DNA of 64,000 bases, taken from assembly GCA_965250285.1 (NCBI GenBank), contig OZ252299.1:4512001-4576000 (forward strand), written 5' to 3'. This document shows, piece by piece, positions 1 to 64,000 of the stretch (its first letter is position 1; each line of letters starts with the position of its first letter). The notes under the pieces were generated by a model that was given only the letters and a program-made list of their open reading frames with translations, was not told the DNA's origin and searched no databases. A program made the position numbers and the translations under genes. The DNA is from Myxococcota bacterium (GTDB taxonomy: Bacteria; Myxococcota_A; UBA9160; UBA4427).

Positions 1-269
1 GTCACCGTGTCACGTACGAAGCGGTGCCCCGCGCGCTCGAGGATCTCGGCCAGCGGCAGGCGCAGCAGCTCGGGCGTCTTCACGCCCGAGAGCAGCTCGT
101 GGATGTTGGGAAGGAACTCGAAGGCGCGCCGACGATCGACGAGCGTGACGTCGAAGCGATCGGCGTCGAGCTCGGTGGCAGCCGCGAGGCCCGCGAAGCC
201 GCCGCCGAGAATCAGCACGCGGGGCTTCGCCTCGGCACGGCCCCTTCGGTTCGTATTCGAGGCGCCCAT
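1..269 (-). CDS. NAD(P)/FAD-dependent oxidoreductase (NDH-2/SQR-like), 5' part only; runs off the window edge
   Basis: Not in the ORF track; translated by hand from ATG at 269: MGASNTNRRGRAEAKPRVLILGGGFAGLAAATELDADRFDVTLVDRRRAFEFLPNIHE. Contains a Rossmann GxGxxG motif followed by 'VTLVD'. Confidence 0.85.
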   Translation of the reverse strand, partial: MGASNTNRRGRAEAKPRVLILGGGFAGLAAATELDADRFDVTLVDRRRAFEFLPNIHELLSGVKTPELLRLPLAEILERAGHRFVRDTV

Positions 270-412
270 CCTTCGCGTCTTCCTTCTTCCTTACTTCCTG
301 CTTTCGCTACTTCATTGCTTCTCGACTCGACGCGGTGTTCGAAGCGTCGCGTCACAGCGCGCGTGCTCGAGGTCGTAGCGACTGGGCTTCGATGTCGAAC
401 CGATCGCGCCCG

Positions 413-1069
413 TCACCGCGACGAGGCCGAACGCCGATGGCCCCGCTCGGGTCGCGTCGGCCGCGCTCGCACGAGGATCTTGGCCGGCCGGTCCCACACA
501 CGCGCCGCGGTGAGCCGCTCGAGTGTCGCGTACCCGCCCCCCGCCCCCCACGCGCGCAGCGCGCCGCGCACCTCGGCCGCATGGAGTAGAAGCGGAACTC
601 CGATGCCCCACACCACCACCAGCGCGAGCAGGGTCTCGAGCTGCGTCAGGTCGAAGGTCGCCACGCCGAGCCGTCGGCCAGCGAGATACGAGCCGAGACC
701 GCCGACCACGCCGAGCAGCGCCGACCACGCGACGCGTCCGCGCAGCCAGCTGAGCGACACGTTCACGGTCGTCGCGAAGACCATCCAGAGCGCCACGATC
801 CACGCCGGACCGAGCCAAGCGTCCGGCCCCAGGCCGGCATAGCCGATGCCCCCGATCCGAATCAGGACAAGATCGGCCGCGATCCCGAAGGCCCCTGCTG
901 CGAGCACGACGCCCCCCTCGAGGGCCGGCGCTGCGTGCTGCGCGAGGTGCCAAGAGAGCCAGGCAACGGCGACGATCGGGCCGAGCCAAGCCTGACCCCA
1001 CAGGGCGCCGAACACACAGGCGCACCAGACGCCGTTCAGGCCGAGCTGGTAGATGAGCAGGCGGATCAT
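413..1069 (-). CDS. DUF2878-like membrane protein
   Basis: 3' part of ORF 413..1939 from ATG 1069 (MIRLLIYQLGLNGVWCACVFG...PAWIVALWMVFATT...GGLGSYLAG). Hydrophobic; an ECF promoter motif lies 9 nt upstream. Confidence 0.75.
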   Translation of the reverse strand: MIRLLIYQLGLNGVWCACVFGALWGQAWLGPIVAVAWLSWHLAQHAAPALEGGVVLAAGAFGIAADLVLIRIGGIGYAGLGPDAWLGPAWIVALWMVFATTVNVSLSWLRGRVAWSALLGVVGGLGSYLAGRRLGVATFDLTQLETLLALVVVWGIGVPLLLHAAEVRGALRAWGAGGGYATLERLTAARVWDRPAKILVRARPTRPERGHRRSASSR

Positions 1070-1078
1070 GGGGCGAGA

Positions 1079-1104
1079 TTCGAGGCCCCACCTCGAACGG
1101 ATGC
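1079..1104 (-). promoter_or_regulatory. ECF sigma promoter GCATCC-N16-CGAA (copy 1)
   Basis: Minus strand reads GCATCC gttcgaggtggggcct CGAA, ending 9 nt before ATG 1069. Confidence 0.7.
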
Positions 1105-1251
1105 GGCGAAGAGCGATTTCTAGACGCGCTGCGCCGCGCCCCAGCGGCCTTCCCGATCTGGACGGCCCGCGTCCGGGCGGTGCGGCCTTCTCTTGTTCTG
1201 CGTGCCACCCGCGCTGCAGCCAGGCGTGGCGGCACGTTCTCGGGATCGGCT

Positions 1252-1277
1252 GCATCCAGGCATCGAGGCGCTGCGAA
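1252..1277 (+). promoter_or_regulatory. ECF sigma promoter GCATCC-N16-CGAA (copy 2)
   Basis: GCATCC aggcatcgaggcgctg CGAA upstream of the chalcone-isomerase-like/sigma/anti-sigma operon. Confidence 0.7.
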
Positions 1278-1318
1278 TCACTTGTCGAAACCAGTCCCGA
1301 ACCGAGGAGCCTCCGCCC

Positions 1319-1915
1319 ATGCCCCGCGAGATTCGACACCACATGATGCCGCTCGTCCTGATGGCCCTGCTGCTGGCCGGCCCGGCCGCCGCCGCCGTCG
1401 AGTCGGGCGTCGAATTCGACGAGGTCGCGCGCGTCGATACGCCGCGCGACGAGCCCATCGAGCTGCCGCTCTGCTCGACGGGTCTGCTTCGCTACAAGCG
1501 GATCTTCCGCGGCTACGCCGCCGCGCTCTATCGCGCGCAGTGCGACGTCGCCGAGCCCGATCTCGCCGCCGCGCCCCTGCGGCTCGAACTGTCGTACTTC
1601 TGGTCGATCGGCGGCCATCGCTTCGGCGAGGCTGCCGAGCGGATGCTGCGAAAGAACCTCGATCCGGCCGAGTTCGCCGAGATCGAGGTGCGCATGCGCC
1701 GGCTCCACGCCGCGTACCAATCGGTCTCGCCCGGTGATCGCTACGCGCTCACGTACAAGCCGGGCATCGGCACCGAGCTCTCGCTCAATGGCGAGACGCT
1801 CGTCAACGTCGAAGGCGAAGACTTCGCGCGCGCCTACCTCGGCCTCTGGCTCGGCGACGCGCCCATGGATCAGAAGCTTCGCAACGCGCTGCTCGCGCGA
1901 GACGAGAGGAGATGA
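1319..1915 (+). CDS. Chalcone isomerase-like periplasmic protein
   Basis: GAGGAG RBS and signal peptide; motifs GLLRYKRIFRGYAAALY, PGDRYALTY and FARAYLGLWLGDAPMDQKLRNALL. Confidence 0.8.
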   Translation: MPREIRHHMMPLVLMALLLAGPAAAAVESGVEFDEVARVDTPRDEPIELPLCSTGLLRYKRIFRGYAAALYRAQCDVAEPDLAAAPLRLELSYFWSIGGHRFGEAAERMLRKNLDPAEFAEIEVRMRRLHAAYQSVSPGDRYALTYKPGIGTELSLNGETLVNVEGEDFARAYLGLWLGDAPMDQKLRNALLARDERR

Positions 1916-1984
1916 TCTGGTGCATCGCTCCACCGCCACCTACCTTCCGCCAGCGGTCGTTTGGACCGGCCGCATCGGGGGCCC

Positions 1985-2530
1985 GTGGCCGAGTCGCTCT
2001 TCCATCGTATCGCCGCCGGTGACGAGGTCGCCGTGAAGGAGTGCGTCGACGTCCATGGCGGACGCGTCTGGGCGCTCGCCCGGCGCTTCTCGTCGGATCG
2101 CGCCGACGCCGAAGACGCGGTGCAGGAGATCTTCATCTCTCTGTGGAAGAGCGCGCATCGCTACGATCCCGCCAAGGCGAGTGAAGCCGCGTTCGTCGCG
2201 ACGATCGCCCGGCGGCGCATGATCGATCGCCTGCGTGCCCGCGGAGGTCGGGCGCAGACCGTGCCGATCGACGAGCGGGAAGTGGCGAGTCACAACACCG
2301 CGGGTCAGGTCGAGGCCGCGGTCGACCTCGCGCGCGTGCGCGACGTCATCGAAACGCTCGAGCCCGAGCCCCGTCGCGTGGTCGAGCTCGCCGTGCTGCA
2401 GGGCTACTCGCATGGCCAGGTGGCCGAGGCGACCGGCATCGCCCTCGGCACGGTCAAGAGCCACGTGCGGCGCAGCCTGGTGAAGGTGCGAGACGCTTTG
2501 CGGCCGCAGGGCGGGGAGGCGCGACGATGA
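1985..2530 (+). CDS. ECF RNA polymerase sigma factor (SigK-like)
   Basis: Region 2 (DAEDAVQEIFISLW...YDP) and region 4 (GYSHGQVAEATGIALGTVKSHVRR); GTG start chosen. Confidence 0.92.
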   Translation: MAESLFHRIAAGDEVAVKECVDVHGGRVWALARRFSSDRADAEDAVQEIFISLWKSAHRYDPAKASEAAFVATIARRRMIDRLRARGGRAQTVPIDEREVASHNTAGQVEAAVDLARVRDVIETLEPEPRRVVELAVLQGYSHGQVAEATGIALGTVKSHVRRSLVKVRDALRPQGGEARR

Positions 2531-3306
2531 GCGAAGACCGACTGCTCGAGCTACTCGCACATCGCGCGACCGAAGGCCTCGGTCCGAGCGAGACCGTCGA
2601 GCTCGACCGTCTCCTGGCGGAGCACCCCGACGTCGACGAGTGGGATCTCGACCACGCCGCCGGCGCGATCGACCTGACCCTCTCGACCGAGCCCGACGAA
2701 GCGCTCCCCGACGCACTGCGCACCCGCATCCTCGCCGACGCGCCGCCGGTGCTCGCGGCGACCCGGGCCGAGCAACCGACCTCACTCGCGACCGAACGCG
2801 CGCGGCGCAGCCGCTTGTCGACCGTGAGCATGGCCGTGGGCTGGGCGGCGGCCGCGGTGCTGGCCGGCCTGCTGCTGATGCCGGCGCAGACGCCTGCGCC
2901 GACGGGCGACGCATCGGCCATGCTGCGCGCCGAGCTGCTCGCCGCCGATGCGCTGCAGATCCCGTGGACAGCCACCGGCGATGCCGCCGGCCCCGAGGCC
3001 TCGGGCGACGTGGTGTGGAGCAACGAGCGACAGTCGGGTGTCATGCGCTTCAGCGGCCTCGCCGTCAACGACCCCAACGTCGCTCAGTATCAGCTGTGGA
3101 TCTTCGACGCAGCCCAGGACGAGCGTTACCCGATCGACGGCGGCGTCTTCGACGTGGTCGAAGAGGGCGGGGACGTCCTCGTTCGCATCGATCCGAAGCT
3201 CGCCGTCGTGTCGCCGACGCTCTTCGCCGTGACGGTCGAGAAGCCGGGAGGCGTGGTCGTCTCGAGTCGAGAGCGCATCGCCGTCGTCGCATCGGTCGAG
3301 AGCTGA
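2527..3306 (+). CDS. Anti-sigma factor, RskA type
   Basis: ATGA overlap with the sigma gene, single TM helix, C-terminal QYQLW...FAVTVEKPGG motif. Confidence 0.88.
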   Translation: MSEDRLLELLAHRATEGLGPSETVELDRLLAEHPDVDEWDLDHAAGAIDLTLSTEPDEALPDALRTRILADAPPVLAATRAEQPTSLATERARRSRLSTVSMAVGWAAAAVLAGLLLMPAQTPAPTGDASAMLRAELLAADALQIPWTATGDAAGPEASGDVVWSNERQSGVMRFSGLAVNDPNVAQYQLWIFDAAQDERYPIDGGVFDVVEEGGDVLVRIDPKLAVVSPTLFAVTVEKPGGVVVSSRERIAVVASVES

Positions 3307-3336
3307 TCCGGCTCGTCGACTTTCTCGGCCCGCCCT

Positions 3337-3362
3337 GCATCCATGCGCCGCCGAGCCGCGAA
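3337..3362 (+). promoter_or_regulatory. ECF sigma promoter GCATCC-N16-CGAA (copy 3)
   Basis: GCATCC atgcgccgccgagccg CGAA, ending 9 nt before the lipocalin ATG at 3372. Confidence 0.7.
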
Positions 3363-3371
3363 CCTCTCCGC

Positions 3372-3953
3372 ATGAACCTGACGAACCGACGCTTCGGCCG
3401 AACCGGCATCCTTTCGATCCTGCTCCTGGCTGCATCGCTTGGCGGCTGCGCCTCGAGCCCGCCGCCGCTCGAGGCCCTCGACCGCAAGATCGAGGTCGAG
3501 CGCTTCATGGGCGACTGGTACGTCGTGGCGTTCATCCCCATCGACCTCTTCTTCTTCAGCGAGGCCGACGCACACGATGCGGTCGAGCGCTACGAGCTCG
3601 ACGACGAGGGCGGCATCGACATCACGTACACCTTTCGCGACGGCAGCTTCGACGCCGAGCCGAGGGTCGTGACCCAGGATGGGCGCATCTACGACGAGGA
3701 GCTCGGCACCGAGTGGCGAGTGCGCCCGTTCTGGCCCTTCTGGTCGGCCTATCTGATCGCGTGGCTCGATGACGACTACGAGCGCGCGATCGTGGGCGTG
3801 CCTTCTCGCTCGAACGTGTGGGTGCTCTCGCGCACGCCCCACCTCGACGAGATCGAGCTCGAGGCGCTGACCGAGCGCGTCGGCGAGCTCGGCTACGACC
3901 CCGCCGCGCTGCGTCGCGTGCCCCACCGGCGCGCCGAAGCGCCTGGCGAGTGA
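3372..3953 (+). CDS. blc: Lipocalin family lipoprotein
   Basis: Lipobox LGGC; ERFMGDWYVVA; LDDDYERAIVG; WVLSRTP. Confidence 0.88.
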   Translation: MNLTNRRFGRTGILSILLLAASLGGCASSPPPLEALDRKIEVERFMGDWYVVAFIPIDLFFFSEADAHDAVERYELDDEGGIDITYTFRDGSFDAEPRVVTQDGRIYDEELGTEWRVRPFWPFWSAYLIAWLDDDYERAIVGVPSRSNVWVLSRTPHLDEIELEALTERVGELGYDPAALRRVPHRRAEAPGE

Positions 3954-4864
3954 CCGTGACGGCCTCTCGTCGGATCGCGATGGCCCGGCGCGCCTCGGCG
4001 CGATCCGCAGATCGGTCTTGGGTCGCGGCCGCGGTGCTCTCGATCCTGATCTGCACCGTGGCCTCGGTCGGCCACGCGGGCCCGGCCGATCTCAACGATC
4101 TCGCCAATCTCAACGATCTCACCAAAGGCGATCGCGCGTGGGCGGCGCGGGCCGAGATGCTCGATGGCGACCGTGCAGATCCGACCCGCATCGAAGAGGC
4201 CATCGTGCACTACCGCGCCGCCGCCGAGGCCGAGCCCGACTCGCTCGAAGCGCGCTGGAAGCTGCTGCGGGCCCTGCACTACGCCATCGACTTCACCACG
4301 CTCTCCGAAGACGACCAGGAAGCGCGGGTCGGCGAAGCCGTCGAAGTCGTGCGCGCATCCGACGCACTCACCGCCAGCGACCGGCCGGCCGCGTCCGCCG
4401 ACGTGGCCCGGCTGCTCTTCTGGAGCTCGATCGCATGGGGCACGCGTGCGCAGCGCGTGGGTCTGCTCACCATCGTGAGGGAAGGCGTGGCCAAGCGCAT
4501 GTACGTCAATGCGGAGCGGTCGCTCGAACTCGATCCGAGCGTCGATCAGGGCGGCGCGCTGCGCCTGCTCTCGCGCCTGCACTCTGCGTTGCCGCGCGTA
4601 CCCTTCGTATCGGGTTGGGTCGACCGCGACCAGGCGCTGCCGCTCGCCGAGCAAGGCTATGCGCTCGACCCCGATCATCCAGGCAATCGACTGGTTCTGG
4701 CGCTGACACTCCTCGAACGCGAGCCCGAGCGCGCCGAAGAGGCGCGCATGCTCCTGCAGACCGTCGCCTCGACCGAGCCGCGCCCGAGTTGGCTCGTCGA
4801 GGATCTGCGCATTCGCGAGCAGGCGAGGGAACGACTCGCCGAGCTCGACGGGCCTGCGTCGTGA
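3950..4864 (+). CDS. Secreted TPR-like helical repeat protein
   Basis: GTGA overlap with blc; signal-like segment followed by TPR-like helices (AERSLELDP, AEQGYALDP). Start uncertain (3950 or 3980). Confidence 0.7.
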   Translation: MTVTASRRIAMARRASARSADRSWVAAAVLSILICTVASVGHAGPADLNDLANLNDLTKGDRAWAARAEMLDGDRADPTRIEEAIVHYRAAAEAEPDSLEARWKLLRALHYAIDFTTLSEDDQEARVGEAVEVVRASDALTASDRPAASADVARLLFWSSIAWGTRAQRVGLLTIVREGVAKRMYVNAERSLELDPSVDQGGALRLLSRLHSALPRVPFVSGWVDRDQALPLAEQGYALDPDHPGNRLVLALTLLEREPERAEEARMLLQTVASTEPRPSWLVEDLRIREQARERLAELDGPAS

Positions 4865-6213
4865 AGCTCGGGCGAGGCCGGCTCATCGCTTACTCGGCGC
4901 CATCGCTGGTCACGTCGGTCGCGGCGCTCCCGATGGCGCTCTTCGTGCCCGCGTTCTACGCCGACGACCTCGGCGTACCACTCGCGGCCGTCGGCATCGC
5001 GATCGGCGCCTCGCGACTGCTCGACGTCGTGACCGATCCGCTCATCGGAAGCCTGAGCGATCGCTCGAAGCTGCCGTTCGGGCGTCGCAAGCCCTGGATG
5101 ATCCTGGGCGTCCCGGTCTTCCTGTTCTCGCTCTGGAAGATCTTCGTGCCCGACGAGAACGTCTCAGCGACCTACCTGGGTGTGTGGGCCGCCCTGCTCT
5201 ATCTCGGCTTCACGATGATCGATCTGCCGCACAAGGCCTGGGGCGCCGAGCTCTCGACCGACTACGACGAGCGCTCGCGCGTCACGAGCTGGCGCGAGGG
5301 CATCTCGACCGCCGGGCAGGTGATGCTGCTGGCCGGATTGGTCTGGCTCGCGGGGGAAGGAACCGACGCAGCCGCCGGCCAGCTCCGCGCCATCGCGCTG
5401 ACGATCGTCGTTGCGTTGCCGGTTCTGCTCGCCCTCTGTGTCGGCGTCGTCGGCGAACGCGAGCCCGAAGCGTACGTGCACCCATCCCGTGGCTTCTTCG
5501 CAGGCCTCCGGATCGTGGCACGCAATCCGGCATTCCTGCGCATGGTGGGCTGCGTGCTGTTCTTCGTCTCGGGCGTCGCGATCCAGGGCACGCTCCACCG
5601 CCTGGTCCTGTCGGACGTGATGCTCGACGAAGGGCGGTTCTCGCTGATGATCCTGCTCGAGAACGTCGGGACGCTCGCGGCAATCCCCATCTGGCTCGCG
5701 ATCTCGGTGCGCATCGGCAAGCACCGCGCCTTGATGGCGGCGGCGCTCTGGCTCGCGGCCTGGAGCCTGCCGCTCGTGACCCTGCGTGCGGGCGACGTCG
5801 ACACCCTCGTCGTGATCGTGGTGCTGCGCGGCTCGAGCTTCGCCTCGATCCTGTTCCTCGCCAACTCGATCGCGGCCGACGTGATCGACGTCGACACCCT
5901 CGAGAGCGGAGAGCAGCGGTCGGGCCTCTTCTTCGCGGTCTGGGGCATGGTGATCAAGCTTTCGCTCGCCCTGGGTGTGGTGCTCGCGACGACTCTGCCC
6001 GCGGCGCTGGGCTACGAGCCCGCGAAAGACCAGATCGCGCCCGCGGTGCAGGGGCGCCTGATGATGGTCTACGGCGCCATCCCCGCGCTGCTCATGGGCC
6101 TCGGTGCGCTGTTCCTGCGGCGTTTTCCAATCACGCGGGAGCGCCACGACGAGGTGCGTGCCGAGCTCGAGGCGCGCATGCGTGCCGAGCCCCAGGCGCG
6201 CATGCGCGCGTAG
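4861..6213 (+). CDS. MFS transporter, GPH (glycoside-pentoside-hexuronide) family
   Basis: DVVTDPLIGSLSD, GRRKPW, ELSTDYDERS and ADVIDVD..GEQRSGLFF motifs; about 12 TM segments; GTG overlaps the previous stop. Confidence 0.9.
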   Translation: MKLGRGRLIAYSAPSLVTSVAALPMALFVPAFYADDLGVPLAAVGIAIGASRLLDVVTDPLIGSLSDRSKLPFGRRKPWMILGVPVFLFSLWKIFVPDENVSATYLGVWAALLYLGFTMIDLPHKAWGAELSTDYDERSRVTSWREGISTAGQVMLLAGLVWLAGEGTDAAAGQLRAIALTIVVALPVLLALCVGVVGEREPEAYVHPSRGFFAGLRIVARNPAFLRMVGCVLFFVSGVAIQGTLHRLVLSDVMLDEGRFSLMILLENVGTLAAIPIWLAISVRIGKHRALMAAALWLAAWSLPLVTLRAGDVDTLVVIVVLRGSSFASILFLANSIAADVIDVDTLESGEQRSGLFFAVWGMVIKLSLALGVVLATTLPAALGYEPAKDQIAPAVQGRLMMVYGAIPALLMGLGALFLRRFPITRERHDEVRAELEARMRAEPQARMRA

Positions 6214-6483
6214 CCAGCAGCGGCGCGCACCGTGCCAGCTCGCTTCGCCAGTCACATATCTCGCAAGTTGGACAAACCTCGATCGGGCGACGTCCGGTGC
6301 GCCGTTCAGGGTCCGGCAGCGCCTCGCGCTCTGGTATCGTCGGGACGCTCTCGACCAGAACGTTCGAGGTCGAGACCACCGAGATGACGCGCTGGAACGC
6401 GCACGTCGTCGCAACCCCGGCCTGTCCATCGCTCCGGGATCTGCTCACGCAGATCACACGATGAGAGCGTGCGGAGTCAACGC

Positions 6484-8217
6484 ATGAGTGAGAACCCGCC
6501 CGAAAGATCGTTGGCAAACGACCTGCCCCCGTACGAGCCCCAGCGCATCGTCGACGCGCCCTTCGCGGAACGCATCCGCTTGGCGTGCACGATGTGGGCG
6601 GATTCGAGCCCGAATCGACCGAGCGTGATGGCGCTCTACTGGGGCAAGTACTTCTTCGTCCTGATCGGCGTCTGGGCCTTCTGGTGCAGCTTCAATGCCG
6701 GCTACACGGGCTTCTTCCAGTTCGGCGATTGGGTCTTCACCGCCGAGTCGTTCAAGAAGGCCATGGTCTGGTCGATGGCCTGGGAGCTCTTCGGCTTCGG
6801 CTGCGGCTGGGGGCCGATGAATGCCCGCTTCGACAAGTGGTTCGGTGGCTACCGCCACTTCGCGCGGCCGGGGACGATCAAGCTGCCTCTCTTCCGCGGC
6901 GCGCCCCTGATCGGCGGCGACACCCGCAACTACCTCGACGTCGGCGTGTACGTCCTCAACCAGCTGCTGCTCCTGCGCGTGCTGATTGCGCCCGAGGTCA
7001 CGCCGGCGCTGTTGCTGCCCTGCTTCGTGCTCGTCGCCGTGAACGGCGTGCTCGACAAGACCCTCTTCCTCTGTGCGCGCTACGAGCACTACTGGGTGGT
7101 GATGGCGGCGCTGGTCTTCGCGTCGGCGAACGACGTCTGGATCGGCGGGTCGAAGCTGGTGTGGTCGTTCATCTGGATCTGGGCGGCCGTCTCGAAGTGG
7201 AACCGCCTCTTCTCGTCCGTGATCATGTTCATGATGAACAATGGGCCGTTCTTCCCCAAGTTCCTCAAGAAGCGGCTCTTCACGAACTTCCCCGACGACC
7301 TTCGCCCCTCGCCGTTCGCCGAGCGGATGGCGCTCTTCGGCCACATCTCCGAGTTCTCGATCCCGTTCATTCTGGCGATCGGAGCGTTCACGGGCGAGCC
7401 CCTGATCATCCTCGCGGGCTGCATCCTCTTCACCGGGTTCCACACCTTCATCGGGATCAACAACCCGAACGGGATGCCGGTCGAGTGGAACATTCTCATG
7501 ATCTACGGCGGGTGGTTCCTCTTCTGGTTCAACCCCCAGGCGTCGATCCTCGACTTGACCGCGACCCCGATCCTGTTCGCGGCCATGCTCTTTTCTCTCG
7601 TCGTCGTACCGACGGTCGGCAATCTGTTCCCAGCCAAGGTCTCGTTCCTGCCGTCGATGCGTTACTACGCCGGCAACTGGGCGTACAACATCTGGCTCTT
7701 CAAGAAGGGCGGTGCGGTCGACAAGCTCGCGAAGCTCAAGAAGTCGAGCGCGCCCGTCTACGAGCAGCTGAAGGAGTACGTCGAGGATCCGATCGAGCTC
7801 GAAGCCGCCAAGACGGTGATGAGCGTCAGCCGCTTCATGCACTTCGAAGGACGTCCGCTCCTCGAGGCACTGCCCGTCGCCGTCGACGACATCGAAGACT
7901 ACGACTGGTACGAGGGCGAGCTCGTCGGCGGGATGATCCTCGGCTGGAACTTCGGCGACGGTCACCTGAACGGTGAGCAGCTGATGCGTGCGATCCAGCC
8001 CATCTGCGGTTTCGAAGAGGGCGAGCTGCGCATCATCTCGGTGGAGAGTCAGCCCCTCTTCACGCCGACGATGCACTGGCGCGTCTTCGACGCGGCGGCG
8101 GGCAAGCTGACCGAAGGCGTCACGAACCTCGACGACTACGAAGACCACCAACCGTGGCCGACGGGCGAAGCCGCGGCCGCGCTGTCGAGTCGAGCGGGCG
8201 AGGCCGCCTCGGCTTGA
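6484..8217 (+). CDS. DUF3556-like polytopic membrane protein
   Basis: Multi-TM protein with GFGCGWGP, RPGTIKLP, SFLPSMRYYAGNW and GWNFGDGHL motifs that I associate with this family. Confidence 0.75.
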   Translation: MSENPPERSLANDLPPYEPQRIVDAPFAERIRLACTMWADSSPNRPSVMALYWGKYFFVLIGVWAFWCSFNAGYTGFFQFGDWVFTAESFKKAMVWSMAWELFGFGCGWGPMNARFDKWFGGYRHFARPGTIKLPLFRGAPLIGGDTRNYLDVGVYVLNQLLLLRVLIAPEVTPALLLPCFVLVAVNGVLDKTLFLCARYEHYWVVMAALVFASANDVWIGGSKLVWSFIWIWAAVSKWNRLFSSVIMFMMNNGPFFPKFLKKRLFTNFPDDLRPSPFAERMALFGHISEFSIPFILAIGAFTGEPLIILAGCILFTGFHTFIGINNPNGMPVEWNILMIYGGWFLFWFNPQASILDLTATPILFAAMLFSLVVVPTVGNLFPAKVSFLPSMRYYAGNWAYNIWLFKKGGAVDKLAKLKKSSAPVYEQLKEYVEDPIELEAAKTVMSVSRFMHFEGRPLLEALPVAVDDIEDYDWYEGELVGGMILGWNFGDGHLNGEQLMRAIQPICGFEEGELRIISVESQPLFTPTMHWRVFDAAAGKLTEGVTNLDDYEDHQPWPTGEAAAALSSRAGEAASA

Positions 8218-9644
8218 GTGCGTCGTCTGGCGAGGTCGATGCCGTCGTCGTCGGCTCGGGCCCGAACGGGCTCGCAGCCGCCGTTCGACTCGCGGAGGCG
8301 GGGCGATCCGTTCTCGTCCGCGAGGCGAACGAGTACATCGGCGGCGGTCTGCACAGTGAAGAGATGACCCTCCCGGGCTTCCTCCACGACACGTGCTCGG
8401 CCGTCCACCCGATGGGCATCCTCTCGCCCTACCTGTCGCAGCTGCCCCTCGACAAGCACGGCCTCGAGTGGGCGGCGTCGGACATCTCGTTCGCGCACCC
8501 GCTCGACGATCGCCCGGCGGTCCTGCATCAGAAGGACATCTCGCTCGTCACGGAGCAGCTCGGCCCCGATGCGAAGCGGTACGAGCGACTCGTTCGGCCC
8601 TTGGCGAAGAACGTGCCCGCGCTCGTCGCCGACTCGCTCGCGCCGCTTCGAATCCCTCGCGCGCCGATCTCGTTCGCGCATTTCGGGCTGCTCGGCGCGC
8701 TCCCGGCTCGGACACTCGCGCGTCTCTTCTTCGAGGACGAGCCGGCGCGCGCGCTGGTGGCGGGGTGCTCGGGCCACTCGATCCTGCCGCTGACGCGCCC
8801 CTTCTCGGCGGCCGTCGGCCTCATGTTCATCTTGACCGGCCACGAGGCCGTCTGGCCGGTGGCGCGCGGCGGCTCACGCGCGATCGCGCAGGCCCTCGCG
8901 TCGTATCTCGAGTCGCTGGGCGGGCGAATCGAGACCGGCGTACCCGTCGACTCGATCGCCGAGCTACCGCGGGCGCGCGCCGTCTTGTTCGACACGTCGC
9001 CCCGCGAGCTGGTTCGGGTCGCCGGCGACGAGCTGCCGGCTTCGTACAAGCGGCGCCTTGGCCGGTATCGCTACGGCCCCGGCGTCTTCAAGCTCGACTG
9101 GGCGCTCGATGGGCCGATCCCGTGGAAGGACGAGCGCGTGACGATGGCGTCCACCGTGCACGTCGGCGGCACCCTCGACGAGATCTCCGCCTCTGAGAAG
9201 GCCGCGTTCATCGGGCAGCACACCGATCGCCCATACGTCATGGTCTGCCAGCAAAGCGATCTCGATCCGTCGCGTGCGCCGGAAGGCAAACGAACCGGGT
9301 ACGCGTACTGTCACGTCCCGCACGGCTCGACCGCCGACATGACCCAGGCGATCGAGAGCCAGATCGAGCGGTTCGCGCCCGGCTTCAAGGACCGTATTCT
9401 CGAGCGCCGCACACTCAGCCCAGCGGGGCTCGAAGCCATGAATCGAAGTCTCGTCGGCGGAGCGGTCACGGGCGGCGTCGCCGACGCATTCCAGCTCTTC
9501 ACGCGGCCTGTCGCACGACTCAACCCCTACACGACACCGAACCCGCGCGTGTTCATCTGCTCGGCCTCGACGCCGCCGGGCGGTGGTGTCCACGGCATGT
9601 GCGGGTACTGGGGTGCCGAAGCGGCGCTGAAGAGACTTCAGTAG
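8214..9644 (+). CDS. Phytoene dehydrogenase-like NAD(P)/FAD-dependent oxidoreductase
   Basis: DAVVVGSGPNGL, PGFLHDTCSAVHP and CSASTPPGGGVHGMCG; TTG start overlaps the previous stop. Confidence 0.9.
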   Translation: MSASSGEVDAVVVGSGPNGLAAAVRLAEAGRSVLVREANEYIGGGLHSEEMTLPGFLHDTCSAVHPMGILSPYLSQLPLDKHGLEWAASDISFAHPLDDRPAVLHQKDISLVTEQLGPDAKRYERLVRPLAKNVPALVADSLAPLRIPRAPISFAHFGLLGALPARTLARLFFEDEPARALVAGCSGHSILPLTRPFSAAVGLMFILTGHEAVWPVARGGSRAIAQALASYLESLGGRIETGVPVDSIAELPRARAVLFDTSPRELVRVAGDELPASYKRRLGRYRYGPGVFKLDWALDGPIPWKDERVTMASTVHVGGTLDEISASEKAAFIGQHTDRPYVMVCQQSDLDPSRAPEGKRTGYAYCHVPHGSTADMTQAIESQIERFAPGFKDRILERRTLSPAGLEAMNRSLVGGAVTGGVADAFQLFTRPVARLNPYTTPNPRVFICSASTPPGGGVHGMCGYWGAEAALKRLQ

Positions 9645-9840
9645 GGCGAGCCGCGCCGCCCACGAGCGCTCGATCGACGACGCGCAACGAATCGATCACT
9701 CGAAGTCTGCGACTGGCCTCGGGGCTCACGCGGCACTCGGCCACTTTCGGAGCAGCAAGCACACTCGGTCGTCTCGCTCCGAGCCCTGATCGGTTCTTCG
9801 CCGAGAAGCCGACTTAGGCGCTTGCCCACGTCGACCCGAC

Positions 9841-10317
9841 TCAGGTCTTCGGACGCCGCAACCTCGCGGCCTCGTCGTCGACGTCGTGGCGCCGTCGAAT
9901 CTGCAGGATCTGCTGCGCGATGACGTCGGGGGTCCAGCTGTACATCGGATCGGCCGGCTTGGCTGTGGAAGGCTTCTGGCACATCGGGCGTCGCCGGCCC
10001 CACAAGAGGAGATACGGACACTTCTCCTCTTGAGCCACTCGCACCTCGATCGACACGGGGTACGAACCCTCGGTGTGCTCGCCACAGATCACGATGACCT
10101 GATCGACGCTCCGAATCACGGCGCGCAGGCGCTCCTCGCCGCCTTTGTCTGCGGTCGACACCGTCGACGTCGCGGTGACGTCGAAGCCCGACGCGGCTTC
10201 GGCCGCCTGGGCGAGGAGCAGATTCAGCAAGTCGCCGTCGTGCTCGAGGTCGCAGCTGGCATACACCCGAACGTTGACACCCGCATCGCCGGGCTCCGAG
10301 AGATCGTGTCTGGTCAT
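9841..10317 (-). CDS. TIR-like domain protein (MTH538/ThsB/DUF1863 type)
   Basis: [23 protein letters not shown]...[15 protein letters not shown]...[21 protein letters not shown]; the putative catalytic Glu is retained. Confidence 0.75.
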
Positions 10318-10848
10318 GTGTCGGCCTCCCAGGGATCGTCTGCGCAACGTGCAGGCGGCACGTGGCGATCACCTCCCGGGCATCCCTTGGCGTCGGTGCT
10401 GCACCGAATCGAAGGCGGCCTAGGTCCGTACGCTCACGGTTCGAGGAGCGACGTCTCGCATCCTCGAGAGCATAGAGCCTTTCATGAGGGCAGGGCCGGA
10501 TCGAACGATTGGCTTCGATCGCTGCGCGACGTGCGCGCCAGGCGTCCCGGCGCCCAAACCCGCCGCAGTCCCCCGTGTGCTAGGTTCGGGGGCATCGAGC
10601 AGGCGCGATCCGCGGCTGCTCTGCTTGCAAGCGCATCCCGAAGCGGGCACGACGCGAACCGCGCCGTCTCGCTGAGGGGATCTCGGCTCCACGGTGGAGC
10701 CCATCGATCGAGCGCTGCAACGACCCCTGGCCCCCTCGAACGGCCTCCATGTTTCAACGTGGGCACCACTGTGGCAGGCGGCTCCGGCCGTCACGGGCCG
10801 GTGACTTCGAGTATCCGGGTACGGGGCTCAACGGAAGAGAGCAAGAGT

Positions 10849-11052
10849 TTGTCAAACGGTACAGTCAAGTGGTTCAGCGACGAGAAGGGCTACGGCTTCA
10901 TTACGCCCGAGGACGGGTCCCAGGACCTCTTCGTCCATCATTCGAACATCCTGGGTGAAGGCTTCAAGTCGCTGAGCGACGGTCAAGCAGTGACCTACGA
11001 AGCCGCCGAGGGCCGCAAGGGCCCCGAGGCAACGAGCGTTCAGCCGCGATAG
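10849..11052 (+). CDS. cspA: Cold-shock protein
   Basis: TTG start; [32 protein letters not shown] with RNP1/RNP2 motifs. Confidence 0.95.
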
Positions 11053-11253
11053 GCCCAGATCCGTCTCGTGCGGCGCTGTCGAGGCGCACGGCATTCCGGT
11101 CGGGTCCCGACTGGATCTGTGCGGGCGCAGACAGTGCCGTCGCAGTTGCAACACCGTCGGCGACGGCTCGCATTCGAGTCGTCGCCGACGCGTCTCACGC
11201 ACGGCCCGCGGATTCGCGCGGGGTTCTTCCTCACTGCGATTGGTTTCTCGGGG

Positions 11254-11874
11254 GTGCCGGTGCTTGAGCACAGTCAATCGACCACTCACGCCGACGTATC
11301 GAATGTCGTCGATGCGATTCGAGAGACGAGCACCCTCCTTTCATCCTCGTCTCGAGCAGACTACGTGTGCACCGAGCTCTTCTGCGTCGATCGGGCACTC
11401 TGCCGAATTCAATCGCAAGGTCTCGCCAGCGGGTCGGTGTTCTGCGATTGGGGGAGCGGGCTCGGAGGCGTGTGCATCATCGCCGCCCTCCATGGTTTCG
11501 AGTCGTACGGGATCGAGATCGACGCGAGACTCGTGACTGCGTCGAGAGCGTTGGCGGCGGATCTCGATCTTCCCGTCACCTATGCCGAGGGCTCATTCTT
11601 GCAGCCCGGAGACGAAAGCCTGCTGGCCGACCCTCCGCTCCGAACGCAGCTCGTATTCGATGGCGAAGCATGGCGTCGACTCCGACGCCGCCCGATCGAC
11701 TGCGACGTGGTCTTCTCGTACCCGTGGCCGGGTGACGAGTCGTTCGTCGAGCGCGTGTTCACGTCTCGTGCTCAGGAAGGCGCGCTTCTGCTGACGTTTC
11801 ACGACTTCGACCGCATACTGGCTCAAAGGAAGGTCTCGGAGGCCGGGGATCTCGACACCATCGGTTGGCTCTGA
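11254..11874 (+). CDS. Class I SAM-dependent methyltransferase-like protein
   Basis: FCDWGSGLGG motif I, GIEID, DVVFSYPWP; start uncertain. Confidence 0.7.
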   Translation: MPVLEHSQSTTHADVSNVVDAIRETSTLLSSSSRADYVCTELFCVDRALCRIQSQGLASGSVFCDWGSGLGGVCIIAALHGFESYGIEIDARLVTASRALAADLDLPVTYAEGSFLQPGDESLLADPPLRTQLVFDGEAWRRLRRRPIDCDVVFSYPWPGDESFVERVFTSRAQEGALLLTFHDFDRILAQRKVSEAGDLDTIGWL

Positions 11875-11916
11875 CGCGTTTCCTCAGGCGAAAGCACGGA
11901 GGCCTCGAACCGAGCC

Positions 11917-12924
11917 GTGGGTCGCATTACGACACTGTTCGTGCACAAGATCGTCGCGCAGGTCGCACCCGGCATCGACCGAGCCGAGCTGCTTCGCAGT
12001 GTCGGCGTCGATCCCGATCGGCCCATCGACCCCAAGGCAATGATCGACGATGCCGAGTACTACGCGTTGCTCGAGCGCATTGCCGAAGCCGACGCGGCGG
12101 CGGTCGACCTGCCCCTGCGCACGGGCGCCTCGATGCGGTGCGACGAGTACGGCGCGCTGGGTCTGGCGATGAAGTCGGCTCCGACGGCACGGGGATCGTT
12201 CGAGCGCGCCGAGCGATACGCACGCGTCCTGACGAGCGTGTCGACCTACGAAGTGCGTGAGACGGGCGACGGCGTTTACGTGCATCTCCACCGCGAGGGC
12301 GAGCGGCGGCTGGGGCTGCGGCTCTCGAACGAAGCGACGATCGCGAGCCTGTTCTCGATCGCACGCGAGGTCTCGACCGCGCCCCCGCAGCCGTCGCGAA
12401 TCATGCTGAAGCACGCTGCGCCCGGGGTGCACCCTCCGCACGCCGACTTCTTCGGCTGTCCCGTCGAGTTCACAGCCGAGCACGATGCATTGCTCTACGC
12501 GCCGGGCGCACTCGAGCAGCCCAACCGCATCGGCGACCCGAGCGTGGTTCGCTTCTTCGATACCCACCTCGCAGCCGAGCTGGCTGAGCTCGAGGACGAC
12601 GAAGCGCTGGATCGCCGCGTCGAGATCGAGGTCTCGAAGACCTTGAGCGACGGCGTGCCCAAGATCAGCGACGTCGCTCGCGGGCTCGGGATGAGTGGCC
12701 GGACGCTTCAGCGACGTCTTGCCGATCAGGGCCTCTCATTCCAGGGCCTGGTCGACACCGCGCGGCGTAAGCTCGCCGAGAAGCTGCTTCGCGAGACCGA
12801 CTATCCGCTCGCCGAGATCGCCTTCCTCACCGGGTTCGCGGAGCAGAGCGCATTCAATCGTGCCTTCAAGCGCTGGGGCGGACAGACGCCCCGGTCGTAT
12901 CGAATCTCGACGCGCGGCGACTGA
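11917..12924 (+). CDS. AraC family transcriptional regulator
   Basis: YGALGLAMKSAPT N-terminal domain; C-terminal HTH MSGRTLQRRL...LTGFAEQSAFNRAFKRWGG. Confidence 0.93.
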   Translation: MGRITTLFVHKIVAQVAPGIDRAELLRSVGVDPDRPIDPKAMIDDAEYYALLERIAEADAAAVDLPLRTGASMRCDEYGALGLAMKSAPTARGSFERAERYARVLTSVSTYEVRETGDGVYVHLHREGERRLGLRLSNEATIASLFSIAREVSTAPPQPSRIMLKHAAPGVHPPHADFFGCPVEFTAEHDALLYAPGALEQPNRIGDPSVVRFFDTHLAAELAELEDDEALDRRVEIEVSKTLSDGVPKISDVARGLGMSGRTLQRRLADQGLSFQGLVDTARRKLAEKLLRETDYPLAEIAFLTGFAEQSAFNRAFKRWGGQTPRSYRISTRGD

Positions 12925-12951
12925 CGCGCGCCCCCCCCCCCCCGGCCGCCT

Positions 12952-12988
12952 TGGCGCACACGGTCAATCCTCTGTCGCGGCCGGCCAA
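12952..12988 (+). promoter_or_regulatory. Putative AraC tandem operator
   Basis: TGGCGCacacGGTCAA and TGTCGCggccGGCCAA direct repeats at a 21-bp period, upstream of the NmrA-like gene. Confidence 0.55.
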
Positions 12989-13069
12989 GAACGCATCCCG
13001 TGCCGCTCGTAGCTTCAGCTCCGAATGAAGGCCAGGGCCTGTCGCCCGGCCGCATATCAGGAGCAAGCC

Positions 13070-13924
13070 ATGACCCGAAAGAACCTCGACCCCCAGCGAC
13101 CGATCCTCGTTCTCGGTGCGACCGGCAAGACCGGACGCAGGATCATTCAGATGCTCGCCGACGAGGGTGTGCCGACGCGCGCCGGCTCGCGCTCGGCCGT
13201 GCCCGCCTTCGACTGGAACGACGAGGCCGGCTGGGACGCCTGCCTCGAAGGCGTGCGCGCCGTCTACATCAACTACGCACCCGACCTCGCGATGCCCGGG
13301 GCCACCGACGCGATCCGCACTCTGGTCGAGAAGGCGAGACGCGCCGGCGTCGAGCGGCTCGTGATCCTCTCGGGTCGCGGTGAAGAAGAGGCCCAGGCGT
13401 GCGAGCGCATCGTGCAGGCGAGCGACCTCGACTGGACGCTCGTGCGCGCGAGCTGGTTCAACCAGAACTTCAGCGAGGGCGCCTTCGTCGATCTCGTGCA
13501 GGCCGGACAGATCGCACTGTCGGCCGGCGACGTGCCCGAACCTTTCGTCGACGTGCAGGACATCGCCGAGGTCGCCGTCGCCGCATTGACGCAGCCCGGC
13601 CACTCGGGCGAGGTCTACGAGGTGACCGGGCCGCGGATGCTGACCTTCGCAGAGGCGGCGGCCGAGATCGGTCGAGCGACGGGCCGCGATGTCCGGTACG
13701 TCCAGGTGCCCCACGACGCCTTCGTCGAAGGGGTTGCAAGCTCGGGCGCGCCGAAGGACGTGGTCTGGATGCTCGACTATCTCTTCGCGACGGTGCTCGA
13801 CGGCCGCAACGCCCACGTGACCGACGGCGTGCAGCGCGCCCTCGGTCGCCCGCCCCGGGACTTTGCCGACTACTGCCGTGAGATCGCCGCATCAGGCCTT
13901 TGGAACGCGAAGGAGGTGGCGTGA
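13070..13924 (+). CDS. NAD(P)H-binding NmrA-like (atypical SDR) protein
   Basis: AGGAG RBS; ILVLGATGKTGRR; WTLVRASWFNQNF; PFVDVQDIAEV. Confidence 0.9.
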   Translation: MTRKNLDPQRPILVLGATGKTGRRIIQMLADEGVPTRAGSRSAVPAFDWNDEAGWDACLEGVRAVYINYAPDLAMPGATDAIRTLVEKARRAGVERLVILSGRGEEEAQACERIVQASDLDWTLVRASWFNQNFSEGAFVDLVQAGQIALSAGDVPEPFVDVQDIAEVAVAALTQPGHSGEVYEVTGPRMLTFAEAAAEIGRATGRDVRYVQVPHDAFVEGVASSGAPKDVVWMLDYLFATVLDGRNAHVTDGVQRALGRPPRDFADYCREIAASGLWNAKEVA

Positions 13925-14403
13925 TGTCGACGACCCTTCCGCTCCTCGTCGGGCTCGCCACGCTCGGCTCTGCACTGATCGCGGGGACGTTCTTTGCTTT
14001 CTCGAGCTTCATCATGCGTGCGCTCGGTGATCTACCGCCGGCGGCCGGCATCGCGGCGATGCAGCGCATCAACGTGGTGGTACTGAATCGCTCGTTCCTC
14101 GGTGCCTTCATGGGCACCGCCGTCGTGTCGCTCGGAGTCGGCGTGCTCGCAGTGTTCGGCTCGGATCATCCGGGCGCGGCCTGGTTTGTCGCCGGCGCGA
14201 TGCTCTATCTGCTGGGGACGTTCGCGGTCACCGCGGCGGGCAACGTACCGCTCAACGATCGACTCGCCGCGGTCGAGGCCGAAACGCCCGCCGCGGCCGA
14301 GGTCTGGTCGCACTACCTGGTTCGCTGGACGCGGCTGAACACGCTCCGAACCGCAGCCGCCGCGTTGGCCGTCGCGGCCTTCTGCGTCGGTCTATCGCGG
14401 TGA
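13924..14403 (+). CDS. DUF1772 / anthrone oxygenase family membrane protein
   Basis: AGTFFAFSSFIMRAL, AMQRIN, GNVPLNDRL and WTRLNTLRT. Confidence 0.85.
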   Translation: MSTTLPLLVGLATLGSALIAGTFFAFSSFIMRALGDLPPAAGIAAMQRINVVVLNRSFLGAFMGTAVVSLGVGVLAVFGSDHPGAAWFVAGAMLYLLGTFAVTAAGNVPLNDRLAAVEAETPAAAEVWSHYLVRWTRLNTLRTAAAALAVAAFCVGLSR

Positions 14404-15525
14404 GAGGGCGCGCGGCCGGTCGGCCTCGGCCAGATCGGCGTCGCCAATGGCGGCGACCAGATCACTGATCGCGCGGTCGCGCGCCGCATCGTCTTCCCGC
14501 CGCACGTTCACGTGCCCGATCTTGCGAAGCGGCCTGGGCGCCTTGCCGTAGTCGTAGAGCTTCGCCCCTTCGACCGACTCGACGGCGCCCGCCGGTGGCA
14601 GGGTGCCGATCAGGTTCAGCATCGCGCTCGAACCGTCGAGCGCAGTCGACTCGATCGGCCAACCAGCGACGGCCCGCATGTGATTCTCGAACTGGCTCGT
14701 CTGCGCACCATCGAGGGTCCAGTGACCCGAGTTGTGCACTCGGCACGCCATCTCGTTCACGAGCCAGCGACCGTCGACCTCGAAGAGCTCGATGGCGATC
14801 ACGCCGCGGTAGTCGAGCGCCCCGCAGATGCGCGCGAGCCACTCGCGGCCCGTCGCGAGCTGGGCGTCGGTCAGCCCCGCGGCCGGCGCCCGCGAGATGC
14901 GAAGAATGCCGCCGACGTGGGCGTTCTCGGGCGGCGCCCACATCTCGATGGCCCCGTCGGCGTCGCAGACGGCGACGAGCGAGAGCTCGCGATCGAAGGG
15001 GACGAAGGCTTCGAGGATCGCCGGCCGGTCGCCGAGCTCACGCGCGGCCGGGGCGAGGTCGTCCGGGCCGTGCAGCCGCCACTGCCCCTTGCCGTCATAC
15101 CCATCGGATCGCGTCTTCAAGATGGCGGGCAGACCCACCGACTCGACGGCGCGCTCGAGCTCTTCGAGATTCGAGACAGGTTCGAAGTCGGCTGTCGCGA
15201 TGTCGTGATCGCGCAAGAAGCTCTTCTCGAGCAGCCGGTCGCGCACGACTTCGAGCGCGCGCGTGCTCGGGTGCAGCGGCATCTTCGCCTCGAGCGCGCG
15301 ACACGTCTCGAGGGGCACGCCCTCGAACTCGTACGTGACGACATCGCAGTCTTCGAGGGCGCGCGCGACCTCGGGCGACTCGTACGCAGCCGTCAGGGTG
15401 GGCGCGACCTGCGAGGCCGAGCAGCCGGCTTGCGGATCGATGACGAGGACATCGATGCCGATGCGCTGAGCGTCTTCGGCGAGCATGCGCCCCAGCTGTC
15501 CGCCGCCGAGGATTCCGACCCTCAC
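14392..15525 (-). CDS. purK: N5-carboxyaminoimidazole ribonucleotide synthase
   Basis: GILGGGQLGRML, GYDGKGQ, RVHNSGHWT, SQFENH and RKIGH; adjacent to purE. Confidence 0.96.
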   Translation of the reverse strand: MRVGILGGGQLGRMLAEDAQRIGIDVLVIDPQAGCSASQVAPTLTAAYESPEVARALEDCDVVTYEFEGVPLETCRALEAKMPLHPSTRALEVVRDRLLEKSFLRDHDIATADFEPVSNLEELERAVESVGLPAILKTRSDGYDGKGQWRLHGPDDLAPAARELGDRPAILEAFVPFDRELSLVAVCDADGAIEMWAPPENAHVGGILRISRAPAAGLTDAQLATGREWLARICGALDYRGVIAIELFEVDGRWLVNEMACRVHNSGHWTLDGAQTSQFENHMRAVAGWPIESTALDGSSAMLNLIGTLPPAGAVESVEGAKLYDYGKAPRPLRKIGHVNVRREDDAARDRAISDLVAAIGDADLAEADRPRALSPR

Positions 15526-15578
15526 GCCCGCTCCTTCTTTCTTGACTCGAGTTCGTCGAGGGCCCTGAGTCGGCCCGA

Positions 15579-16112
15579 TCAGCTGCCTTCTTCTTTCCAG
15601 GGCGGCGGAGTATGGAGGACGCGCTCGGTCTGCGCGAGGCGTCGCGCGCGCAGGCGGTCGCGCAGGGCGGCGTCGGCGTGGCCGAGCATCTCGGCGGCGA
15701 GCAGCCCGGCATTGGCCGCGCCTGAGGGACCGATTGCGAGGGTGCCGACGGCGACGCCCGCCGGCATCTGCGCAATCGAGAGCAGCGAGTCGACCCCGCT
15801 GAGCGCGCGACTCTTCACCGGCACACCGAGCACCGGCAACACCGTCATCGACGCCAGCATACCCGGCAGGTGGGCCGCCCCACCGGCGCCCGCAATGATG
15901 ACGGCGAGCCCACGCTCTTCGGCACGGCGGCCGTACTCGAAGAGCAGCTCGGGGGTGCGATGGGCCGAGACCACGTGGGTCTCGTGCGCGACCTCGAGCT
16001 CACTGAGCACACTCGCCGCCTCTTGCATCGTCGGCCAATCGGAGGTCGAGCCCATCACGATGCCTACGGGTCCCGGGGCCGAGGCGTCGAGCCAGGCGGG
16101 GCGGTCGTCCAT
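15579..16112 (-). CDS. purE: N5-carboxyaminoimidazole ribonucleotide mutase
   Basis: [26 protein letters not shown] and QMPAGV. Confidence 0.97.
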
Positions 16113-16233
16113 CTTCGAGCTCCTTCGCGGTGGGCGCAGGTTAGCTCGAAAAAGTTTGGGGGGCGGCGAGGCCCGGCCGAGCGATCAGCGCCTCCGGCGC
16201 CCTTTACGGCGCGGCGCTGCGGGGCGGCTTTCT

Positions 16234-17004
16234 CTACGTCGAGCCAGATCGTCGCGCGCGAGCCGATAGCTGCCACACGCCGATCGTGACGAGCCCCAGA
16301 GCCAAACAACCCAACCCGATCCCGGCCGGCGCGAGACCCGGCACCGCCACGCCGCCCGGTGCGTTGACGACGACCTCGAAGTTGTCGATCGAGAAGCTGG
16401 TCCCTGCCTCGTTGACGGCGCCGCCGAGGAACCCGAAGCGGATCGGGTCGCCCGAAGCCGAGAAATCCGGCGGCGTTCCGGCGTTGACCTCCTCGAAGTC
16501 GGCCTGCGCCAGATCGACCGACTCGACCGGGCCCCAGTTCATCAGATCGAACGCAGGCTCGGCCGTCGACGGCGCGTAGATGCCGCCACCCTGGGTGAAG
16601 GCGAAGACGAGCGTCGGTTGCGAGAGGTCGAGGGGGGCGTTCGTGCCGATGATGTCGGCTCGAAAACGCACCGTATCGAGCGGCCCATCCACAGCGGGAT
16701 CCCAGCCGCTCGCAGTCTGGAACGTGCCCACGGTCGACAGCACGCCGGGCAAGATGAGAGCACGGTAGGCACCCGGGTTGCCGCCCGAAGCGAGCGTGGT
16801 CGACGACCCACCCGCGAACGTGAAGCCGTCGAACCAGTCGACGAAGTCGCCGTCGTTCACGACGAGCTGTTGTGCCCCGGCCGGCCACGCCAGGGCCGTG
16901 AGCCAGAGTGCAGAGACGATCCTCAGACCCAGACGGGGTCCGCGTCGAGAGCTGAATCGGCGAGCGGCGCCACCGAAGAACCAACGAAGCACCTCGTTTC
17001 GCAT
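16234..17004 (-). CDS. Secreted protein with C-terminal IPTL-CTERM-like sorting signal
   Basis: GGAGG RBS, signal peptide (AWPAGA/QQ) and a tail AVPGLAPAG + TM + RARR. Confidence 0.7.
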   Translation of the reverse strand: MRNEVLRWFFGGAARRFSSRRGPRLGLRIVSALWLTALAWPAGAQQLVVNDGDFVDWFDGFTFAGGSSTTLASGGNPGAYRALILPGVLSTVGTFQTASGWDPAVDGPLDTVRFRADIIGTNAPLDLSQPTLVFAFTQGGGIYAPSTAEPAFDLMNWGPVESVDLAQADFEEVNAGTPPDFSASGDPIRFGFLGGAVNEAGTSFSIDNFEVVVNAPGGVAVPGLAPAGIGLGCLALGLVTIGVWQLSARARRSGST

Positions 17005-17249
17005 CCCGACCTCCGCACGATTGAGCGCCCAAGTCACGGCTTCCATCCTGCACTGTCGCCCAGCGAAAATCGACACAGAAATGCGACCGCGGCCCAATGA
17101 GATCCGACGGGGCACCGATCTGTACCGTTTCGGGCGCACGAGGCCCGCCCGGAGCCCGGCGGAGCGGGGCCGACCACAGCGGTCTCGATCGGCGCGAACG
17201 CAGGCCAGCACGTCGGTCGCCAGCGGTCGATCGGCTCTATGCTCTTCGC

Positions 17250-17579
17250 ATGTCCGACGCGCGCACAATCGGTCGACCGCACTTCTCCGTGGGCGAAGTC
17301 GTCCAGCACGCGCTCTTCGGCTACCGCGGCGTCGTCGTCGATCTCGATGCGACCTTCCAGCTCACCGACGAGTGGTACGACGAGGTCGCACGCAGCCGGC
17401 CGCCTAAGGACGCGCCGTGGTATCACGTGGTCGTCGAAGACTCGGACGCCGTCCGCTACGTCGCCGAGCGCAACCTGCGCGCGGACGACACGGGCGAGCC
17501 GGTGCGCAATCCCCTGCTCGACGAGCTCTTCGCAGGGTTCGATGATGGGCGGTATCGGCGACGCGACCGGCTCCAGTAG
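17250..17579 (+). CDS. hspQ: Heat shock protein HspQ (YccV-like hemimethylated DNA-binding domain)
   Basis: FSVGEVVQHALFGYRGVVVDLD...PWYHVVV...YVAERNL. Confidence 0.88.
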   Translation: MSDARTIGRPHFSVGEVVQHALFGYRGVVVDLDATFQLTDEWYDEVARSRPPKDAPWYHVVVEDSDAVRYVAERNLRADDTGEPVRNPLLDELFAGFDDGRYRRRDRLQ

Positions 17580-17673
17580 GCCGCCGCCCAGCGCTGATGT
17601 GAGGCGTTCGCTCGGATCCGATCGCTCGCCCGAGGCGCGCCCTGCGCGCAGCGGACGCCGCACCGAAGGGCGG

Positions 17674-20061
17674 CTACTGAACAGTCAGCGGGCCGAGTCT
17701 CTGCGCAGCCTCGAGCTCTCGGCGCGCCTCTTCTTCGCGGCCGAGGCGGGTCAAGACCTGGGCGAGCCGCTGGTGCGACGCCGCGCTCGGGCGAAGCCGC
17801 GTGGCCTGTTGCAGCGGGGTCACCGCCTCTTCGAGTCGGCCCTCGGCCACCAGGACGCCGGCGAGCTGCTCGTAGGCGAGCGGCTGATCGGGCTCGGTCG
17901 CGATCGCCGCGTCGAGCTGGTCGATGGCCTCTTTGGTCTTGCCCTGCTGAGCAAGCACCAGGGCGAGGCCGACATGCGTGCGCGCGCTCGGCCCTTCGGC
18001 CAGCGCAGCGCGCAGGTGACGCTCGGCGCCATCGAGCTCGCCCCGGCGAGCGAGCGAGCTGCCGAGGTTGTAGTGCGCCGAGACCGACTTCGGATCGAGC
18101 TCGAGGGCGCGCTCGTACATCTCGGCCGCCTCTTCGCTGAGCCCCTGACGATCGAGCACGAAGCCGAGGTCGCTGTAGATCGCCGGGCGCGCTTCGATCG
18201 CGAGCGACTCGCGGTAGTGCGCCTCGGCGACCTCGAGCTCGCCGAGATCGATCGAGGCGAGCGCGATGTTGTTGTGCGCCTTCGTATGCTTCGGATCGAC
18301 GGCGAGCGCCTGCTCGAGCGTCTCGACCGCCTCGGCGCTCAGCCCCTGCTGAAAGAGCGCGAAACCCTTCGAGTTGAGCAGCTCGACGTTCTCGGGCTCG
18401 ACTTCGAGCCCGCGGTCGTACGACCGGACCGCGCCGGGATAGTTGCCCGTGCGCTCGTTCGCCATGCCCGCGCGCAGGAACGAGTAGGCATCGAGAAAAC
18501 GCTCTTCGATGCTCGCGATCGAGTCGGCGGGGATCGGCACGAACTCGGGGATGTTCGCAGCGCGGTCGCGCTCGGTGAAGCGGTCGAGCACGACGGGCGG
18601 GGTCGATCGCCCTTCATCATCGATGTGCGTGAGAAAGAGCTGCGTATAGGGCGTGTACGCCTTCGACGAGAAGACCAGCCAACGCCCATTCGACGAGAAG
18701 CTGTGCCACGAGTTCATGAGCGGGGTGTTCGCGCGCAGCCGACGCGCCTCGCCGCCTTCGGCCGGGACGATGAAGAGCTCGCTGTCCGGCATCAGCAGCA
18801 TGTAGTTCTCGGCCTTGCAGAAGACGATCCACTTCCCGTCCGGTGAGAACTTCGCGAAGAAGTTGCTCATGCCATTGTGCGACGCGCCTTCGATGGGCTC
18901 GGCCTGCCCCCCCATGCCCTCGTTGAAGGGCACGCGATACAGATCGAACTTGAAGGGGGCGCGATCCTCGACGAACTCGGGCACGTCCTCCCCGTCGAGC
19001 AGGATCGTGCTCGCATCGTCGACCCCGCCCTTTCGATAGGCCTTGGTGCGGGCGAAGACGACCGACTTGCCGTCGGGGCTCCACGTCGGATTGCTCTGCA
19101 CGTACTCGGGATCGTCGGCGCCCGGCAGCGGCGCATACGTGCCGGTCTGCGTGTCGTAGACGACGAGGATGCCCTTGATCGGGAAGAAGAGCTGCGAGAA
19201 CGCGATCTCGGGCGTCGCCACGAAGACGGCGCGATCCTTGACCGTGCTGATCACGTAGCGACCGTCGGGCGAGATCTGCGAGAGCAGGCCGAAGGTGAGC
19301 TCGCCGTCGTCTCGCTCGTAGTCGCTCCAGGTGATGATCTTCTCGTCGTTCATCACCATCTCTTGCTCGACGGGCAGCACGGCGTACGCGCCCTTGTCGT
19401 TGCCGTAGTCGACGTCGAGGCCCAGCACGCTGCCGTCGCCCGAGAACGAGTGGCAGTTGCCGCAGACGGGCAGGTTCTCGAGAACGATCGGCGGCCCTTC
19501 CATCGAATCGACCGAGCCGAATCGCCAGCGAATGCGCGACGGATCCTGCACGGCGTCGATGAACGGCAGCGGCACCTCGCGGTAGAAGATCGCGTCGCCC
19601 ACCGGATCGGTGGAGGTGCGAATGCGCACCGTGCTGGCCGAGACGGGCTGGCCCGTCGGGCCCAGGCCAACGATGGCGACCTCTGCGTCTTGCTCGGTGC
19701 TGCCACCCTTGATCTCGGCCCAGTGCGGCTCGGCCGGTCGCCACTGCGGCTCGCTGGTCGAGAAGCGACGTCCATCGTCGTCGCCGTCCAGGCGCAGCAT
19801 CACCTGCCACTCGCTGACTCCCTCGGTCTCATCCTTCCAGACGAACGTTGGCGCCACGATCTCGGGCGGAAAGAGCGTGTCGTCGAGGGGATACGTGATT
19901 TCGAGCGCGCCGGTCGCCGCTGCGGGGAAGGCGACCTTCGTCGGCGCGGCCTCGCGGCTGCAGCCCAGCCAGGCGCCAAGGGCGAGGGCGATGAAGAGAA
20001 GCGTCCGCGCGGGCGGGCGGAGTCGGGGGCGACTCGCATCTCGGGGTCGAGCATCGGTCAC
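17674..20061 (-). CDS. Lipoprotein with TolB-like (PD40) beta-propeller and C-terminal TPR repeats
   Basis: Lipobox WLGC; repeated SPDG motifs; multiple TPRs; a CGNCH motif. Start uncertain (GTG 20061). Confidence 0.85.
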   Translation of the reverse strand: MTDARPRDASRPRLRPPARTLLFIALALGAWLGCSREAAPTKVAFPAAATGALEITYPLDDTLFPPEIVAPTFVWKDETEGVSEWQVMLRLDGDDDGRRFSTSEPQWRPAEPHWAEIKGGSTEQDAEVAIVGLGPTGQPVSASTVRIRTSTDPVGDAIFYREVPLPFIDAVQDPSRIRWRFGSVDSMEGPPIVLENLPVCGNCHSFSGDGSVLGLDVDYGNDKGAYAVLPVEQEMVMNDEKIITWSDYERDDGELTFGLLSQISPDGRYVISTVKDRAVFVATPEIAFSQLFFPIKGILVVYDTQTGTYAPLPGADDPEYVQSNPTWSPDGKSVVFARTKAYRKGGVDDASTILLDGEDVPEFVEDRAPFKFDLYRVPFNEGMGGQAEPIEGASHNGMSNFFAKFSPDGKWIVFCKAENYMLLMPDSELFIVPAEGGEARRLRANTPLMNSWHSFSSNGRWLVFSSKAYTPYTQLFLTHIDDEGRSTPPVVLDRFTERDRAANIPEFVPIPADSIASIEERFLDAYSFLRAGMANERTGNYPGAVRSYDRGLEVEPENVELLNSKGFALFQQGLSAEAVETLEQALAVDPKHTKAHNNIALASIDLGELEVAEAHYRESLAIEARPAIYSDLGFVLDRQGLSEEAAEMYERALELDPKSVSAHYNLGSSLARRGELDGAERHLRAALAEGPSARTHVGLALVLAQQGKTKEAIDQLDAAIATEPDQPLAYEQLAGVLVAEGRLEEAVTPLQQATRLRPSAASHQRLAQVLTRLGREEEARRELEAAQRLGPLTVQ

Positions 20062-20064
20062 GGC

Positions 20065-20137
20065 GATCGGGGTCCTGCCTCGAGAGGCGATCGGGTTCCT
20101 GCCCTGGAAAGGGATCGGGTGCCTGCCTCGGGATCGG
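20065..20137. repeat. Imperfect 24-bp tandem repeat (about 3.3 units)
   Basis: GATCGGGGTCCTGCC / GATCGGGTTCCTGCC / GATCGGGTGCCTGCC at 20065, 20089 and 20113. Confidence 0.7.
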
Positions 20138-20389
20138 TGGGACCCACGAGTATGGGGCATCTGCGCGGGCGTGCCGACGGGTTTCGGGGTGAATTGACCT
20201 CGGATCTCTTCGCCTTTGCCGGGGCGTTCAGCACCAGGCCTTTCACCCACGCAGGATTGGACACGCCCACCCAGATGAGGAATTGACAGGCATCTGGCTG
20301 GCAGATTACAACCACAGGGCCACCAGAGTTGCTCTTTGCCCTCGGGTCGATCGAGACCGAATGGGGGCGACCTCTATCCGGAGACCGCG

Positions 20390-21601
20390 ATGAATCGGGT
20401 TCGTTCTCTCACTCTGCTCCTCGCTGCGCTGCTCGCCGCCGGTTCGGCGTCGGCGGGCGTCCACACCGTCTCGCCCGGCGAGTCGATCCAGGCTGCGATC
20501 GACAGCGCGAGCCCCGGCGACACGATCCTGGTCGAGCCGGGTGTCTATCAGGAGCTCGGCAACGCCGAGTTCGGCCTCCGCATCTCGACCGACAACCTGC
20601 GCTTGATCGGCAAGGTGCGGCCGGGCAAGGGACAGGCAGGCAAGGTCCGCATCATTCCGTTCGGCACCCAGTACACGGGCATCTACGCCGCGCCGGCCGG
20701 CTGCGGCCCCGACCTCGGCGTCGGCCAGTGTGCCGACGAGCTGCACGGCGTCTACATCCGCGGCTTCACCGTCGAGGCCTTCGGCAAGAACGGCATCCAG
20801 ACCCGCTTCGTGCGCGACTTCGAGCTCATTCGCAACGAGTCGGCGGGCAATGGCTGGGACAACGGCAACGGCATCTACCCGACCATCTCGGCCAACGGGC
20901 TGGTGCGCAACAACATCTCGTACGGCTCGGCCGACACGGCGATGTGGGTGGCGGCTTCGGAGAACGTCCGTGTGATCGGGAACGATCTCTCGTCGAGCGC
21001 GATCGGCTTCGAGATCACGGTCTCGAACAACGTCGTCGCGCGCCACAACGAGATCTACGGCAACACCGTCGGCGTGGGCCTCTTCCACCCGAACGCGGCC
21101 GGCAACGCCCAGCTGCCCGTGATGGCGAACTGGGTCATCGACCAGAACGACATCCACGACAACAACGGCATCGGTCTCGCGTTCCCCGGCAGCTTCCAGG
21201 AGGGCTTGCCGCCGGGCGTGGGCGTGCTGCTGCTGGGCGTCTCGGTGAACGAGATCACCGGCAATACCGTCTCGAACAACGGTCTGATCGGCATCGGCGT
21301 GCTCGGCTGGTGCTCGGCGACGGCGAACGGCGACCCCGATCGCAACTGCATCAACGCGCCGCCGACGGCGGATCCGTCGGCGAACGACAACTTCGTCGCC
21401 CGAAACAAGCTCGACAACAACGGCACGAACCCCTTCCCGCTGTTGCCGCCCGAGATCGCCGGGCTCGCGGCAGACATCGTCTACGTCAGCACGCCCGAGG
21501 CCGGCGAGGCGGGCACGGGCAACTGTTTCGAGAAGAACAAGCCCAAGAACGGGTTCACGTTCATCTCCTCTGAAGGAGTGCTGCCGACCGACGGCTGCTG
21601 A
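20390..21601 (+). CDS. Secreted right-handed parallel beta-helix protein
   Basis: Signal peptide; SIQAAIDSASPGDTILVEPGVY; Asn/Gly-rich PbH1 repeats. Confidence 0.88.
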   Translation: MNRVRSLTLLLAALLAAGSASAGVHTVSPGESIQAAIDSASPGDTILVEPGVYQELGNAEFGLRISTDNLRLIGKVRPGKGQAGKVRIIPFGTQYTGIYAAPAGCGPDLGVGQCADELHGVYIRGFTVEAFGKNGIQTRFVRDFELIRNESAGNGWDNGNGIYPTISANGLVRNNISYGSADTAMWVAASENVRVIGNDLSSSAIGFEITVSNNVVARHNEIYGNTVGVGLFHPNAAGNAQLPVMANWVIDQNDIHDNNGIGLAFPGSFQEGLPPGVGVLLLGVSVNEITGNTVSNNGLIGIGVLGWCSATANGDPDRNCINAPPTADPSANDNFVARNKLDNNGTNPFPLLPPEIAGLAADIVYVSTPEAGEAGTGNCFEKNKPKNGFTFISSEGVLPTDGC

Positions 21602-21605
21602 GCCA

Positions 21606-21681
21606 CGCGACCTGCGGGTCGTCGCCCCGCGCGACCTAGGGGTCGTCGCCCCGCGCGACCCCGCAGCGTTTCTGCGCGACC
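21606..21681. repeat. 24-bp tandem repeat with internal hairpin
   Basis: CGCGACCtgcGGGTCGTCGCCCCG and CGCGACCtagGGGTCGTCGCCCCG, plus two degenerate starts at 21654 and 21675. Confidence 0.75.
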
Positions 21682-21758
21682 CTCTTCGACGGGGTTCACA
21701 CGCCCCCGGCCGATCTGGCCGGGGGCGTTCTCGTCGGGGCCCGGCAAGAAGGATCGAA

Positions 21759-22958
21759 GTGTCTTCCCCCCTCGCCACAGAGACGTTCGAGGCGCACGGC
21801 TGCCGCGTCGAGTGTCGTCGTTACGAGGGGCCGGTGGCGCGCGAGCTGTACCTGCTGGCAAAGCCGCCCGCCGACGCCCCGACCGCGGCGTCCCAGGCCG
21901 AGTCGGTCGACCGAGCGCTCGCCGCGGTGCTCGAGGCCCTTGGCGGAGACGCGGCATCGGCCGTCACCGAGACGGTCTTCCTCGCCGATCTCGACGCCGA
22001 TCTCGAAGCGGTGCGTGCCGGGCGACGCGCCGCATTCGGGGGCTTTCCGCACGCCGCCACGCTCGAGATCGAGCAACCTCCGCTCGAAGGCGGGGCCCGC
22101 CTGCAGGTCACACTGCACGCGTCGATCGCCCGCGACGCACCGCCCCGCGTCGATGTGCTCGATCTCGCCGCCCCCGATGGCGACGACGCAACAGTTCGCC
22201 CGTCGGCGCTGTGCATCCACGCAGGCGACGAGACGAGGCTCCACGCCGCCTCGGTGCTGGGCGCGGGCAAAGATGCCTACGCCCAGACACTCGCGATGTT
22301 CGAGCGCGCCGATGACCTGCTCGCCCAGGCCGGCATGACGTTTCATGACGTTGCGCGCACGTGGATCCATCTGCGCGAGATGGATCGCGACTACGACGCG
22401 TTCAACCGCGCGCGGCGCACGTTCTTCGAGGCGCGCGGCGTCGATCCCCCGCCGGCGAGCACCGGCATCGGCGGTGCGCCGTGCGGTCGATCGCACGATC
22501 TCGTCCTCGGTCTCCATGCGTTGACAGCGCGCGGCAGCGTCGAGCGCACCGTCATGACGACGCCGACCCTGAACGAGGCGCCCGTCTACGGCTCGGATTT
22601 CGTGCGAGGCATGAAGGTGGTCGAGGCGAACAAGACCGCGCTGCACGTCTCGGGCACCGCGAGCATCGACGAACGGGGCGAGACCGTCCACACGGGCGAC
22701 CTCGACGCTCAGGTCGACCGCATGCTCGTCAACATCGCCGCGTTGCTCGAAGGCCAGGGCGCGGGCTTCGGCGACATCGCCTCGGGCATCACGTACGTGA
22801 AGCGGCCGGCCGATGCGCCGCGCGTGCGAGCCCGCCTCGAAGACGCCGGCTTCGCAGGCTTCCCGAACGCGATCGTGGCGGCCCCGGTCTGCCGACCCGA
22901 GCTGCTCTGCGAAGCCGAGGTGCTCGCGGTGTTGCCGAAGACCGCGGCCAGCAGCTGA
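21759..22958 (+). CDS. RidA/YjgF superfamily multi-domain protein (chorismatase FkbO/Hyg5-like C-terminus)
   Basis: VARTWIHL...FNRAR...PASTGIG; FVRG...VSGTASID...VCRPELLCEAE. Confidence 0.8.
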   Translation: MSSPLATETFEAHGCRVECRRYEGPVARELYLLAKPPADAPTAASQAESVDRALAAVLEALGGDAASAVTETVFLADLDADLEAVRAGRRAAFGGFPHAATLEIEQPPLEGGARLQVTLHASIARDAPPRVDVLDLAAPDGDDATVRPSALCIHAGDETRLHAASVLGAGKDAYAQTLAMFERADDLLAQAGMTFHDVARTWIHLREMDRDYDAFNRARRTFFEARGVDPPPASTGIGGAPCGRSHDLVLGLHALTARGSVERTVMTTPTLNEAPVYGSDFVRGMKVVEANKTALHVSGTASIDERGETVHTGDLDAQVDRMLVNIAALLEGQGAGFGDIASGITYVKRPADAPRVRARLEDAGFAGFPNAIVAAPVCRPELLCEAEVLAVLPKTAASS

Positions 22959-23050
22959 GGCACCGGCCATCGATGCCGTAGCGGGCCGCTTTCGCCTCGC
23001 CCGGGAACCGCCGGTCTGCGCATGGGAGACCGTTGTCGAAGGCAGAAGCC

Positions 23051-24550
23051 CTAGGCGCTCACGGCCTCTGACGGGGCGATGCGCGTCTCGAGGCGCTTCA
23101 AGACGCCGTCGATGCAGCGGCTCACCTGCGTGCAGTTGCGAATGATCTCGATCTTCGGCCAGGTGGCGCGCTCACCGTCGGCGACCAGGTCTTCGACCTC
23201 CCTGGGCGAGAGGCTCGAGAGCACCATCGACGGCTCGTAGAAGCGTCGGCTCGGCACGATGTTCACGTCGGCCGCGTAGTTCTGGGTCAGGACACTGAAG
23301 AGGAGCCGCGCGTAGAAGTCGACCGGGTGGCGATCGCGCACGACGCTCATCGCAAAGGGATAGACGGCGCGCAGCAGATCCTGCGAAGCCGACACGTAGA
23401 TGCCCGTGAGTTGCGAGAGCAACGTGTCCTTCGCATGCGGATCGAGGGTGGCCCACAGCGTCACCGGGTTGGCCTGGCTGCTGATGAAGTGGTTCACGCT
23501 GTAGAGACGGGCCAGACGACGGGCCGGCATGTCGTCGGTGATCGAGCCGTCGACCCATTGACGTGAGGGCACGTAGGGTTGCCGCCGGCCCGACGCATCC
23601 TTCGCCGCCAGCGTGACCGGAGGGAACAGACCGGGGACGGCGCACGAGGCGAGCACGGCCTCGCGAATGCAGGCGTTGGGCGATGTCGCGGCGTTCAGCA
23701 GCCGCGAGCGCTGATGCAGCTGCGCGGGCGCGACCGCGACGTTGATCTGGCGGCCGGTCTCTTCGAACGCCTCGATGAAGGTCAGATCGGGGATGATCGA
23801 TTCGATCATCGCCTCGAGCTTGTCGACCTCGAGGATGCGGCGCCGCGCGGGCGCTCCGTCGCCCCCGCGCAGAACCGCGAAGGCGCGTTGGGTCACGTCA
23901 TCCGAGAAGAGGCGCTGGAGCGCGTCGGGTGCGTGGGTGCCGATCATGGCGGCGACGATCGATCCCGCGCTGGCGCCCGACACGACGCTCGGCACGAGAT
24001 CGTGCTCGGCCAGCGCTCGCGCGACGCCGATGTGGAACGAACCCAACGAGCCGGCCCCCGAGAGCATCAGCGCCGAGCGCCCGAAGCAGGCCTGGGCGCG
24101 TCTCAGCAGCCCGACCTTGTCGTGCAGCGAGATCGCGTGCTCTTCGACGGCCTCGAGGTCGAGGATCGCCGCCGTCAGCTCTTCGATGTAGTCGCTCACG
24201 AGCTGCTTGGTGCCGAAGCGCGCATGGGCGTAGAGGGCCGACGAGCCCATGCCGCCCATGTTTCCGTGCAGGCCTTCATTGAGATAGAAGAGCAAGCGGT
24301 GCGCGTCGCCCGACCGGCGGATCGCGACGAGCTCGTCGTAGCGCAGCCGAATCACCCCATGGTCGTACAGCGTGCACGACTCTTCCGACTTCCAGGCGTC
24401 GGCCCCCGAACGTCGATCCTCCTCGATCGCCCAGGTCTTCCACTCTTCATAGGTCTTCGCGTGCTTCATCGGTCGCATCACTTGGCGCAGCTTCGCCGTG
24501 TCCTCGATGCTGCCAAAACAGCGCCGCAACGTCGATTCGAGGCGAGCCAA
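23051..24550 (-). CDS. Patatin-like lipase with N-terminal DUF3336-type domain
   Basis: TYEEW..W N-terminal domain, LSGAG oxyanion loop, GASAG nucleophile and WVDGS; start uncertain. Confidence 0.85.
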   Translation of the reverse strand: MARLESTLRRCFGSIEDTAKLRQVMRPMKHAKTYEEWKTWAIEEDRRSGADAWKSEESCTLYDHGVIRLRYDELVAIRRSGDAHRLLFYLNEGLHGNMGGMGSSALYAHARFGTKQLVSDYIEELTAAILDLEAVEEHAISLHDKVGLLRRAQACFGRSALMLSGAGSLGSFHIGVARALAEHDLVPSVVSGASAGSIVAAMIGTHAPDALQRLFSDDVTQRAFAVLRGGDGAPARRRILEVDKLEAMIESIIPDLTFIEAFEETGRQINVAVAPAQLHQRSRLLNAATSPNACIREAVLASCAVPGLFPPVTLAAKDASGRRQPYVPSRQWVDGSITDDMPARRLARLYSVNHFISSQANPVTLWATLDPHAKDTLLSQLTGIYVSASQDLLRAVYPFAMSVVRDRHPVDFYARLLFSVLTQNYAADVNIVPSRRFYEPSMVLSSLSPREVEDLVADGERATWPKIEIIRNCTQVSRCIDGVLKRLETRIAPSEAVSA

Positions 24551-24739
24551 TCGAGCAGGGGCTGTGCAGCCGGGTCAACGCAGAACGACGCCGGCACGGG
24601 GCGTTCTCCGCGAATTTGGGCCGCGCCTGGCGCGGGTGTGCGAGTCCTCAGTCGGTCTCGTCATCGGGCCGGCGTCGCTCCATTCGGAGAGATCGGCCGC
24701 AACGAGGAGCGGATGCTCGCCATCGGATTTGCTGGGCAA

Positions 24740-25795
24740 TTACACCGAGGCGAAGAGCGTCTGGCCGCTGCGCTCGGCCGAAGCTCGTAGGGCCCCCTCG
24801 CGGGTGATCTCGCCATCAGACGTGACGAGTACGCTGGTCGCGCCGTCTTGCGCGTCTGTCTCGCCGAGGGCGAACGGCACGAATCGACCCCAGGACCGAT
24901 CCTGGCCGAGCTGGTCACCGAACTCGGGCGCCTCACCGCAAGGCCAACCATAGGCGTACCAGAAGACACGCTCGGCAGGCTGAAGGATCTCGGCGCTCAC
25001 CGTGCCCCAGGGCGCGTCTTCGTGGGGCGCTGCGTCTTGCCGGCGCGTACCGTGATTGCAGATCGAGTAGCCCCAGCCCTCGAGCAGCGGGTTGCTGCGC
25101 GGGTCGCGCTCACGATTCGCATGATCCGAGAGGATGCACGCGAGCGCCTCGACGTCGAGCGCGCCGATCAGCCCTTCGGCGAGGTCGATGCCGCGTTGTC
25201 GCCGCGCGGCGTTGTTGTTTGCGGGCCGGTCGAGGGGTGCAAGCGGATCGTTGTGCGCCACGAGCTTCTCGGAGAGGTAGCAGTTGACGGCGAACACCTG
25301 CCCCGGATCCCTTCGGCTGAACTGCTGATGGACCGCGACGCCGAAGCTCCCCGCTTCGACCTGCGCAAGGTCGCCGTTCGCATCGGCCAGAATCAACGAA
25401 ACCGGCAGATCGGACGACCCGGCCAACTCGAGGAAGGTGAGTGCGTCTGAGACCGTCCGACACCTCTGCATCAGGCCCTCGGTGATCTTCACGAACGAGA
25501 AGCAGGGCCGGTCGACGTCGGGCGCCGCCTCGAACGTCATCGCGCACGTGAAGGCGAGCCCGTGTTCGTTGATGCCGCGGGTGGTCTCACCGGGCCGGGC
25601 GATGTAGCCGCGCTCGATGAGCGAGTGCTCCGATGTCGAGACGAGCTCGGTGCCGATGTGGCGCGGGGCGCCTTCGGGTCGAACGATGCGCAGGAACGTC
25701 CGAATGTCGTAGGGGTTGTCGCTTACGCTCCCGATCAGGGCCTCGCCCGTCGGGTTCGCATCGTGGCCGGTGACGCCGATCAGAAAGCAGGGCAT
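24740..25795 (-). CDS. Ntn-hydrolase, peptidase C45 / acyltransferase-like
   Basis: Near-N-terminal Cys (MPC), GINEHGL, ILADANG, ILSDH, SICNH and WGTV. Confidence 0.7.
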   Translation of the reverse strand: MPCFLIGVTGHDANPTGEALIGSVSDNPYDIRTFLRIVRPEGAPRHIGTELVSTSEHSLIERGYIARPGETTRGINEHGLAFTCAMTFEAAPDVDRPCFSFVKITEGLMQRCRTVSDALTFLELAGSSDLPVSLILADANGDLAQVEAGSFGVAVHQQFSRRDPGQVFAVNCYLSEKLVAHNDPLAPLDRPANNNAARRQRGIDLAEGLIGALDVEALACILSDHANRERDPRSNPLLEGWGYSICNHGTRRQDAAPHEDAPWGTVSAEILQPAERVFWYAYGWPCGEAPEFGDQLGQDRSWGRFVPFALGETDAQDGATSVLVTSDGEITREGALRASAERSGQTLFASV

Positions 25796-25852
25796 GGCTC
25801 GAACCTCCTTCGAGCGTACGAACGCGGCCGAGAACGCGCGGTCGTGCTGATC

Positions 25853-27286
25853 CTAGCCCTCTGGCACTCGGTCGACGGGCGGGCGCTTCCGGTGCCAGTC
25901 GGTGGCCGCCTGGTACGCGCGGCCCGCCGACACCAGGCGGGCCTCGGCCAGGTGGGGTGCGACGAGCTGAAACCCGATCGGCACACCGCGGTCGTCGAAG
26001 CCACCGGGCATCGTGAGGGCCGGATGACCCGAGAAGTTGAAGGGCGCCGTGAAACGCGTGAACGACGCGATGCCATCGGGCCCGGCGAGCGCCTCTTCGA
26101 GCCCTCCCTGCATGGTGAGACCCGTGCGCCAGCAGACCGGCACGAGGAGCAGATCGACTCGCTCGAACAGGGCGTCGAGCGCCTTCGAGAAGCTCAGACG
26201 CTCGACGTCGAGCTGTGCAATCTCGGTCGCGTGCACCGCGCGGCCAGCCTCGAGAAAGCTCCGAAAGTGGGGCCCGTATTCGTCCTGCCGTGAGGGAAAC
26301 GTCTCGGCGTGGACGACCGCGGCGGCCGCGCTGCAATAGGGTGCGAAGAGCCGGGCGAGTGGATCCATCGGCGGCAGGGGCGTCTCGACGATCACGGCAC
26401 CGACCTGCTCCAGCGTGGCCGCGACGTGCTCGAGCGCGCGGCGCACGACGGGCTCGACGCCGTCGAGCGAAACGCGCGTGTCGAGAGCGATCCGCATGCC
26501 CTGCAGATCGAACGACTCGGTGACGCAGTCGGGCACAGCTTCTTCGAGACACAGGGGATCGGCCGGGTCGGCTCCCGCGACGGCGTGCAAGACGTGCCCG
26601 GCATCTTCGGCGCTGCGCGCCATCGGGCCGACGTGATCGAGAGCGGCCGCCAGCCCGAACACGCCGTGCACGCTCACCCGGCCCCATGTGGGCTTGATGC
26701 CCATCACGCCGGTCATCGCGCACGGAAAACGGATCGAGCCGCCGGTATCGGAGCCGATCGATGCGGTGCAGAGCCCCGCCGCGGTCGCCACCGAAGGGCC
26801 GTTCGACGATGAGCCTGGCCAGTGATCGTGCTGCCACGGATTCACGGGCGTCGGAATCTTGGGGTGGTTCTCGACCATGCCCCCCTCGGTCATCGTCAGC
26901 TTGCCGAGCAGGATGGCCCCGGCCGCTCGCAAGCGCTTCACGATGGTGGCATCGAAGTCCGGCCGAAAGTCGCGATGGATCCACATGCCGCCGGTCGTCG
27001 GCACGCCCCGGGTGAAGCACAGATCCTTGACGGCCACGGGCACGCCGTGCAGGGGGCCTCGAGCTGCGCCGCTCTGAAGCTCGGCCGTGGCGCGTTCGGC
27101 CTGCGCCATCGCTTCGTCGGTGAGGGTCTGCATGTAGGCATGCAGTCGCGGGTCCAGCGCTTCGATGCGGTCGAGATGAGCGCGCGTGACGTCGACCGGC
27201 GAGTAGCGGCCGGCGGCATAGCCGCGCGCGAGATCGGTGATCCCGGCGAAACACACCTCGCTGTCTTCGAGAGTCGATGCGTTCAC
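25853..27286 (-). CDS. Amidase signature family protein
   Basis: GPLHGVPVAVKD, PGSSSNG and GSDTGGSIRFP; GTG start chosen. Confidence 0.92.
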   Translation of the reverse strand: MNASTLEDSEVCFAGITDLARGYAAGRYSPVDVTRAHLDRIEALDPRLHAYMQTLTDEAMAQAERATAELQSGAARGPLHGVPVAVKDLCFTRGVPTTGGMWIHRDFRPDFDATIVKRLRAAGAILLGKLTMTEGGMVENHPKIPTPVNPWQHDHWPGSSSNGPSVATAAGLCTASIGSDTGGSIRFPCAMTGVMGIKPTWGRVSVHGVFGLAAALDHVGPMARSAEDAGHVLHAVAGADPADPLCLEEAVPDCVTESFDLQGMRIALDTRVSLDGVEPVVRRALEHVAATLEQVGAVIVETPLPPMDPLARLFAPYCSAAAAVVHAETFPSRQDEYGPHFRSFLEAGRAVHATEIAQLDVERLSFSKALDALFERVDLLLVPVCWRTGLTMQGGLEEALAGPDGIASFTRFTAPFNFSGHPALTMPGGFDDRGVPIGFQLVAPHLAEARLVSAGRAYQAATDWHRKRPPVDRVPEG

Positions 27287-27363
27287 TTCGGTGTCATCCT
27301 GGCTCGTTCTACAAGCATAGGCGGAGACCATCGCGCAAGCCGAGCACCTGGCTTCTGGCGGGG

Positions 27364-28248
27364 TCAACGACCGTCGCGGCGCGGCCAGGGCACCAGCGCC
27401 GGCGTGCGCGCGGCGTAGTCTTCGAAGCCCTCGCGGCGCTCGGCGCTGCGCTCGTCGAGCATCGGGATGCTGAAGCCCGCGAACATCACGGTGATCGCGA
27501 CGGCCCCGATGCCCGTCCACCAGGCCGATGGCGTCGCCGCCAGGGCGAAGAGCCAGAGCGAAAACCAGAAGCCGATCTCACCGAAGTAGTTGGGATGGCG
27601 CGACAGGCGCCAGAGCCCTCGATCCATCACCTCGCCCGGGGTCTTGCGCTCGGCGAAGATCTTCATCTGCTCGTCGGCGACGAGCTCGATGGCCGTCGCA
27701 CCGACACCCACGATGAGCGCAATCGCATCGAGCACGCCGAGCCCGGGCGCGCCCTGGGTCATCGCCGGGTAGAGGGGCAAGAGCCCGAGGTAGACGAAGA
27801 ACGTCTGCGAGATCACGACGCCGACGAGCCGGACGGCCCAGACCGGCAGCGGCCACTTCGACGCCAGCAGACCGAATCGCCAGTCTTCGTGATGGATCCC
27901 CGGCCAGTCGCGCCACCAGTTCAGGGTGAGCCGTGCGCCCCAGAAGACGGTCACGACGAGCACGGCCGTCTGGCGCGCATCGAGGGGCCCTGCGTCGGCC
28001 ACGCCGAAGACGATCCAGAGCGCGGCCAGCGGCGGCATCACGCTCCACCACGCGTCGAAGACCGAGCCGTTGTCGAGCCGCACGATGTACGCGAACGCGA
28101 CGGCCGCCGAGACGGCGAGCCCCGCCCCGAGTGCGACTTGGGGCGAACCGGGCCAGAGCCACCATGTCAGCAGCGCGGCGGGCATGATCACCGCGTAGGC
28201 GCGAAGGATGGTTCGGCGCGAGGCCTTCAGGTCGGTTGCTTCGGTCAA
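27364..28248 (-). CDS. DUF1295 (steroid 5-alpha-reductase-like) membrane protein
   Basis: HEDWRF, ADEQM and GLWRLSRHPNYFGE; start uncertain. Confidence 0.85.
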   Translation of the reverse strand: MTEATDLKASRRTILRAYAVIMPAALLTWWLWPGSPQVALGAGLAVSAAVAFAYIVRLDNGSVFDAWWSVMPPLAALWIVFGVADAGPLDARQTAVLVVTVFWGARLTLNWWRDWPGIHHEDWRFGLLASKWPLPVWAVRLVGVVISQTFFVYLGLLPLYPAMTQGAPGLGVLDAIALIVGVGATAIELVADEQMKIFAERKTPGEVMDRGLWRLSRHPNYFGEIGFWFSLWLFALAATPSAWWTGIGAVAITVMFAGFSIPMLDERSAERREGFEDYAARTPALVPWPRRDGR

Positions 28249-28570
28249 AGCCCGGGCTCCATCTGGGTGCGAAGGGGAGACTCGCCTGGCCACCGAATCG
28301 AGGCGCTTCGCTCGAAGACACGCCTCTGATCCGCGAGCGAATCGGTCCTTCGCGCATGAGCACCGATGATGCCGGCCTGGGGCCCCGCCGGCGAGGGGCC
28401 GGGTCGCCTCTGCGAAGCGCTGGGTGGCCCCGGGAGGGGCCGTGCCGCGAGCCACCCGACGAAGTCGGCCCGCGCATCGGGTTCGAGGGCGGGCCGAAGC
28501 GAACCCGTCGTCTCGAGCGGGCATCTATTCTTCTTGTCGTGCGCGCGCGCATGGCCGCGTGCGTGAGGGG

Positions 28571-30136
28571 GTGACCGTGACGAGGCAGCGATCGATCACC
28601 CGGGCGAGATGGGCCCGCGCCCGCACAGCCGTGTCCGCCATCGGGGCCATGCTCGTCGCGGGCATCGGCTGCGCGCCGAAGGCGCCGCCGGTCGCCCTCG
28701 CTCCACCCACCGTGTTCGACCGGCTCGAGCAGCCCGAAGAAGGCGCGGCGGGCTTCGAAGCGCGCCCGGGCGAGATCGACCCCGCTGAGCTCATCCCGCT
28801 CGATCTGTTGCAGGGCCCCCATCACGTGGTTCGCTCCGCTCGCCTCGACGACCGAATGCTCTACGTCTTCGTCGTCGACAGCGACCTCGGGCCGCTCGAA
28901 GTCACGGGCCGCGGCCTGCTTCGCAAGCGGGTGTACGAGATCGAGGCGCTGGCCACCTACGATGAACGCGACCTGAACAGCGGCGAGGTCTACGCCATCG
29001 AGCTGGCGAACGCGGCGAGCGAACCGGTCGAAGGCGTGCTGCAGATCGGGCGGCACCCGGTGCGGACGGTCACCAACATCCCGCGTGGCCTCGTGCACGT
29101 GTTCAAGGCCACCGGCGAGATGTTCAAGGGCGGCCGCACGCACCTCGAAGACGACTACACCGACGAGATGATCGGCCTGAGCGGGCAGAAGCGGCTCTGG
29201 GCCGCGCGCCTCGGCGTCGACCCGCACTCGACCAATCCCCACGTACAGGCGCGCCTCAAGCGAAACGGTTGGATGAGTCTGCTCGGCCAGCTGAGCGTGC
29301 AGGTCGCGACGATCCCGGTGCCGGCCGGCGCAGCCACGATTGCGATGTCGGGCGTCGGCGCGACGACGAGCATGAACGAGCAGCTCGACGACGAGTCGCC
29401 CGAGGACGTGCGCGTGCGCACGCGCGGCTTCTTGATGGACGAGCTCGGCACCGACGAAGCGCTCGCCGAGCGTTTTCTGTCGCACCCGTGGTACCCGCCG
29501 AACCACCAGGCCACGATCATCCGATCGCTCGGTGAGATGCACGGGGTGCAGGGGCGTCACGAGTTCATCGAGATGGCCTCGCAGGCCGACGAGGCGCACG
29601 AAGCCTATGCCTTTACACGCCTGGCATTGATGTTCGGCGAGATCCACGCGCGGCGGGCGCGTCTTTCGCGAATCGAGCCGACCGGCGACTGGCTCGTCGG
29701 GCGCGGCGTCGACGACCGCCCCATCGTGCCGCTCTATCTCGACCATCTGGTCTGGACGAATCGCGTCGCCGAAGCCGAGGCCGAACTCAATCTCGCGCTC
29801 GACGCCGACGAAGCCCCGGACCCGCTGCTCATCGTGTCGGGCGACCTGACCCCGCGTGCCGCCGATGAGCTCGCAGATCGCGGCTGGCTGACGACGCAGG
29901 GCATCGAGCACCTCTGGCTCGCGGGCATCGACCTCGAGCGCCACATGCCCGAGGGCCCCGACGAGGGCCGCATCCTGCCCGAGTTCGGCGGCTGGTCGTC
30001 GCTCGAGTCGTGGCGCATCGCCGCGCACCGCGCACAACAAGAGAAGCAGCCTCGACCCGTCGCGGACGAGATTGGCGAGGTGGAGCAGGTCGCCGTGCGA
30101 ACGAGCGAAGCACCCGCCGAGTCGGGCGTTCGCTAG
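28571..30136 (+). CDS. Hypothetical lipoprotein
   Basis: Typical codon usage and lipobox-like GIGC; the last ~20 codons and the stop come from the 89-bp repeat. Confidence 0.65.
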   Translation: MTVTRQRSITRARWARARTAVSAIGAMLVAGIGCAPKAPPVALAPPTVFDRLEQPEEGAAGFEARPGEIDPAELIPLDLLQGPHHVVRSARLDDRMLYVFVVDSDLGPLEVTGRGLLRKRVYEIEALATYDERDLNSGEVYAIELANAASEPVEGVLQIGRHPVRTVTNIPRGLVHVFKATGEMFKGGRTHLEDDYTDEMIGLSGQKRLWAARLGVDPHSTNPHVQARLKRNGWMSLLGQLSVQVATIPVPAGAATIAMSGVGATTSMNEQLDDESPEDVRVRTRGFLMDELGTDEALAERFLSHPWYPPNHQATIIRSLGEMHGVQGRHEFIEMASQADEAHEAYAFTRLALMFGEIHARRARLSRIEPTGDWLVGRGVDDRPIVPLYLDHLVWTNRVAEAEAELNLALDADEAPDPLLIVSGDLTPRAADELADRGWLTTQGIEHLWLAGIDLERHMPEGPDEGRILPEFGGWSSLESWRIAAHRAQQEKQPRPVADEIGEVEQVAVRTSEAPAESGVR

Positions 30137-30162
30137 CCGCTTCGCCCGCGCAGACGTCGCCC
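30074..30162 (+). repeat. 89-bp structured dispersed repeat, copy 1
   Basis: 82/89 identical to 42432..42520, same orientation. Confidence 0.85.
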
Positions 30163-30541
30163 GTGACCGTATAGCTCGGAGCAACCCAGAAGCCGCGATC
30201 GATGCCGGGTCGTTCACGCTCCGATCGAACCAAGCCACGTCCAGTCAGTGCGTGCGGGGACGAGCCCGCCCCTGGCTCGCGCGCGACATGCGATTCTCGC
30301 AGCTCTTCGGTTCGACCCGCAAAGCGATGCAATCGCCCGAGAGGGATCTAGGCGGCCCGCTTGCGCAAGGCTCCAGCTCGAGATGGAGCGACTCGCCCGC
30401 GTGAGGCCGCAGCGCTCGCTTCGCGGAAGGGGTCTGCAATCTCGGCGACTCGACGCTTTCGGGCGTCGGCGGAAAGCGGGAGGCACCGCGGCAGCGGATG
30501 AATCGATGCTTCTCGCCACGGACTGCCGCGGCGCGACGGAG

Positions 30542-31177
30542 CTAGAGGCCGCGCTTCAGCTCGAGCAACGCTTCGCGGGAGACGGCCAGCAGATCGACCC
30601 GGGTGGGGTCTGCAAGCCAGACCTCCATCGCCGCCATCGTCGCCATGTTGAGTGCGTGCGCCTGCACGCGAACGCGAACGCTGCCGAGCGGCTCTCCCAA
30701 TCGACGCGCCACGTCCTGCGCCAGGATGTTCACGAACCTCTCACCCATGGCGATCGCTCGGGGCGCAAGCGCGGGGGTGGTCGCGATCAAGGCGAAATCA
30801 CCCGCCTCGTCGACGTTCGGCCGAAGACCCGCGACCTCGACACTCGTGGCGACTGCGAGGCAGGCGTCGATCGGAGACTCGTGTGCCGGACGCGCACAGA
30901 TCGCTTCGACCATCACCTCGGCCCGGCGGCGAATGCCCTCGAGCGCAACGCCCTCCTTGCTCTCGAAGTACCGGAAGAACGTGCTCTCCGAGACGTCCGC
31001 GGCTTCGGCGATCTCGGCGATGCGGGTCTGCTGATAGCCCTGCTTGGCGAACAGCTCGAGCGCAGCTCGGTGGAGCTTGTCTCGTGTTTCCTGCTTCTTG
31101 CGCTCACGCAGACCCTGCTGCGCGGGGGAGCTCGGTTCTTTCGGCTCTTTCGGTTCTGCCGTGTCTCGAGGCGTCAT
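30542..31177 (-). CDS. TetR family transcriptional regulator
   Basis: GLRERKKQETR...ELFAKQGY..TRIAEIAEAADVSESTFFRYFESKE. Confidence 0.93.
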   Translation of the reverse strand: MTPRDTAEPKEPKEPSSPAQQGLRERKKQETRDKLHRAALELFAKQGYQQTRIAEIAEAADVSESTFFRYFESKEGVALEGIRRRAEVMVEAICARPAHESPIDACLAVATSVEVAGLRPNVDEAGDFALIATTPALAPRAIAMGERFVNILAQDVARRLGEPLGSVRVRVQAHALNMATMAAMEVWLADPTRVDLLAVSREALLELKRGL

Positions 31178-31720
31178 CGCGTCGAGACTACCAGACCGGC
31201 CCTCGATCATGAGATGGCCGGCACCAGTCCAACCGAACCGCGGCCCGTCGCAGCACGTGCAGTCCGGCCATCAATGCGCCTTCTTTAGCTCCCCTTTCGC
31301 GACTCCGCCCGCGACGGAAAAGGGCGGATCAACCCGAAGCGGTCGCAGCACGCTCGAGCTCGTGGGCAGCGCAGAAACCGGCCTCGCCCGAAATCTCGCG
31401 TTCGAATCGGTGGCGTTCGGCGATCTGCCAGTGAAAGAGCTGACCGAAGCCAAGACCGTGCGCTCCGAAGGAGAGCGTCGAACGCTTGGCGATACACGAG
31501 CGCCGCCTGACGCGTGCGTCGTCTCGGCCAGAGGAAAGGAGCCCTCCCGCGTGCTCGCAAGCGGGTGCGAGCTCCCCAGCGCCGGGTGAGCGCGGGCCGG
31601 CGCGATCGGCCCGCGTCGACATGCCCGACGCCGAAGCCCTCGACGAGCGCAACGAGGACGGCGGCGCTGGAGATCCCTGTGACGGCAGATCCGGATACCC
31701 GTCGCTCGATGGTCAGAAAA

Positions 31721-31750
31721 TGATAGAACAGTCAATTGAAATAACTATCA
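31721..31750. promoter_or_regulatory. AT-rich palindromic operator
   Basis: TGATAG-N5-TCAATTGA-N5-CTATCA, 67 bp upstream of the selenoprotein start. Confidence 0.6.
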
Positions 31751-31817
31751 CTTCATGGCATGGTTTGGGCGGATCGCTCAGTCGGAGCTCCGCACGTCGG
31801 AGGAACCGGAGAAGCCC

Positions 31818-32993
31818 ATGCCCCAGATCGAAGAGTCCGTCCCTGCCCACCTCGTCGCGGCCGCCGAGGCCGCCCGAGCCTCGTTCTCGGCGGACCAGGG
31901 CAGCGAGTTCAAGGTCACGGGGATCGTCGATCCGCCGCCGGCCGACGGCACCGAGGTCGCCGACCGCGACCTCCAGCTGATCCTCTGCGGCCAGCAGGAC
32001 GGTCAGGACGTCTGCCTGCGCGAGCGCTTCGCGATTGCGCCGAGCGGCGGCGGCTTCGAGGTCGAGCGCCTCGAGAGCGAGCCGGACGTGGGCTCCCCGG
32101 CGCCGGAGCTCGACCCGCCCGTCGGCGTGCGCGCCCGTTGGCTCGACGAGACGATTGGCCGTCACGCCTTCACCGTCTTGCTCTTCTACCGAGGCTTCTG
32201 GTGACCGCCTTGTCGCCGCGAGTTGCGCGGCTACGCAGGTCAAGGTGTCCTCAAGGCGATCCGTGAGGCCGGGGGAGAAATCTACGCGATTACGAGCGAG
32301 CCCCAGACCGTGGCGCGCATGGCCCAGGACGGGTGGGAGACCGACATGGAGCACGTCGGCGATCCCCACCAGGAGATCGCCGACGAGTGCGCCGGGCGCG
32401 GCTGGATGTCGCTCTTCAAGTGGGACTTGCTCGAGGGGGCCGGGAGTCCCGAGGCGAGCTATCTCGGCAACGCTACGCCGGAGGAGTGGATTTCGCACCC
32501 AAAGGGTGCCTTCCAGCCCGGCGTGCTGGTGCTCGATCGCGAAGGTCGCGTGCTGTACCGCTGGCGTTGCCGGCCGACGCGCAACAATGTCGGCGGGGCG
32601 ATCTCGCGGCCGACACCGCAGTATGTCTGGCGGCGCACCCAGGCCGCGCGGCTCGAGCCGACGGGCGCTCCCGACGCGCCGATGGACACCGACCCGGAGC
32701 TCGACATCCCCGAGGTCCCGTGGCCCATGTTCGTCGCCTTGCTCCTCGCGAACGGATGGTTCTTGCGGCCCAAGTTCTTCATGCAGCGCGAGGGTAATGA
32801 CCTTGACGGCATGTCGCGCGCGGCGATCGCGCGATTCCCGCTCTTCATCGCGGCATGGGCGGCAGCGATCTGGCTCCTGCCGGTCTGGGCCGTCGCTCTG
32901 GCTTTGGCGATGTGGCTGGCAATGGTCGTGCCGGGCATCCGGATCGTGAATCGCCGCTTCCAGCACTTCGGCCCCGACGAAGAGCCCACATGA
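31818..32993 (+). CDS. Peroxiredoxin-like (AhpC/TSA, thioredoxin fold) selenoprotein with UxxC motif and C-terminal membrane anchor; Sec at TGA 32202-32204
   Basis: ORFs 31755..32204 and 32223..32993 are in the same frame, joined as LLFYRGFW-TGA-PPCRRELR. A SECIS-like hairpin follows the TGA. Confidence 0.82.
32207..32240 (+). other. Bacterial SECIS-like stem-loop
   Basis: Upper stem GCCGCG/CGCGGC with loop AGTTG starting 16 nt after the UGA; lower stem GCCT.GT/GCAGGT. Confidence 0.65.
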
Positions 32994-33147
32994 AGGTGGC
33001 CGCGTCGCGTTGCGACCGGGCGATCGATGCCAATCTGGTCTCCATCGGCGCACTCGCTGCGCCCACTCGACAAGGGCTTGCTGGCCGTCGCGAACGACCA
33101 AGCCGGGCTTGCCGGAGCTTCGGATCATCGACCTGAAGGGAGGAAGC

Positions 33148-34809
33148 ATGCATCGGTGGCTCATCCGAATCTCGATCGGACTCGTCGTCCTGCTCGCTCC
33201 CGTCGTGGTGTATCGCGCGGAGATCGCGTTGGCCCTGGTTTCGTGGCTGGGCGAGTGGGCGCGGCGCGACGTCGGTCCGAACCGGCCCGTTCCCTGGGAG
33301 CAGGGCCCGGATACGGCCGCCCTCCCCGCCTCCGAGCGGCCGCCCAACGTCGTGCTCATCCTCGCCGACGACATGGGGTGGAACGACGTGTCGACGAACG
33401 GCGGGGGCGCGGGGAAGGGCTCGGTCAGGACGCCAAACATCGACAGGGTCGCCCGCGACGGCGTGAACTTCACCTGGGGCTACGCTGCGAACGGCAGCTG
33501 CGCGCCGTCTCGCGCCGCGATCCTGTCGGGCCGCTACGGCACGCGCTTCGGCTTCGAGTTCACGCCGACGCCCGGCGCAATGATGCCGGCCATGGCCGCG
33601 GTGATGAGCGCCGACCAAACGCCACGGCGCCCCGGGCTCGCCAACTTCGACGCGCGATCGACTCCCTGGGAAGAGATGGGGATGCCGTCGAGCGAGATCT
33701 CGCTGGCCGAGACGCTGAAGAAGGCGGGCTACCACACCGTGCACATCGGCAAGTGGCACGTGGGCGAGACGAATGGCATGGCCGCCAACGACCAGGGCTT
33801 CGACGAGAGCCTGAACATGGGGGGCGCGCTCTTCCTGCCCGAGGACCACCCCGACGTCGTGAACTCGAAACAGGCATTCGATCCGATCGACCGCTTTCTG
33901 TGGGCGATGGGCGGCTACGCCGTGCAGTTCAACAAGGGCCCCGGCTTCGAGCCTCGGGGCCACGTCACCGACTACTACACGGACCAGGCCGTGGAGGTGA
34001 TCCGAGCGAATCGCAATCGACCCTTCTTTCTCTATCTCGCCCACTGGGCCATCCACACGCCGCTCCAGGCGACGCGTGCGGACTACGACGCCTACCCCGA
34101 CATCGAGAGCCACACCGAGCGCACCTATGCGGGCATGATCCGCGCCCTCGACCGGGGCGTCGGACGCGTGCTGGACGAGCTGCGCGCGCAGGGCCTCGAG
34201 GAGAACACGCTCGTGATCTTCACATCCGACAACGGCGGGGCCGGCTACCTCGGTCTCCCGGACGTGAACGCGCCGTTCCGCGGGTGGAAGCTGACCTTCT
34301 TCGAGGGCGGCGTGCATGTGCCCTACATGATGCGCTGGCCGGCGCGGATCGAGCCCGGGCAGACGTTCGACCGGCCCGTCCACCACTTCGACGTGTACGC
34401 CACCGCGGCAGCGGCGGCCGGCGCGCCAATGCCCGACGATCGCAAGATGGACGGGGTCGATCTCATCCCCTTCGTCGAGGGCGCGGCGGAGGGCGTGCCC
34501 CACGAGACGCTCTTCTGGACCCAGGACCACTACCGCGTCGTGCTCCACCAGGGCTGGAAGCTCACGCGCAACGGCCCGAACGACGAGTTCGTCTGGCTCT
34601 TCGATCTCAATGAGGATCCCACCGAGCAACGCAACCTCGCCGACGCTCGCAAGGACAAGGTGAGCGAGCTCGACGCGCTGCTAGCCGCCCACATCGCCGA
34701 GCAAGTGCCCCCGCGCTGGGACTCGCGCGGGGCCGCAGCGATCACGATCGACAAGCACCGAAACCAACCCGAGTCACCCGACGACGAGTTCGTGTACTAC
34801 CCGAACTGA
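33148..34809 (+). CDS. Sulfatase (formylglycine-dependent, Cys type)
   Basis: PNVVLILADDMG, CAPSR, GKWH, FTSDNG, RGWK..FEGG. Confidence 0.95.
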   Translation: MHRWLIRISIGLVVLLAPVVVYRAEIALALVSWLGEWARRDVGPNRPVPWEQGPDTAALPASERPPNVVLILADDMGWNDVSTNGGGAGKGSVRTPNIDRVARDGVNFTWGYAANGSCAPSRAAILSGRYGTRFGFEFTPTPGAMMPAMAAVMSADQTPRRPGLANFDARSTPWEEMGMPSSEISLAETLKKAGYHTVHIGKWHVGETNGMAANDQGFDESLNMGGALFLPEDHPDVVNSKQAFDPIDRFLWAMGGYAVQFNKGPGFEPRGHVTDYYTDQAVEVIRANRNRPFFLYLAHWAIHTPLQATRADYDAYPDIESHTERTYAGMIRALDRGVGRVLDELRAQGLEENTLVIFTSDNGGAGYLGLPDVNAPFRGWKLTFFEGGVHVPYMMRWPARIEPGQTFDRPVHHFDVYATAAAAAGAPMPDDRKMDGVDLIPFVEGAAEGVPHETLFWTQDHYRVVLHQGWKLTRNGPNDEFVWLFDLNEDPTEQRNLADARKDKVSELDALLAAHIAEQVPPRWDSRGAAAITIDKHRNQPESPDDEFVYYPN

Positions 34810-34858
34810 GCGGAGATGCTCTTCGAGTCATGCCACTTTCTCGAGAGAAGGCCAACCC

Positions 34859-35833
34859 TTGGAATCGATCCGCACCCCGGATGAACGCTTCGCCAACCTG
34901 CCCGACTACGGCTTCGAGCCCCACTACATCGAGGTCGACGATCTCGAGGGCGGCCAGCTGCGCATGCACTATGTGGACGAGGGGCCAAGGGATGCACCGC
35001 CCGTCTTCCTCCTTCACGGGGAGCCGACCTGGGCCTATCTCTACCGCAAGATGATTCCCGGTCTGCTGGACGCAGGACATCGCGTGATCGTGCCCGACCA
35101 GATCGGTTTCGGTCGCAGCGACAAGCCCACCCGGAAGGCCGACTACAGCGTCGCGCGCCACGTCCATTGGGTGCGCTCCGCGATGCAGCAGATCGACATC
35201 CAGGACGGCACCTTCTTCGGGCAGGATTGGGGTAGCGTGATCGGCTTCACTGCGGCGTTGCACGAGGCGCCTCGTTGGCGCGCGATGGTCGCGGCGAACG
35301 CCGCCCTGCCCGATCCGCGGAACATGGAGCGCGTCCAGCAGGCCCAGGCGAATTCGAGCGACGAAACGGCCTTCGAACGCTGGCAGGCCTACGCGGCCTC
35401 GGTCGACGAGCTAGACGTCGGCGGGATGATGGTCAACGGCCCTCCAGGCCTCGAGGCGGCCCATGGAGGCCTCGCCCTCTCTGATGCCGAACGCGCTGCG
35501 TACGAAGCCCCCTTTCCCGACGCGCGCTATCAGGCCGGCGTCCTCGTCTTCCCAGCCTTGATCGGAGCTGAGAGACTCGGCATCGAGGGCATCGGACTCT
35601 TCGATGCTGCCTGGCGCGTGCTCGAGAAGTGGGAGAAGCCCTTCCTCACCGCCTATGGCAAGGCCGATCCGGTCCTCGGCTGGTTCGACACGGTCTTCCA
35701 GCAGCACGTTCCCGGCGCCCAGGGGCAGCCCCATCGAAGCTTTCCGGAGGGAGGCCACTTCATTCAAGAGGAGGAGCCGGTCGCCCTCGTCGAGGTAATC
35801 GTCGAGGCGGCTCGACGCGGCGCCGGCGCTTGA
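34859..35833 (+). CDS. Haloalkane dehalogenase (alpha/beta hydrolase)
   Basis: IRTPDERFANLP, HGEPTW, nucleophile GQDWG and HFIQE; TTG start. Confidence 0.9.
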   Translation: MESIRTPDERFANLPDYGFEPHYIEVDDLEGGQLRMHYVDEGPRDAPPVFLLHGEPTWAYLYRKMIPGLLDAGHRVIVPDQIGFGRSDKPTRKADYSVARHVHWVRSAMQQIDIQDGTFFGQDWGSVIGFTAALHEAPRWRAMVAANAALPDPRNMERVQQAQANSSDETAFERWQAYAASVDELDVGGMMVNGPPGLEAAHGGLALSDAERAAYEAPFPDARYQAGVLVFPALIGAERLGIEGIGLFDAAWRVLEKWEKPFLTAYGKADPVLGWFDTVFQQHVPGAQGQPHRSFPEGGHFIQEEEPVALVEVIVEAARRGAGA

Positions 35834-35840
35834 TTCGGCG

Positions 35841-36956
35841 ATGAGCAGCGATCCCTCGGACGACGCGATCGACGTATACGGTTCGGCCATCTCCTACTAC
35901 ACAGGCAAGCTCGAAGGCTATCTCCGCTACAAGGAGATCCCCTACCGCTTCATTCCACTCTCACCGAGCCATCAGCGTCGCCTGCACCGGGAGACGGGGG
36001 CCGCTCAGGTCCCCGCCGTGAAGCTGCCCGACGGTCGTTGGATGACGGATACGACGCCGATGATCGATTGGTTCGAGGCGGAGTCTCCACAGCCCACAGT
36101 GATTCCCGCGGACCCGGTGCAGAGCTTCTTCTGTCGCCTGATCGAAGACTACGCCGAGGAATGGCTCTGGCGCCCGGCGATGCACTATCGCTGGAGCTAT
36201 CGCGGCGACGCTCTGCTCTCGAGTCGACGCATCGCAGAGGAGATCCTGGTCGAGGTCCCGGCGCCCGGCTTCCTCAAGCGCTTCGTCATCCGGCAGCGGC
36301 AATTCCGCGGCTGGGTGAAGGGCGACGGCGTGACCCGTGAGACCCGGGATCATGTCGAAGGCTGCTATCTGAAGATGCTCGACCAGTTGAGCGCCATCTT
36401 CGCACGGCGTCCCTTCCTCTTCGGCCAGCGGCCCAGCCTCGCCGATTTCGGCTTCTTCGCTCCCATCTTCCGCCACTACAGCCAGGATCCGACGCCCGCC
36501 GAGATCATGCGCCAGCGGGGGCCAGCGGTATTCGAGTGGCAGGCACGGCTCTGGAACGCGCGGGCCAGCGAGAGCGAAGGCGGTTGGGTGGAAGGCATCC
36601 CCGACGATCTGGGTCCGATCCTCGACGAGATCGGCAGCGCCTATCTCCCCTATCTCTGCGCCAATGCCGAGGGCTGGAAAGCTGGCCAGCGCCGACACGA
36701 TGCGCTGATCCAGGGTGTGCCCTATTGCAACCTGCCGGTCTCGCAGTACAGGGTGTGGTGCCTCGAGCGCCTCCGCGAGCACTTCGAAGGCCTGCCGGGA
36801 GCGGCGAAGCAAGACGCCCGGAAATTGCTCGAAGCGCACGACTGCTGGGAGCCGCTCTGGCGGATCGAATCGCCCGATTCGGGCTATGCCAGTGAGTCCG
36901 TCCCCTTTCGGGGGCACAAGGTGCACTATCAGAACGCGCGGGCGCCCGCGTCCTGA
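35841..36956 (+). CDS. Glutathione S-transferase family protein
   Basis: SYYTGK, QVP, TDTTP and PFLFGQRPSLADFG. Confidence 0.88.
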   Translation: MSSDPSDDAIDVYGSAISYYTGKLEGYLRYKEIPYRFIPLSPSHQRRLHRETGAAQVPAVKLPDGRWMTDTTPMIDWFEAESPQPTVIPADPVQSFFCRLIEDYAEEWLWRPAMHYRWSYRGDALLSSRRIAEEILVEVPAPGFLKRFVIRQRQFRGWVKGDGVTRETRDHVEGCYLKMLDQLSAIFARRPFLFGQRPSLADFGFFAPIFRHYSQDPTPAEIMRQRGPAVFEWQARLWNARASESEGGWVEGIPDDLGPILDEIGSAYLPYLCANAEGWKAGQRRHDALIQGVPYCNLPVSQYRVWCLERLREHFEGLPGAAKQDARKLLEAHDCWEPLWRIESPDSGYASESVPFRGHKVHYQNARAPAS

Positions 36957-37108
36957 AGTCGCGATCCACCCGGGTGATCGGCACGCGCGTCCCGACGCAG
37001 GCTAGAGCTCGAGCGGCTTGCTCGGCGAGGCCGAAACCCGCGCTTGGTCATCGCCGATCTTCGTGAACCACGCCGGCTCGTGAGCCGAATCTGGAGGACC
37101 GAACCACC

Positions 37109-37807
37109 ATGTCTACCGAAGACTTCCTACCCGACGAGACCACGCTCGAAGCCCTGGGCGCACTGCCGGACGACGAGCCGGTCGTGATGCTCAACCTGCT
37201 GAAGTACTCGGATGACGGCGGCGAGGCCTACGCGAAGTACGGCCGCATCGCGTGGCAGCAGATCAAGAAGCGCGGAGGCCGCATCCTCTACGACGGCGCG
37301 CCGCTCGTCACCGATCCGGCGGCGGGAGACTGGGATCGGGTGATCTTCGTCCAGTACCCCAGCCGCGCCGCGTTCATCGACATGATGCGGGACCAGGACT
37401 ATCGCGAGGGTCTCCCTCATCGCAGGGCCGGGCTCGAGCGCACGGTCCTGTATGCGTTCGAGCGCGCTCCCGGGGGACCGCCCTTGGAAGCCGTGAAGCC
37501 CCGCTCCGACGAGGAGATCTTCGTCCTCAACCTGCTGCGCTTCGAGCCGGAGGGCGGCCGCGAGGAGTACCAGAAGTACGGCGACGTGGTGCTCCCGATG
37601 ATCCTCGAGCGCGGAGGCGGGCCCGCGCTCCTCCTCGACGCGCAGCTGCCGCTGGTCTCGGAGGAGACCTGGGAGGATCTCTACCTGGTCCGCTATCCGG
37701 ACCTCGGCAGCTTGCAGGAGATGGTCGCTACCGAGGCGTGGCAGACGGCGAACCAGGATCGAACTCGCGGTCTCGACCTCACCTGGGCGTTCCCGACGCG
37801 ACCCTGA
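37109..37807 (+). CDS. Tandem DUF1330-like (dimeric alpha-beta barrel) protein
   Basis: Two repeats: VVMLNLLKY..YAKYG..WD..VQYPS and FVLNLLRF..YQKYG..W..LVRYP. Confidence 0.8.
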   Translation: MSTEDFLPDETTLEALGALPDDEPVVMLNLLKYSDDGGEAYAKYGRIAWQQIKKRGGRILYDGAPLVTDPAAGDWDRVIFVQYPSRAAFIDMMRDQDYREGLPHRRAGLERTVLYAFERAPGGPPLEAVKPRSDEEIFVLNLLRFEPEGGREEYQKYGDVVLPMILERGGGPALLLDAQLPLVSEETWEDLYLVRYPDLGSLQEMVATEAWQTANQDRTRGLDLTWAFPTRP

Positions 37808-37841
37808 GTCCCGCAGCGCACCCGATGCAGCAGGAGGCCCG

Positions 37842-37919
37842 ATGACGGACTTCATCCGTACGCCGGACGAGAACTTCGACGATCTCGCCGACCTGCACTG
37901 CATCCGGGGCGAGGCGTGA
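37842..37919 (+). pseudogene. 25-codon remnant of a haloalkane dehalogenase N-terminus
   Basis: GGAGG RBS, then MTDFIRTPDENFDDLAD, matching MESIRTPDERFANLPD at 34859; its stop overlaps the next GTG. Confidence 0.6.
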
Positions 37920-38809
37920 GAGTCGTGGCCATCGTCCTGCTCGTCCTCGTGCTGGTGATGTGCTCCGCGATGCTCTGGCAGCACGCGCGCTACGTGGGCA
38001 TCCGGCGGGACCTTCTCCACGATCGCCAGGCCACTTTCTACTCGTCGGACGTCTTCCATACGCTGGTGTTCCTCCGAACGGCGCCGGAGAAGGACGTGAT
38101 CGAGGAGGTGCGGGCGTTCAAGCAAGCGACCGAGGGCTCGGAGGCGTCGTGGATCTACGCAGGGAAGTCCGCTTTGGCGGCTCTCTCGTCGTCGCAGATG
38201 GGCGAGAACGACTGGACCGCCGTCGTGCTCCTGCAGTACCCATCACGCGATGCGTATGCTCGACACGCCGAGTCGACGTCGATGAAGGCGGCGCTCGCGC
38301 GGTTCGAGGAGACGTACACTCAGGGTTTTCGTCGCGGGGCCCTCAGCAACGCCATGATTCCGCAGGGCCTGCTCGCGTACCGACTCTTCCAGCTCGTCAC
38401 GTTCCGTCCTTCGTACTTCCCCTTCGCGAAGGCCAAGGACTACGAGCGATTTCCCGAGGCGGAGGAGTTCGCCCGCCAGCTCCTCGAGGAGAAGGACCTC
38501 GGCCGCGAGGCCCTCCTCATCGTGAACCTGACGAAGGCCGGTACGCCCGAGGAGCAGGCCGCCGATCGCGCGTACGGGGCGTCGATGCTCGGCGCCATGG
38601 CCGAGGCCGGCTACGGCCCCATCCATGCGGGGCGACCGGTTCGACTCGAACGCGACTACGACTTCGACCTGGTCCTGCTCGTCTTCTACCCCGGCGTCGA
38701 GTTCTTCGCCGAGATGATGAAGAGCGAGTTCTATCAGTCGATCTTCGGCGACAAGCAGGTCGGCGATACCCAGGCCAACATGACGGTTCCGATCCTGAAT
38801 CGGCTCTAG
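37916..38809 (+). CDS. Membrane-anchored hypothetical protein (DUF1330-like repeats)
   Basis: N-terminal TM then LWQHARY, DW..VLLQYPSR, IVNL and GYGPIHAG; paralogous to 39750..40664. Confidence 0.75.
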   Translation: MRVVAIVLLVLVLVMCSAMLWQHARYVGIRRDLLHDRQATFYSSDVFHTLVFLRTAPEKDVIEEVRAFKQATEGSEASWIYAGKSALAALSSSQMGENDWTAVVLLQYPSRDAYARHAESTSMKAALARFEETYTQGFRRGALSNAMIPQGLLAYRLFQLVTFRPSYFPFAKAKDYERFPEAEEFARQLLEEKDLGREALLIVNLTKAGTPEEQAADRAYGASMLGAMAEAGYGPIHAGRPVRLERDYDFDLVLLVFYPGVEFFAEMMKSEFYQSIFGDKQVGDTQANMTVPILNRL

Positions 38810-38844
38810 AGGCGACGGGCGTTCGCTCGAAACCGGAGGTGTCC

Positions 38845-39708
38845 ATGGCCGAGACGGACGTCGGCGTCCCGAATCCCAGCACCGTGTCGGTGTACGGTGT
38901 GGACCACTCACCGTGGGTCCAGGCCGTGTTGCTCGGCCTCCAGGAGCGTGGGATCGAGTACCGGACGAGGACCATCCCGCCGCTCGCGGTCTTCCTGCGT
39001 TCCGGGATCCTGATGCCCGCTGCCAGCATCAACGGCGGCTCGTGGATGCTCGACTCCGAACGGATCCTCGTCGCCCTGGGGTTCTCGGAGGTTCCGCGCG
39101 AAGTCCGTCGGGAGCTGACGGTGGCCTTCACGCGGTGCGCCGCGCACCGCCGTGACGACATCCCGGATTTCTGGCGACGGTTCGGCCTCGTGCGCGACGA
39201 GGAGCCCTCCTGGGCGCGGCGCCACTGGAACTTCTTCTGGCGGGCCTTCGCTGCCTTCTACTTCTTCTGTGTCCTCACCGTCGCCCGACGCGCGTTGGGT
39301 CCGTCGACTCCCGAGCAGACCGTTCAGCACTTCTCCACTCTCCAGAAGCGGCTCGACCCCGAGGCGGGGTACTTCGGGGGCGAGCGTCCGGACACCGTCG
39401 ACCTGCAGCTGTTCGGCATCGTGCAGATGTTGGGCAGCATCCCGGGCCCGCCTCTCGGCGTGCTGCGCGAGAAACCGGCGCTCGAGCCGCTCCGCAGCTG
39501 GATCGCACGGATGCAGCAGCGGTTCGAGCACCACCCGGGCCTCTACAGTGGGCCCTACTTCGAGCCCCTGCTGCCGGCGCCCGAGACCGCTCGCACCTCG
39601 GAGCGCGTCGCCTTCGGGTGCGGCGCCGCCCTGATGTGGCTGGCGTTCCCGCTCACCTTCCCCACGGCGCTTGTCTACTTCGTCAGCAACCGGCTGCGTG
39701 GCCTCTAG
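38845..39708 (+). CDS. GST-like protein with C-terminal TM segment
   Basis: GGAGG RBS; SPW, DSE and YFGGERPDTVDLQLFG. Confidence 0.7.
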   Translation: MAETDVGVPNPSTVSVYGVDHSPWVQAVLLGLQERGIEYRTRTIPPLAVFLRSGILMPAASINGGSWMLDSERILVALGFSEVPREVRRELTVAFTRCAAHRRDDIPDFWRRFGLVRDEEPSWARRHWNFFWRAFAAFYFFCVLTVARRALGPSTPEQTVQHFSTLQKRLDPEAGYFGGERPDTVDLQLFGIVQMLGSIPGPPLGVLREKPALEPLRSWIARMQQRFEHHPGLYSGPYFEPLLPAPETARTSERVAFGCGAALMWLAFPLTFPTALVYFVSNRLRGL

Positions 39709-39749
39709 CGCACGGGAATCGGTGACTTCAGCTCTAGCTCCACAGCCTC

Positions 39750-40664
39750 CTAGAGCTTCGAGAGCACCGGGATCGTCGCGAACGCCAGCGTGTCGCCGAG
39801 CTGCTTGCCGGAGGCGATCCGGTTCATGAAGGTGCTGCTCAGCATCGCCTGCATGTGGTCGATCCCCGGGTAGTAGACCGCGGCGAACGACGAAAACCGG
39901 CTGTCGCCCTCGACCGTGACGGCCCGTCCCATGTGCATCGGACCGTATGCCCCTTCGGCCATGCCGCGCACCATCTGGTAGCTGTAGGCGCGGTCGGCCG
40001 CCCGCTGATCGGACGTGCCCGGTAGGAGCAGGTTGAAGATCACGACCGCGTCCTCGCGCACGTCCCGGTACGCATCGAATCTCCCGAGCATTTCTTTCCC
40101 CCGTTCCCGGAACTCGGGGAGGGCGTCTTCTTCGCTCACCGGCTGGAAGGGGAGGATGTTGTCCCGGCGCCGAGCGATGTCGAGCAGTCGCACGCCTCCG
40201 AGACCGAGTGGGATCAAGAGGTTGGTGAGCGCCGATCGCTCGAACCCATGGACGTGGCTGTGCTCGCACTGCTGCAACGCATGCTTCAGCTCGGGGCCAT
40301 TGTGACTTCGGTCGAAAGCCTTGCGCGACGGCCAGTGGGCGAGGATGGCCGCACTCCAGTCGTTCTCGAGCTGGGTCGAAGGCACCATGGTCTGCACGAC
40401 GAGACCGGCGTAGACGAGCTGCCCGCCGCCTGCCTCGATCGCGTCGCGCACGGCGCGGAGAGCTGCGAGCTCACCATCACGCCCCGCTTCATCGTTCACC
40501 CTCAGCAGCAAGACGCCGTGGAAGGTGTGGCCGCCATGCAGAAGAGGCTGGCGGTCGTCGACGCGCTCGCGTCGGATCTCGAGGTATCGGAAGTGCTGCC
40601 ACAGCGCGGCCAAGACCAGGCCGACCACGGCGAGGGCAAGAAGCAGGAACGCGATCTTCAGCAC
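39750..40664 (-). CDS. Membrane-anchored hypothetical protein, paralog of 37916..38809
   Basis: Shares LWQH.RY, DRQ..FH, YAG, NDW, ADRAY, MAE..YGP.H.G, YPG and KQ.GDT...T.P.L with 37916..38809. Confidence 0.75.
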   Translation of the reverse strand: MLKIAFLLLALAVVGLVLAALWQHFRYLEIRRERVDDRQPLLHGGHTFHGVLLLRVNDEAGRDGELAALRAVRDAIEAGGGQLVYAGLVVQTMVPSTQLENDWSAAILAHWPSRKAFDRSHNGPELKHALQQCEHSHVHGFERSALTNLLIPLGLGGVRLLDIARRRDNILPFQPVSEEDALPEFRERGKEMLGRFDAYRDVREDAVVIFNLLLPGTSDQRAADRAYSYQMVRGMAEGAYGPMHMGRAVTVEGDSRFSSFAAVYYPGIDHMQAMLSSTFMNRIASGKQLGDTLAFATIPVLSKL

Positions 40665-40713
40665 TGGACGAGTCTCCGGGGCGTGTTTCGTCGGACCGAG
40701 CGACAGAGAAGCG

Positions 40714-41019
40714 CTAGGGCTGCTTCTTCACGTGGATGTCGTTCACCTTCCACGCCCCGCCGATCTCGCGCCAGACCGTTCCGATGATGCCCTCCTGTTC
40801 GTCATTGCCGAGGATGAGATCCACCGGATGGTCGTCGCCCTCCGCGGGCAGAAGCACGGCCTCCTTGCGGGTGGGCGTTCCACCCTGCGGCTGCGGCCCC
40901 TGACCGAGGGCCATTGCCTTGGACATGCCTTCGGACGTGAACGTGGCCATCAGCCCGCCCATGTTCTGGGCGATCAAGTCTTCGATGAACTGATTCGCGG
41001 CTTCTTGCAGGTCGGCCAT
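40714..41019 (-). CDS. Small hypothetical protein
   Basis: AAGGAG RBS, typical codon usage, MADLQEAANQFIEDL...WREIGGAWKV. Confidence 0.7.
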   Translation of the reverse strand: MADLQEAANQFIEDLIAQNMGGLMATFTSEGMSKAMALGQGPQPQGGTPTRKEAVLLPAEGDDHPVDLILGNDEQEGIIGTVWREIGGAWKVNDIHVKKQP

Positions 41020-41339
41020 GGCGGCTCCTTCTCGATCGGGCGCAGGGGGTGCGCCGGTGTGTGTTCGGGGTCGGAGCGAGCGGCGGAATGGCCGCGACGC
41101 ACGCACGACATCGGTGAGATCAGGCGGGCTCCTCGTCCGGGCCTCCTGCCGTGCAGCGCTCCAGCCGTGATTCTAGTGAGTCGAACCAAAATATGAAAGA
41201 ACTTCCGATTGACAGTACTATCTATTTTTGAGAGGTTGCGGTGGGCCGAAGCAAGATCCCCACACCTGCAACACACCCCGTGGAGGTTCTTCGCAGCCAG
41301 ACCCAGAGTCCCGCCACCCTCACGACTGGGAGCCTCCCG

Positions 41340-42074
41340 ATGAAGCAGATCCTGATCGCGGCCCTCGTGCTCGTCCTTCCCGGCACCTCGACTGCGCAGG
41401 ACGTAGGTCACGAGCTGCTCGACGCCTCGGCCGGTTTTCCGATCGTGGTCTGGGGAAACCAGGAGATCACGACCCCGGAGTACGACGCGCTGGTGCTCCC
41501 GCCAGGATGGCTCCGCAACGAGCCGCGTGAGGGTGTCGGTCAGGCAGGCCAGTTCCTCCGCTCCCCGGGTCTTCCCGCCGACGGCCAGTTCACGACCCAG
41601 GAGCTGTACGGCTTCACCTGGCTGCATCAGGCGTCGGTCGTGGGCGTGGGCGGCAACCTCGACCCGGGCGGCCTTCTGACGGCGAACACCGTCGAGAAGC
41701 ACCACGAACTCGTGTGGCCAGCCGGCAGCAACGCGACCGTGCTGACGGCACCTGGCGGAGAGCAGTACATCCTCGTCTCTCGCGACGCGCAGCGCACGTC
41801 CGACACGCCGACCCTGCCGCCCGGCTGGACCCTGGATGTCAGGCTCGTTGCGTCGGACATCCTCGTCCAACTGCCCCTCCAGACCACGGTCATTCGGGCG
41901 GACAACGAGGACTCGTTCCAAGGCCCCGTCCCCGCCAGCGTCCTTCCGGTCCCCGCGCCCGTCCCCGTTCTGCCGACGCCCGGATGGGTCGTGATCGGCG
42001 CTTGTCTTCTCGCGAGCGGCGTGGCGCTCGCAAGCACAGCCGCCACGCCTCCGGGACTCATGAAGGACGGTTGA
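41340..42074 (+). CDS. Secreted protein with IPTL-CTERM-like tail
   Basis: Signal peptide MKQILIAALVLVLPGTSTA; tail PVPVLPTPGWVVIGACLLASGVAL. Confidence 0.75.
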   Translation: MKQILIAALVLVLPGTSTAQDVGHELLDASAGFPIVVWGNQEITTPEYDALVLPPGWLRNEPREGVGQAGQFLRSPGLPADGQFTTQELYGFTWLHQASVVGVGGNLDPGGLLTANTVEKHHELVWPAGSNATVLTAPGGEQYILVSRDAQRTSDTPTLPPGWTLDVRLVASDILVQLPLQTTVIRADNEDSFQGPVPASVLPVPAPVPVLPTPGWVVIGACLLASGVALASTAATPPGLMKDG

Positions 42075-42089
42075 CCCGGCGCTCGGACG

Positions 42090-42437
42090 CGGGTAGCTGC
42101 TTCATTGAGCGTCGGCGCCGCCAACACGAGCGAGGCACTATGGATCTCGGCCGAGATCTCCGCCCAGGCCTGGCTCGAGAGCTCGCCCTGGGCCACGGCC
42201 TCCTGACCAGCCTGCTCCGCCTGTGCAATGAGCTCGCCGATCTGCGTCACGTCGGCTGCGACCGAGTCGGGGCAGACGTTGCGGAAGACGAAGGCGTTCG
42301 CCGCGCGATCCGATGCGGCACCAACCGCGTCGCGCGACAGCAGATCGTGCCGCTGCACGGCGTACTTCGTGATCCCACCGACGAGGGGGCCAGGCGTGAG
42401 GTTCAAAGCGATCGAGAATGCACGCCGCACCGGCGAG
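42090..42437 (-). pseudogene. Internal fragment of a paralog of 51967..54000
   Basis: RRAFSIALNLTPGPLVGGITKYAVQRHDLLSRDAV...TLNEAAT closely matches RRPFSIALGLTPGPLSGGITKYAVRRHDLLSRDAV...TLNDAAT. Confidence 0.8.
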
Positions 42438-42520
42438 GTGGAGCAGGTCGCCGCGCGAACGAGCGAGGCGCCCGCCGAGTCGGGCGTTCGCTAGGCGCTT
42501 CGCGCACACAGACGTCGCCC
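42432..42520 (+). repeat. 89-bp structured dispersed repeat, copy 2
   Basis: 82/89 identical to 30074..30162. Confidence 0.85.
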
Positions 42521-42843
42521 CAGCGCTGGCTCGATGCCATCGGCGGCGTGGCGTCTGCTCTGCTCCCTGAGGCGTGCGCTGATTGCGCCCAACGGGTGGC
42601 CAGGACCGTCTCGGGCGAACTCTGCTCTGCGGAGAGTCCCTGATTCACAGGGGGGATGTGCCGATCGGCCCATGTCCCGGCTCTCGGCCAGCCCATAGGC
42701 TGTCTCCGAGAAGATTCGGATCGAGCGGCCGAAACGAGCCGCGGCGTCCGGACGGCCGGGCCCGGAGAAGATGAGAGACGTCGCGTCGGGGTCGGGCACA
42801 GCGGGGATGCAAGGCGGCAAGCCGACCCCGGGAGAGCCTGTTC

Positions 42844-43920
42844 ATGTCATGGCCTGATCGAGACTGCGGCGAGAGGCGTCGAACGCTGGGGCGGGCCGTC
42901 GCCCTACTCATGGCGACATTCGGCGCCCTCGCATGTGACGGCGAGAACTCGCCGCTGATCGTCGACGAGACGGCGATCATTGCGAACGCCGGCCTCAACG
43001 AGGTCGTGGCCTACGACGAGCCGAGCACGCTCTCGAACCCGGCGACGCCGAGTCGAGCGACCGACGAACCGCTCCTGCAGCCCTACGCCGTCGCGCTCGA
43101 CGAAGACGGTTCGATCTGGGTCGTCGAGAACGTGGGCGATCCCGGGGCGATGCAGCCTGCCGGACACATCCTCCGCTATGCGCCCTTCGATCTCTCCGAG
43201 CCCGAGGACGTCTTCGATGGGGTTCTCAGCTATCCCACCGATCTGGCGATCGGCGACGACGGGCGCATCTGGATCGCGAATTCGGGGCTCGATTGGACTG
43301 GAACCCCTCGCGGTGGCACATCGATCACGACCATCGCTCCAGGCGCCAACGTCGTGTCGGCGGGCTTCACCTTCGACAACACGAGCTTCGGCTACCCGCT
43401 CGGCGTGGCGCTCGATTCGAATGGAGACGTCTGGCTGACGACAACCTATGGCCTGTTGCTGATGTTCGCGTCTCCGGTGGACGAGATCGGCGGCATGGCC
43501 ACACCCGAGGTCATCATCGTCGGTTTCGGCGGCATGACCGACTTCTTCGACGAGCTGCGCGACGTCGTGCTGGATGACGAAGACGACGTCGTGGTTTCAG
43601 CCAGCCTCCGGGGACAGGGGCGCGTCATCGAGATCGCGCGCGACTCATGGGCAACGGGTGGGGCCGTGACGACCCTCGAAGCAGCCGACGTCGTGACCGA
43701 GCTGACGAGCGACCTCTACGGCAACTGGGGGATCGCCTTTGGCGAGAACGGAGACCTCTGGGTGGTGAACTCGACGGACCCAGACGACAACGCCGACAGC
43801 ACCGGCAGCCTGTTGCGATTCGCTTCGGACGTCACGGGGACGACCTTCGAGACCACGCCGACCCTCGAGATCGACCTGGACTCGCGATTCACGCTCAGCG
43901 TCGCCGTCGGGCGGCCTTGA
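42844..43920 (+). CDS. Acidic NHL-like beta-propeller lipoprotein
   Basis: Lipobox ALAC; repeats PYAVALDEDGSIWV, PTDLAIGDDGRIWIAN, PLGVALDSNGDVW and WGIAFGENGDLWVVN. Confidence 0.8.
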   Translation: MSWPDRDCGERRRTLGRAVALLMATFGALACDGENSPLIVDETAIIANAGLNEVVAYDEPSTLSNPATPSRATDEPLLQPYAVALDEDGSIWVVENVGDPGAMQPAGHILRYAPFDLSEPEDVFDGVLSYPTDLAIGDDGRIWIANSGLDWTGTPRGGTSITTIAPGANVVSAGFTFDNTSFGYPLGVALDSNGDVWLTTTYGLLLMFASPVDEIGGMATPEVIIVGFGGMTDFFDELRDVVLDDEDDVVVSASLRGQGRVIEIARDSWATGGAVTTLEAADVVTELTSDLYGNWGIAFGENGDLWVVNSTDPDDNADSTGSLLRFASDVTGTTFETTPTLEIDLDSRFTLSVAVGRP

Positions 43921-44320
43921 GCCGTGCGCGCCTGGGAGTGTCCGCGAGGTCGCTTCCTGGTCGGTCGATCCGGGGGGCTGGACAGATGCACCGACGACGG
44001 GGGGCCGGTGCTGATCGATGTCCCCTTCGAGGTGGACGCACCGCTGGCCGACGGCACGACCGATCGACTCGTCGTCTACCTGAGTGCGGTGGTCGGCGCT
44101 TTCGCGACCCCGGAGTCGATCGGATCCTACGAAGCGAGCGCGACCATGACGGGCGAAGCAAGCGTGAGAAAGGTGGGCGAGGGCGAGTAGCGACACTCGA
44201 GCTGCTCGCTCTTCCGGCCTTCGCACCGTTCGTACGCGATTAGCCCGACGGGCGGTCGGTCCGGTCTGGCGAGAAGGGGTCTCTGCAGCGGATTCGCCGA
44301 TGGGTGGGCGGGTAGCGCAC

Positions 44321-46333
44321 TCAGCTCGCCTGGGCGCTCCAGCCGAGCTCGCGGGCCCGCGCGCGCGCCTGCGCGGGGATGTCGGCGGCCACGAGCTGCG
44401 CATGCATGACCTGCACGCCGATCATGTGGTTGAAGACCGCATCGAGTGTGTTGCGCGTGGCGACGGTCGTCCCCGGTGCATCGTGCTGGGCGAAGAGTCG
44501 GGCGACGCCCTCCGCAGAGAGGAGCCCCGCCGCTTCGATCGCGCCCGGAGAGAGATGGCGGTCGGCGAGAGCCTGCATGGCCTTCCACTTCTCGGGGTCC
44601 GTATGCGCCGGCGGCGCCATGAAGGCGAACTTCTCGCGTTCGTAGAGGACGCGCGGGAGCAGGCCGCGCATCGCCTCGCGCAGCACCCACTTCTCGGTTC
44701 GGCCCTTGATTCGAACGGTGGGCGGAAGCGTGGCCGCGACCTCGGCCAGGTGGTGGTCGAGAAAGGCGGGGCGAGCCTCCATCGAGTTCGCCATGTCGAC
44801 CCGGTCTCCGCCCCAGGTCAAGATCTGGCCCTCGAGCATCGTCTTGATCCACACGTACTGCGCGCGGTCGAGGGGATGGCGGCCCTTCATCGCGTCGGCG
44901 TCGAGCGCCTCTGCAATCGCCCGACCCGGCTCATAGCCGGCCAGGTCGGCTGCGATGTCGGGGTGGAGAATGCCCGGCACATGCGTCGAGGCCGCGAGCC
45001 AGGGCTGAAGGCAGGCGGGCGTGAAGCCCACTCGGTCGACGAGCGCGGCGTCGGTGACCGTGTCCTCGGCCAGCATCGCGCCCTTGAAGAGCGCGTTCTT
45101 CTCGTGGAGCGTCGCCTCCCACTCGCGTCGATCGGCTTCGGGCAGATCGTCGAGCCCGTGCAGAAAGAGGTCGTTTCGAAACGCGGGATAGCCGGCAAAG
45201 AGCTCGTCCGAGCCTTCGCCGGTGACGACGACCTTGTATCCGGCGTCGCGGACGTGCCGGCTCATGAGCAGCTTGGCCACGGCGAGCGTGTTGTAGATCG
45301 ACCGCTCGGTGTGCCAGAGCGTCTCTTCGAAGTGGTCGTAGAGATGCGTGGCATCGAGGCGCAGCACATCTTGATCGGCGCCGACCGCTTCGGCCATCTC
45401 GCGCGCGATGGGCGTCTCGTCGTACTCCGCGCTGTCGAAGCCGATCGTGAAGGCTTTGACCGGCGATTGCTGGGCCGCCGAGGCCAGCCCGAGGATCGAG
45501 CACGAGTCGATGCCGCCGGACAGGTAACAGCCGACGGGGACGTCGGCTTCGAGCCGGAGCTGCACGGCCTCGAGGAGCCCCGCGCGCACCGCCTCCACGC
45601 ATTCGTCGTCCGAGAGCTTCGCGTGGCCGCCCTTCTCGGGGAAGTCGATGTCCCAGTAGCGGCGCTCCTCGACCGTGAGTCTTCCGTCCCGGCGGCGGAC
45701 GCGGACCGCATGGCCGGGTGAGACCTGGCGAACGCCTGCGAAGGCCGTCGTGCCGGGGACGATCGTCTGCATCAGCTGGTGGTAGACGCCCTGCGGATCG
45801 AATCGACGCGGCACGTCGGGGTGGGCGAAGAGCACCTTGAGCTCGGAGCCGAAGACCAGCGCGTCGTCGGTCGCGACGTAGTAGAGCGGCTTGATCCCGA
45901 AGCGGTCGCGCACCAGCGTGAGCTCGTCCTCCTCGCGGTCGTAGACCGCGAAGGCGAACTCGCCGCGCAGGTGTTCGAGGGTGGCGTCGATGCCGAGGCG
46001 CGGCGCCATGTGGAGGACCAGCTCCGAGTCGCTCTTCGTGACGAACCGGGCCCCCCGCGCAGTGAGGTCCGCCCGGAGTCGCTTGTAGTCATAGAACTCG
46101 CCGTTCTGGGCGAGCAGCCAGCGGCCGTCCCGGCTGACGAAGGGCTGGCGGCCACGCTCCTCGTCGAGGTCGATGATCGACAGCCGCGCGTGGCTCATGC
46201 CGACGCCGTCCATCGTCTTCCAGCCGAAGCCATCGGGACCGCGGTGGTATTGGATCGCCGCCATCGCGACCAGGGTGTCGGGGTCGACGGGGCGCGCTCG
46301 GTCGGCGTGGAAGACGCCAGCGATGCCACACAT
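44321..46333 (-). CDS. asnB: Asparagine synthase (glutamine-hydrolysing) family amidotransferase
   Basis: MCGIAG, HRGPDG, RLSIID, NGE, RDRFGIKPLY, LSGGIDS, TGEGSDELFAGY and E.R.AFLDH. Confidence 0.93.
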   Translation of the reverse strand: MCGIAGVFHADRARPVDPDTLVAMAAIQYHRGPDGFGWKTMDGVGMSHARLSIIDLDEERGRQPFVSRDGRWLLAQNGEFYDYKRLRADLTARGARFVTKSDSELVLHMAPRLGIDATLEHLRGEFAFAVYDREEDELTLVRDRFGIKPLYYVATDDALVFGSELKVLFAHPDVPRRFDPQGVYHQLMQTIVPGTTAFAGVRQVSPGHAVRVRRRDGRLTVEERRYWDIDFPEKGGHAKLSDDECVEAVRAGLLEAVQLRLEADVPVGCYLSGGIDSCSILGLASAAQQSPVKAFTIGFDSAEYDETPIAREMAEAVGADQDVLRLDATHLYDHFEETLWHTERSIYNTLAVAKLLMSRHVRDAGYKVVVTGEGSDELFAGYPAFRNDLFLHGLDDLPEADRREWEATLHEKNALFKGAMLAEDTVTDAALVDRVGFTPACLQPWLAASTHVPGILHPDIAADLAGYEPGRAIAEALDADAMKGRHPLDRAQYVWIKTMLEGQILTWGGDRVDMANSMEARPAFLDHHLAEVAATLPPTVRIKGRTEKWVLREAMRGLLPRVLYEREKFAFMAPPAHTDPEKWKAMQALADRHLSPGAIEAAGLLSAEGVARLFAQHDAPGTTVATRNTLDAVFNHMIGVQVMHAQLVAADIPAQARARARELGWSAQAS

Positions 46334-46344
46334 GGGACGGACTC

Positions 46345-47418
46345 CTACCGGTAGGTCTTCAGCATGGCCGAGAGCAGCGCCATGCGGATGAAGACCGCGC
46401 CGCGAGCCTGCGCGAAGTACCAGTTGTGAGGGGTGCGGTCGAGATCACGGGCGAGCTCCTCGCCGCGAGCGAGGGGGTGGAGCACGATGGCGCCGGCCTT
46501 GAAGGGAGAGCTCGCGTCGAGCCGGAACCGTGCGCCCATCGACTCGTAGTCGTCGCCCTTCCAGGCGATCGCGTTGATGTAGACGGCGTCGAGCTCGGGC
46601 AGCACGGGCTCCAGCTCGTTGACGACCGAGAAGCGCAGCCCCGCCTTCTCGAGCTCCTCCCGCTGGTCGGACGAGAAGGGCTCGGGCTCGTCGCTGATGA
46701 TGTCGATCTGCTCGATGTTGGCCGCGAACTGCGAGAGCAGGATGAGCAGGCTGCGAACGGTGCGCATCTGCGAGGGGACACCCACGATCCCGATTCGGGG
46801 TGGCGCCTCGACCCCATCTTCCGCGAGGTCCGGACGCCACTTGAGCAGGGCGTAGAGATCGGCCAGTGCCTGGGTGGGATGCTCGTCGATCCCGTTGCCC
46901 GCGTTGATGATCGGAACGCGGAGCGAGTCGAGCATGTCATAGACCGAGTGCTCGTCGCTGTCACGCAGCACGACGACGTCACCATAGTGGTTCAGCATCT
47001 CGGCGATGTCAGAGAGCGACTCGCCCTTGGCGAGCCCGGTGGAGAGCGGGTCGGTGATCGACATGACGTCGCCGCCGAGACGATGCCAGGCGCTCTCGAA
47101 GGAGAGCCGCGTCCGCGTGCTGGGCTCGTAGAAGGCGCTGACCAGGATCTTGCCCGTGAGCGGGCGGCTGATCACCTGGGGCTGTGTCTCGTAACGGGCG
47201 GCGAGCCGCGAGAGCTGCACGATCTGGTCGCGGTCGAACTGGCGGGCCGAGATCACCGGTCGGTCCGAGATCTCGAGCAGCGGCGCGAGATTCTCGGCGA
47301 TCGACTCGATCAGCTCTCGCGGGCGCTCGAAGCCCTGGATATCGAGCTCGTGCTCCTCGCTGGCGAGCCCGTCTTCGAGCGCAAGCTCGAGTGTTCTCCG
47401 TTTCTTCGGGTCTACCAC
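46345..47418 (-). CDS. Aspartate carbamoyltransferase-like protein with divergent acceptor site
   Basis: FYEPSTRTRLSF, KGESL, NAGNG..EHPTQ and HPLAR present; YINAIAW replaces the usual RxQxER. Start uncertain (47418 or 47448). Confidence 0.85.
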   Translation of the reverse strand: MVDPKKRRTLELALEDGLASEEHELDIQGFERPRELIESIAENLAPLLEISDRPVISARQFDRDQIVQLSRLAARYETQPQVISRPLTGKILVSAFYEPSTRTRLSFESAWHRLGGDVMSITDPLSTGLAKGESLSDIAEMLNHYGDVVVLRDSDEHSVYDMLDSLRVPIINAGNGIDEHPTQALADLYALLKWRPDLAEDGVEAPPRIGIVGVPSQMRTVRSLLILLSQFAANIEQIDIISDEPEPFSSDQREELEKAGLRFSVVNELEPVLPELDAVYINAIAWKGDDYESMGARFRLDASSPFKAGAIVLHPLARGEELARDLDRTPHNWYFAQARGAVFIRMALLSAMLKTYR

Positions 47419-47534
47419 AGGCGTCTCCCGCGGGCGTCGCGGATCCACAGCACCACGAGGATGACGGGCGCGAGGGTCGCTACGACAGTCGCGAGGGTCA
47501 CCAATGCGCTCAGGAATCCGACGGAGGCTGTCAT
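47412..47534 (-). CDS. 40-aa single-TM peptide
   Basis: GAAGGAGA RBS; MTASVGFLSALVTLATVVATLAPVILVVLWIRDARGRRLW; overlaps the next gene. Confidence 0.7.
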   Translation of the reverse strand: MTASVGFLSALVTLATVVATLAPVILVVLWIRDARGRRLW

Positions 47535-47547
47535 CGTCGTGTCTCCT

Positions 47548-48978
47548 TCATCCTTCGGTTCCGCCGAGTGAAGACCAATCGAAGGGCTCCGGGGCCACAC
47601 GGACAGCGACGCACACGATGGCCATCGAGACGGCCGCCGAGACCAGTGCGGCCACGTAGAAGCCGATCGTCGAGTAGGCGATCAGTCCCGCCGCCGTCCC
47701 GAGGAACATCGCCGCCGACGCACCGACGGGGCTCGCGTTGCGCCAGTAGAGCCCGGTCGCGATCGGCCAGATCGTGCTGGCGACGAACGCGCCCGTGAAG
47801 TGGAGCAGCTCGGCGAGGGTGGCGAGCCTCGGCATGCAGAGGGCCCAGGTGAGCACGCCGATCCCGAGCACGATCCAGCGCGCCGCACGCGCGAGCTCTG
47901 CGGCGTCGGCATCGGGCCGGAGGTGCCCCTTGTAGAGGTCGGTCAGCACGAGATCGGAGGTGGCGGCGAGCAGCGAGTCGAGGCTCGAAGCGAGCGCAGC
48001 GAAGACGACGATGAAGACGAGGATCGCGCCGCCCTGGCCGAGCAGGTGAGCGGCCACCATCGGCCCGACCATGTCGGCAGACGGCACGTTCAGGCCGAGC
48101 GCGGGCACGGTCAGCGCGACGAACCCCGCGACGATGGGAACCGGGATCCAGAGGGCGCCGGCGATCAGGTAGGCGGGCAGACCCACCCCCTCCCGAAACG
48201 CGAAGGCTCGGCTCCACCAGACATTCGAGTGGAAGATCTCGCCGACACCGAAGAGCAGGTTGTTGAAGAGGAACATGATGGCGGCGGGGAAGAGCAGATT
48301 GAGGAGCTCGGGGCGCTCGGCCAGGGTGGCCTCGTGCATGCGATCGAAGCCGACGCGATCGATCGCGAGCCACGCCAGCACGCTCACGCCGACCAGGATG
48401 ATGACGGTCTGGATGAAGTCGGTTCCGATCACGGCGCGCAGGCCACCGAGCAACGTGTAGGCGACGCAGATTGCCACGATGACGGTCATGCCGAGGCGGT
48501 ACTCGATGCCCGTCAATGCGTGGATCAGGACCCCGCCCGCCGTGCCCATCGAGATCAGCCAGCCCAGGGCGTAGAAGAGCGAGATGGCGAGGAAGATCCG
48601 CCAGGCCGTCTTGCCGTAGCGGAGCCGAATGAAATCGCCGCTCGTGAAGCCGCCGGGCATCAGGCTCCGGATGCGGCGGGCAAGCGGAGCGAAGAGCAGC
48701 AGGCCGACGGCGCCCAGCGAGTAGCCGATCATGCCCCAGACCCCGAGCTGCAGCGCCAGCTGGGGAGCGGCCATGGTCGTGTTGCTCGTGACCCAGGTGG
48801 CCATCGCGGTGGCGACGCCCAGCGCCAGCCCCACGCGACGCCCCGCGAGCATGAAGCCCTCGAGATCCTCGGTCTCCCGCCCGAAGTACCAGCCGAGCGC
48901 GACCCACAAGACACTGAACGCCGCGAGGATGCCCCAGCCGACGTTCGGATCGAGGATGGCGGTCTGGACTTCACTCAT
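47548..48978 (-). CDS. Sodium:solute symporter (SSS; urea/amide transporter-like)
   Basis: FMLAGR, MATW, FIRLRYG, YTLLGGLRAVIGTDFIQ and ASSLDSLLAA; about 13 TM segments. Confidence 0.9.
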   Translation of the reverse strand: MSEVQTAILDPNVGWGILAAFSVLWVALGWYFGRETEDLEGFMLAGRRVGLALGVATAMATWVTSNTTMAAPQLALQLGVWGMIGYSLGAVGLLLFAPLARRIRSLMPGGFTSGDFIRLRYGKTAWRIFLAISLFYALGWLISMGTAGGVLIHALTGIEYRLGMTVIVAICVAYTLLGGLRAVIGTDFIQTVIILVGVSVLAWLAIDRVGFDRMHEATLAERPELLNLLFPAAIMFLFNNLLFGVGEIFHSNVWWSRAFAFREGVGLPAYLIAGALWIPVPIVAGFVALTVPALGLNVPSADMVGPMVAAHLLGQGGAILVFIVVFAALASSLDSLLAATSDLVLTDLYKGHLRPDADAAELARAARWIVLGIGVLTWALCMPRLATLAELLHFTGAFVASTIWPIATGLYWRNASPVGASAAMFLGTAAGLIAYSTIGFYVAALVSAAVSMAIVCVAVRVAPEPFDWSSLGGTEG

Positions 48979-49747
48979 GCTCGGCCTTTGCGAGTGCCTC
49001 GACCTCGTCGATCGCTTCTGCCGTGGAGAGCACGCGTGCGTAGCGATCCCTCAGCGTGGTGATGGTGGCCTCCTGGAGCTCGGGCGTGACGGTCGCGCAA
49101 CCGTCACCGATCAGTGTCACATAGTAGCCGAGGTCGCAGGCGTCCCGGATCGCGGTCGAGACGCACTCGTTCGAGTACACCCCCGTGACAAAGAGCGCGT
49201 TGACGTCGAGATTGCGCAGGACATAGTTCAGGTTGGTCGAGTTGAAGACGCCGGACGCCGTCTTGCTGATCACGATCTCGTCGGACGCGGGGGCCACGAT
49301 CTCGACGAACTCCGCCTCCTTCGACCCGGGCGGCGCATGGAGACCGAGGCGCTTGTGGCCCGGGCTGCGATCGCGGCCGTTCGCGGTCAGCGAGGCGATG
49401 CGGGTGTGGATGACCTCGAGCCCTGCGCCTCGAAATGCGTCTTGCAGCCGGCGCACGTTCGGCAGCACCACGTTTTCGAGCCTTCCGAAGTAGTACTCCT
49501 GGGCCTCGAGCGGCACCCCCGAGGCCTCGACGCGCGCAAAGACACCGTGGCCGCGAACGGCGTCGAGGTACTGCATGTCGATGCAGAGCAGCGCCGTATG
49601 CGCCCCCCGAAGCGAACGCTGAAGCGCCGGCGTCTCGGTGAAGGCCTCCCGATAGGGGGCCTTCAGCGGGTCGACGTTCAGAAACGACGGGTGATCGAAT
49701 CGGACGGTCGGCTGACCCAGCGGTCCCTCTTCGTCCTCGTCGTTCAT
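48971..49747 (-). CDS. Cysteine hydrolase (isochorismatase/amidase family)
   Basis: Catalytic triad motifs IDMQ, ISKT and NECV. Confidence 0.9.
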   Translation of the reverse strand: MNDEDEEGPLGQPTVRFDHPSFLNVDPLKAPYREAFTETPALQRSLRGAHTALLCIDMQYLDAVRGHGVFARVEASGVPLEAQEYYFGRLENVVLPNVRRLQDAFRGAGLEVIHTRIASLTANGRDRSPGHKRLGLHAPPGSKEAEFVEIVAPASDEIVISKTASGVFNSTNLNYVLRNLDVNALFVTGVYSNECVSTAIRDACDLGYYVTLIGDGCATVTPELQEATITTLRDRYARVLSTAEAIDEVEALAKAEHE

Positions 49748-50985
49748 CGCGCCAGCTCCAGCATCGTATGGAGAAGGACGTTTGCGCCCCGGGCGATGTC
49801 CGCGGGCGAGGTCCACTCTGCGGGCGAGTGGCTGCGGCCCCCCCGGCTTGGGACGAAGATCATGCCGGCGGGTGCAACCCGCGCGATCATCTGCGTGTCG
49901 TGGGCCGCGCCCGAGGGCATGGGCAAGGGTGAGACGTCGAGTCGGTCGCAGGCGCTCTGCACCGCCGAGAGGACGCGTTCGTGACATGCGACAGGCTCGA
50001 TCTCGCTCACGAGCTCGAACTCGAAGCCGAGGTCACGGCGGCGTGCGATCGCCGAGAACGTGCGTCGGAATGCATCCGAAAGGGTGTCGAGCGTCTGCGG
50101 GTCGGTATCCCGCACCTCGAGCGCGAGCCGCGCCTCGCCCGGCACGACGTTCGCCGCGCCCGGAACGAGCTCGATGCGTCCGATCGTCGCGCGACTGCGC
50201 GGGCTGCCGTGCTCTTCGAGGATGCGATCGATCTGGCCTGCGAGCTCGGCGGCGCCCCGGAAGGCGTCCCGCCGCATGTCCATGGGTGTCGTGCCGGCGT
50301 GGTTCGCTTCGCCGATCAACCGCACGTCCCATCGGAAGAGGCCGGTGATCGCGTCGACCATCCCAATCGTCGCGCCGTCGCGTTCCAACACGGGACCCTG
50401 CTCGATGTGCAGCTCGACGAACGCGTGAATCGAGCCCGGCGGCCGCTCTGCGGTGAGGGCATCGCGCGCGTGGTAGCCGCATTCGCCCATCGCAGTCTCG
50501 AGGCTGACCCCGTCGAGATCGCGAGCGAGCGCGATCGACTCGGGCGTGAGCTGCCCGCTCATCGCCTGCGAGCCCAGCATGCCGCCAAAGCGCCCCTCTT
50601 CGTCGGAGAACGCGACGAGCTCGACCGGCCGCTCGAGCGGCACGCCGTTCTCGACCAGCACCCGGAGGACTTCGAGACCGGCCACGACGCCGTACGCGCC
50701 GTCGAGCTGGCCGGCGTCGGGAACCGTGTCGAGATGGGAGCCCGTCATGACGCAGGGCACGTCGTCGAGCTCGGTATCGGGCCAGCGTGCGCCGAGGTTC
50801 GCGGCCCCGTCGACGCGCGTCTTCAGGCCGCACTCATCGAAGCGATCGACGAGCCACCGACGTGCGGCCATGTCGGCGGGGGTGAAGGCGCGCCGATTCA
50901 GGCCGGGCGTGTCGCCCGCCCCGATGCGAGCCAGCGCGGCGAGGTCGGCTTCGAGGCGCGCGGCGTCGATGCAGAGCTCAGCCAT
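49744..50985 (-). CDS. Zn-dependent N-carbamoyl-amino acid / allantoate amidohydrolase (M20 family)
   Basis: GSHLDTVP, DEEGRF, ELHIEQG, HAGTTP and SGAAHD. Confidence 0.92.
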   Translation of the reverse strand: MAELCIDAARLEADLAALARIGAGDTPGLNRRAFTPADMAARRWLVDRFDECGLKTRVDGAANLGARWPDTELDDVPCVMTGSHLDTVPDAGQLDGAYGVVAGLEVLRVLVENGVPLERPVELVAFSDEEGRFGGMLGSQAMSGQLTPESIALARDLDGVSLETAMGECGYHARDALTAERPPGSIHAFVELHIEQGPVLERDGATIGMVDAITGLFRWDVRLIGEANHAGTTPMDMRRDAFRGAAELAGQIDRILEEHGSPRSRATIGRIELVPGAANVVPGEARLALEVRDTDPQTLDTLSDAFRRTFSAIARRRDLGFEFELVSEIEPVACHERVLSAVQSACDRLDVSPLPMPSGAAHDTQMIARVAPAGMIFVPSRGGRSHSPAEWTSPADIARGANVLLHTMLELAR

Positions 50986-51508
50986 GCGCGGATCCCGTGG
51001 AAGCCCCCACCGCGTCCTTTCCCTCCGAGGCGGCGCCTCGGACGACGACGACGATCGTCCCCGCGAACACGAAGAGCCCGACCGCAAAGAAGGCGAGCGC
51101 GCGCCCAAGGGGATGGTGTTCGACGTCGACCTGCACGGGCTCGCTCGGGATCGACCCGTCGCCCGTACGAAGCCGGTAGGTATAGGTGCCGTCGCTTCGG
51201 CCGGTGAGCGTTGTGGCCTGATCCTGGCCCCGGTACACGACCCGTGCATCGCCGAAATCCGCCGAGCTCGACTCCTCGAGCACGGCGGGACCGCCGAACT
51301 CCCAGGACAGCTGGTAGACGCCATCGCTCGACTGAGAGGTCGAAGCCGTCAGCCTCGGGGCTGCGCCTGCATCCGTCGCGGCGATGAGCGGTGCCACGAG
51401 AAGGAAGGCCGACGCGATCAGGAGAGAGGAGGCGGCTCGCTCGAGCCTTCCGGTCGCGGGGGCTGGCACGACGAGCGAAGCGGCTGTGCTCCTCTGGCCC
51501 AATCTCAC
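50978..51508 (-). CDS. Membrane-anchored FN3-like protein
   Basis: Signal peptide, YQLSW...YRG...DGTYTYRLR and a C-terminal TM; overlaps the next gene start. Confidence 0.65.
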   Translation of the reverse strand: MRLGQRSTAASLVVPAPATGRLERAASSLLIASAFLLVAPLIAATDAGAAPRLTASTSQSSDGVYQLSWEFGGPAVLEESSSADFGDARVVYRGQDQATTLTGRSDGTYTYRLRTGDGSIPSEPVQVDVEHHPLGRALAFFAVGLFVFAGTIVVVVRGAASEGKDAVGASTGSAHG

Positions 51509-51966
51509 ACCCTTCGCTGCCGCGGCCCACCTGCGGCCGCGCGAAAGCCGAGCAGGCTAGCAGCCCGATCCGGCGAGTGCCGTTCTTCCCGATCGCGGCC
51601 CGTCGGCGGCTTGGCTCGCCGCGCCTCGATGCAGACCGATCGAGAAAGGGGCGTGCTGATTCCGGCCGATCCGGGCAACTCGGTTCGAGACTCCGTGCGT
51701 CCTCGACGCATGTTCAGGGCCGACACGGAGCGACGGGCGGCGGTTTCGGGCTCGGGAGATCTGGTGTCTCCCACGAATTCCGCGATACGCCCGGAGGATA
51801 CAGGGAAGAGGGTCCGACGCGAAATCGCGATCCGGCCGCTCACCGCGCGAAGAGCTGCTCAGACCTGCCTCGTGCGCGAGTTTCCTACACGGTCGAACAC
51901 GGAGCGTTCCGACGGCCAGGTCGGAAGACGCAGCGATCTTCGCCCATGGTGCGCTCGAACGCGCCG

Positions 51967-54000
51967 TCAGCAGATCGACTTCCGGCGTTGGACCGCCCAC
52001 GAGCCGACAGCAAGAAAGCCGCTCACCAAGCAAACGAATCCCGATGCGCCCAGCGCGGGGACCGGCTCTGCGGGTGAGAGGGCCTCGCAGGCGTTCTCGA
52101 GGTGCGTCGCGGCGTCATTCAGCGTCGACACATCGAGCGCGAGCGAGGCGCTCTGGATCTCCGCGGAGATCGCCGTCCAGGCCGCACTCGAGATCTCGCC
52201 CTGGGCCACGGCCTCTTGACCGGCCTGCTCGGCCTGCGAGATCAGCTCGCCGATCTGCGTCACGTCCGCTGCGGCTGAGTCGGGGCACGTTGCGCGGAAG
52301 GCAAAGGCATTCGTCGCGCGATCCGAGGCGGCACAGACCGCGTCACGCGACAGCAGATCGTGTCGGCGCACGGCGTACTTCGTGATCCCGCCGGATAGCG
52401 GACCGGGCGTCAGGCCCAATGCGATGGAGAATGGACGCCGCGCCGGCGAGTTGCCGATATAGAGCGACCCATCCGCACCCGACGTCAAGACTGCGATGCT
52501 CTCTTCGGTGCCGACCGTGAAGGAGCGGACGGCCCCGGTCTCGCGGTCGAGGGTTCCGTAGCCGACCGCCACCGCAAAGGGAATGCCGCTCAGAACAGGG
52601 CCGATCGCGGCCTGGAAGCCCAGCGCGTTTGCACCGATGGAAGGCAGGCTCAGCTTGAACTCGGTGTAGTCGGCTGGGAAGCCCTCGAACAACCCGGCGG
52701 TGCCTGCCTGCCAGCCCTGGACCCCGGTGGCGCCCTCGTCGAACACCTGGGTGATGAAGTCGCGCGAGGGAGCGAAGAGGGCATCGTCGTCGGACGATAC
52801 GCCCACCGATCCCACGATCTGCTGGCCCACGTCCAGCTCCCAGATCGTCGAACAATCCTGAGCCGAGATCGCCAGCAGCTTGCCGGCGTCGTCGCCCACG
52901 TAGATTCGACTCCCGTCGGCCCGCAGCGCGGGCGTCGAGGCCGAGCCTCCCTGGAACGAAGCGTGGCATGCCTCTGTCACCTGGAAGCTGCCGCCGTCCG
53001 GGACGATGTCGAGCCCGTACAGGGCGCCGAGCTCCGAGACTCCGTCGACGGTGCCATCCTCTGCGTCGGGCGCCGTCGCTGCGATCCAGAGGCGACCGGT
53101 GAAGGGGTCGATCGAGAACATGTTGGTCACTTCCCTGCCCGCGCCCTGTGCGCCACTGACGAAGGGGGCGAAGGACCCATCAGGGGCGTTCACGAGCGTC
53201 TGCCACTCGTCTTCCGCGGCGGCCACGAGCGTCGGCGGCAGGCTGCCCCCCGCAGCGGGCGACGCCTCACCGGGAAGCTGGAACGGAGCGGTGAGCAGCT
53301 GGGCTCCGGTCGACCGATCGAGGGCGTAGACGAACCCGTCGACGGTGAGCGCAACGATCGCGTCCAGACCCGGGAGGTAGTTGACCCCGAGGACGCCGGC
53401 CGAGGTCGGTGGGGACCCGAGCGAGAGACCAGTGGGGACGTCCCAGATGATCGTCCCATCCGGGCTCACCGAGAGCGCCCGGTCGTAGAGCGCCAGGTAG
53501 ACACGTTGCTCGCCGGGAGCGCTCGGCTCGTCCAGCACCATCGGTGCCGAGGTACCGGGGACGGCGCCGGTCCCGGTGATGGCCCAGCGTCTCGAGCCGT
53601 CGCTGGGATCGATCGAGATCAGGACGACGTTCTCGTAGGGGCGGTAGGGAGAGATGTAGAGATTCCCCGCGTCGTCGATGGCGGGGCCCGTCAGGTTGTA
53701 GGTGGCGGGCTCTGCGACCCACTCGGCCTCGATCACGGGGGCGATCGCTCGCGAGATCTCATCCGTGTTGATCGCGTCCCCATGGATGTTTCGCCAGGAC
53801 TCTCTAGAGGGAACGACCGGATCGTCGTACGGCACCTGGCGGCAGCCGTCTGGGACCCAACTCGTTCGACCGGGAGGATCGAACGACACGACTCCTTGGG
53901 CAGACGCATCCAGTGATGCAGTTGTGGCGCACATGACCGCGCCAAAGAGAATGATCAGCTGAATCAACGTCGTACGCACGGCTGCCTTGCTCGCCTCCAC
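51967..54000 (-). CDS. Secreted PQQ-like beta-propeller protein with IPTL-CTERM-like tail
   Basis: Signal peptide, propeller repeats (DPSDGSRRW, ALDRSTG) and tail PVPALGASG + TM + RRK. Confidence 0.8.
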   Translation of the reverse strand: MEASKAAVRTTLIQLIILFGAVMCATTASLDASAQGVVSFDPPGRTSWVPDGCRQVPYDDPVVPSRESWRNIHGDAINTDEISRAIAPVIEAEWVAEPATYNLTGPAIDDAGNLYISPYRPYENVVLISIDPSDGSRRWAITGTGAVPGTSAPMVLDEPSAPGEQRVYLALYDRALSVSPDGTIIWDVPTGLSLGSPPTSAGVLGVNYLPGLDAIVALTVDGFVYALDRSTGAQLLTAPFQLPGEASPAAGGSLPPTLVAAAEDEWQTLVNAPDGSFAPFVSGAQGAGREVTNMFSIDPFTGRLWIAATAPDAEDGTVDGVSELGALYGLDIVPDGGSFQVTEACHASFQGGSASTPALRADGSRIYVGDDAGKLLAISAQDCSTIWELDVGQQIVGSVGVSSDDDALFAPSRDFITQVFDEGATGVQGWQAGTAGLFEGFPADYTEFKLSLPSIGANALGFQAAIGPVLSGIPFAVAVGYGTLDRETGAVRSFTVGTEESIAVLTSGADGSLYIGNSPARRPFSIALGLTPGPLSGGITKYAVRRHDLLSRDAVCAASDRATNAFAFRATCPDSAAADVTQIGELISQAEQAGQEAVAQGEISSAAWTAISAEIQSASLALDVSTLNDAATHLENACEALSPAEPVPALGASGFVCLVSGFLAVGSWAVQRRKSIC

Positions 54001-54017
54001 GGTTGCTGTGTTCTCTT

Positions 54018-54683
54018 CTAGGACGATCTGCTGGGCGGCTCGATGGAGAGGCTGGTCTTCGGACGTCCGTCCTGGCGACGAGCGTCCGAGAGAGCCGAAG
54101 CCATCAGGGCCCGCACGGCTTCGCGCAACACCCGAGCCGCCGCTTCTTCCGACAGCCTCGAGTGGCGCCGCAGCTCCTCCCAGTAGCTGAACGAGAGCAA
54201 CGCGCGGAGCGCGACGATCAGATCGCTGCGCTGGGGCTCCGACAGCGAATCCAACTCAGGAGCAAGCACGGCCCGTAGCTGCCGACGGGCGGCTGCGCGG
54301 CCGAACGCGTACCGGTCTCGGATGACCTTGGAGAACGGCTCGTAGAGCAGCGCCGCCCGGCGAACCGGAGCAATGAGCTCGTTGCGGCGGACCCAATGCC
54401 GAACGAGAGAATCCATTCGCTCTTCGAGCGAGCCCTCGGTCACGACCGGTTCGAGCTGCCCCTTGACCCGTTCGAACTGCAGCTGGGCGGCCGCCTCGAA
54501 AAGCGCCTCCATGTTCTCGAAGTGCCGGAAGACCGCGCGGGACGACACCCCTGCGCGCTCCGCCACCTGATCCGACGAAGGACGCGCCAGACCGGCTTCG
54601 AGGCAGTCGAGCATGGCCGCGGCAACCGCGGCGCGGGTCCGATGGGAGCGGGCCTTTCGACCGTCCTGTTCTTCTTCGACCAT
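54018..54683 (-). CDS. TetR family transcriptional regulator
   Basis: DGRKARSHRTR...PSSDQVAERAGVSSRAVFRHF. Confidence 0.9.
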   Translation of the reverse strand: MVEEEQDGRKARSHRTRAAVAAAMLDCLEAGLARPSSDQVAERAGVSSRAVFRHFENMEALFEAAAQLQFERVKGQLEPVVTEGSLEERMDSLVRHWVRRNELIAPVRRAALLYEPFSKVIRDRYAFGRAAARRQLRAVLAPELDSLSEPQRSDLIVALRALLSFSYWEELRRHSRLSEEAAARVLREAVRALMASALSDARRQDGRPKTSLSIEPPSRSS

Positions 54684-54693
54684 CTCTTGTTCC

Positions 54694-54750
54694 TATTTTG
54701 TCGGCCACTCTGACGATATCATATCTATTGTCTGAGTTACCGACAAAATA
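54694..54750. promoter_or_regulatory. Long AT-rich imperfect inverted repeat (probable TetR operator region)
   Basis: TATTTTGTCGG..ACTC.GAC.ATA...TAT.GTC.GAGT..CCGACAAAATA directly upstream of tetR. Confidence 0.6.
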
Positions 54751-55272
54751 TACGCTCGGAGCGACGGGAGCCTGCGCGAGTCGGCTTGCCCGATGCGGCG
54801 TGAGGGCGTCGGAGCCCCTCCCGTGGGGCTCAACCGCCCACGCCGCGTCTCGATGGGATCTCGCCGAGGCTGTGCGACATCACCGTCGAAGGACGCTCAC
54901 CCGTCGGGCCGCATCACGAGATCTCCCGGCCGGAATGGGTCGAGCCGGCGGGGCGGGGGCCGCCTCAGTGGCGGGTCGGCTCCGCCAGTAGCGACATCGC
55001 TGCGGTGGGAGTGTCTTCTGCGCCCGCTTGCGAGCGCGTGCGCTCGAGCAAGCAATGGCGGAGCGGGCGGCCGATGGAAAACCGGCGCGACGGGATTCCA
55101 ACCGCCCGAGTTCGCAACAGAGATGGTGCGACCGCACCGGCTCGATTCCAGAGAGAGCCGCGAGTCTCCGGTCGGAGTCGCGAACCGGTACCGGGCAAGA
55201 CCCCGCGAACGCGCGCGCTCTCTCACGCCGCGTCTCGGATTCACTGGAATGTCTCGGAACGACCAGACCGAC

Positions 55273-55360
55273 TGGCGGAGAGAGTGGGATTCGAACCCAC
55301 GGTAGGTTTCCCTACACACGCTTTCCAAGCGTGCGCCTTAAGCCACTCGGCCATCTCTCC
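55273..55360 (-). tRNA. tRNA-Ser(GGA)
   Basis: GGAGAGATGGCCGAGTGG...CACGC TTGGAAA GCGTG, long variable arm, GGTTCGAATCC and encoded CCA. Confidence 0.97.
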
Positions 55361-55455
55361 GTGGAGTCAGTCTGCCGTCGGGGGCGAGCCCCTCCCGCGC
55401 GCCGGGGTCGGTTCGATCGATCAACCAGAGCCAACGCCGATCCAACGCCGAGAGG

Positions 55456-55580
55456 GAGCCTTCAGCCAAGCGACACGGCTTGGCCGTGTCGCAGATACAG
55501 AGCCTTCAGCCAAGCAACACGGCTTGGCCGTGTTGCAGATACAGAGCCTTCAGCCAAGCGACACGGCCGCGCCATGTCGC
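55456..55580. repeat. 44-bp hairpin tandem repeat (about 2.8 units) between the tRNA genes
   Basis: GAGCCTTCAGCCAAGCGACACGGCTTGGCCGTGTCGCAGATACA at 55456, 55500 and 55544. Confidence 0.9.
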
Positions 55581-55583
55581 GAT

Positions 55584-55674
<91 letters not shown>

Positions 55675-55793
55675 GGGGGGCGAGACCATACCACGACTGC
55701 CCGGCGAGGGGCGTTCGACGGGCGCTTTTCCTCGTCGAATCAGGGGCTTGGCGCTTTGTCTGGATCGGGCGGCGGGGCCGTGCCGGGGCGGGT

Positions 55794-56963
55794 TCAGTCG
55801 CTCGGCGTGCGGTCGACGATCTCGGTGACGACGACCTTCGAGCGGCCGCTCGCCGCATCGACGGGCCCCGAGATCGGGCTGCCTTCGACGATGGCGTCGA
55901 GGCGATCCTGCATCTGCTCGGGTACGTCGATGAACTCGAGGCCGAGACCCGTGGTCGCGTCGGCGTGCACGACCACGCCGCGCAGCACGAGCGGCGGCGA
56001 GCCCTTGCCGCCGTAGAGCGCGAGCTTGAGCTCGTCGCCTTCGCCGATCTCGGGGTCGGCGGCGAGGCGCATGCCGCCGGCCGAGATGTCGCGGCTCACG
56101 ACGGCCTGGGCCTGACCGCGCAGCGTGGCGAGCATGCGCTTGTGGAACGTCTTGCGCGCCGCGCGCCGTTGGTTGGCGCTTTTGGGTTCTTCGGCCGCCG
56201 GCGCAGCGTCGTTCGACGGCGTCTCGGCGGGCTTCGGCGAACGGGCGTGTTCGGTCGGGCCACCGACGCGACGCGCACCCGGATGCAGCAAGCTGCCGTG
56301 CGCAGCCTGCCCCTTCATGATCTCACGCAGCCGCTTGCGCGCAGCCATACTGGCGTCGCAGAACTCGAGCGCGACAACCGTGCCGTCGCCGGCGCGCGCA
56401 TGCTGCGAGAGCACCCGCGCGCGCAGGTCGAGCTTGCGACCGCCGGTCCAGCTCGTCGGCAAACGCAGCGTGACCTCGTCGGCTTTGATGCCCTCGTCGA
56501 CGTGCAGACCGCACCCTCGCTCCGACAGCTGAAGCAGCGTGGCACGCCGCGTGAAGAAGCCGGCCTTCAGCTTGACTTCGCCGCCGATCATCGCGCGCAT
56601 GCCCTTGCGGCGTTCGGGCCCGCGATAGAGCGCGTGCTCGATCAGCGCGCGCAGGCTCGACGGATCGATCGGCAGCTCGACGACGAAGTCGCATGGGTGT
56701 CGCTCGAGCTCTTTGCGGAGCATGCGCGAGAGCGTCCTGCCCATCACGACGTGCGTGGCGGCGCCGACGCGTGTGCGCAGGCTGGTATCGGAGAGAGCGG
56801 CCTGAGGTGTGGTGATCAGCAGATCGGCCTGGCCGTCGCCTTCGGGCAGGCCGTCGCACCAGCCGATGCCCAGATCGTTCAGCAGGGTCTGCGTCGACGC
56901 GAGCTCACCCGACGCGTCGATCAGGCACACGCGGGGTTCGACCAGGGGCGGGGCTTCGGCCAT
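55794..56963 (-). CDS. Tandem PilZ domain protein
   Basis: ERRKGMR...QLSERG and QRRAARK...RDISAGG...GLEF. Confidence 0.82.
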   Translation of the reverse strand: MAEAPPLVEPRVCLIDASGELASTQTLLNDLGIGWCDGLPEGDGQADLLITTPQAALSDTSLRTRVGAATHVVMGRTLSRMLRKELERHPCDFVVELPIDPSSLRALIEHALYRGPERRKGMRAMIGGEVKLKAGFFTRRATLLQLSERGCGLHVDEGIKADEVTLRLPTSWTGGRKLDLRARVLSQHARAGDGTVVALEFCDASMAARKRLREIMKGQAAHGSLLHPGARRVGGPTEHARSPKPAETPSNDAAPAAEEPKSANQRRAARKTFHKRMLATLRGQAQAVVSRDISAGGMRLAADPEIGEGDELKLALYGGKGSPPLVLRGVVVHADATTGLGLEFIDVPEQMQDRLDAIVEGSPISGPVDAASGRSKVVVTEIVDRTPSD

Positions 56964-57277
56964 CTCGACTCTCCAACCAGCAACGGCAGCGCGGATGAGC
57001 CCCGGATCGAAGCCCGCTCGGGGGATCGGCGCGCGCCGCCTCGGCCTGTAGAGTCAAAATCAAGATTCCTCCCCCTCATTTGGGAGGGCAGAGTGAACCC
57101 GCAGCAGAAGATGCGCAGGTGCGAGGGAAATCGCCGAGGCCTCGGCGCGCCGAATCAGGGAAAACCCCGAACCAGGCCCCACGAACACGCCTGCGTTCCG
57201 AACCCCGCTCGTTCCATACCTGCGCATGGTGGCAGCGCGGCAGTCACCATCCGTCCAGTGCCGCGCGCAGACGCGGT

Positions 57278-57751
57278 TCAGGCGACGCCGGGCTCGCCTT
57301 CATCGCTCGGGATCGTGCGGGCGACCATGGCGTTGCCCTCGCCCCGAAACACCTCGACGCCGTCTTGGTTGCGCAGGATGAAGCGCGTCGTCACGATGCC
57401 GCGATCGGGCTTGCTGCGGCTCACCCGCTTGCTCACGGCCTCGGACTCGAGCGTGAGGACGTCACCGGGATACACCGGGCTCGTCATCATGCACTCGCGA
57501 AAGCCAAGCCCGGCCACGACGTCGAGTCGATCGGGCTGGTCGATGGTGAGCTTCGACATGATCGCGAAGACGTGCGAAAAGCACGCCGAGATGCGCCCGA
57601 AGAACGTCTCGGCCGCCGCCGCGTCGTCGAGGTGCCAGGGCTGCGGATCCCACTGGCGCGCGTACGCGATCACTTCGTCGCGCGGTACGACATAGCCGGC
57701 GCTGCGCGTCGGCACGCCGAGCTTCACGTCTTCATATCGGATGAGGGACAG
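57278..57751 (-). CDS. MaoC-like (hotdog fold) dehydratase
   Basis: YARQWDPQPWHLD..AA, PVYPGDVL, SRSKPDRGIV and NQDG; probable CTG start at 57751 (otherwise GTG 57727). Confidence 0.88.
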   Translation of the reverse strand: MSLIRYEDVKLGVPTRSAGYVVPRDEVIAYARQWDPQPWHLDDAAAAETFFGRISACFSHVFAIMSKLTIDQPDRLDVVAGLGFRECMMTSPVYPGDVLTLESEAVSKRVSRSKPDRGIVTTRFILRNQDGVEVFRGEGNAMVARTIPSDEGEPGVA

Positions 57752-57795
57752 AGCGAGACTCCGGAGGGCGCCAGCGGGATCGGGTGATGCGTGGC

Positions 57796-58587
57796 TCAGT
57801 TGGAGGGAAGCACGAAACGCAGACTGCCAACGATCTCGTTGGTGCCGGTATCGAACTCGAACTTGCCCTCACGGGTACCGCCGCTGAACACGATGACGTC
57901 GGTCTTGCCGAGGTCGGCATACTGGTACCGCGTGTCGATGACCAGCCAGTCGGTCAGGTGGTAGGCGAGGCCGGCCCCGACCTGCCAGGCGAAGGTCGTG
58001 TTGTCTCGGCTGCCCGACGCGCCCGGGCCACTCGTCGACAGCTTCGCGCGCGAGAACCCCACGCCGCCACCTGCGAAGGGCGCGAGGTTCTTCAAGATCG
58101 GCGTATCGGGCATCAGTCGATCGAGGCCGTACTCGAACCAGAAGTTGCCCTGGATCTGCCAGCTATCGGCCGTGGTGACCCATTCCCCAGACGTGGTGCT
58201 GAACCGGTACGTGTAGCTACGCCCCCCGACGCCCTCGAGCTCGAGGCGCAGATCGCTCCAACCGAGGTCGAGGATCGTGCCGAGCGCCGCACCACCGAAC
58301 GGGTTCTGGTCGTTGATCGTGGTGCTCGGCGCAGCACCGTCGGTGTTCGTCGAGCCCGTGAGGTCGGCGCCGACCCACGTACCACCGACCATCGCGTTGA
58401 GGTAGTAGCGGCGGGGCTTGCGCTTCTTGCCACCCTCGCCAGCGCCGTCGTCGCCGAGCGCGACGCCGCCCGAGAGCACCAGGCTCAGCGACACGAGAAC
58501 GGTGAGCGTGAGGCGGCGCGCGCGGTGGTAGCGCGATCTCGTGCGCTCGGGCACTTCAGTCGAGGGGGCGGGTGTCGCGTCGTACAT
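57796..58587 (-). CDS. Outer membrane beta-barrel protein (porin/Opa-like)
   Basis: LRLELE, PFAGGGVG, FAWQVGAGLAY..DTRYQYADLG and C-terminal LRF. Confidence 0.82.
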   Translation of the reverse strand: MYDATPAPSTEVPERTRSRYHRARRLTLTVLVSLSLVLSGGVALGDDGAGEGGKKRKPRRYYLNAMVGGTWVGADLTGSTNTDGAAPSTTINDQNPFGGAALGTILDLGWSDLRLELEGVGGRSYTYRFSTTSGEWVTTADSWQIQGNFWFEYGLDRLMPDTPILKNLAPFAGGGVGFSRAKLSTSGPGASGSRDNTTFAWQVGAGLAYHLTDWLVIDTRYQYADLGKTDVIVFSGGTREGKFEFDTGTNEIVGSLRFVLPSN

Positions 58588-58693
58588 GGGCTGGTCCTTC
58601 GCGGTCTGGACGACCTCAGCGAGGCCGGTTCGGCGCGGAGGGTAGCCCATGCAGGAGCGCGGCCGATCAGACGCGGTCGCGTCGAGCGTCCGA

Positions 58694-59080
58694 TCAGCGA
58701 TGTCGCTCGAGCCACGCCTCTTCTTCGCCGGGCTCGGGCAGCAGCTCGCCGCCCTCCATGTTCCACTTGCTCGGCACGTCGACGGTCGTGACGCCGACGT
58801 CGGCTGCGTCACAGCCCAGCGTCTCTGCGATCGTGCGGCTCAGATCGGCGACGATCTCCTGCTTCTGCTCGTCGGTGCGACCCCAGCGGATCGAGCCGAG
58901 CATGAAGGCGGCCTTGCCAGCGGGCATCTCGCCCGCGGGTCGCTCCGAGAAGAACGCATGGACGAACGACGGCGGTGCGCCGGTCACGCCGCAGTGCACA
59001 CGCACGACTTCTTTCGCGATGTGCGCGCGCTGCTCTTCACTGCTCAGACCTTCGCGGATGCTGCATCGGTAGAGCGGCAT
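58694..59080 (-). CDS. Tautomerase superfamily protein, cis-CaaD-like
   Basis: Pro1 (MPLY), His28, IRWGR and MEGG. Confidence 0.82.
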   Translation of the reverse strand: MPLYRCSIREGLSSEEQRAHIAKEVVRVHCGVTGAPPSFVHAFFSERPAGEMPAGKAAFMLGSIRWGRTDEQKQEIVADLSRTIAETLGCDAADVGVTTVDVPSKWNMEGGELLPEPGEEEAWLERHR

Positions 59081-59097
59081 GGGGCTCTCCTCTCTTC

Positions 59098-59433
59098 TCA
59101 GCCCGGGAGCGGACCATCCCAGGCGGTGATGACGACTTCGTTGATGTGGCAGCCGGTGCGGTTCGACCAGAGGTCGCCGACGCTGCGCAGAAACGCTTCG
59201 CGCTCGTCGGAGGGGTAGTCCACCGGCACGCTGCGAATGATCAGCGACGACGTGCTCGGCTCGCCGGCCGTCCACGCCCAGCCCTTCTTCATGACGACCC
59301 AGTCGACCTCGGTGTCGCTCGGGTCGTCGCCGAAGCGCTCGACGCCGATCGCGCGCAGCTCGGCCTCGAGCGTCGCCTTCTCGCGCTCGGCGGCCTGCCC
59401 TTCCTGAATGATGCACGTGTACTTCTTCGTCAT
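59098..59433 (-). CDS. Hypothetical protein, possibly tautomerase-like fold without Pro1
   Basis: GAGGG RBS; MTKKYTCIIQEG...EREAFLRSVGDLWSNRTGC..NEVVI. Confidence 0.65.
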   Translation of the reverse strand: MTKKYTCIIQEGQAAEREKATLEAELRAIGVERFGDDPSDTEVDWVVMKKGWAWTAGEPSTSSLIIRSVPVDYPSDEREAFLRSVGDLWSNRTGCHINEVVITAWDGPLPG

Positions 59434-59486
59434 GGGGCCCTCGGTTCGGTGCCGCAGGGTCACGCGGCGGCCGCGGTGCGGGCCCC

Positions 59487-60608
59487 CTATTCTGCCTCGT
59501 CGACGGCGTCGACACCAACGCGGTGCGGGAGCACGTCGGAGAACGCCCTTCCGTAGATCTCCCATACCGTGATGAACAGCGCCGCGATGATCGGGCCGAT
59601 CACGATGCCGAGCGCCCCGAAGAGCACGAGCCCCCCGAGCGTCGAGAGCAAGATCATCAGGTCGGGCATCTTGGCGTCGCGCCCGACGAGCACCGGGCGC
59701 AGCACGTTGTCGGCGGTGCCCACGACGGCGATGCACCAGAGCGCCAGACCGACGGCGGCGACGACCTTGCCGATGGCGACGAGGTAGATCACTGCCGGTA
59801 CCCAGACGAGGGCCGTGCCGAGGCCGGGGATGATCGAGAGGATCGCCATCAGCGTGCTCCAGAACGCGACGCCCTCGATCCCCACGACCCAGAACGCCGC
59901 ACCGGCCAGCCCGCCCTGCACGATGCCGATCACCAGCGTGCCCTTCAGCGTCGCGCGGGTCACCGAGACGAAGCGCTCGACCAGCAGATCTTCTTCTTCG
60001 TTGCCGAGCGGCACGTAGTAGAGGATCTGATCCATCACCTTCTTGCCGTCCTTCAAGAAGAAGAACATCGCGTAGAGCATGATGAACAGCGTGATGAAGA
60101 AGCTGACCGTGCCCTTCGCCGCCGCGGTCAGCACCGCGACGAAGAACGCACCGATCCGACCGGCCCACTCGCCGATCTTGCTCGCGATCTGACTCTGGTA
60201 GGGCGCGATCTCGCGCTCGATCCACTCGGGCAACGGCAGGCTGTTGAACAGCGCGTTGCGTTCGTGGGGCGCGGCGAGGTTCTCGTTCACCCAGGGCCCG
60301 ACCGACTGGCTGACCTGCAGCGCTTCGCTGGTGACGATCGTGAAGAAGAACGTGACCGGGCCGATGATCACCAGCAGCACGAGCAGGATCGTGACGACCG
60401 ATGCGGCGTTCTCGCGCCCCCCGAGCGCCTTGGCCAGCCGCTTGTAGACGGGCTGGCAGAGACCCGATGCCAACGCGGCGATGAGGATCGCCATCAAGAA
60501 GCTCTGGATCGTCGCGAGAAACGCCAGGCTGATCAGCAACACCAGGGCGATGAGAAAACCCTTCTGGAAGCGTTCACCCTCGCGTCGCGGGGCCGCGCCC
60601 TCCGACAT
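59487..60608 (-). CDS. AI-2E family transporter
   Basis: FFFLKDG, IIPGLGTALVWVP, DNVLRP and GIVIGP. Confidence 0.92.
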   Translation of the reverse strand: MSEGAAPRREGERFQKGFLIALVLLISLAFLATIQSFLMAILIAALASGLCQPVYKRLAKALGGRENAASVVTILLVLLVIIGPVTFFFTIVTSEALQVSQSVGPWVNENLAAPHERNALFNSLPLPEWIEREIAPYQSQIASKIGEWAGRIGAFFVAVLTAAAKGTVSFFITLFIMLYAMFFFLKDGKKVMDQILYYVPLGNEEEDLLVERFVSVTRATLKGTLVIGIVQGGLAGAAFWVVGIEGVAFWSTLMAILSIIPGLGTALVWVPAVIYLVAIGKVVAAVGLALWCIAVVGTADNVLRPVLVGRDAKMPDLMILLSTLGGLVLFGALGIVIGPIIAALFITVWEIYGRAFSDVLPHRVGVDAVDEAE

Positions 60609-60611
60609 ACC

Positions 60612-61841
60612 TCACTCCTTCTCGGGATCGGCCAGGGTCGTCTCGAACCCGATTGGCTCGTGCTGCCAGGGATAGCCCTCCGCCGCCCGCGACCGCGCGA
60701 ACTCGAAGAGCTCGTTCATGTAGGCGGTGTCGAAGTCTTCGGGGTGCTCGGCGTCGAAGTCGTTCGGGATGTACGCGAGGTTGAAATCCATGCCGAAGCG
60801 CTCGGCCACGGTGTAGATGCGATAGATGTCACCGATGCCACCCGCGGTGAAGAGCATCGAGTTCGAGATGAAGAAGATCGGCAGCGTGCTGCGCGCGACC
60901 TCGGAGCCTTTGTGCTTGAACTGCGCGTTGCGAATCAGATAGACGTGCCGTTCGCGATCCTGCACCAGGTGGCGCTCTTCCATCGCCTCGGCGAACGAGG
61001 GTGGAAAGAGAAAGCTCTGGGCAGCGACGCCCCCGTCGACGTGCAGCTCCTGATAGGGCTGCCCGTCGACCTCGACATCGAAGAGCACGGGCGGGAAGAG
61101 CCCGGGCAGAGACGCGGACGCGAGCAGCACCTTGCGAAAGAGCGCGAGCGCCTCGGGCGATCCGACCCGCGCGATCTCGCCCATGTTCCAGATCACGGGG
61201 CGCCGCGCGTCGAGATCGGCCGTCACCACCATCAGCCAGCGGCCGCGTTCGTACTGCGCGGCCACCTTCTCGAGCAGCGTGTCGTCGACGTGCTCGGCGA
61301 TCAGCGCGGCGAGCGGGGCGCTGTCGGCCATGGCGTCGCCGCGCAGCAGCGACCACATCGATCGCTTCTCGTAGATCTGCTCGGGGCCGATGCCGGTGTA
61401 GACCGCCTTCAGCACGTCGTCGTACTCGTCGCCGACGAACGCGAACGGCGCGATCAGAGAACCTGTGCTCACCCCGGTGACGACGCCGAACTCGGGGCGC
61501 GTCCCCGCCTCGGTCCAGCCGTAGAGCAGGCCCGCGGCGAATGCGCCCTTGTCGCCGCCGCCCGAGATCGCCAGGAAGTGGCGCGGGGCCTCCCCCGTCA
61601 TGCCGCGCGCGGCCCGGTCGGCGGCGCCGCGCTCCTGCGCCGCCGTCGAGTCGGCGATCATGCGTTCGAGGTCTTCGCGCAGGAAGTACCGCGCACCCGG
61701 CACGCCGGGCACGGTCGCCGCAGCCGTGCTGCCCGCCGGCACCGCCGGCCCGCGCTTCGGCTTGGCGCAGCCGACCGAGAGAGTCGTGATCAGCGCCAGG
61801 CTGAGGCCGAGCAGCAGCGCGGTGGCGCGGCGGCAGCTCAT
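60612..61841 (-). CDS. Patatin-like phospholipase lipoprotein
   Basis: Lipobox SVGC, ISGGGDKGAF, GVSTG, ASAS.PG.FPP and DGG. Confidence 0.9.
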   Translation of the reverse strand: MSCRRATALLLGLSLALITTLSVGCAKPKRGPAVPAGSTAAATVPGVPGARYFLREDLERMIADSTAAQERGAADRAARGMTGEAPRHFLAISGGGDKGAFAAGLLYGWTEAGTRPEFGVVTGVSTGSLIAPFAFVGDEYDDVLKAVYTGIGPEQIYEKRSMWSLLRGDAMADSAPLAALIAEHVDDTLLEKVAAQYERGRWLMVVTADLDARRPVIWNMGEIARVGSPEALALFRKVLLASASLPGLFPPVLFDVEVDGQPYQELHVDGGVAAQSFLFPPSFAEAMEERHLVQDRERHVYLIRNAQFKHKGSEVARSTLPIFFISNSMLFTAGGIGDIYRIYTVAERFGMDFNLAYIPNDFDAEHPEDFDTAYMNELFEFARSRAAEGYPWQHEPIGFETTLADPEKE

Positions 61842-61984
61842 CGTCGAATCGATCACGCGCGCGTCCCCCTCGTCGGGAGACGTGCCTGCCCCCCTGCCGA
61901 GAAAGCGTAGCGCCGCGTTCAGCGATCCGACCGGCGCCGCGACGGGTTCTCTGGCCCGTCTGCGCGGGCGTCGAGTGTGAGGAA

Positions 61985-62072
61985 TGGCGGAGAGGGTGGG
62001 ATTCGAACCCACGAGGGCTTGCACCCTGGCGGTTTTCAAGACCGCTGCCTTCAACCGCTCGGCCACCTCTCC
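61985..62072 (-). tRNA. tRNA-Ser(TGA)
   Basis: Anticodon arm GCGGT CTTGAAA ACCGC, long variable arm, TTCGAAT and CCA. Confidence 0.97.
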
Positions 62073-62202
62073 GGATCGGGCGGGAGACTAGCGCGACTCG
62101 CCCGGTCGACGGCGAGACACGCAGAGGGAGATGATAGAGTGGCCCCGCCTCGCGGCGAAGCCGGTACCGGCCGCGCGAGACGGCTGGCGGAGATGAGTTC
62201 GA

Positions 62203-63660
62203 ATGAGCGAGGCAGCCTCGAGCCCGGCGCAGGCGATGCTCGGGCGACGCGTCGGCCCGGGCGCATCTCCCACGCGCATCGGGTGGTGGCTCTTCGTGGC
62301 GTTCGCGCTGCTCTACGTGCTCACGATGCACGGCCGCGCCTTCTCGGACAGCCGCTACCACTTCGAACAGATCGAGACGCTCTACGGCACGGGGCACTTC
62401 GTGATGTGGGAGGGGGGCGGCGAGCCGTTGCCCCGCCGCCTCGAAGCGTGGACCGGCCAAGGCGTCGACGGCCACTGGTACTCGCTGCTGCCGCCGGGCC
62501 AGGCACTCACCGCGACACCGCTCGCCGGGCTCGGCCGTGTCGTCGGCTGGCCCGAGCTTCGCACCGGCGCGCCGGGCGTACATGACGCGCCGATGATGTT
62601 CTGGGCGAGTCTGCTCATGCCGCTCGCGATGGCGGCGATGCTGGTCGCCGTGTTCCACGCCGCCGTCTCTGCGACCGGGCTCGTCTCGCGCGGGCTGCAG
62701 GCGGCCTGCGTGCTCGGCCTCGCGACCAACACCTGGTTCTACGCCACGACCTTCTGGACGCGCCCCCTCGCCGCGGCGTGCCTCGTCGGCAGCCTCGCCC
62801 TCGTGCTGCAGGCGCGCGACCGAACCGGTCGTTGGGGGCTCGCCGGCGCGCTGCTCGGCTGGGCCCTCGTCATCCGGCCCGACATGGTCTTCGCGGCCCC
62901 TTGGCTCGTCGGCCTCGCGTGCGTGCGCGGTCGAGGGCAGTGGCGCGCGCTCGTCGCCTATGTCGCGCCGATCGGCCTCTGCGTTCTGGGGCTCATGCTG
63001 TGGAACGAGCACCGCTTCGGCGACGCATTGAGCACCGGCTCACCGCACCAGACTTCGAGCCATTACAAGCTCCAGTACCTGCGCTGGGAGCTACCGCGCA
63101 TCCTCTTCGGCGAGAAGGGCGGGCTGTTCAGGTACGTGCCGGTCCTCGTGCTGACCGCCTTCGCGATCCCGGCAGCGTGGCGACACCAGCGGGCCGTGCT
63201 CATCACGTGCCTCGGTGCATCGGCGACGCTCGCTGTCTTCTATGCCGCGTACGTGTGGGGACGCTCGGCGCCGCCCATTGCGTGGGGCGGGCGCCATCTC
63301 TACCCGATCGTCCCTCTGCTTCTCTTGCCGGCCTTCATGGTGCGCGACCACGCGCCGCTGCGGCCGATTTGGGCGTGGGTGCTCGTGGGCGCGTCGGTGC
63401 CCTGGCAGCTCTATGGCGTCTGGCAGAAAGAGTCGGTTCAGCCCGTGGTGTGGTGGCTCGACGAGCCGCGACACGCAGTCGCGGCAACGCTGCTCGCTGC
63501 CGCGCTCGCGTTCTCGATCCATCGCCTGGTTTCGTCGCTCGACCTGAAGGGGCCGGCGGCGCCGCCGTCGCCGGGTTCCGAACCGAACCGGGCCGACGCA
63601 TCGGAACGAGCCACGGCACTAGATAAAGAAGGCTCTGGCCCTGCGCCGAGTGCCCCGTAG
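62203..63660 (+). CDS. Polytopic membrane protein, GT-C glycosyltransferase-like
   Basis: About 11 TM segments, acidic first loop (SD), GVDGHWYS, WNEHRFG, GLFRYVP and WGGRHLYP. Confidence 0.65.
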   Translation: MSEAASSPAQAMLGRRVGPGASPTRIGWWLFVAFALLYVLTMHGRAFSDSRYHFEQIETLYGTGHFVMWEGGGEPLPRRLEAWTGQGVDGHWYSLLPPGQALTATPLAGLGRVVGWPELRTGAPGVHDAPMMFWASLLMPLAMAAMLVAVFHAAVSATGLVSRGLQAACVLGLATNTWFYATTFWTRPLAAACLVGSLALVLQARDRTGRWGLAGALLGWALVIRPDMVFAAPWLVGLACVRGRGQWRALVAYVAPIGLCVLGLMLWNEHRFGDALSTGSPHQTSSHYKLQYLRWELPRILFGEKGGLFRYVPVLVLTAFAIPAAWRHQRAVLITCLGASATLAVFYAAYVWGRSAPPIAWGGRHLYPIVPLLLLPAFMVRDHAPLRPIWAWVLVGASVPWQLYGVWQKESVQPVVWWLDEPRHAVAATLLAAALAFSIHRLVSSLDLKGPAAPPSPGSEPNRADASERATALDKEGSGPAPSAP

Positions 63661-64000
63661 GGGGGGGCGCGGTTTTGGGATGCGTGCGCGCGTGGGTATC
63701 GGCGGCCCGCGGCGAGGCCCACGCCATGGCGCGCGAACGCGCGGCGATGCGTGCGCATCGAAACGCCCTTGCTTGAGAGTTGCGTGCTTGCGAATGCCGA
63801 AGTGCCGCCGCGTGCGTGCCCAGGTGGGATTGCCGAGGCGTCGATCTGATATGATCGGCCCGCTCGAGGGCCCGGTGCGCGGCACACCCAGCCCAGAGCC
63901 AAAGCGCCGGCGTCGGCGCACCTCGCACCGCGGCCAGGCGTCGATCGCACCGGGCCGCCCGTCTGCTGCGCCGAGGTCAGAGGTCTCCGAAGATGGCACT

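Follow-up and report, generated by a model that had tools for sequence, protein, structure and literature searches.

A three-domain Prx-like protein from a Myxococcota bacterium with an internal TGA almost certainly read as selenocysteine

Sequence comparison indicates that an internal TGA in a gene of a Myxococcota bacterium is almost certainly read as selenocysteine (Sec), giving one redox protein. The gene occupies positions 31818..32993 on the forward strand of the window, the 64,000-nucleotide stretch of DNA that was analyzed, and encodes 391 amino acids with Sec as residue 129; homologues align with it from Met1 to the end. Translation places the ATG at 31818, the final TGA at 32991-32993 and a single in-frame TGA at 32202-32204 (forward strand), which is codon 129 (U129) and stands within the motif FYRGFW-U-PPCRRELRGY. 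A GGAG sequence is located just 5' of the start (31808-31811), and coding-type base use is seen on both sides of the internal TGA (GC3 0.92 before and 0.85 after). The initial annotation had joined two open reading frame calls into one frame, with a TGA at 32202 inside the FYRGFW/PPC motif, and the translation bears this out, coordinates included. The read-through protein matched PF00578 at 32.1 bits (cut-off 26), and the match spans the TGA.

Standard annotation was expected to split this gene in two, and both the table-11 open reading frame list and the database records agree. The list holds two pieces, the first ending ...FYRGFW at 32204 and the second, of 256 amino acids, beginning at a TTG (32223..32225, forward strand) that lies in the SECIS loop and is taken by gene callers as the start of a second gene devoid of the motif. 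Database matches to the N-terminal part ended exactly at RG-x-W in 62 of 100 cases, with one reading through as CxxC and 37 being other fragments. A search with the full query returned 507 hits and, among the matches listed, 108 of 120 were without CxxC, most being C-terminal pieces.

A total of 61 genomes was searched, and strong matches across the site were found in 26 of them. The TGA lay inside 32 of the 33 matches, the exception being in genome G026; two matches carried extra TAG stops and one was frameshifted. Those three relatives, together with the database pieces, speak for a scarcely credible alternative, namely that the TGA is a real stop, whether it separates two genes, marks a pseudogene or comes from a sequencing error. 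Against it, the same TGA is present in three paralogues, since the source genome carries the gene twice more (50-51% identity, one TGA each), and in 24 other genomes; among 27 loci compared the codon was TGA in 26 and TGT in one, and never TAA or TAG. Furthermore, full-length Cys orthologues exist, the SECIS covaries, and a split would fall inside the active-site motif. Two genes or a pseudogene were ruled out by the TGA conservation, the whole Cys forms and the stem covariation. An in-frame UGA is thus found where homologues have Cys, as in bacterial selenoproteins.

The source genome (G000; 6.25 Mb, one contig, 95% complete) encodes SelA (492 bits), SelB (317 bits) and SelD (281 bits), all above cut-off, and a tRNA-SeC gene is present at C1:2050420. 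Two outcomes that the initial annotation had set against its own reading, a genome devoid of Sec machinery together with close homologues all carrying TGC/TGT, or homologues consistently encoded as two separate genes, were not encountered: the machinery was found in full, close homologues keep the TGA, and the Cys homologues are single full-length genes. Its proposal of a 391-residue selenoprotein with Sec129 stands, given the conserved TGA, the machinery and the covarying stem. The selA gene scored above cut-off in all 24 of the other TGA-form genomes and in none of five Cys-form genomes of other phyla, the completeness of those five not being given; selB was above cut-off in 0 of 4 tested Cys-form genomes of other phyla. 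Note, however, that 16 of 17 relatives in which the gene is absent have selA too, so that it discriminates only across phyla, and that G026, a genome with a Cys form, has selA as well.

In a phylum sample of 301 genomes, 23 were matched, all inside the window's class. Named database records of the split form belong to Myxococcota or Deltaproteobacteria, and those of the whole Cys form to Saprospiraceae, Lewinella, Verrucomicrobiales and one member of the Myxococcota. The scan of genome contigs used a Cys-form pattern by which TGA forms could not be listed, and it does not fix the range of the Sec form outside the window's class. Broken family copies were observed at L011 (G046), L153 (G034), L032 (G006) and L038, with extra TAG stops or frameshifts 3' of the active site. 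Nine further likely selenoprotein genes were also seen in the source genome (C1 121328, 3706377, 3939510, 3873825, 2320738, 2346508, 1311786, 3020228 and 2261940) by a crude, incomplete scan that recovered only one of the three known copies of the present family. From their motifs, with some labels given by likeness, we take three to be GrdB/PrdB-like, four to be other Prx-like UxxC proteins and two to be UGSC proteins.

The bacterial SECIS (32211..32235, forward strand) comprises a 6-bp upper stem at 32215-32231, a loop of AGUUG and a weaker 3-bp lower stem. The hairpin GCCGCG-AGTTG-CGCGGC, with a folding energy of -10.5 kcal/mol, places its loop 16 nt beyond the UGA and has G as the second loop nucleotide; its sequence, loop distance and G were all as first described. 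The bacterial SECIS model allows a loop of 3-9 nt, a stem of 4-16 bp, G in the first two loop positions, a spacing of 16-37 nt and an MFE of at most -7.5 (PMC13188914), and the corresponding values here are 5 nt, 6 bp, AG, 16 nt and -10.5, with the optional N1-N2 loop pair absent. By itself the hairpin is modest evidence, because it lies at a z of about -2 against shuffles and because, of 4000 random TGAs from the 69% GC source genome, 254 pass a loose SECIS rule and nine a strict one. An Rfam search gave nothing real. The element goes beyond chance because the TGA is conserved and the stem covaries. All six upper pairs stay intact throughout 26 TGA-form sequences, two of them with changes on both sides; 96.2% of the cells in the alignment are paired, with 21 double changes, a level reached by 0 of 500 shuffles and compared with 24-62% in slid controls. 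SelB would, with very little doubt, bind this hairpin 16 nt downstream and insert Sec at codon 129.

Metagenomes were scanned with a pattern that fixed the TGA and its flanking residues and put few constraints on codon 134, the wobble positions and the 3' arm. At least 120 loci were recovered, and all 120 listed score above 60 bits against the family profile. Among 102 distinct sequences, pair 32:42 was kept in 101 (TA 44, CG 32, GC 18, TG 5, AT 2), pair 30:44 in 102 and pair 31:43 in 90, counts that come from related sequences and are not independent events. The third base of Arg137 follows the middle base of codon 134 in pair 32:42, and the loop starts with AG in all 102 sequences although the pattern allowed GAA. 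When six Cys-form loci were taken with the window's row, pairing dropped to 76%, and GAA was found in four of the six; three of those four are in AT-rich genomes, which may explain part of the drop. The family is a clean natural case of a SECIS shaping a protein, with residue 134 (R, S, L, F, H or A) covarying with codons 137-138 while the stem is kept.

A quick tree was built from 88 full-length proteins, namely 24 genome TGA forms, 50 of the 120 listed metagenome loci (those long enough and distinct) and 14 Cys forms. All Cys forms were placed with the window's gene in one subfamily, defined by x8 spacing of an N-domain cysteine pair (SH-aLRT 99). The tree needs two changes of state, and a single clade of all Cys forms was rejected (p-AU 0.012). 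Under a midpoint root, and with metagenome rows that had been selected for TGA, both changes would run from Sec to Cys, a direction that is provisional for the larger Cys clade in a tree rooted with no outgroup. At least two separate Sec/Cys switches provide ready Cys controls for biochemistry.

The Sec reading is already in print at the sequence level, because Dataset S1 of Zhang & Gladyshev 2008 prints family members with U, between its 'Prx-like 1' and 'Prx-like 2' headers (PMC2398784). This dataset holds 20 FYRGFWUPPC and seven YRGLWUPPC sequences, some with the N-domain and some with C-terminal helices. Having PF00578 above cut-off and a UxxC motif, the protein falls into the class named 'Prx-like thiol:disulfide oxidoreductase' or 'Prx-like 1' (PMC13188914 Table 1, PMC2398784), with which it also shares a bacterial SECIS; that class is a broad bin, unlike the three-part subfamily described here. 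The fusion section and Figure S1 of PMC2398784 show neither the present N-domain nor the anchor, and 'Unknown_2/Prx-like 2' of the same paper is, by eye, a different sequence. A 2026 table of 119 selenoprotein families has no entry for the three-part architecture (PMC13188914). No description of it was found in the literature, where subscription papers, bioRxiv supplements or selenoprotein databases may list it, and no NCBIfam model reached cut-off, the generic PF00578 alone doing so. The protein therefore belongs to a known broad selenoprotein class, within which it represents a distinct three-domain subfamily that is apparently undescribed.

The protein is likely a selenol oxidoreductase that is tethered to the membrane and faces the cytoplasm. 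We tentatively propose, with confidence close to but below even, that at the inner membrane it would reduce peroxides of molecules resembling lipids. Its redox core is predicted to have the peroxiredoxin/BCP-like thioredoxin fold (about residues 103-283; 32124..32666, forward strand) and contains R125, U129-P-P-C132, P234 and P253. AlphaFold2, run on a 36-row alignment, modeled the whole protein with a pLDDT of 80 and a pTM of 0.69, the linker at residues 91-96 falling below 50. The top structural matches of the core model were of the 1-Cys Prx and BCP/PrxQ types (Z 13.6-13.8, rmsd 2.5-3.1, 131-140 residues aligned), placing it in the Prx-type thioredoxin fold (Z 13.8, rmsd 2.8, 140 aligned). 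Human PGFS followed (Z 12.3, rmsd 2.7, 126 aligned), with disulfide reductases of the TlpA/ResA type at Z 10-11 and mouse deiodinase 3 at Z 9.4, in 43rd place among the 50 fold matches listed. PGFS and the Prx structures share only 10-17% sequence identity with the protein. On the basis of the model, the core would very probably fold like BCP/PrxQ and PM/PGF synthase.

The label 'peroxiredoxin-like' given by the initial annotation holds for the fold and not for the motif. The canonical PxxxT/SxxC (or TxxU) is absent and R-G-F-W-U-P-P-C is found instead, with R125 in 88/88 sequences; the protein is not a canonical peroxiredoxin, because its motif is UxxC rather than PxxxTxxC or TxxU. Compared with BCP/PrxQ and AhpC, its best structural matches, the core carries Arg125 in place of the motif's Pro and Sec in place of its Thr. 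P234 appears to lie at the position of the catalytic Arg of Prx, at the start of the last hairpin; His184, His227 and Glu161 are invariant in the family. Sec-peroxiredoxins have TxxU (PMC13188914), as opposed to the UxxC of the present protein, which resembles PM/PGF synthase (PRXL2B/FAM213B) in its Prx-like fold and CxxC/UxxC motif. In PGFS, Arg40 lies four residues before Cys44, as Arg125 does before U129, and the CXXC reduces an endoperoxide (PMC12938796); the present protein, at 17% identity to PGFS, adds the N-domain and a C-terminal hairpin. The SelL-related redox protein family NF040769 likewise has a Prx-like fold, CxxC/UxxC and an Arg four residues before, and is without the N-domain and C-terminal hairpin; three members of the present family scored 22, 23.6 and 18.7 bits against it, below the cut-off of 120. 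From the UxxC motif, Sec129 would very likely attack the substrate and Cys132 would resolve the intermediate to an Se-S bond.

The C-terminal hydrophobic module (residues 302-381; 32721..32960, forward strand) is a predicted membrane anchor, made up of a short helix with A-x-G-W-F followed by two helices split by Pro355 (302-312, 329-353 and 356-381 in the model). Hydropathy is about 2 over residues 340-376, with a mean of 4.9 Lys+Arg just before. W347 is present in 88/88 and P355 in 87/88 full-length sequences. No signal peptide was visible by eye at the N terminus, so the core likely faces the cytoplasm, and hydropathy suggests that the C-terminal hairpin would probably hold the protein on the inner membrane face.

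The N-domain (about residues 1-88; 31818..32081, forward strand) is predicted to be cystatin-like, with a helix and four-stranded sheet carrying Cys57 (31986-88) and Cys66 (32013-15). The initial annotation had described an N-domain of about 110 residues with C-x8-C; the Cys pair is present, the fold is confined to about residues 1-88, and x8 applies to one subfamily, x4 being found in most of the family. Modeled alone, the domain gave a pLDDT of 84 and a helix plus four strands. The top seven structure matches were nearly all of cystatin type (best Z 7.3, rmsd 3.5, 74 aligned). Cystatin/monellin-fold proteins (phytocystatins, latexin, colicin M immunity protein) likewise have a helix on a four-stranded antiparallel sheet, but with Z below 8, the tool's caution line, the likeness may be only a common arrangement. 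Foldseek gave no match with E < 0.5, and the window's N-domain has no Pfam match. The QxVxG motif of the cystatin inhibitory loop is absent from the N-domain alignment. The domain was not seen in other proteins, its matches being family fragments, chimeras or low-complexity proteins, and an Atlas search with it returned only unnamed clusters, all below 0.8. A divergent homologue from an AT-rich metagenome (L186:210-1055, reverse strand; 31% identical over 211 aa) has RGNW-U-PPC and the C-terminal hydrophobic part, and the N-domain is apparently absent. Its loop following the UGA is atypical, and a hairpin on the 3' side shows AUGA...AAA...GA in imperfect register. This single sequence is possibly a eukaryotic family member; no relatives of it were found.

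As to the substrate, a lipid-type peroxide is the single likeliest, because of the Arg125/Arg40 spacing shared with PGFS and the anchor. By that analogy a hydrophobic molecule would be the substrate in its hydro- or endoperoxide form, a step given only just less than an even chance, ahead of protein disulfides, with dehalogenation last. It could be that the same selenoprotein instead reduces protein disulfides (or sulfenic acids) of a membrane partner, as a reductase of TlpA/ResA type, with the cystatin-like domain binding the client. Its UxxC, the lack of a Prx motif and the best PDB sequence hits point that way, as does conserved P234, just before strand 235-240 in what we take to be the cis-proline place of thioredoxins; many cystatin-fold matches are, moreover, protein-binding inhibitors. 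However, Prx/BCP and PGFS (Z 12-14) outrank TlpA/ResA in structure, there is no conserved partner gene, and the PDB sequence searches gave no match with E < 0.03, the best, all weak, being ResA/TlpA types and thioredoxins. We consider this reading unlikely, if still a serious competitor to peroxide reduction.

The gene neighborhoods are variable and name no partner, and no conserved operon that would point to a substrate was found among 26 loci: recurring neighbors are scattered (sulfatase 4, alpha/beta hydrolase 3), and two larger neighbor clusters are off-frame ORFs. Up to four full-length family copies occur per genome. Downstream in the window, 33148-40664 encodes a sulfatase, an alpha/beta hydrolase, presumably haloalkane-dehalogenase-like, a GST and several DUF1330-like proteins; similar genes lie near a few homologues in no fixed order. 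This hydrolase and the GST are among the observations that would fit another use of the same core chemistry, in which small hydrophobic compounds are reductively dehalogenated or otherwise reduced, after the manner of deiodinases. The deiodinase 3 match, an Atlas cluster in which 78% of the members carry PF00837 (score 0.83, a lead only) and the three invariant His and Glu residues do so too. Such chemistry is nevertheless improbable, as the deiodinase ranks low in the fold list, no deiodinase family was matched in Pfam or NCBIfam, and the hydrolase and GST neighbors are seen again at no more than 3 of 26 loci.

No sigma-70 promoter or terminator was found at the gene. Two tandem imperfect palindromes (TGATAG-N2-CTATCA type) were observed at 31721-31750, 67-97 nt 5' of the gene; the motif, taken from 31721-31750 itself, has 10 sites in the genome, and no other two of them stand in tandem. 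The pair is a possible operator and was not seen upstream of seven homologues. A divergent TetR/MftR-like gene (30542-31210) lies near it. Further upstream, 28424-30136 is a 570-aa lipoprotein-like ORF with no Pfam match, and flank-like sequence recurs near 42138-42643.

Under the proposed peroxide reductase, the Cys57/Cys66 pair might form an internal relay through which the active site is re-reduced, an idea that is possible but doubtful. Both cysteines are present in 88/88 full-length sequences, whether spaced x4 or x8 and whether the form is Sec or Cys, and from the predicted secondary structure they would face each other by register on two strands of one hairpin. Alternatively, the pair could be only structural or metal-binding, with cellular thioredoxin alone recycling the core; this concerns the relay step only and is quite possible, if somewhat short of an even chance. 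It fits PGFS, which is without such a domain, and L186, which appears to be, and no further Cys or His is invariant in the N-domain alignment. On the other hand, the conservation of both cysteines across spacings and forms argues against it, and structural disulfides are uncommon in cytoplasmic domains.

In its fullest form, which is speculative and rather unlikely, the lipid peroxide reading describes a self-recharging membrane selenoenzyme in which a cystatin-fold redox shuttle, through a cross-strand Cys57-Cys66 disulfide, would feed the Sec-Cys site, making it a bacterial counterpart of PGF synthase or GPx4. If true, the cystatin fold would here have a redox role that our searches did not turn up, and the family bearing it occurs widely in metagenomes, concealed by its split annotation. 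The analysis sets apart a subfamily with three domains within a selenoprotein class that serves as a catch-all, and it puts right a systematic annotation error by which hundreds of database entries are halves of one protein.

Follow-up and report, generated by a model that had tools for sequence, protein, structure and literature searches.

Why should a bacterium that already has a canonical pyrR-pyrB-pyrC locus and argB-argF elsewhere in its genome keep a further carbamoyltransferase (CT) with the fold of an aspartate transcarbamylase (ATCase), next to an AsnB-family amidotransferase? The question arises from a window of 64,000 nucleotides of a Myxococcota bacterium (GCA_965250285.1 OZ252299.1:4512001-4576000), where a first-pass annotation had described seven tightly coupled minus-strand genes and suggested that they make, import and recycle an N-carbamoylated amino-acid amide. 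All seven ORFs, spanning 44321-51508 (Table 1), were found intact and as closely coupled as described, with four overlaps of 4-8 nt and two gaps of 11 and 13 nt at the junctions and GC3 values of 0.80-0.91; a scan of the operon for promoters and terminators gave matches at chance level only. The M20 gene starts with the ATG at 50985, and the true start of the FN3-like gene may lie later than 51508. Pfam and NCBIfam matches across the operon are to Peptidase_M20/hydantoinase-carbamoylase, Isochorismatase, SSF, OTCace_N plus OTCace, and GATase plus Asn_synthase. We consider it probable that the operon serves the synthesis, uptake and recycling of N-carbamoyl-L-glutamine 1-amide (CGA); what we observe are the genes with their motifs, paralogues, synteny, distribution and neighbours, and from these we infer the substrates, the product and an induction by salt.

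Table 1. The seven genes of the operon, in positions of the window.
Feature	Position	Strand	Evidence
FN3/Ig-like domain protein, signal peptide and C-terminal membrane helix; predicted SSS accessory subunit	50978..51508	-	39-homologue alignment, Atlas cluster, complex model
M20 hydantoinase/carbamoylase-type amidohydrolase	49744..50985	-	TIGR01879, PRK09290.1-5, PDB 3n5f, motifs
Isochorismatase-family cysteine hydrolase, 258 aa; C1 amide removal likely	48971..49747	-	PF00857, motifs
SSS-family symporter, 476 aa, DUR3-like; likely ureido-solute importer	47548..48978	-	PF00474, DUR3 profile matches
40-aa single-helix membrane peptide; likely small transporter subunit	47412..47534	-	synteny with SSS, invariant residues
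ATCase-fold carbamoyltransferase (CT), 357 aa; proposed L-glutamine N-carbamoyltransferase	46345..47418	-	residue map, clade, fold
AsnB-family glutamine amidotransferase of 670 aa that keeps its N-terminal Cys; candidate enzyme for amidating N-carbamoyl-glutamine	44321..46333	-	TIGR01536, own clade

The source databases name the CT 'aspartate carbamoyltransferase', and on their annotation it is a second ATCase and its neighbour an ordinary asparagine synthetase. The best fold matches of the CT model (pLDDT 89) are indeed all ATCases, with TM values against PyrB of 0.75 by query and 0.85-0.88 by target, and the AsnB-family protein passes the cut-off of the broad TIGR01536 family (417 > 267). 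However, that cut-off is also passed by AsnO and XrtA amidotransferases, and the CT scores lie below every ATCase and OTCase equivalog cut-off (TIGR00670, 189 < 237; PRK00856, 182 < 263). Mapped onto E. coli PyrB, with the roles of the active-site residues taken from the available part of PMC4581275, the CT shares with PyrB R167 and the carbamoyl-phosphate residues S52, T53, R54, T55, K84, R105, H134, Q137, P266 and L267, S80 of that site being Gly; the changes are R229A, Q231A, D162V, P268A, T228N and S80G. The motifs STRT, HPTQ, GVPSQMRT and YINAIAW are those that the first-pass annotation had listed, the last of these placing NAIAW where ATCases have the RxQxER 240s loop that binds the aspartate β-carboxylate. 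RxQxER, which is said in the part of PMC4581275 consulted to be present in all known ATCases, is missing in 86 of 86 CT sequences (a few duplicates included), and YxNxIxW is found in each of them. The CT further differs from PyrB in an N-terminal extension of ∼45 residues and in having neither pyrC nor pyrI nearby, as had been noted at the outset, and in a tree computed with FastTree only it forms a clade separate from the PyrB and ArgF of the host. Canonical pyrB, which the first-pass annotation had suggested looking for elsewhere in the genome, is there at the pyrR-pyrB-pyrC locus, and it occurs in six of six genomes checked; carB and gatB are present in three of three. The sub-cut-off scores, the pyrB elsewhere, the missing RxQxER, the separate clade and gatB lead us to reject the pairing of a second ATCase with a plain AsnB, a reading that we regard as hardly credible.

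What emerges from the residue map is an enzyme that keeps the carbamoyl-phosphate and α-carboxylate residues and is without the aspartate side-chain anchors R229 and Q231. Since the α-carboxylate binders R167 and K84 are retained and Ala/Ala stands in place of R229/Q231, the acceptor should be an amino acid with a free α-carboxylate and a neutral side chain, in which case carbamoylation would likely precede amidation. That acceptor may be glutamine or glutamate, the best specific model for the M20 protein being an N-carbamyl-glutamate hydrolase.

The amidotransferase, for its part, falls below the specific cut-offs for AsnB (PRK09431, 259 < 499), AsnO (TIGR03104, 310 < 570) and XrtA (392 < 817) and occupies a clade of its own (100/99), apart from the AsnO clade. 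A close parallel is the NAGGN osmolyte system, in which, according to the part of PMC8070244 available, the MarR gene PA3458 accompanies asnO (PA3459), ngg (PA3460) and the peptidase gene PA3461. Both systems would combine an N-capping enzyme with a subsequent AsnB-family amidation of the glutamine α-carboxylate, and both have a degradative hydrolase, a divergent MarR repressor and an uncharged glutamine-derived solute. They differ in the capping enzyme, a carbamoyltransferase here and the GNAT/ATP-grasp Ngg there, and in the two hydrolases and transporter of the present operon as against a single peptidase. Membership of the NAGGN system itself is rejected, the amidotransferase lying below the AsnO cut-off and outside the AsnO clade, and the operon containing neither an ngg GNAT/ATP-grasp gene nor an M42 peptidase gene. 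True AsnO genes are also found elsewhere in some CT carriers.

Similar uncharacterised clusters in marine bacteria, mentioned in the first-pass annotation, correspond to a subgroup of marine 'pseudo-ATCases' described by Barba et al. 2013 (Subgroup 3 of their text; PMC4016543), which in the available part of that paper carries no assigned function, substrate or osmolyte link. The CT fits this subgroup by its motifs (STRT, HPTQ, HPLA and AIA/AIS/SIA) and by its gene block, with a Na+ symporter on one side, an asparagine-enzyme gene (annotated there as 'asparaginase') on the other, an N-carbamoyl-amino-acid hydrolase adjoining, marine hosts and a genuine pyrB elsewhere. The cysteine hydrolase, the FN3 protein, the peptide and the regulator are additions to what that part of the paper describes. 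Table 1 of Barba et al. assigns HPLA/AIA to subgroup 1; their text and the gene context agree with subgroup 3 instead, and the labels look swapped.

The M20 protein exceeds the cut-offs of TIGR01879 (388 bits > 204) and PRK09290.1-5 (499 > 399) and remains below that of the ErtE model for N-carbamyl-L-glutamate amidohydrolase (NF058540, 417 < 520); its best PDB match is the L-carbamoylase 3n5f (E 4e-85). The metal and catalytic motifs are conserved, and the arginine of LEVRD presumably has a carboxylate-binding role. The cysteine hydrolase matches PF00857 and, distantly, cysteine, biuret and N-carbamoylsarcosine hydrolases in the PDB (E at least 2.5e-13). Its Lys and Cys motifs occur in 66 of 66 homologues and its Asp motif in 57 of the 66, and the enzyme likely removes the C1 amide.

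The best PDB matches of the SSS profile are to DUR3 (E 3.5e-42), with SGLT1 at 1e-19. Residues W62, T67, Y86, W277 and P281, invariant in 39 of 39 homologues, are the equivalents of DUR3 W93, T98, Y117, W338 and P342, the first three of which contribute most to urea binding in the part of PMC11840088 consulted. In contrast, DUR3 W95, Q124, N305 and Y461 are replaced by the smaller T, G, G and L (mapped by hand), the proton-site residues D312 and E402 by S and L, and Y315 by Trp. The pocket keeps the main urea-binding residues and is apparently roomier than that of DUR3, and the symporter likely imports a solute that bears a ureido group. Predicted partners distinguish it further from the DUR3 of that paper. 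The FN3 protein, whose best Atlas cluster is 'fibronectin type III domain-containing protein' (0.96), never occurs without the SSS gene among 85 loci with room for it, and a complex model of the two scores 0.84 against 0.00 for the best control, so that a role as accessory subunit, bound to the symporter, is predicted for the FN3 protein. The 40-aa peptide is present in 66 of 67 GTDB loci with the SSS gene upstream of CT and is missing or a remnant where SSS has been lost; with M1, D33 and W40 invariant and no Pfam match, it is likely a small subunit of the transporter. An FN3-capped DUR3-like architecture was not found for any bacterial SSS protein in the limited literature searched and, if the prediction is correct, would be a new one among these transporters.

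The cluster is conserved in marine and soda-lake bacteria. Among loci with sufficient sequence upstream, the same gene order recurs in 52 of 62 from GTDB and 18 of 23 from metagenomes, and so the arrangement is not one of chance. Of 133 loci with room, 132 have asnB immediately after CT (74/75 GTDB, 58/58 metagenome), the single exception being T. sibirica, where an orthologous asnB is kept elsewhere. Transport and hydrolase genes have been lost as blocks; CT and asnB are the constant core, and the transporter and hydrolases are dispensable.

An EctR/CosR-like MarR gene lies at 35 of 80 GTDB and 14 of 80 metagenome CT loci, the name being given by the context of relatives, as NCBIfam and PDB gave none: the two annotated relatives on plasmids that were opened both stand divergently before ectABC (two further plasmid matches are unannotated), and the best homologue in our host precedes the betaine genes GSMT-SDMT-BCCT. 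A TTWG-N4-CWAA box, which fits the CosR consensus quoted in the available part of PMC8070244, was counted in 22 of the 48 promoter regions, whereas shuffled sequences gave a mean of 1.0 and at most 4. Betaine-synthesis, BCCT, Opu or sucrose genes stand in 20 of 80 GTDB and 9 of 80 metagenome loci; such genes occur in 0.5% of 11-kb windows drawn at random from the host genome. For these figures both the box pattern and the osmolyte queries were picked after the loci had been seen, kin among the loci do not count as independent, and the background comes from one genome, our host. Neighbours were annotated from 19 + 97 chosen ORFs out of 345 clusters. Against an osmolyte role, the copy in the window has no adjoining regulator, no osmolyte neighbours and no CosR-like box within 2 mismatches.

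The same transporter and hydrolases could be read as a device for scavenging nitrogen, in which urea or a ureido compound enters by the DUR3-like symporter, ammonia and carbamoyl phosphate are set free by the hydrolases and a phosphorolytic CT, and nitrogen is stored by AsnB as asparagine. Rxyl_2847, in a sister pseudo-ATCase subgroup, is a catabolic ureidoglycine carbamoyltransferase (UGTCase) and, like the CT, a paralogue that derives from ATCase and has its 240s loop altered; Barba et al. also tie the M20 neighbour to hydantoin metabolism (both from the available part of PMC4016543), and a few CT loci have genes for glutamine synthetase or glutaminase nearby. However, the motifs of UGTCase differ from those of the CT, and its gene belongs to a cluster for purine degradation that includes carbamate kinase and allantoinase; neither was found among the scanned neighbours of CT. 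No carbamate kinase (arcC) scores above cut-off in five of five genomes checked, which disfavours catabolism of the UGTCase type. A scavenging pathway would further have the transporter and hydrolases as its dispensable part and CT and asnB as its core, its regulator would be of the osmotic EctR/CosR type, and a carbamoylase and a phosphorolytic transferase would presumably be redundant for one ureido group. We therefore regard it as improbable.

Synthesis of CGA is favoured by the one known producer. CGA is a salt-protective solute described in 1991 (Galinski & Oren, through the accessible parts of papers that cite them), and Ectothiorhodospira marismortui DSM 4180 is the only organism reported to make it (PMC3857566, PMC1224877); E. 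mobilis DSM 4180 is the E. marismortui type strain in a table of PMC7824335, a 2020 genome survey of phototroph osmolyte genes that, in its available part, names CGA only as a possible solute. No assignment of genes to CGA was found in the literature searched, most subscription papers and theses lying outside it. DSM 4180 carries MarR-M20-hydrolase-CT-asnB beside sucrose synthase. Its OTCace-family genes are three (argF, pyrB and CT) and a PF02543 search found no NodU-type carbamoyltransferase in it, making the CT the only spare transcarbamylase in the CGA producer within the two families searched. As CT occurs in 49 of 55 Ectothiorhodospiraceae genomes and CGA is reported from one organism, the match with the producer is far less of a surprise inside this family; among other, randomly drawn Pseudomonadota genomes CT is found in 2 of 400. 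The cluster in the CGA type strain, the osmolyte and EctR/CosR-like neighbours and the DUR3-like transporter together support the original idea of an N-carbamoyl amino-acid amide that is made, imported and recycled, and point to the product and reactions proposed here.

In the pathway that we envisage, CT would transfer the carbamoyl group of carbamoyl phosphate, supplied by the CarAB of the host, to the α-amino group of L-glutamine, and the AsnB-family enzyme, by analogy with AsnO, would use ATP and glutamine to amidate the carboxylate, giving an uncharged solute. The three-part symporter (DUR3-like SSS, membrane-anchored FN3 protein and 40-aa peptide) is predicted to recover the solute; for recycling, the cysteine hydrolase would strip the amide and the M20 carbamoylase would then free glutamine together with ammonia and CO2. 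Many relatives, unlike the window copy, have an adjoining EctR/CosR-type repressor that likely silences the operon at low salt. The cluster would narrow the CGA gene gap to two genes, CT and asnB. That it is the missing CGA pathway in full, comprising a new glutamine carbamoyltransferase derived from ATCase, an N-carbamoyl-glutamine amidotransferase, two hydrolases and a three-part symporter with an FN3 lid, with CGA widespread and under EctR/CosR control, we hold to be somewhat the better bet. If so, a published pseudo-ATCase subgroup, misnamed ATCase in databases, would gain a function and the transcarbamylase family a new activity; a five-nitrogen osmolyte would be predicted in many marine and alkaline bacteria, clam symbionts included, and CGA would be an osmolyte rich in nitrogen that has been overlooked in lucinid clam symbionts, in bacteria of marine sediments and in the sulfur oxidisers of soda lakes.

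The product could also be another osmolyte of the same kind, the amide of a different N-carbamoyl amino acid (derived, for instance, from asparagine, from alanine or from some diamino acid) or a ring-closed hydantoin form, with CGA made only in some hosts by this or another route. The active-site changes in CT tell no more than that aspartate is not the acceptor, the osmoregulatory context and ureido-type transporter pocket name no side chain, and relatives of the AsnB family include the cyclases β-lactam synthetase and lasso cyclase. Against such a product stand the absence of another spare transcarbamylase from the CGA producer, in the two families searched, and the N-terminal Cys glutaminase motif MCGIAG, which is present in 74 of 78 asnB homologues and so favours amidation over cyclisation; we judge it unlikely, less so than scavenging. 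Rhodopirellula baltica, a subgroup carrier according to the part of PMC4016543 consulted, speaks for this alternative and against CGA: NMR lists sucrose, glutamate, trehalose and MGG as its solutes, with neither CGA nor any other carbamoyl compound mentioned in the available part of PMC3694870. In a salt microarray of this organism which is uninformative here, RB13301 is missing from two supplementary files, and only its neighbours RB13294 and RB13300 are up, among >3000 changed genes.

The operon, which the first-pass annotation had described as seven tightly coupled minus-strand genes, is present in full with every gene intact, four of the junctions overlapping and two having gaps of 11-13 nt, and family scans concur with the identities that had been assigned. 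We propose that it probably serves the synthesis, uptake and recycling of N-carbamoyl-L-glutamine 1-amide (CGA), with glutamine as the candidate acceptor, though glutamate or another compound may take its place.

Genes of the operon, with positions in the window
Feature	Position	Strand
FN3-like protein (FN3)	50978-51508	minus
M20 amidohydrolase (M20)	49744-50985	minus
Cysteine hydrolase	48971-49747	minus
Sodium-solute symporter (SSS)	47548-48978	minus
40-aa peptide	47412-47534	minus
Carbamoyltransferase (CT)	46345-47418	minus
asnB	44321-46333	minus

The host genome (G000; 6.25 Mb, one contig, 95% complete) carries three OTCace-family genes: the operon CT, argF (after argB) and the canonical pyrB whose existence elsewhere had been put forward as a check, located in pyrR-pyrB-pyrC. 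Both carB and gatB are present, and no carbamate kinase over the cut-off was found in this genome. A NodU/CmcH-type O-carbamoyltransferase (G000:C1:1672762-1673778) is unrelated to the operon. That CT and asnB are simply an ordinary ATCase and AsnB we find scarcely credible. The CT structure model (confident, pLDDT 89) has ATCases throughout as its top fold matches, but CT does not reach the equivalog cut-off of any ATCase or OTCase model. In an alignment with E. coli PyrB, it keeps the carbamoyl-phosphate residues (S52, T53, R54, T55, K84, R105, H134, Q137, P266, L267) and the α-carboxylate residue R167 (PyrB numbering). Replaced are R229 and Q231, which anchor the β-carboxylate of aspartate in PyrB (PMC4581275) and are both Ala in CT, together with T228 (Asn), D162 (Val) and P268 (Ala). 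The motifs GxPxxMRT, YxNxIxW and HPLAR are invariant in 86 of 86 CT-family sequences counted, a few duplicates included, and the phylogeny that had been called for separates the family from host PyrB and ArgF by a branch with support 99 (FastTree, 148 rows). Motif set and gene context agree with those that Barba et al. 2013 (PMC4016543) describe for their marine pseudo-ATCase subgroup, to which CT belongs on these grounds and which is given no function in the available portion of that paper. Thirteen unlabelled proteins of 354-374 aa with scrambled catalytic motifs (P0132, P0134, P0136-P0139, P0141-P0143, P0146, P0158, P0168, P0189) also fall inside the family in the FastTree tree and, judged by sequence, would be catalytically dead offshoots or database artefacts.

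The cluster AsnB, with its glutaminase cysteine intact, forms its own clade (17 of 25 rows, support 100/99, long outgroup branches, IQ-TREE). The cluster works like the NAGGN locus, where AsnO carries out a similar amidation (PMC8070244); membership in that system was rejected, since the clade is separate from AsnO, as it is from XrtA amidotransferases. In the tree, the cluster asnB has as its nearest outgroup a second host AsnB-family gene, 35-37% identical (G000:C1:4406010-4407944; locus L115:1501-3435), solitary and flanked by genes for an alanine-rich repeat protein and an ECF sigma factor.

Making CGA from glutamine requires exactly N-carbamoylation and C1 amidation. The only described producer, present among our loci as Ectothiorhodospira mobilis DSM 4180 (L069), is entered as E. 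marismortui DSM 4180T in PMC7824335. Its gene order is sucrose synthase (divergent), MarR, M20, cysteine hydrolase, CT, asnB; besides CT, the strain's OTCace genes are argF and pyrB, and a search with PF02543 turned up no NodU-type enzyme in it. In the literature searched, no publication connects the cluster with CGA. The loci of a few relatives (L040, L061, L081, L070, L020) include a gene for glutamine synthetase (type I or III), a glutamate-synthase-like protein or glutaminase, compatible with a glutamine-consuming pathway.

A pattern scan gave 173 relatives from GTDB and, from metagenomes, at least 504, two sets that possibly overlap; the analysis used the best 80 of either set, so the sample is skewed to close relatives. 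The synteny survey that had been suggested places asnB directly 3' of CT in 74/75 GTDB and 58/58 metagenome loci with room, among these best 80 of each. Where 4.3 kb or more of upstream sequence was available (85 loci), all four upstream genes occur in 70, SSS and FN3 are jointly absent in eight, the cysteine hydrolase alone in three and both hydrolases in one; one has SSS without detectable FN3, and two have no upstream genes of the set. The peptide accompanies SSS in 66 of 67 GTDB loci. By this presence and loss the cluster falls into three blocks: CT with asnB, which is constant, the three transport genes, and the two hydrolases. In a divergent member (48% identity), FN3-SSS-CT-asnB is retained and M20 is convergent. 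CT was found in 49/55 Ectothiorhodospiraceae genomes, 5/100 relatives of the host and 2/400 other random Pseudomonadota. Thiorhodospira sibirica carries CT by itself at one locus (L075 8935-10017), the orthologous asnB at another (L114/L207) and also a true AsnO, candidates for a salt tolerance otherwise unexplained in a species said in PMC7824335 to have no annotated osmotic-stress genes. The closest CT relatives are in records titled 'Spirochaetales/Spirochaetaceae' (L014, L209/G141); one such genome is assigned to the same order as the host. The titles may therefore be mislabels, and inter-phylum transfer need not be implied.

M20 is closest to the L-carbamoylase 3n5f and scores near but below the ErtE cut-off. 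The cysteine hydrolase would remove the C1 amide first, ahead of M20, because M20 keeps an arginine that we take to bind a free carboxylate. The cysteine hydrolase family includes cleavers of ureido bonds, which makes this order the weakest step of the proposal.

Among solved structures, the SSS profile has its best relatives in a trio of DUR3 urea symporters (E about 1e-41, versus 1e-19 for SGLT1). By hand mapping on the alignment, AtDUR3 W93, T98 and Y117, described as the largest contributors to urea binding (PMC11840088), correspond to W62, T67 and Y86 of the window SSS, and W338 and P342 to W277 and P281; all five are invariant in 39/39 SSS homologues. DUR3 W95, Q124, N305 and Y461 are replaced by T, G, G and L, which from sequence would leave room for a ureido compound bigger than urea, and the proton-site residues D312 and E402 by S and L. 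Modeling SSS, peptide and FN3 as a complex gave a score, covering the FN3 partner and not the peptide, of 0.84 versus 0.00 for the best control, the mark being reached by 116/157 solved complexes and 2/215 mismatched pairs, counts only rough for this job. Runs agree in at least 97% of contacts with partner pLDDT of at least 82, and the model supports binding of FN3 to SSS.

A MarR gene is present in 35/80 GTDB (best 80 of 173) and 14/80 metagenome loci (best 80 of at least 504). Four plasmids with MarR relatives were opened, two of them without annotation; in 2/2 annotated cases the gene is divergent before ectABC. At low salt, EctR1 and CosR act as repressors of compatible-solute genes (bioRxiv 845297, PMC7876524). 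The palindrome TTWG-N4-CWAA, a pattern defined after the promoter regions were viewed, occurs in 22/48 of them versus on average 1.0 and at most 4 in 100 shuffles, and agrees with the CosR consensus as quoted in PMC8070244. Genes for betaine synthesis, BCCT, Opu or sucrose, representing four different osmolyte systems, are found in 20/80 GTDB and 9/80 metagenome loci (best 80 each) versus 0.5% of random host-genome windows, with queries picked after the loci were viewed, one genome as control and related loci that are not independent. The window's copy has neither MarR nor osmolyte-gene neighbours, nor a CosR-like box. The host's best MarR homologue (EctR/CosR-like) directly precedes glycine/sarcosine and sarcosine/dimethylglycine methyltransferases and BCCT (G000:C1:3548454-3552308; L208:4455-8309), a de novo betaine locus from which the host is likely salt-adapted. 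At cluster edges a porin (L063, L065, L068, L072, L081) or a second, unnamed exported protein (L048, L049, L066, L070, L076, L077) often lies beside the MarR or BCCT gene, possibly an outer-membrane route for solute.

Several observations weigh against CGA as product. An NMR survey of R. baltica, named as a CT carrier by Barba et al. 2013 (PMC4016543), showed no CGA in the part available (PMC3694870), and the cluster occurs much more widely than reports of CGA. We consider another carbamoyl-amide osmolyte as the product unlikely. The R. baltica CT gene was not found in salt-microarray supplements. A sister pseudo-ATCase subgroup is catabolic (PMC4016543), and a catabolic role for the operon appears quite improbable.

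Elsewhere in the window, three related DUF1330-like proteins (one Pfam-confirmed) cluster with GST-like genes at 37109-40664. The genes at 41241-42074 and 51967-54000 have similar C-terminal sorting-type tails, and three minus-strand tRNA-Ser genes (GGA, GCT, TGA) lie within 7 kb at 55273-55360, 55587-55674 and 61985-62072.
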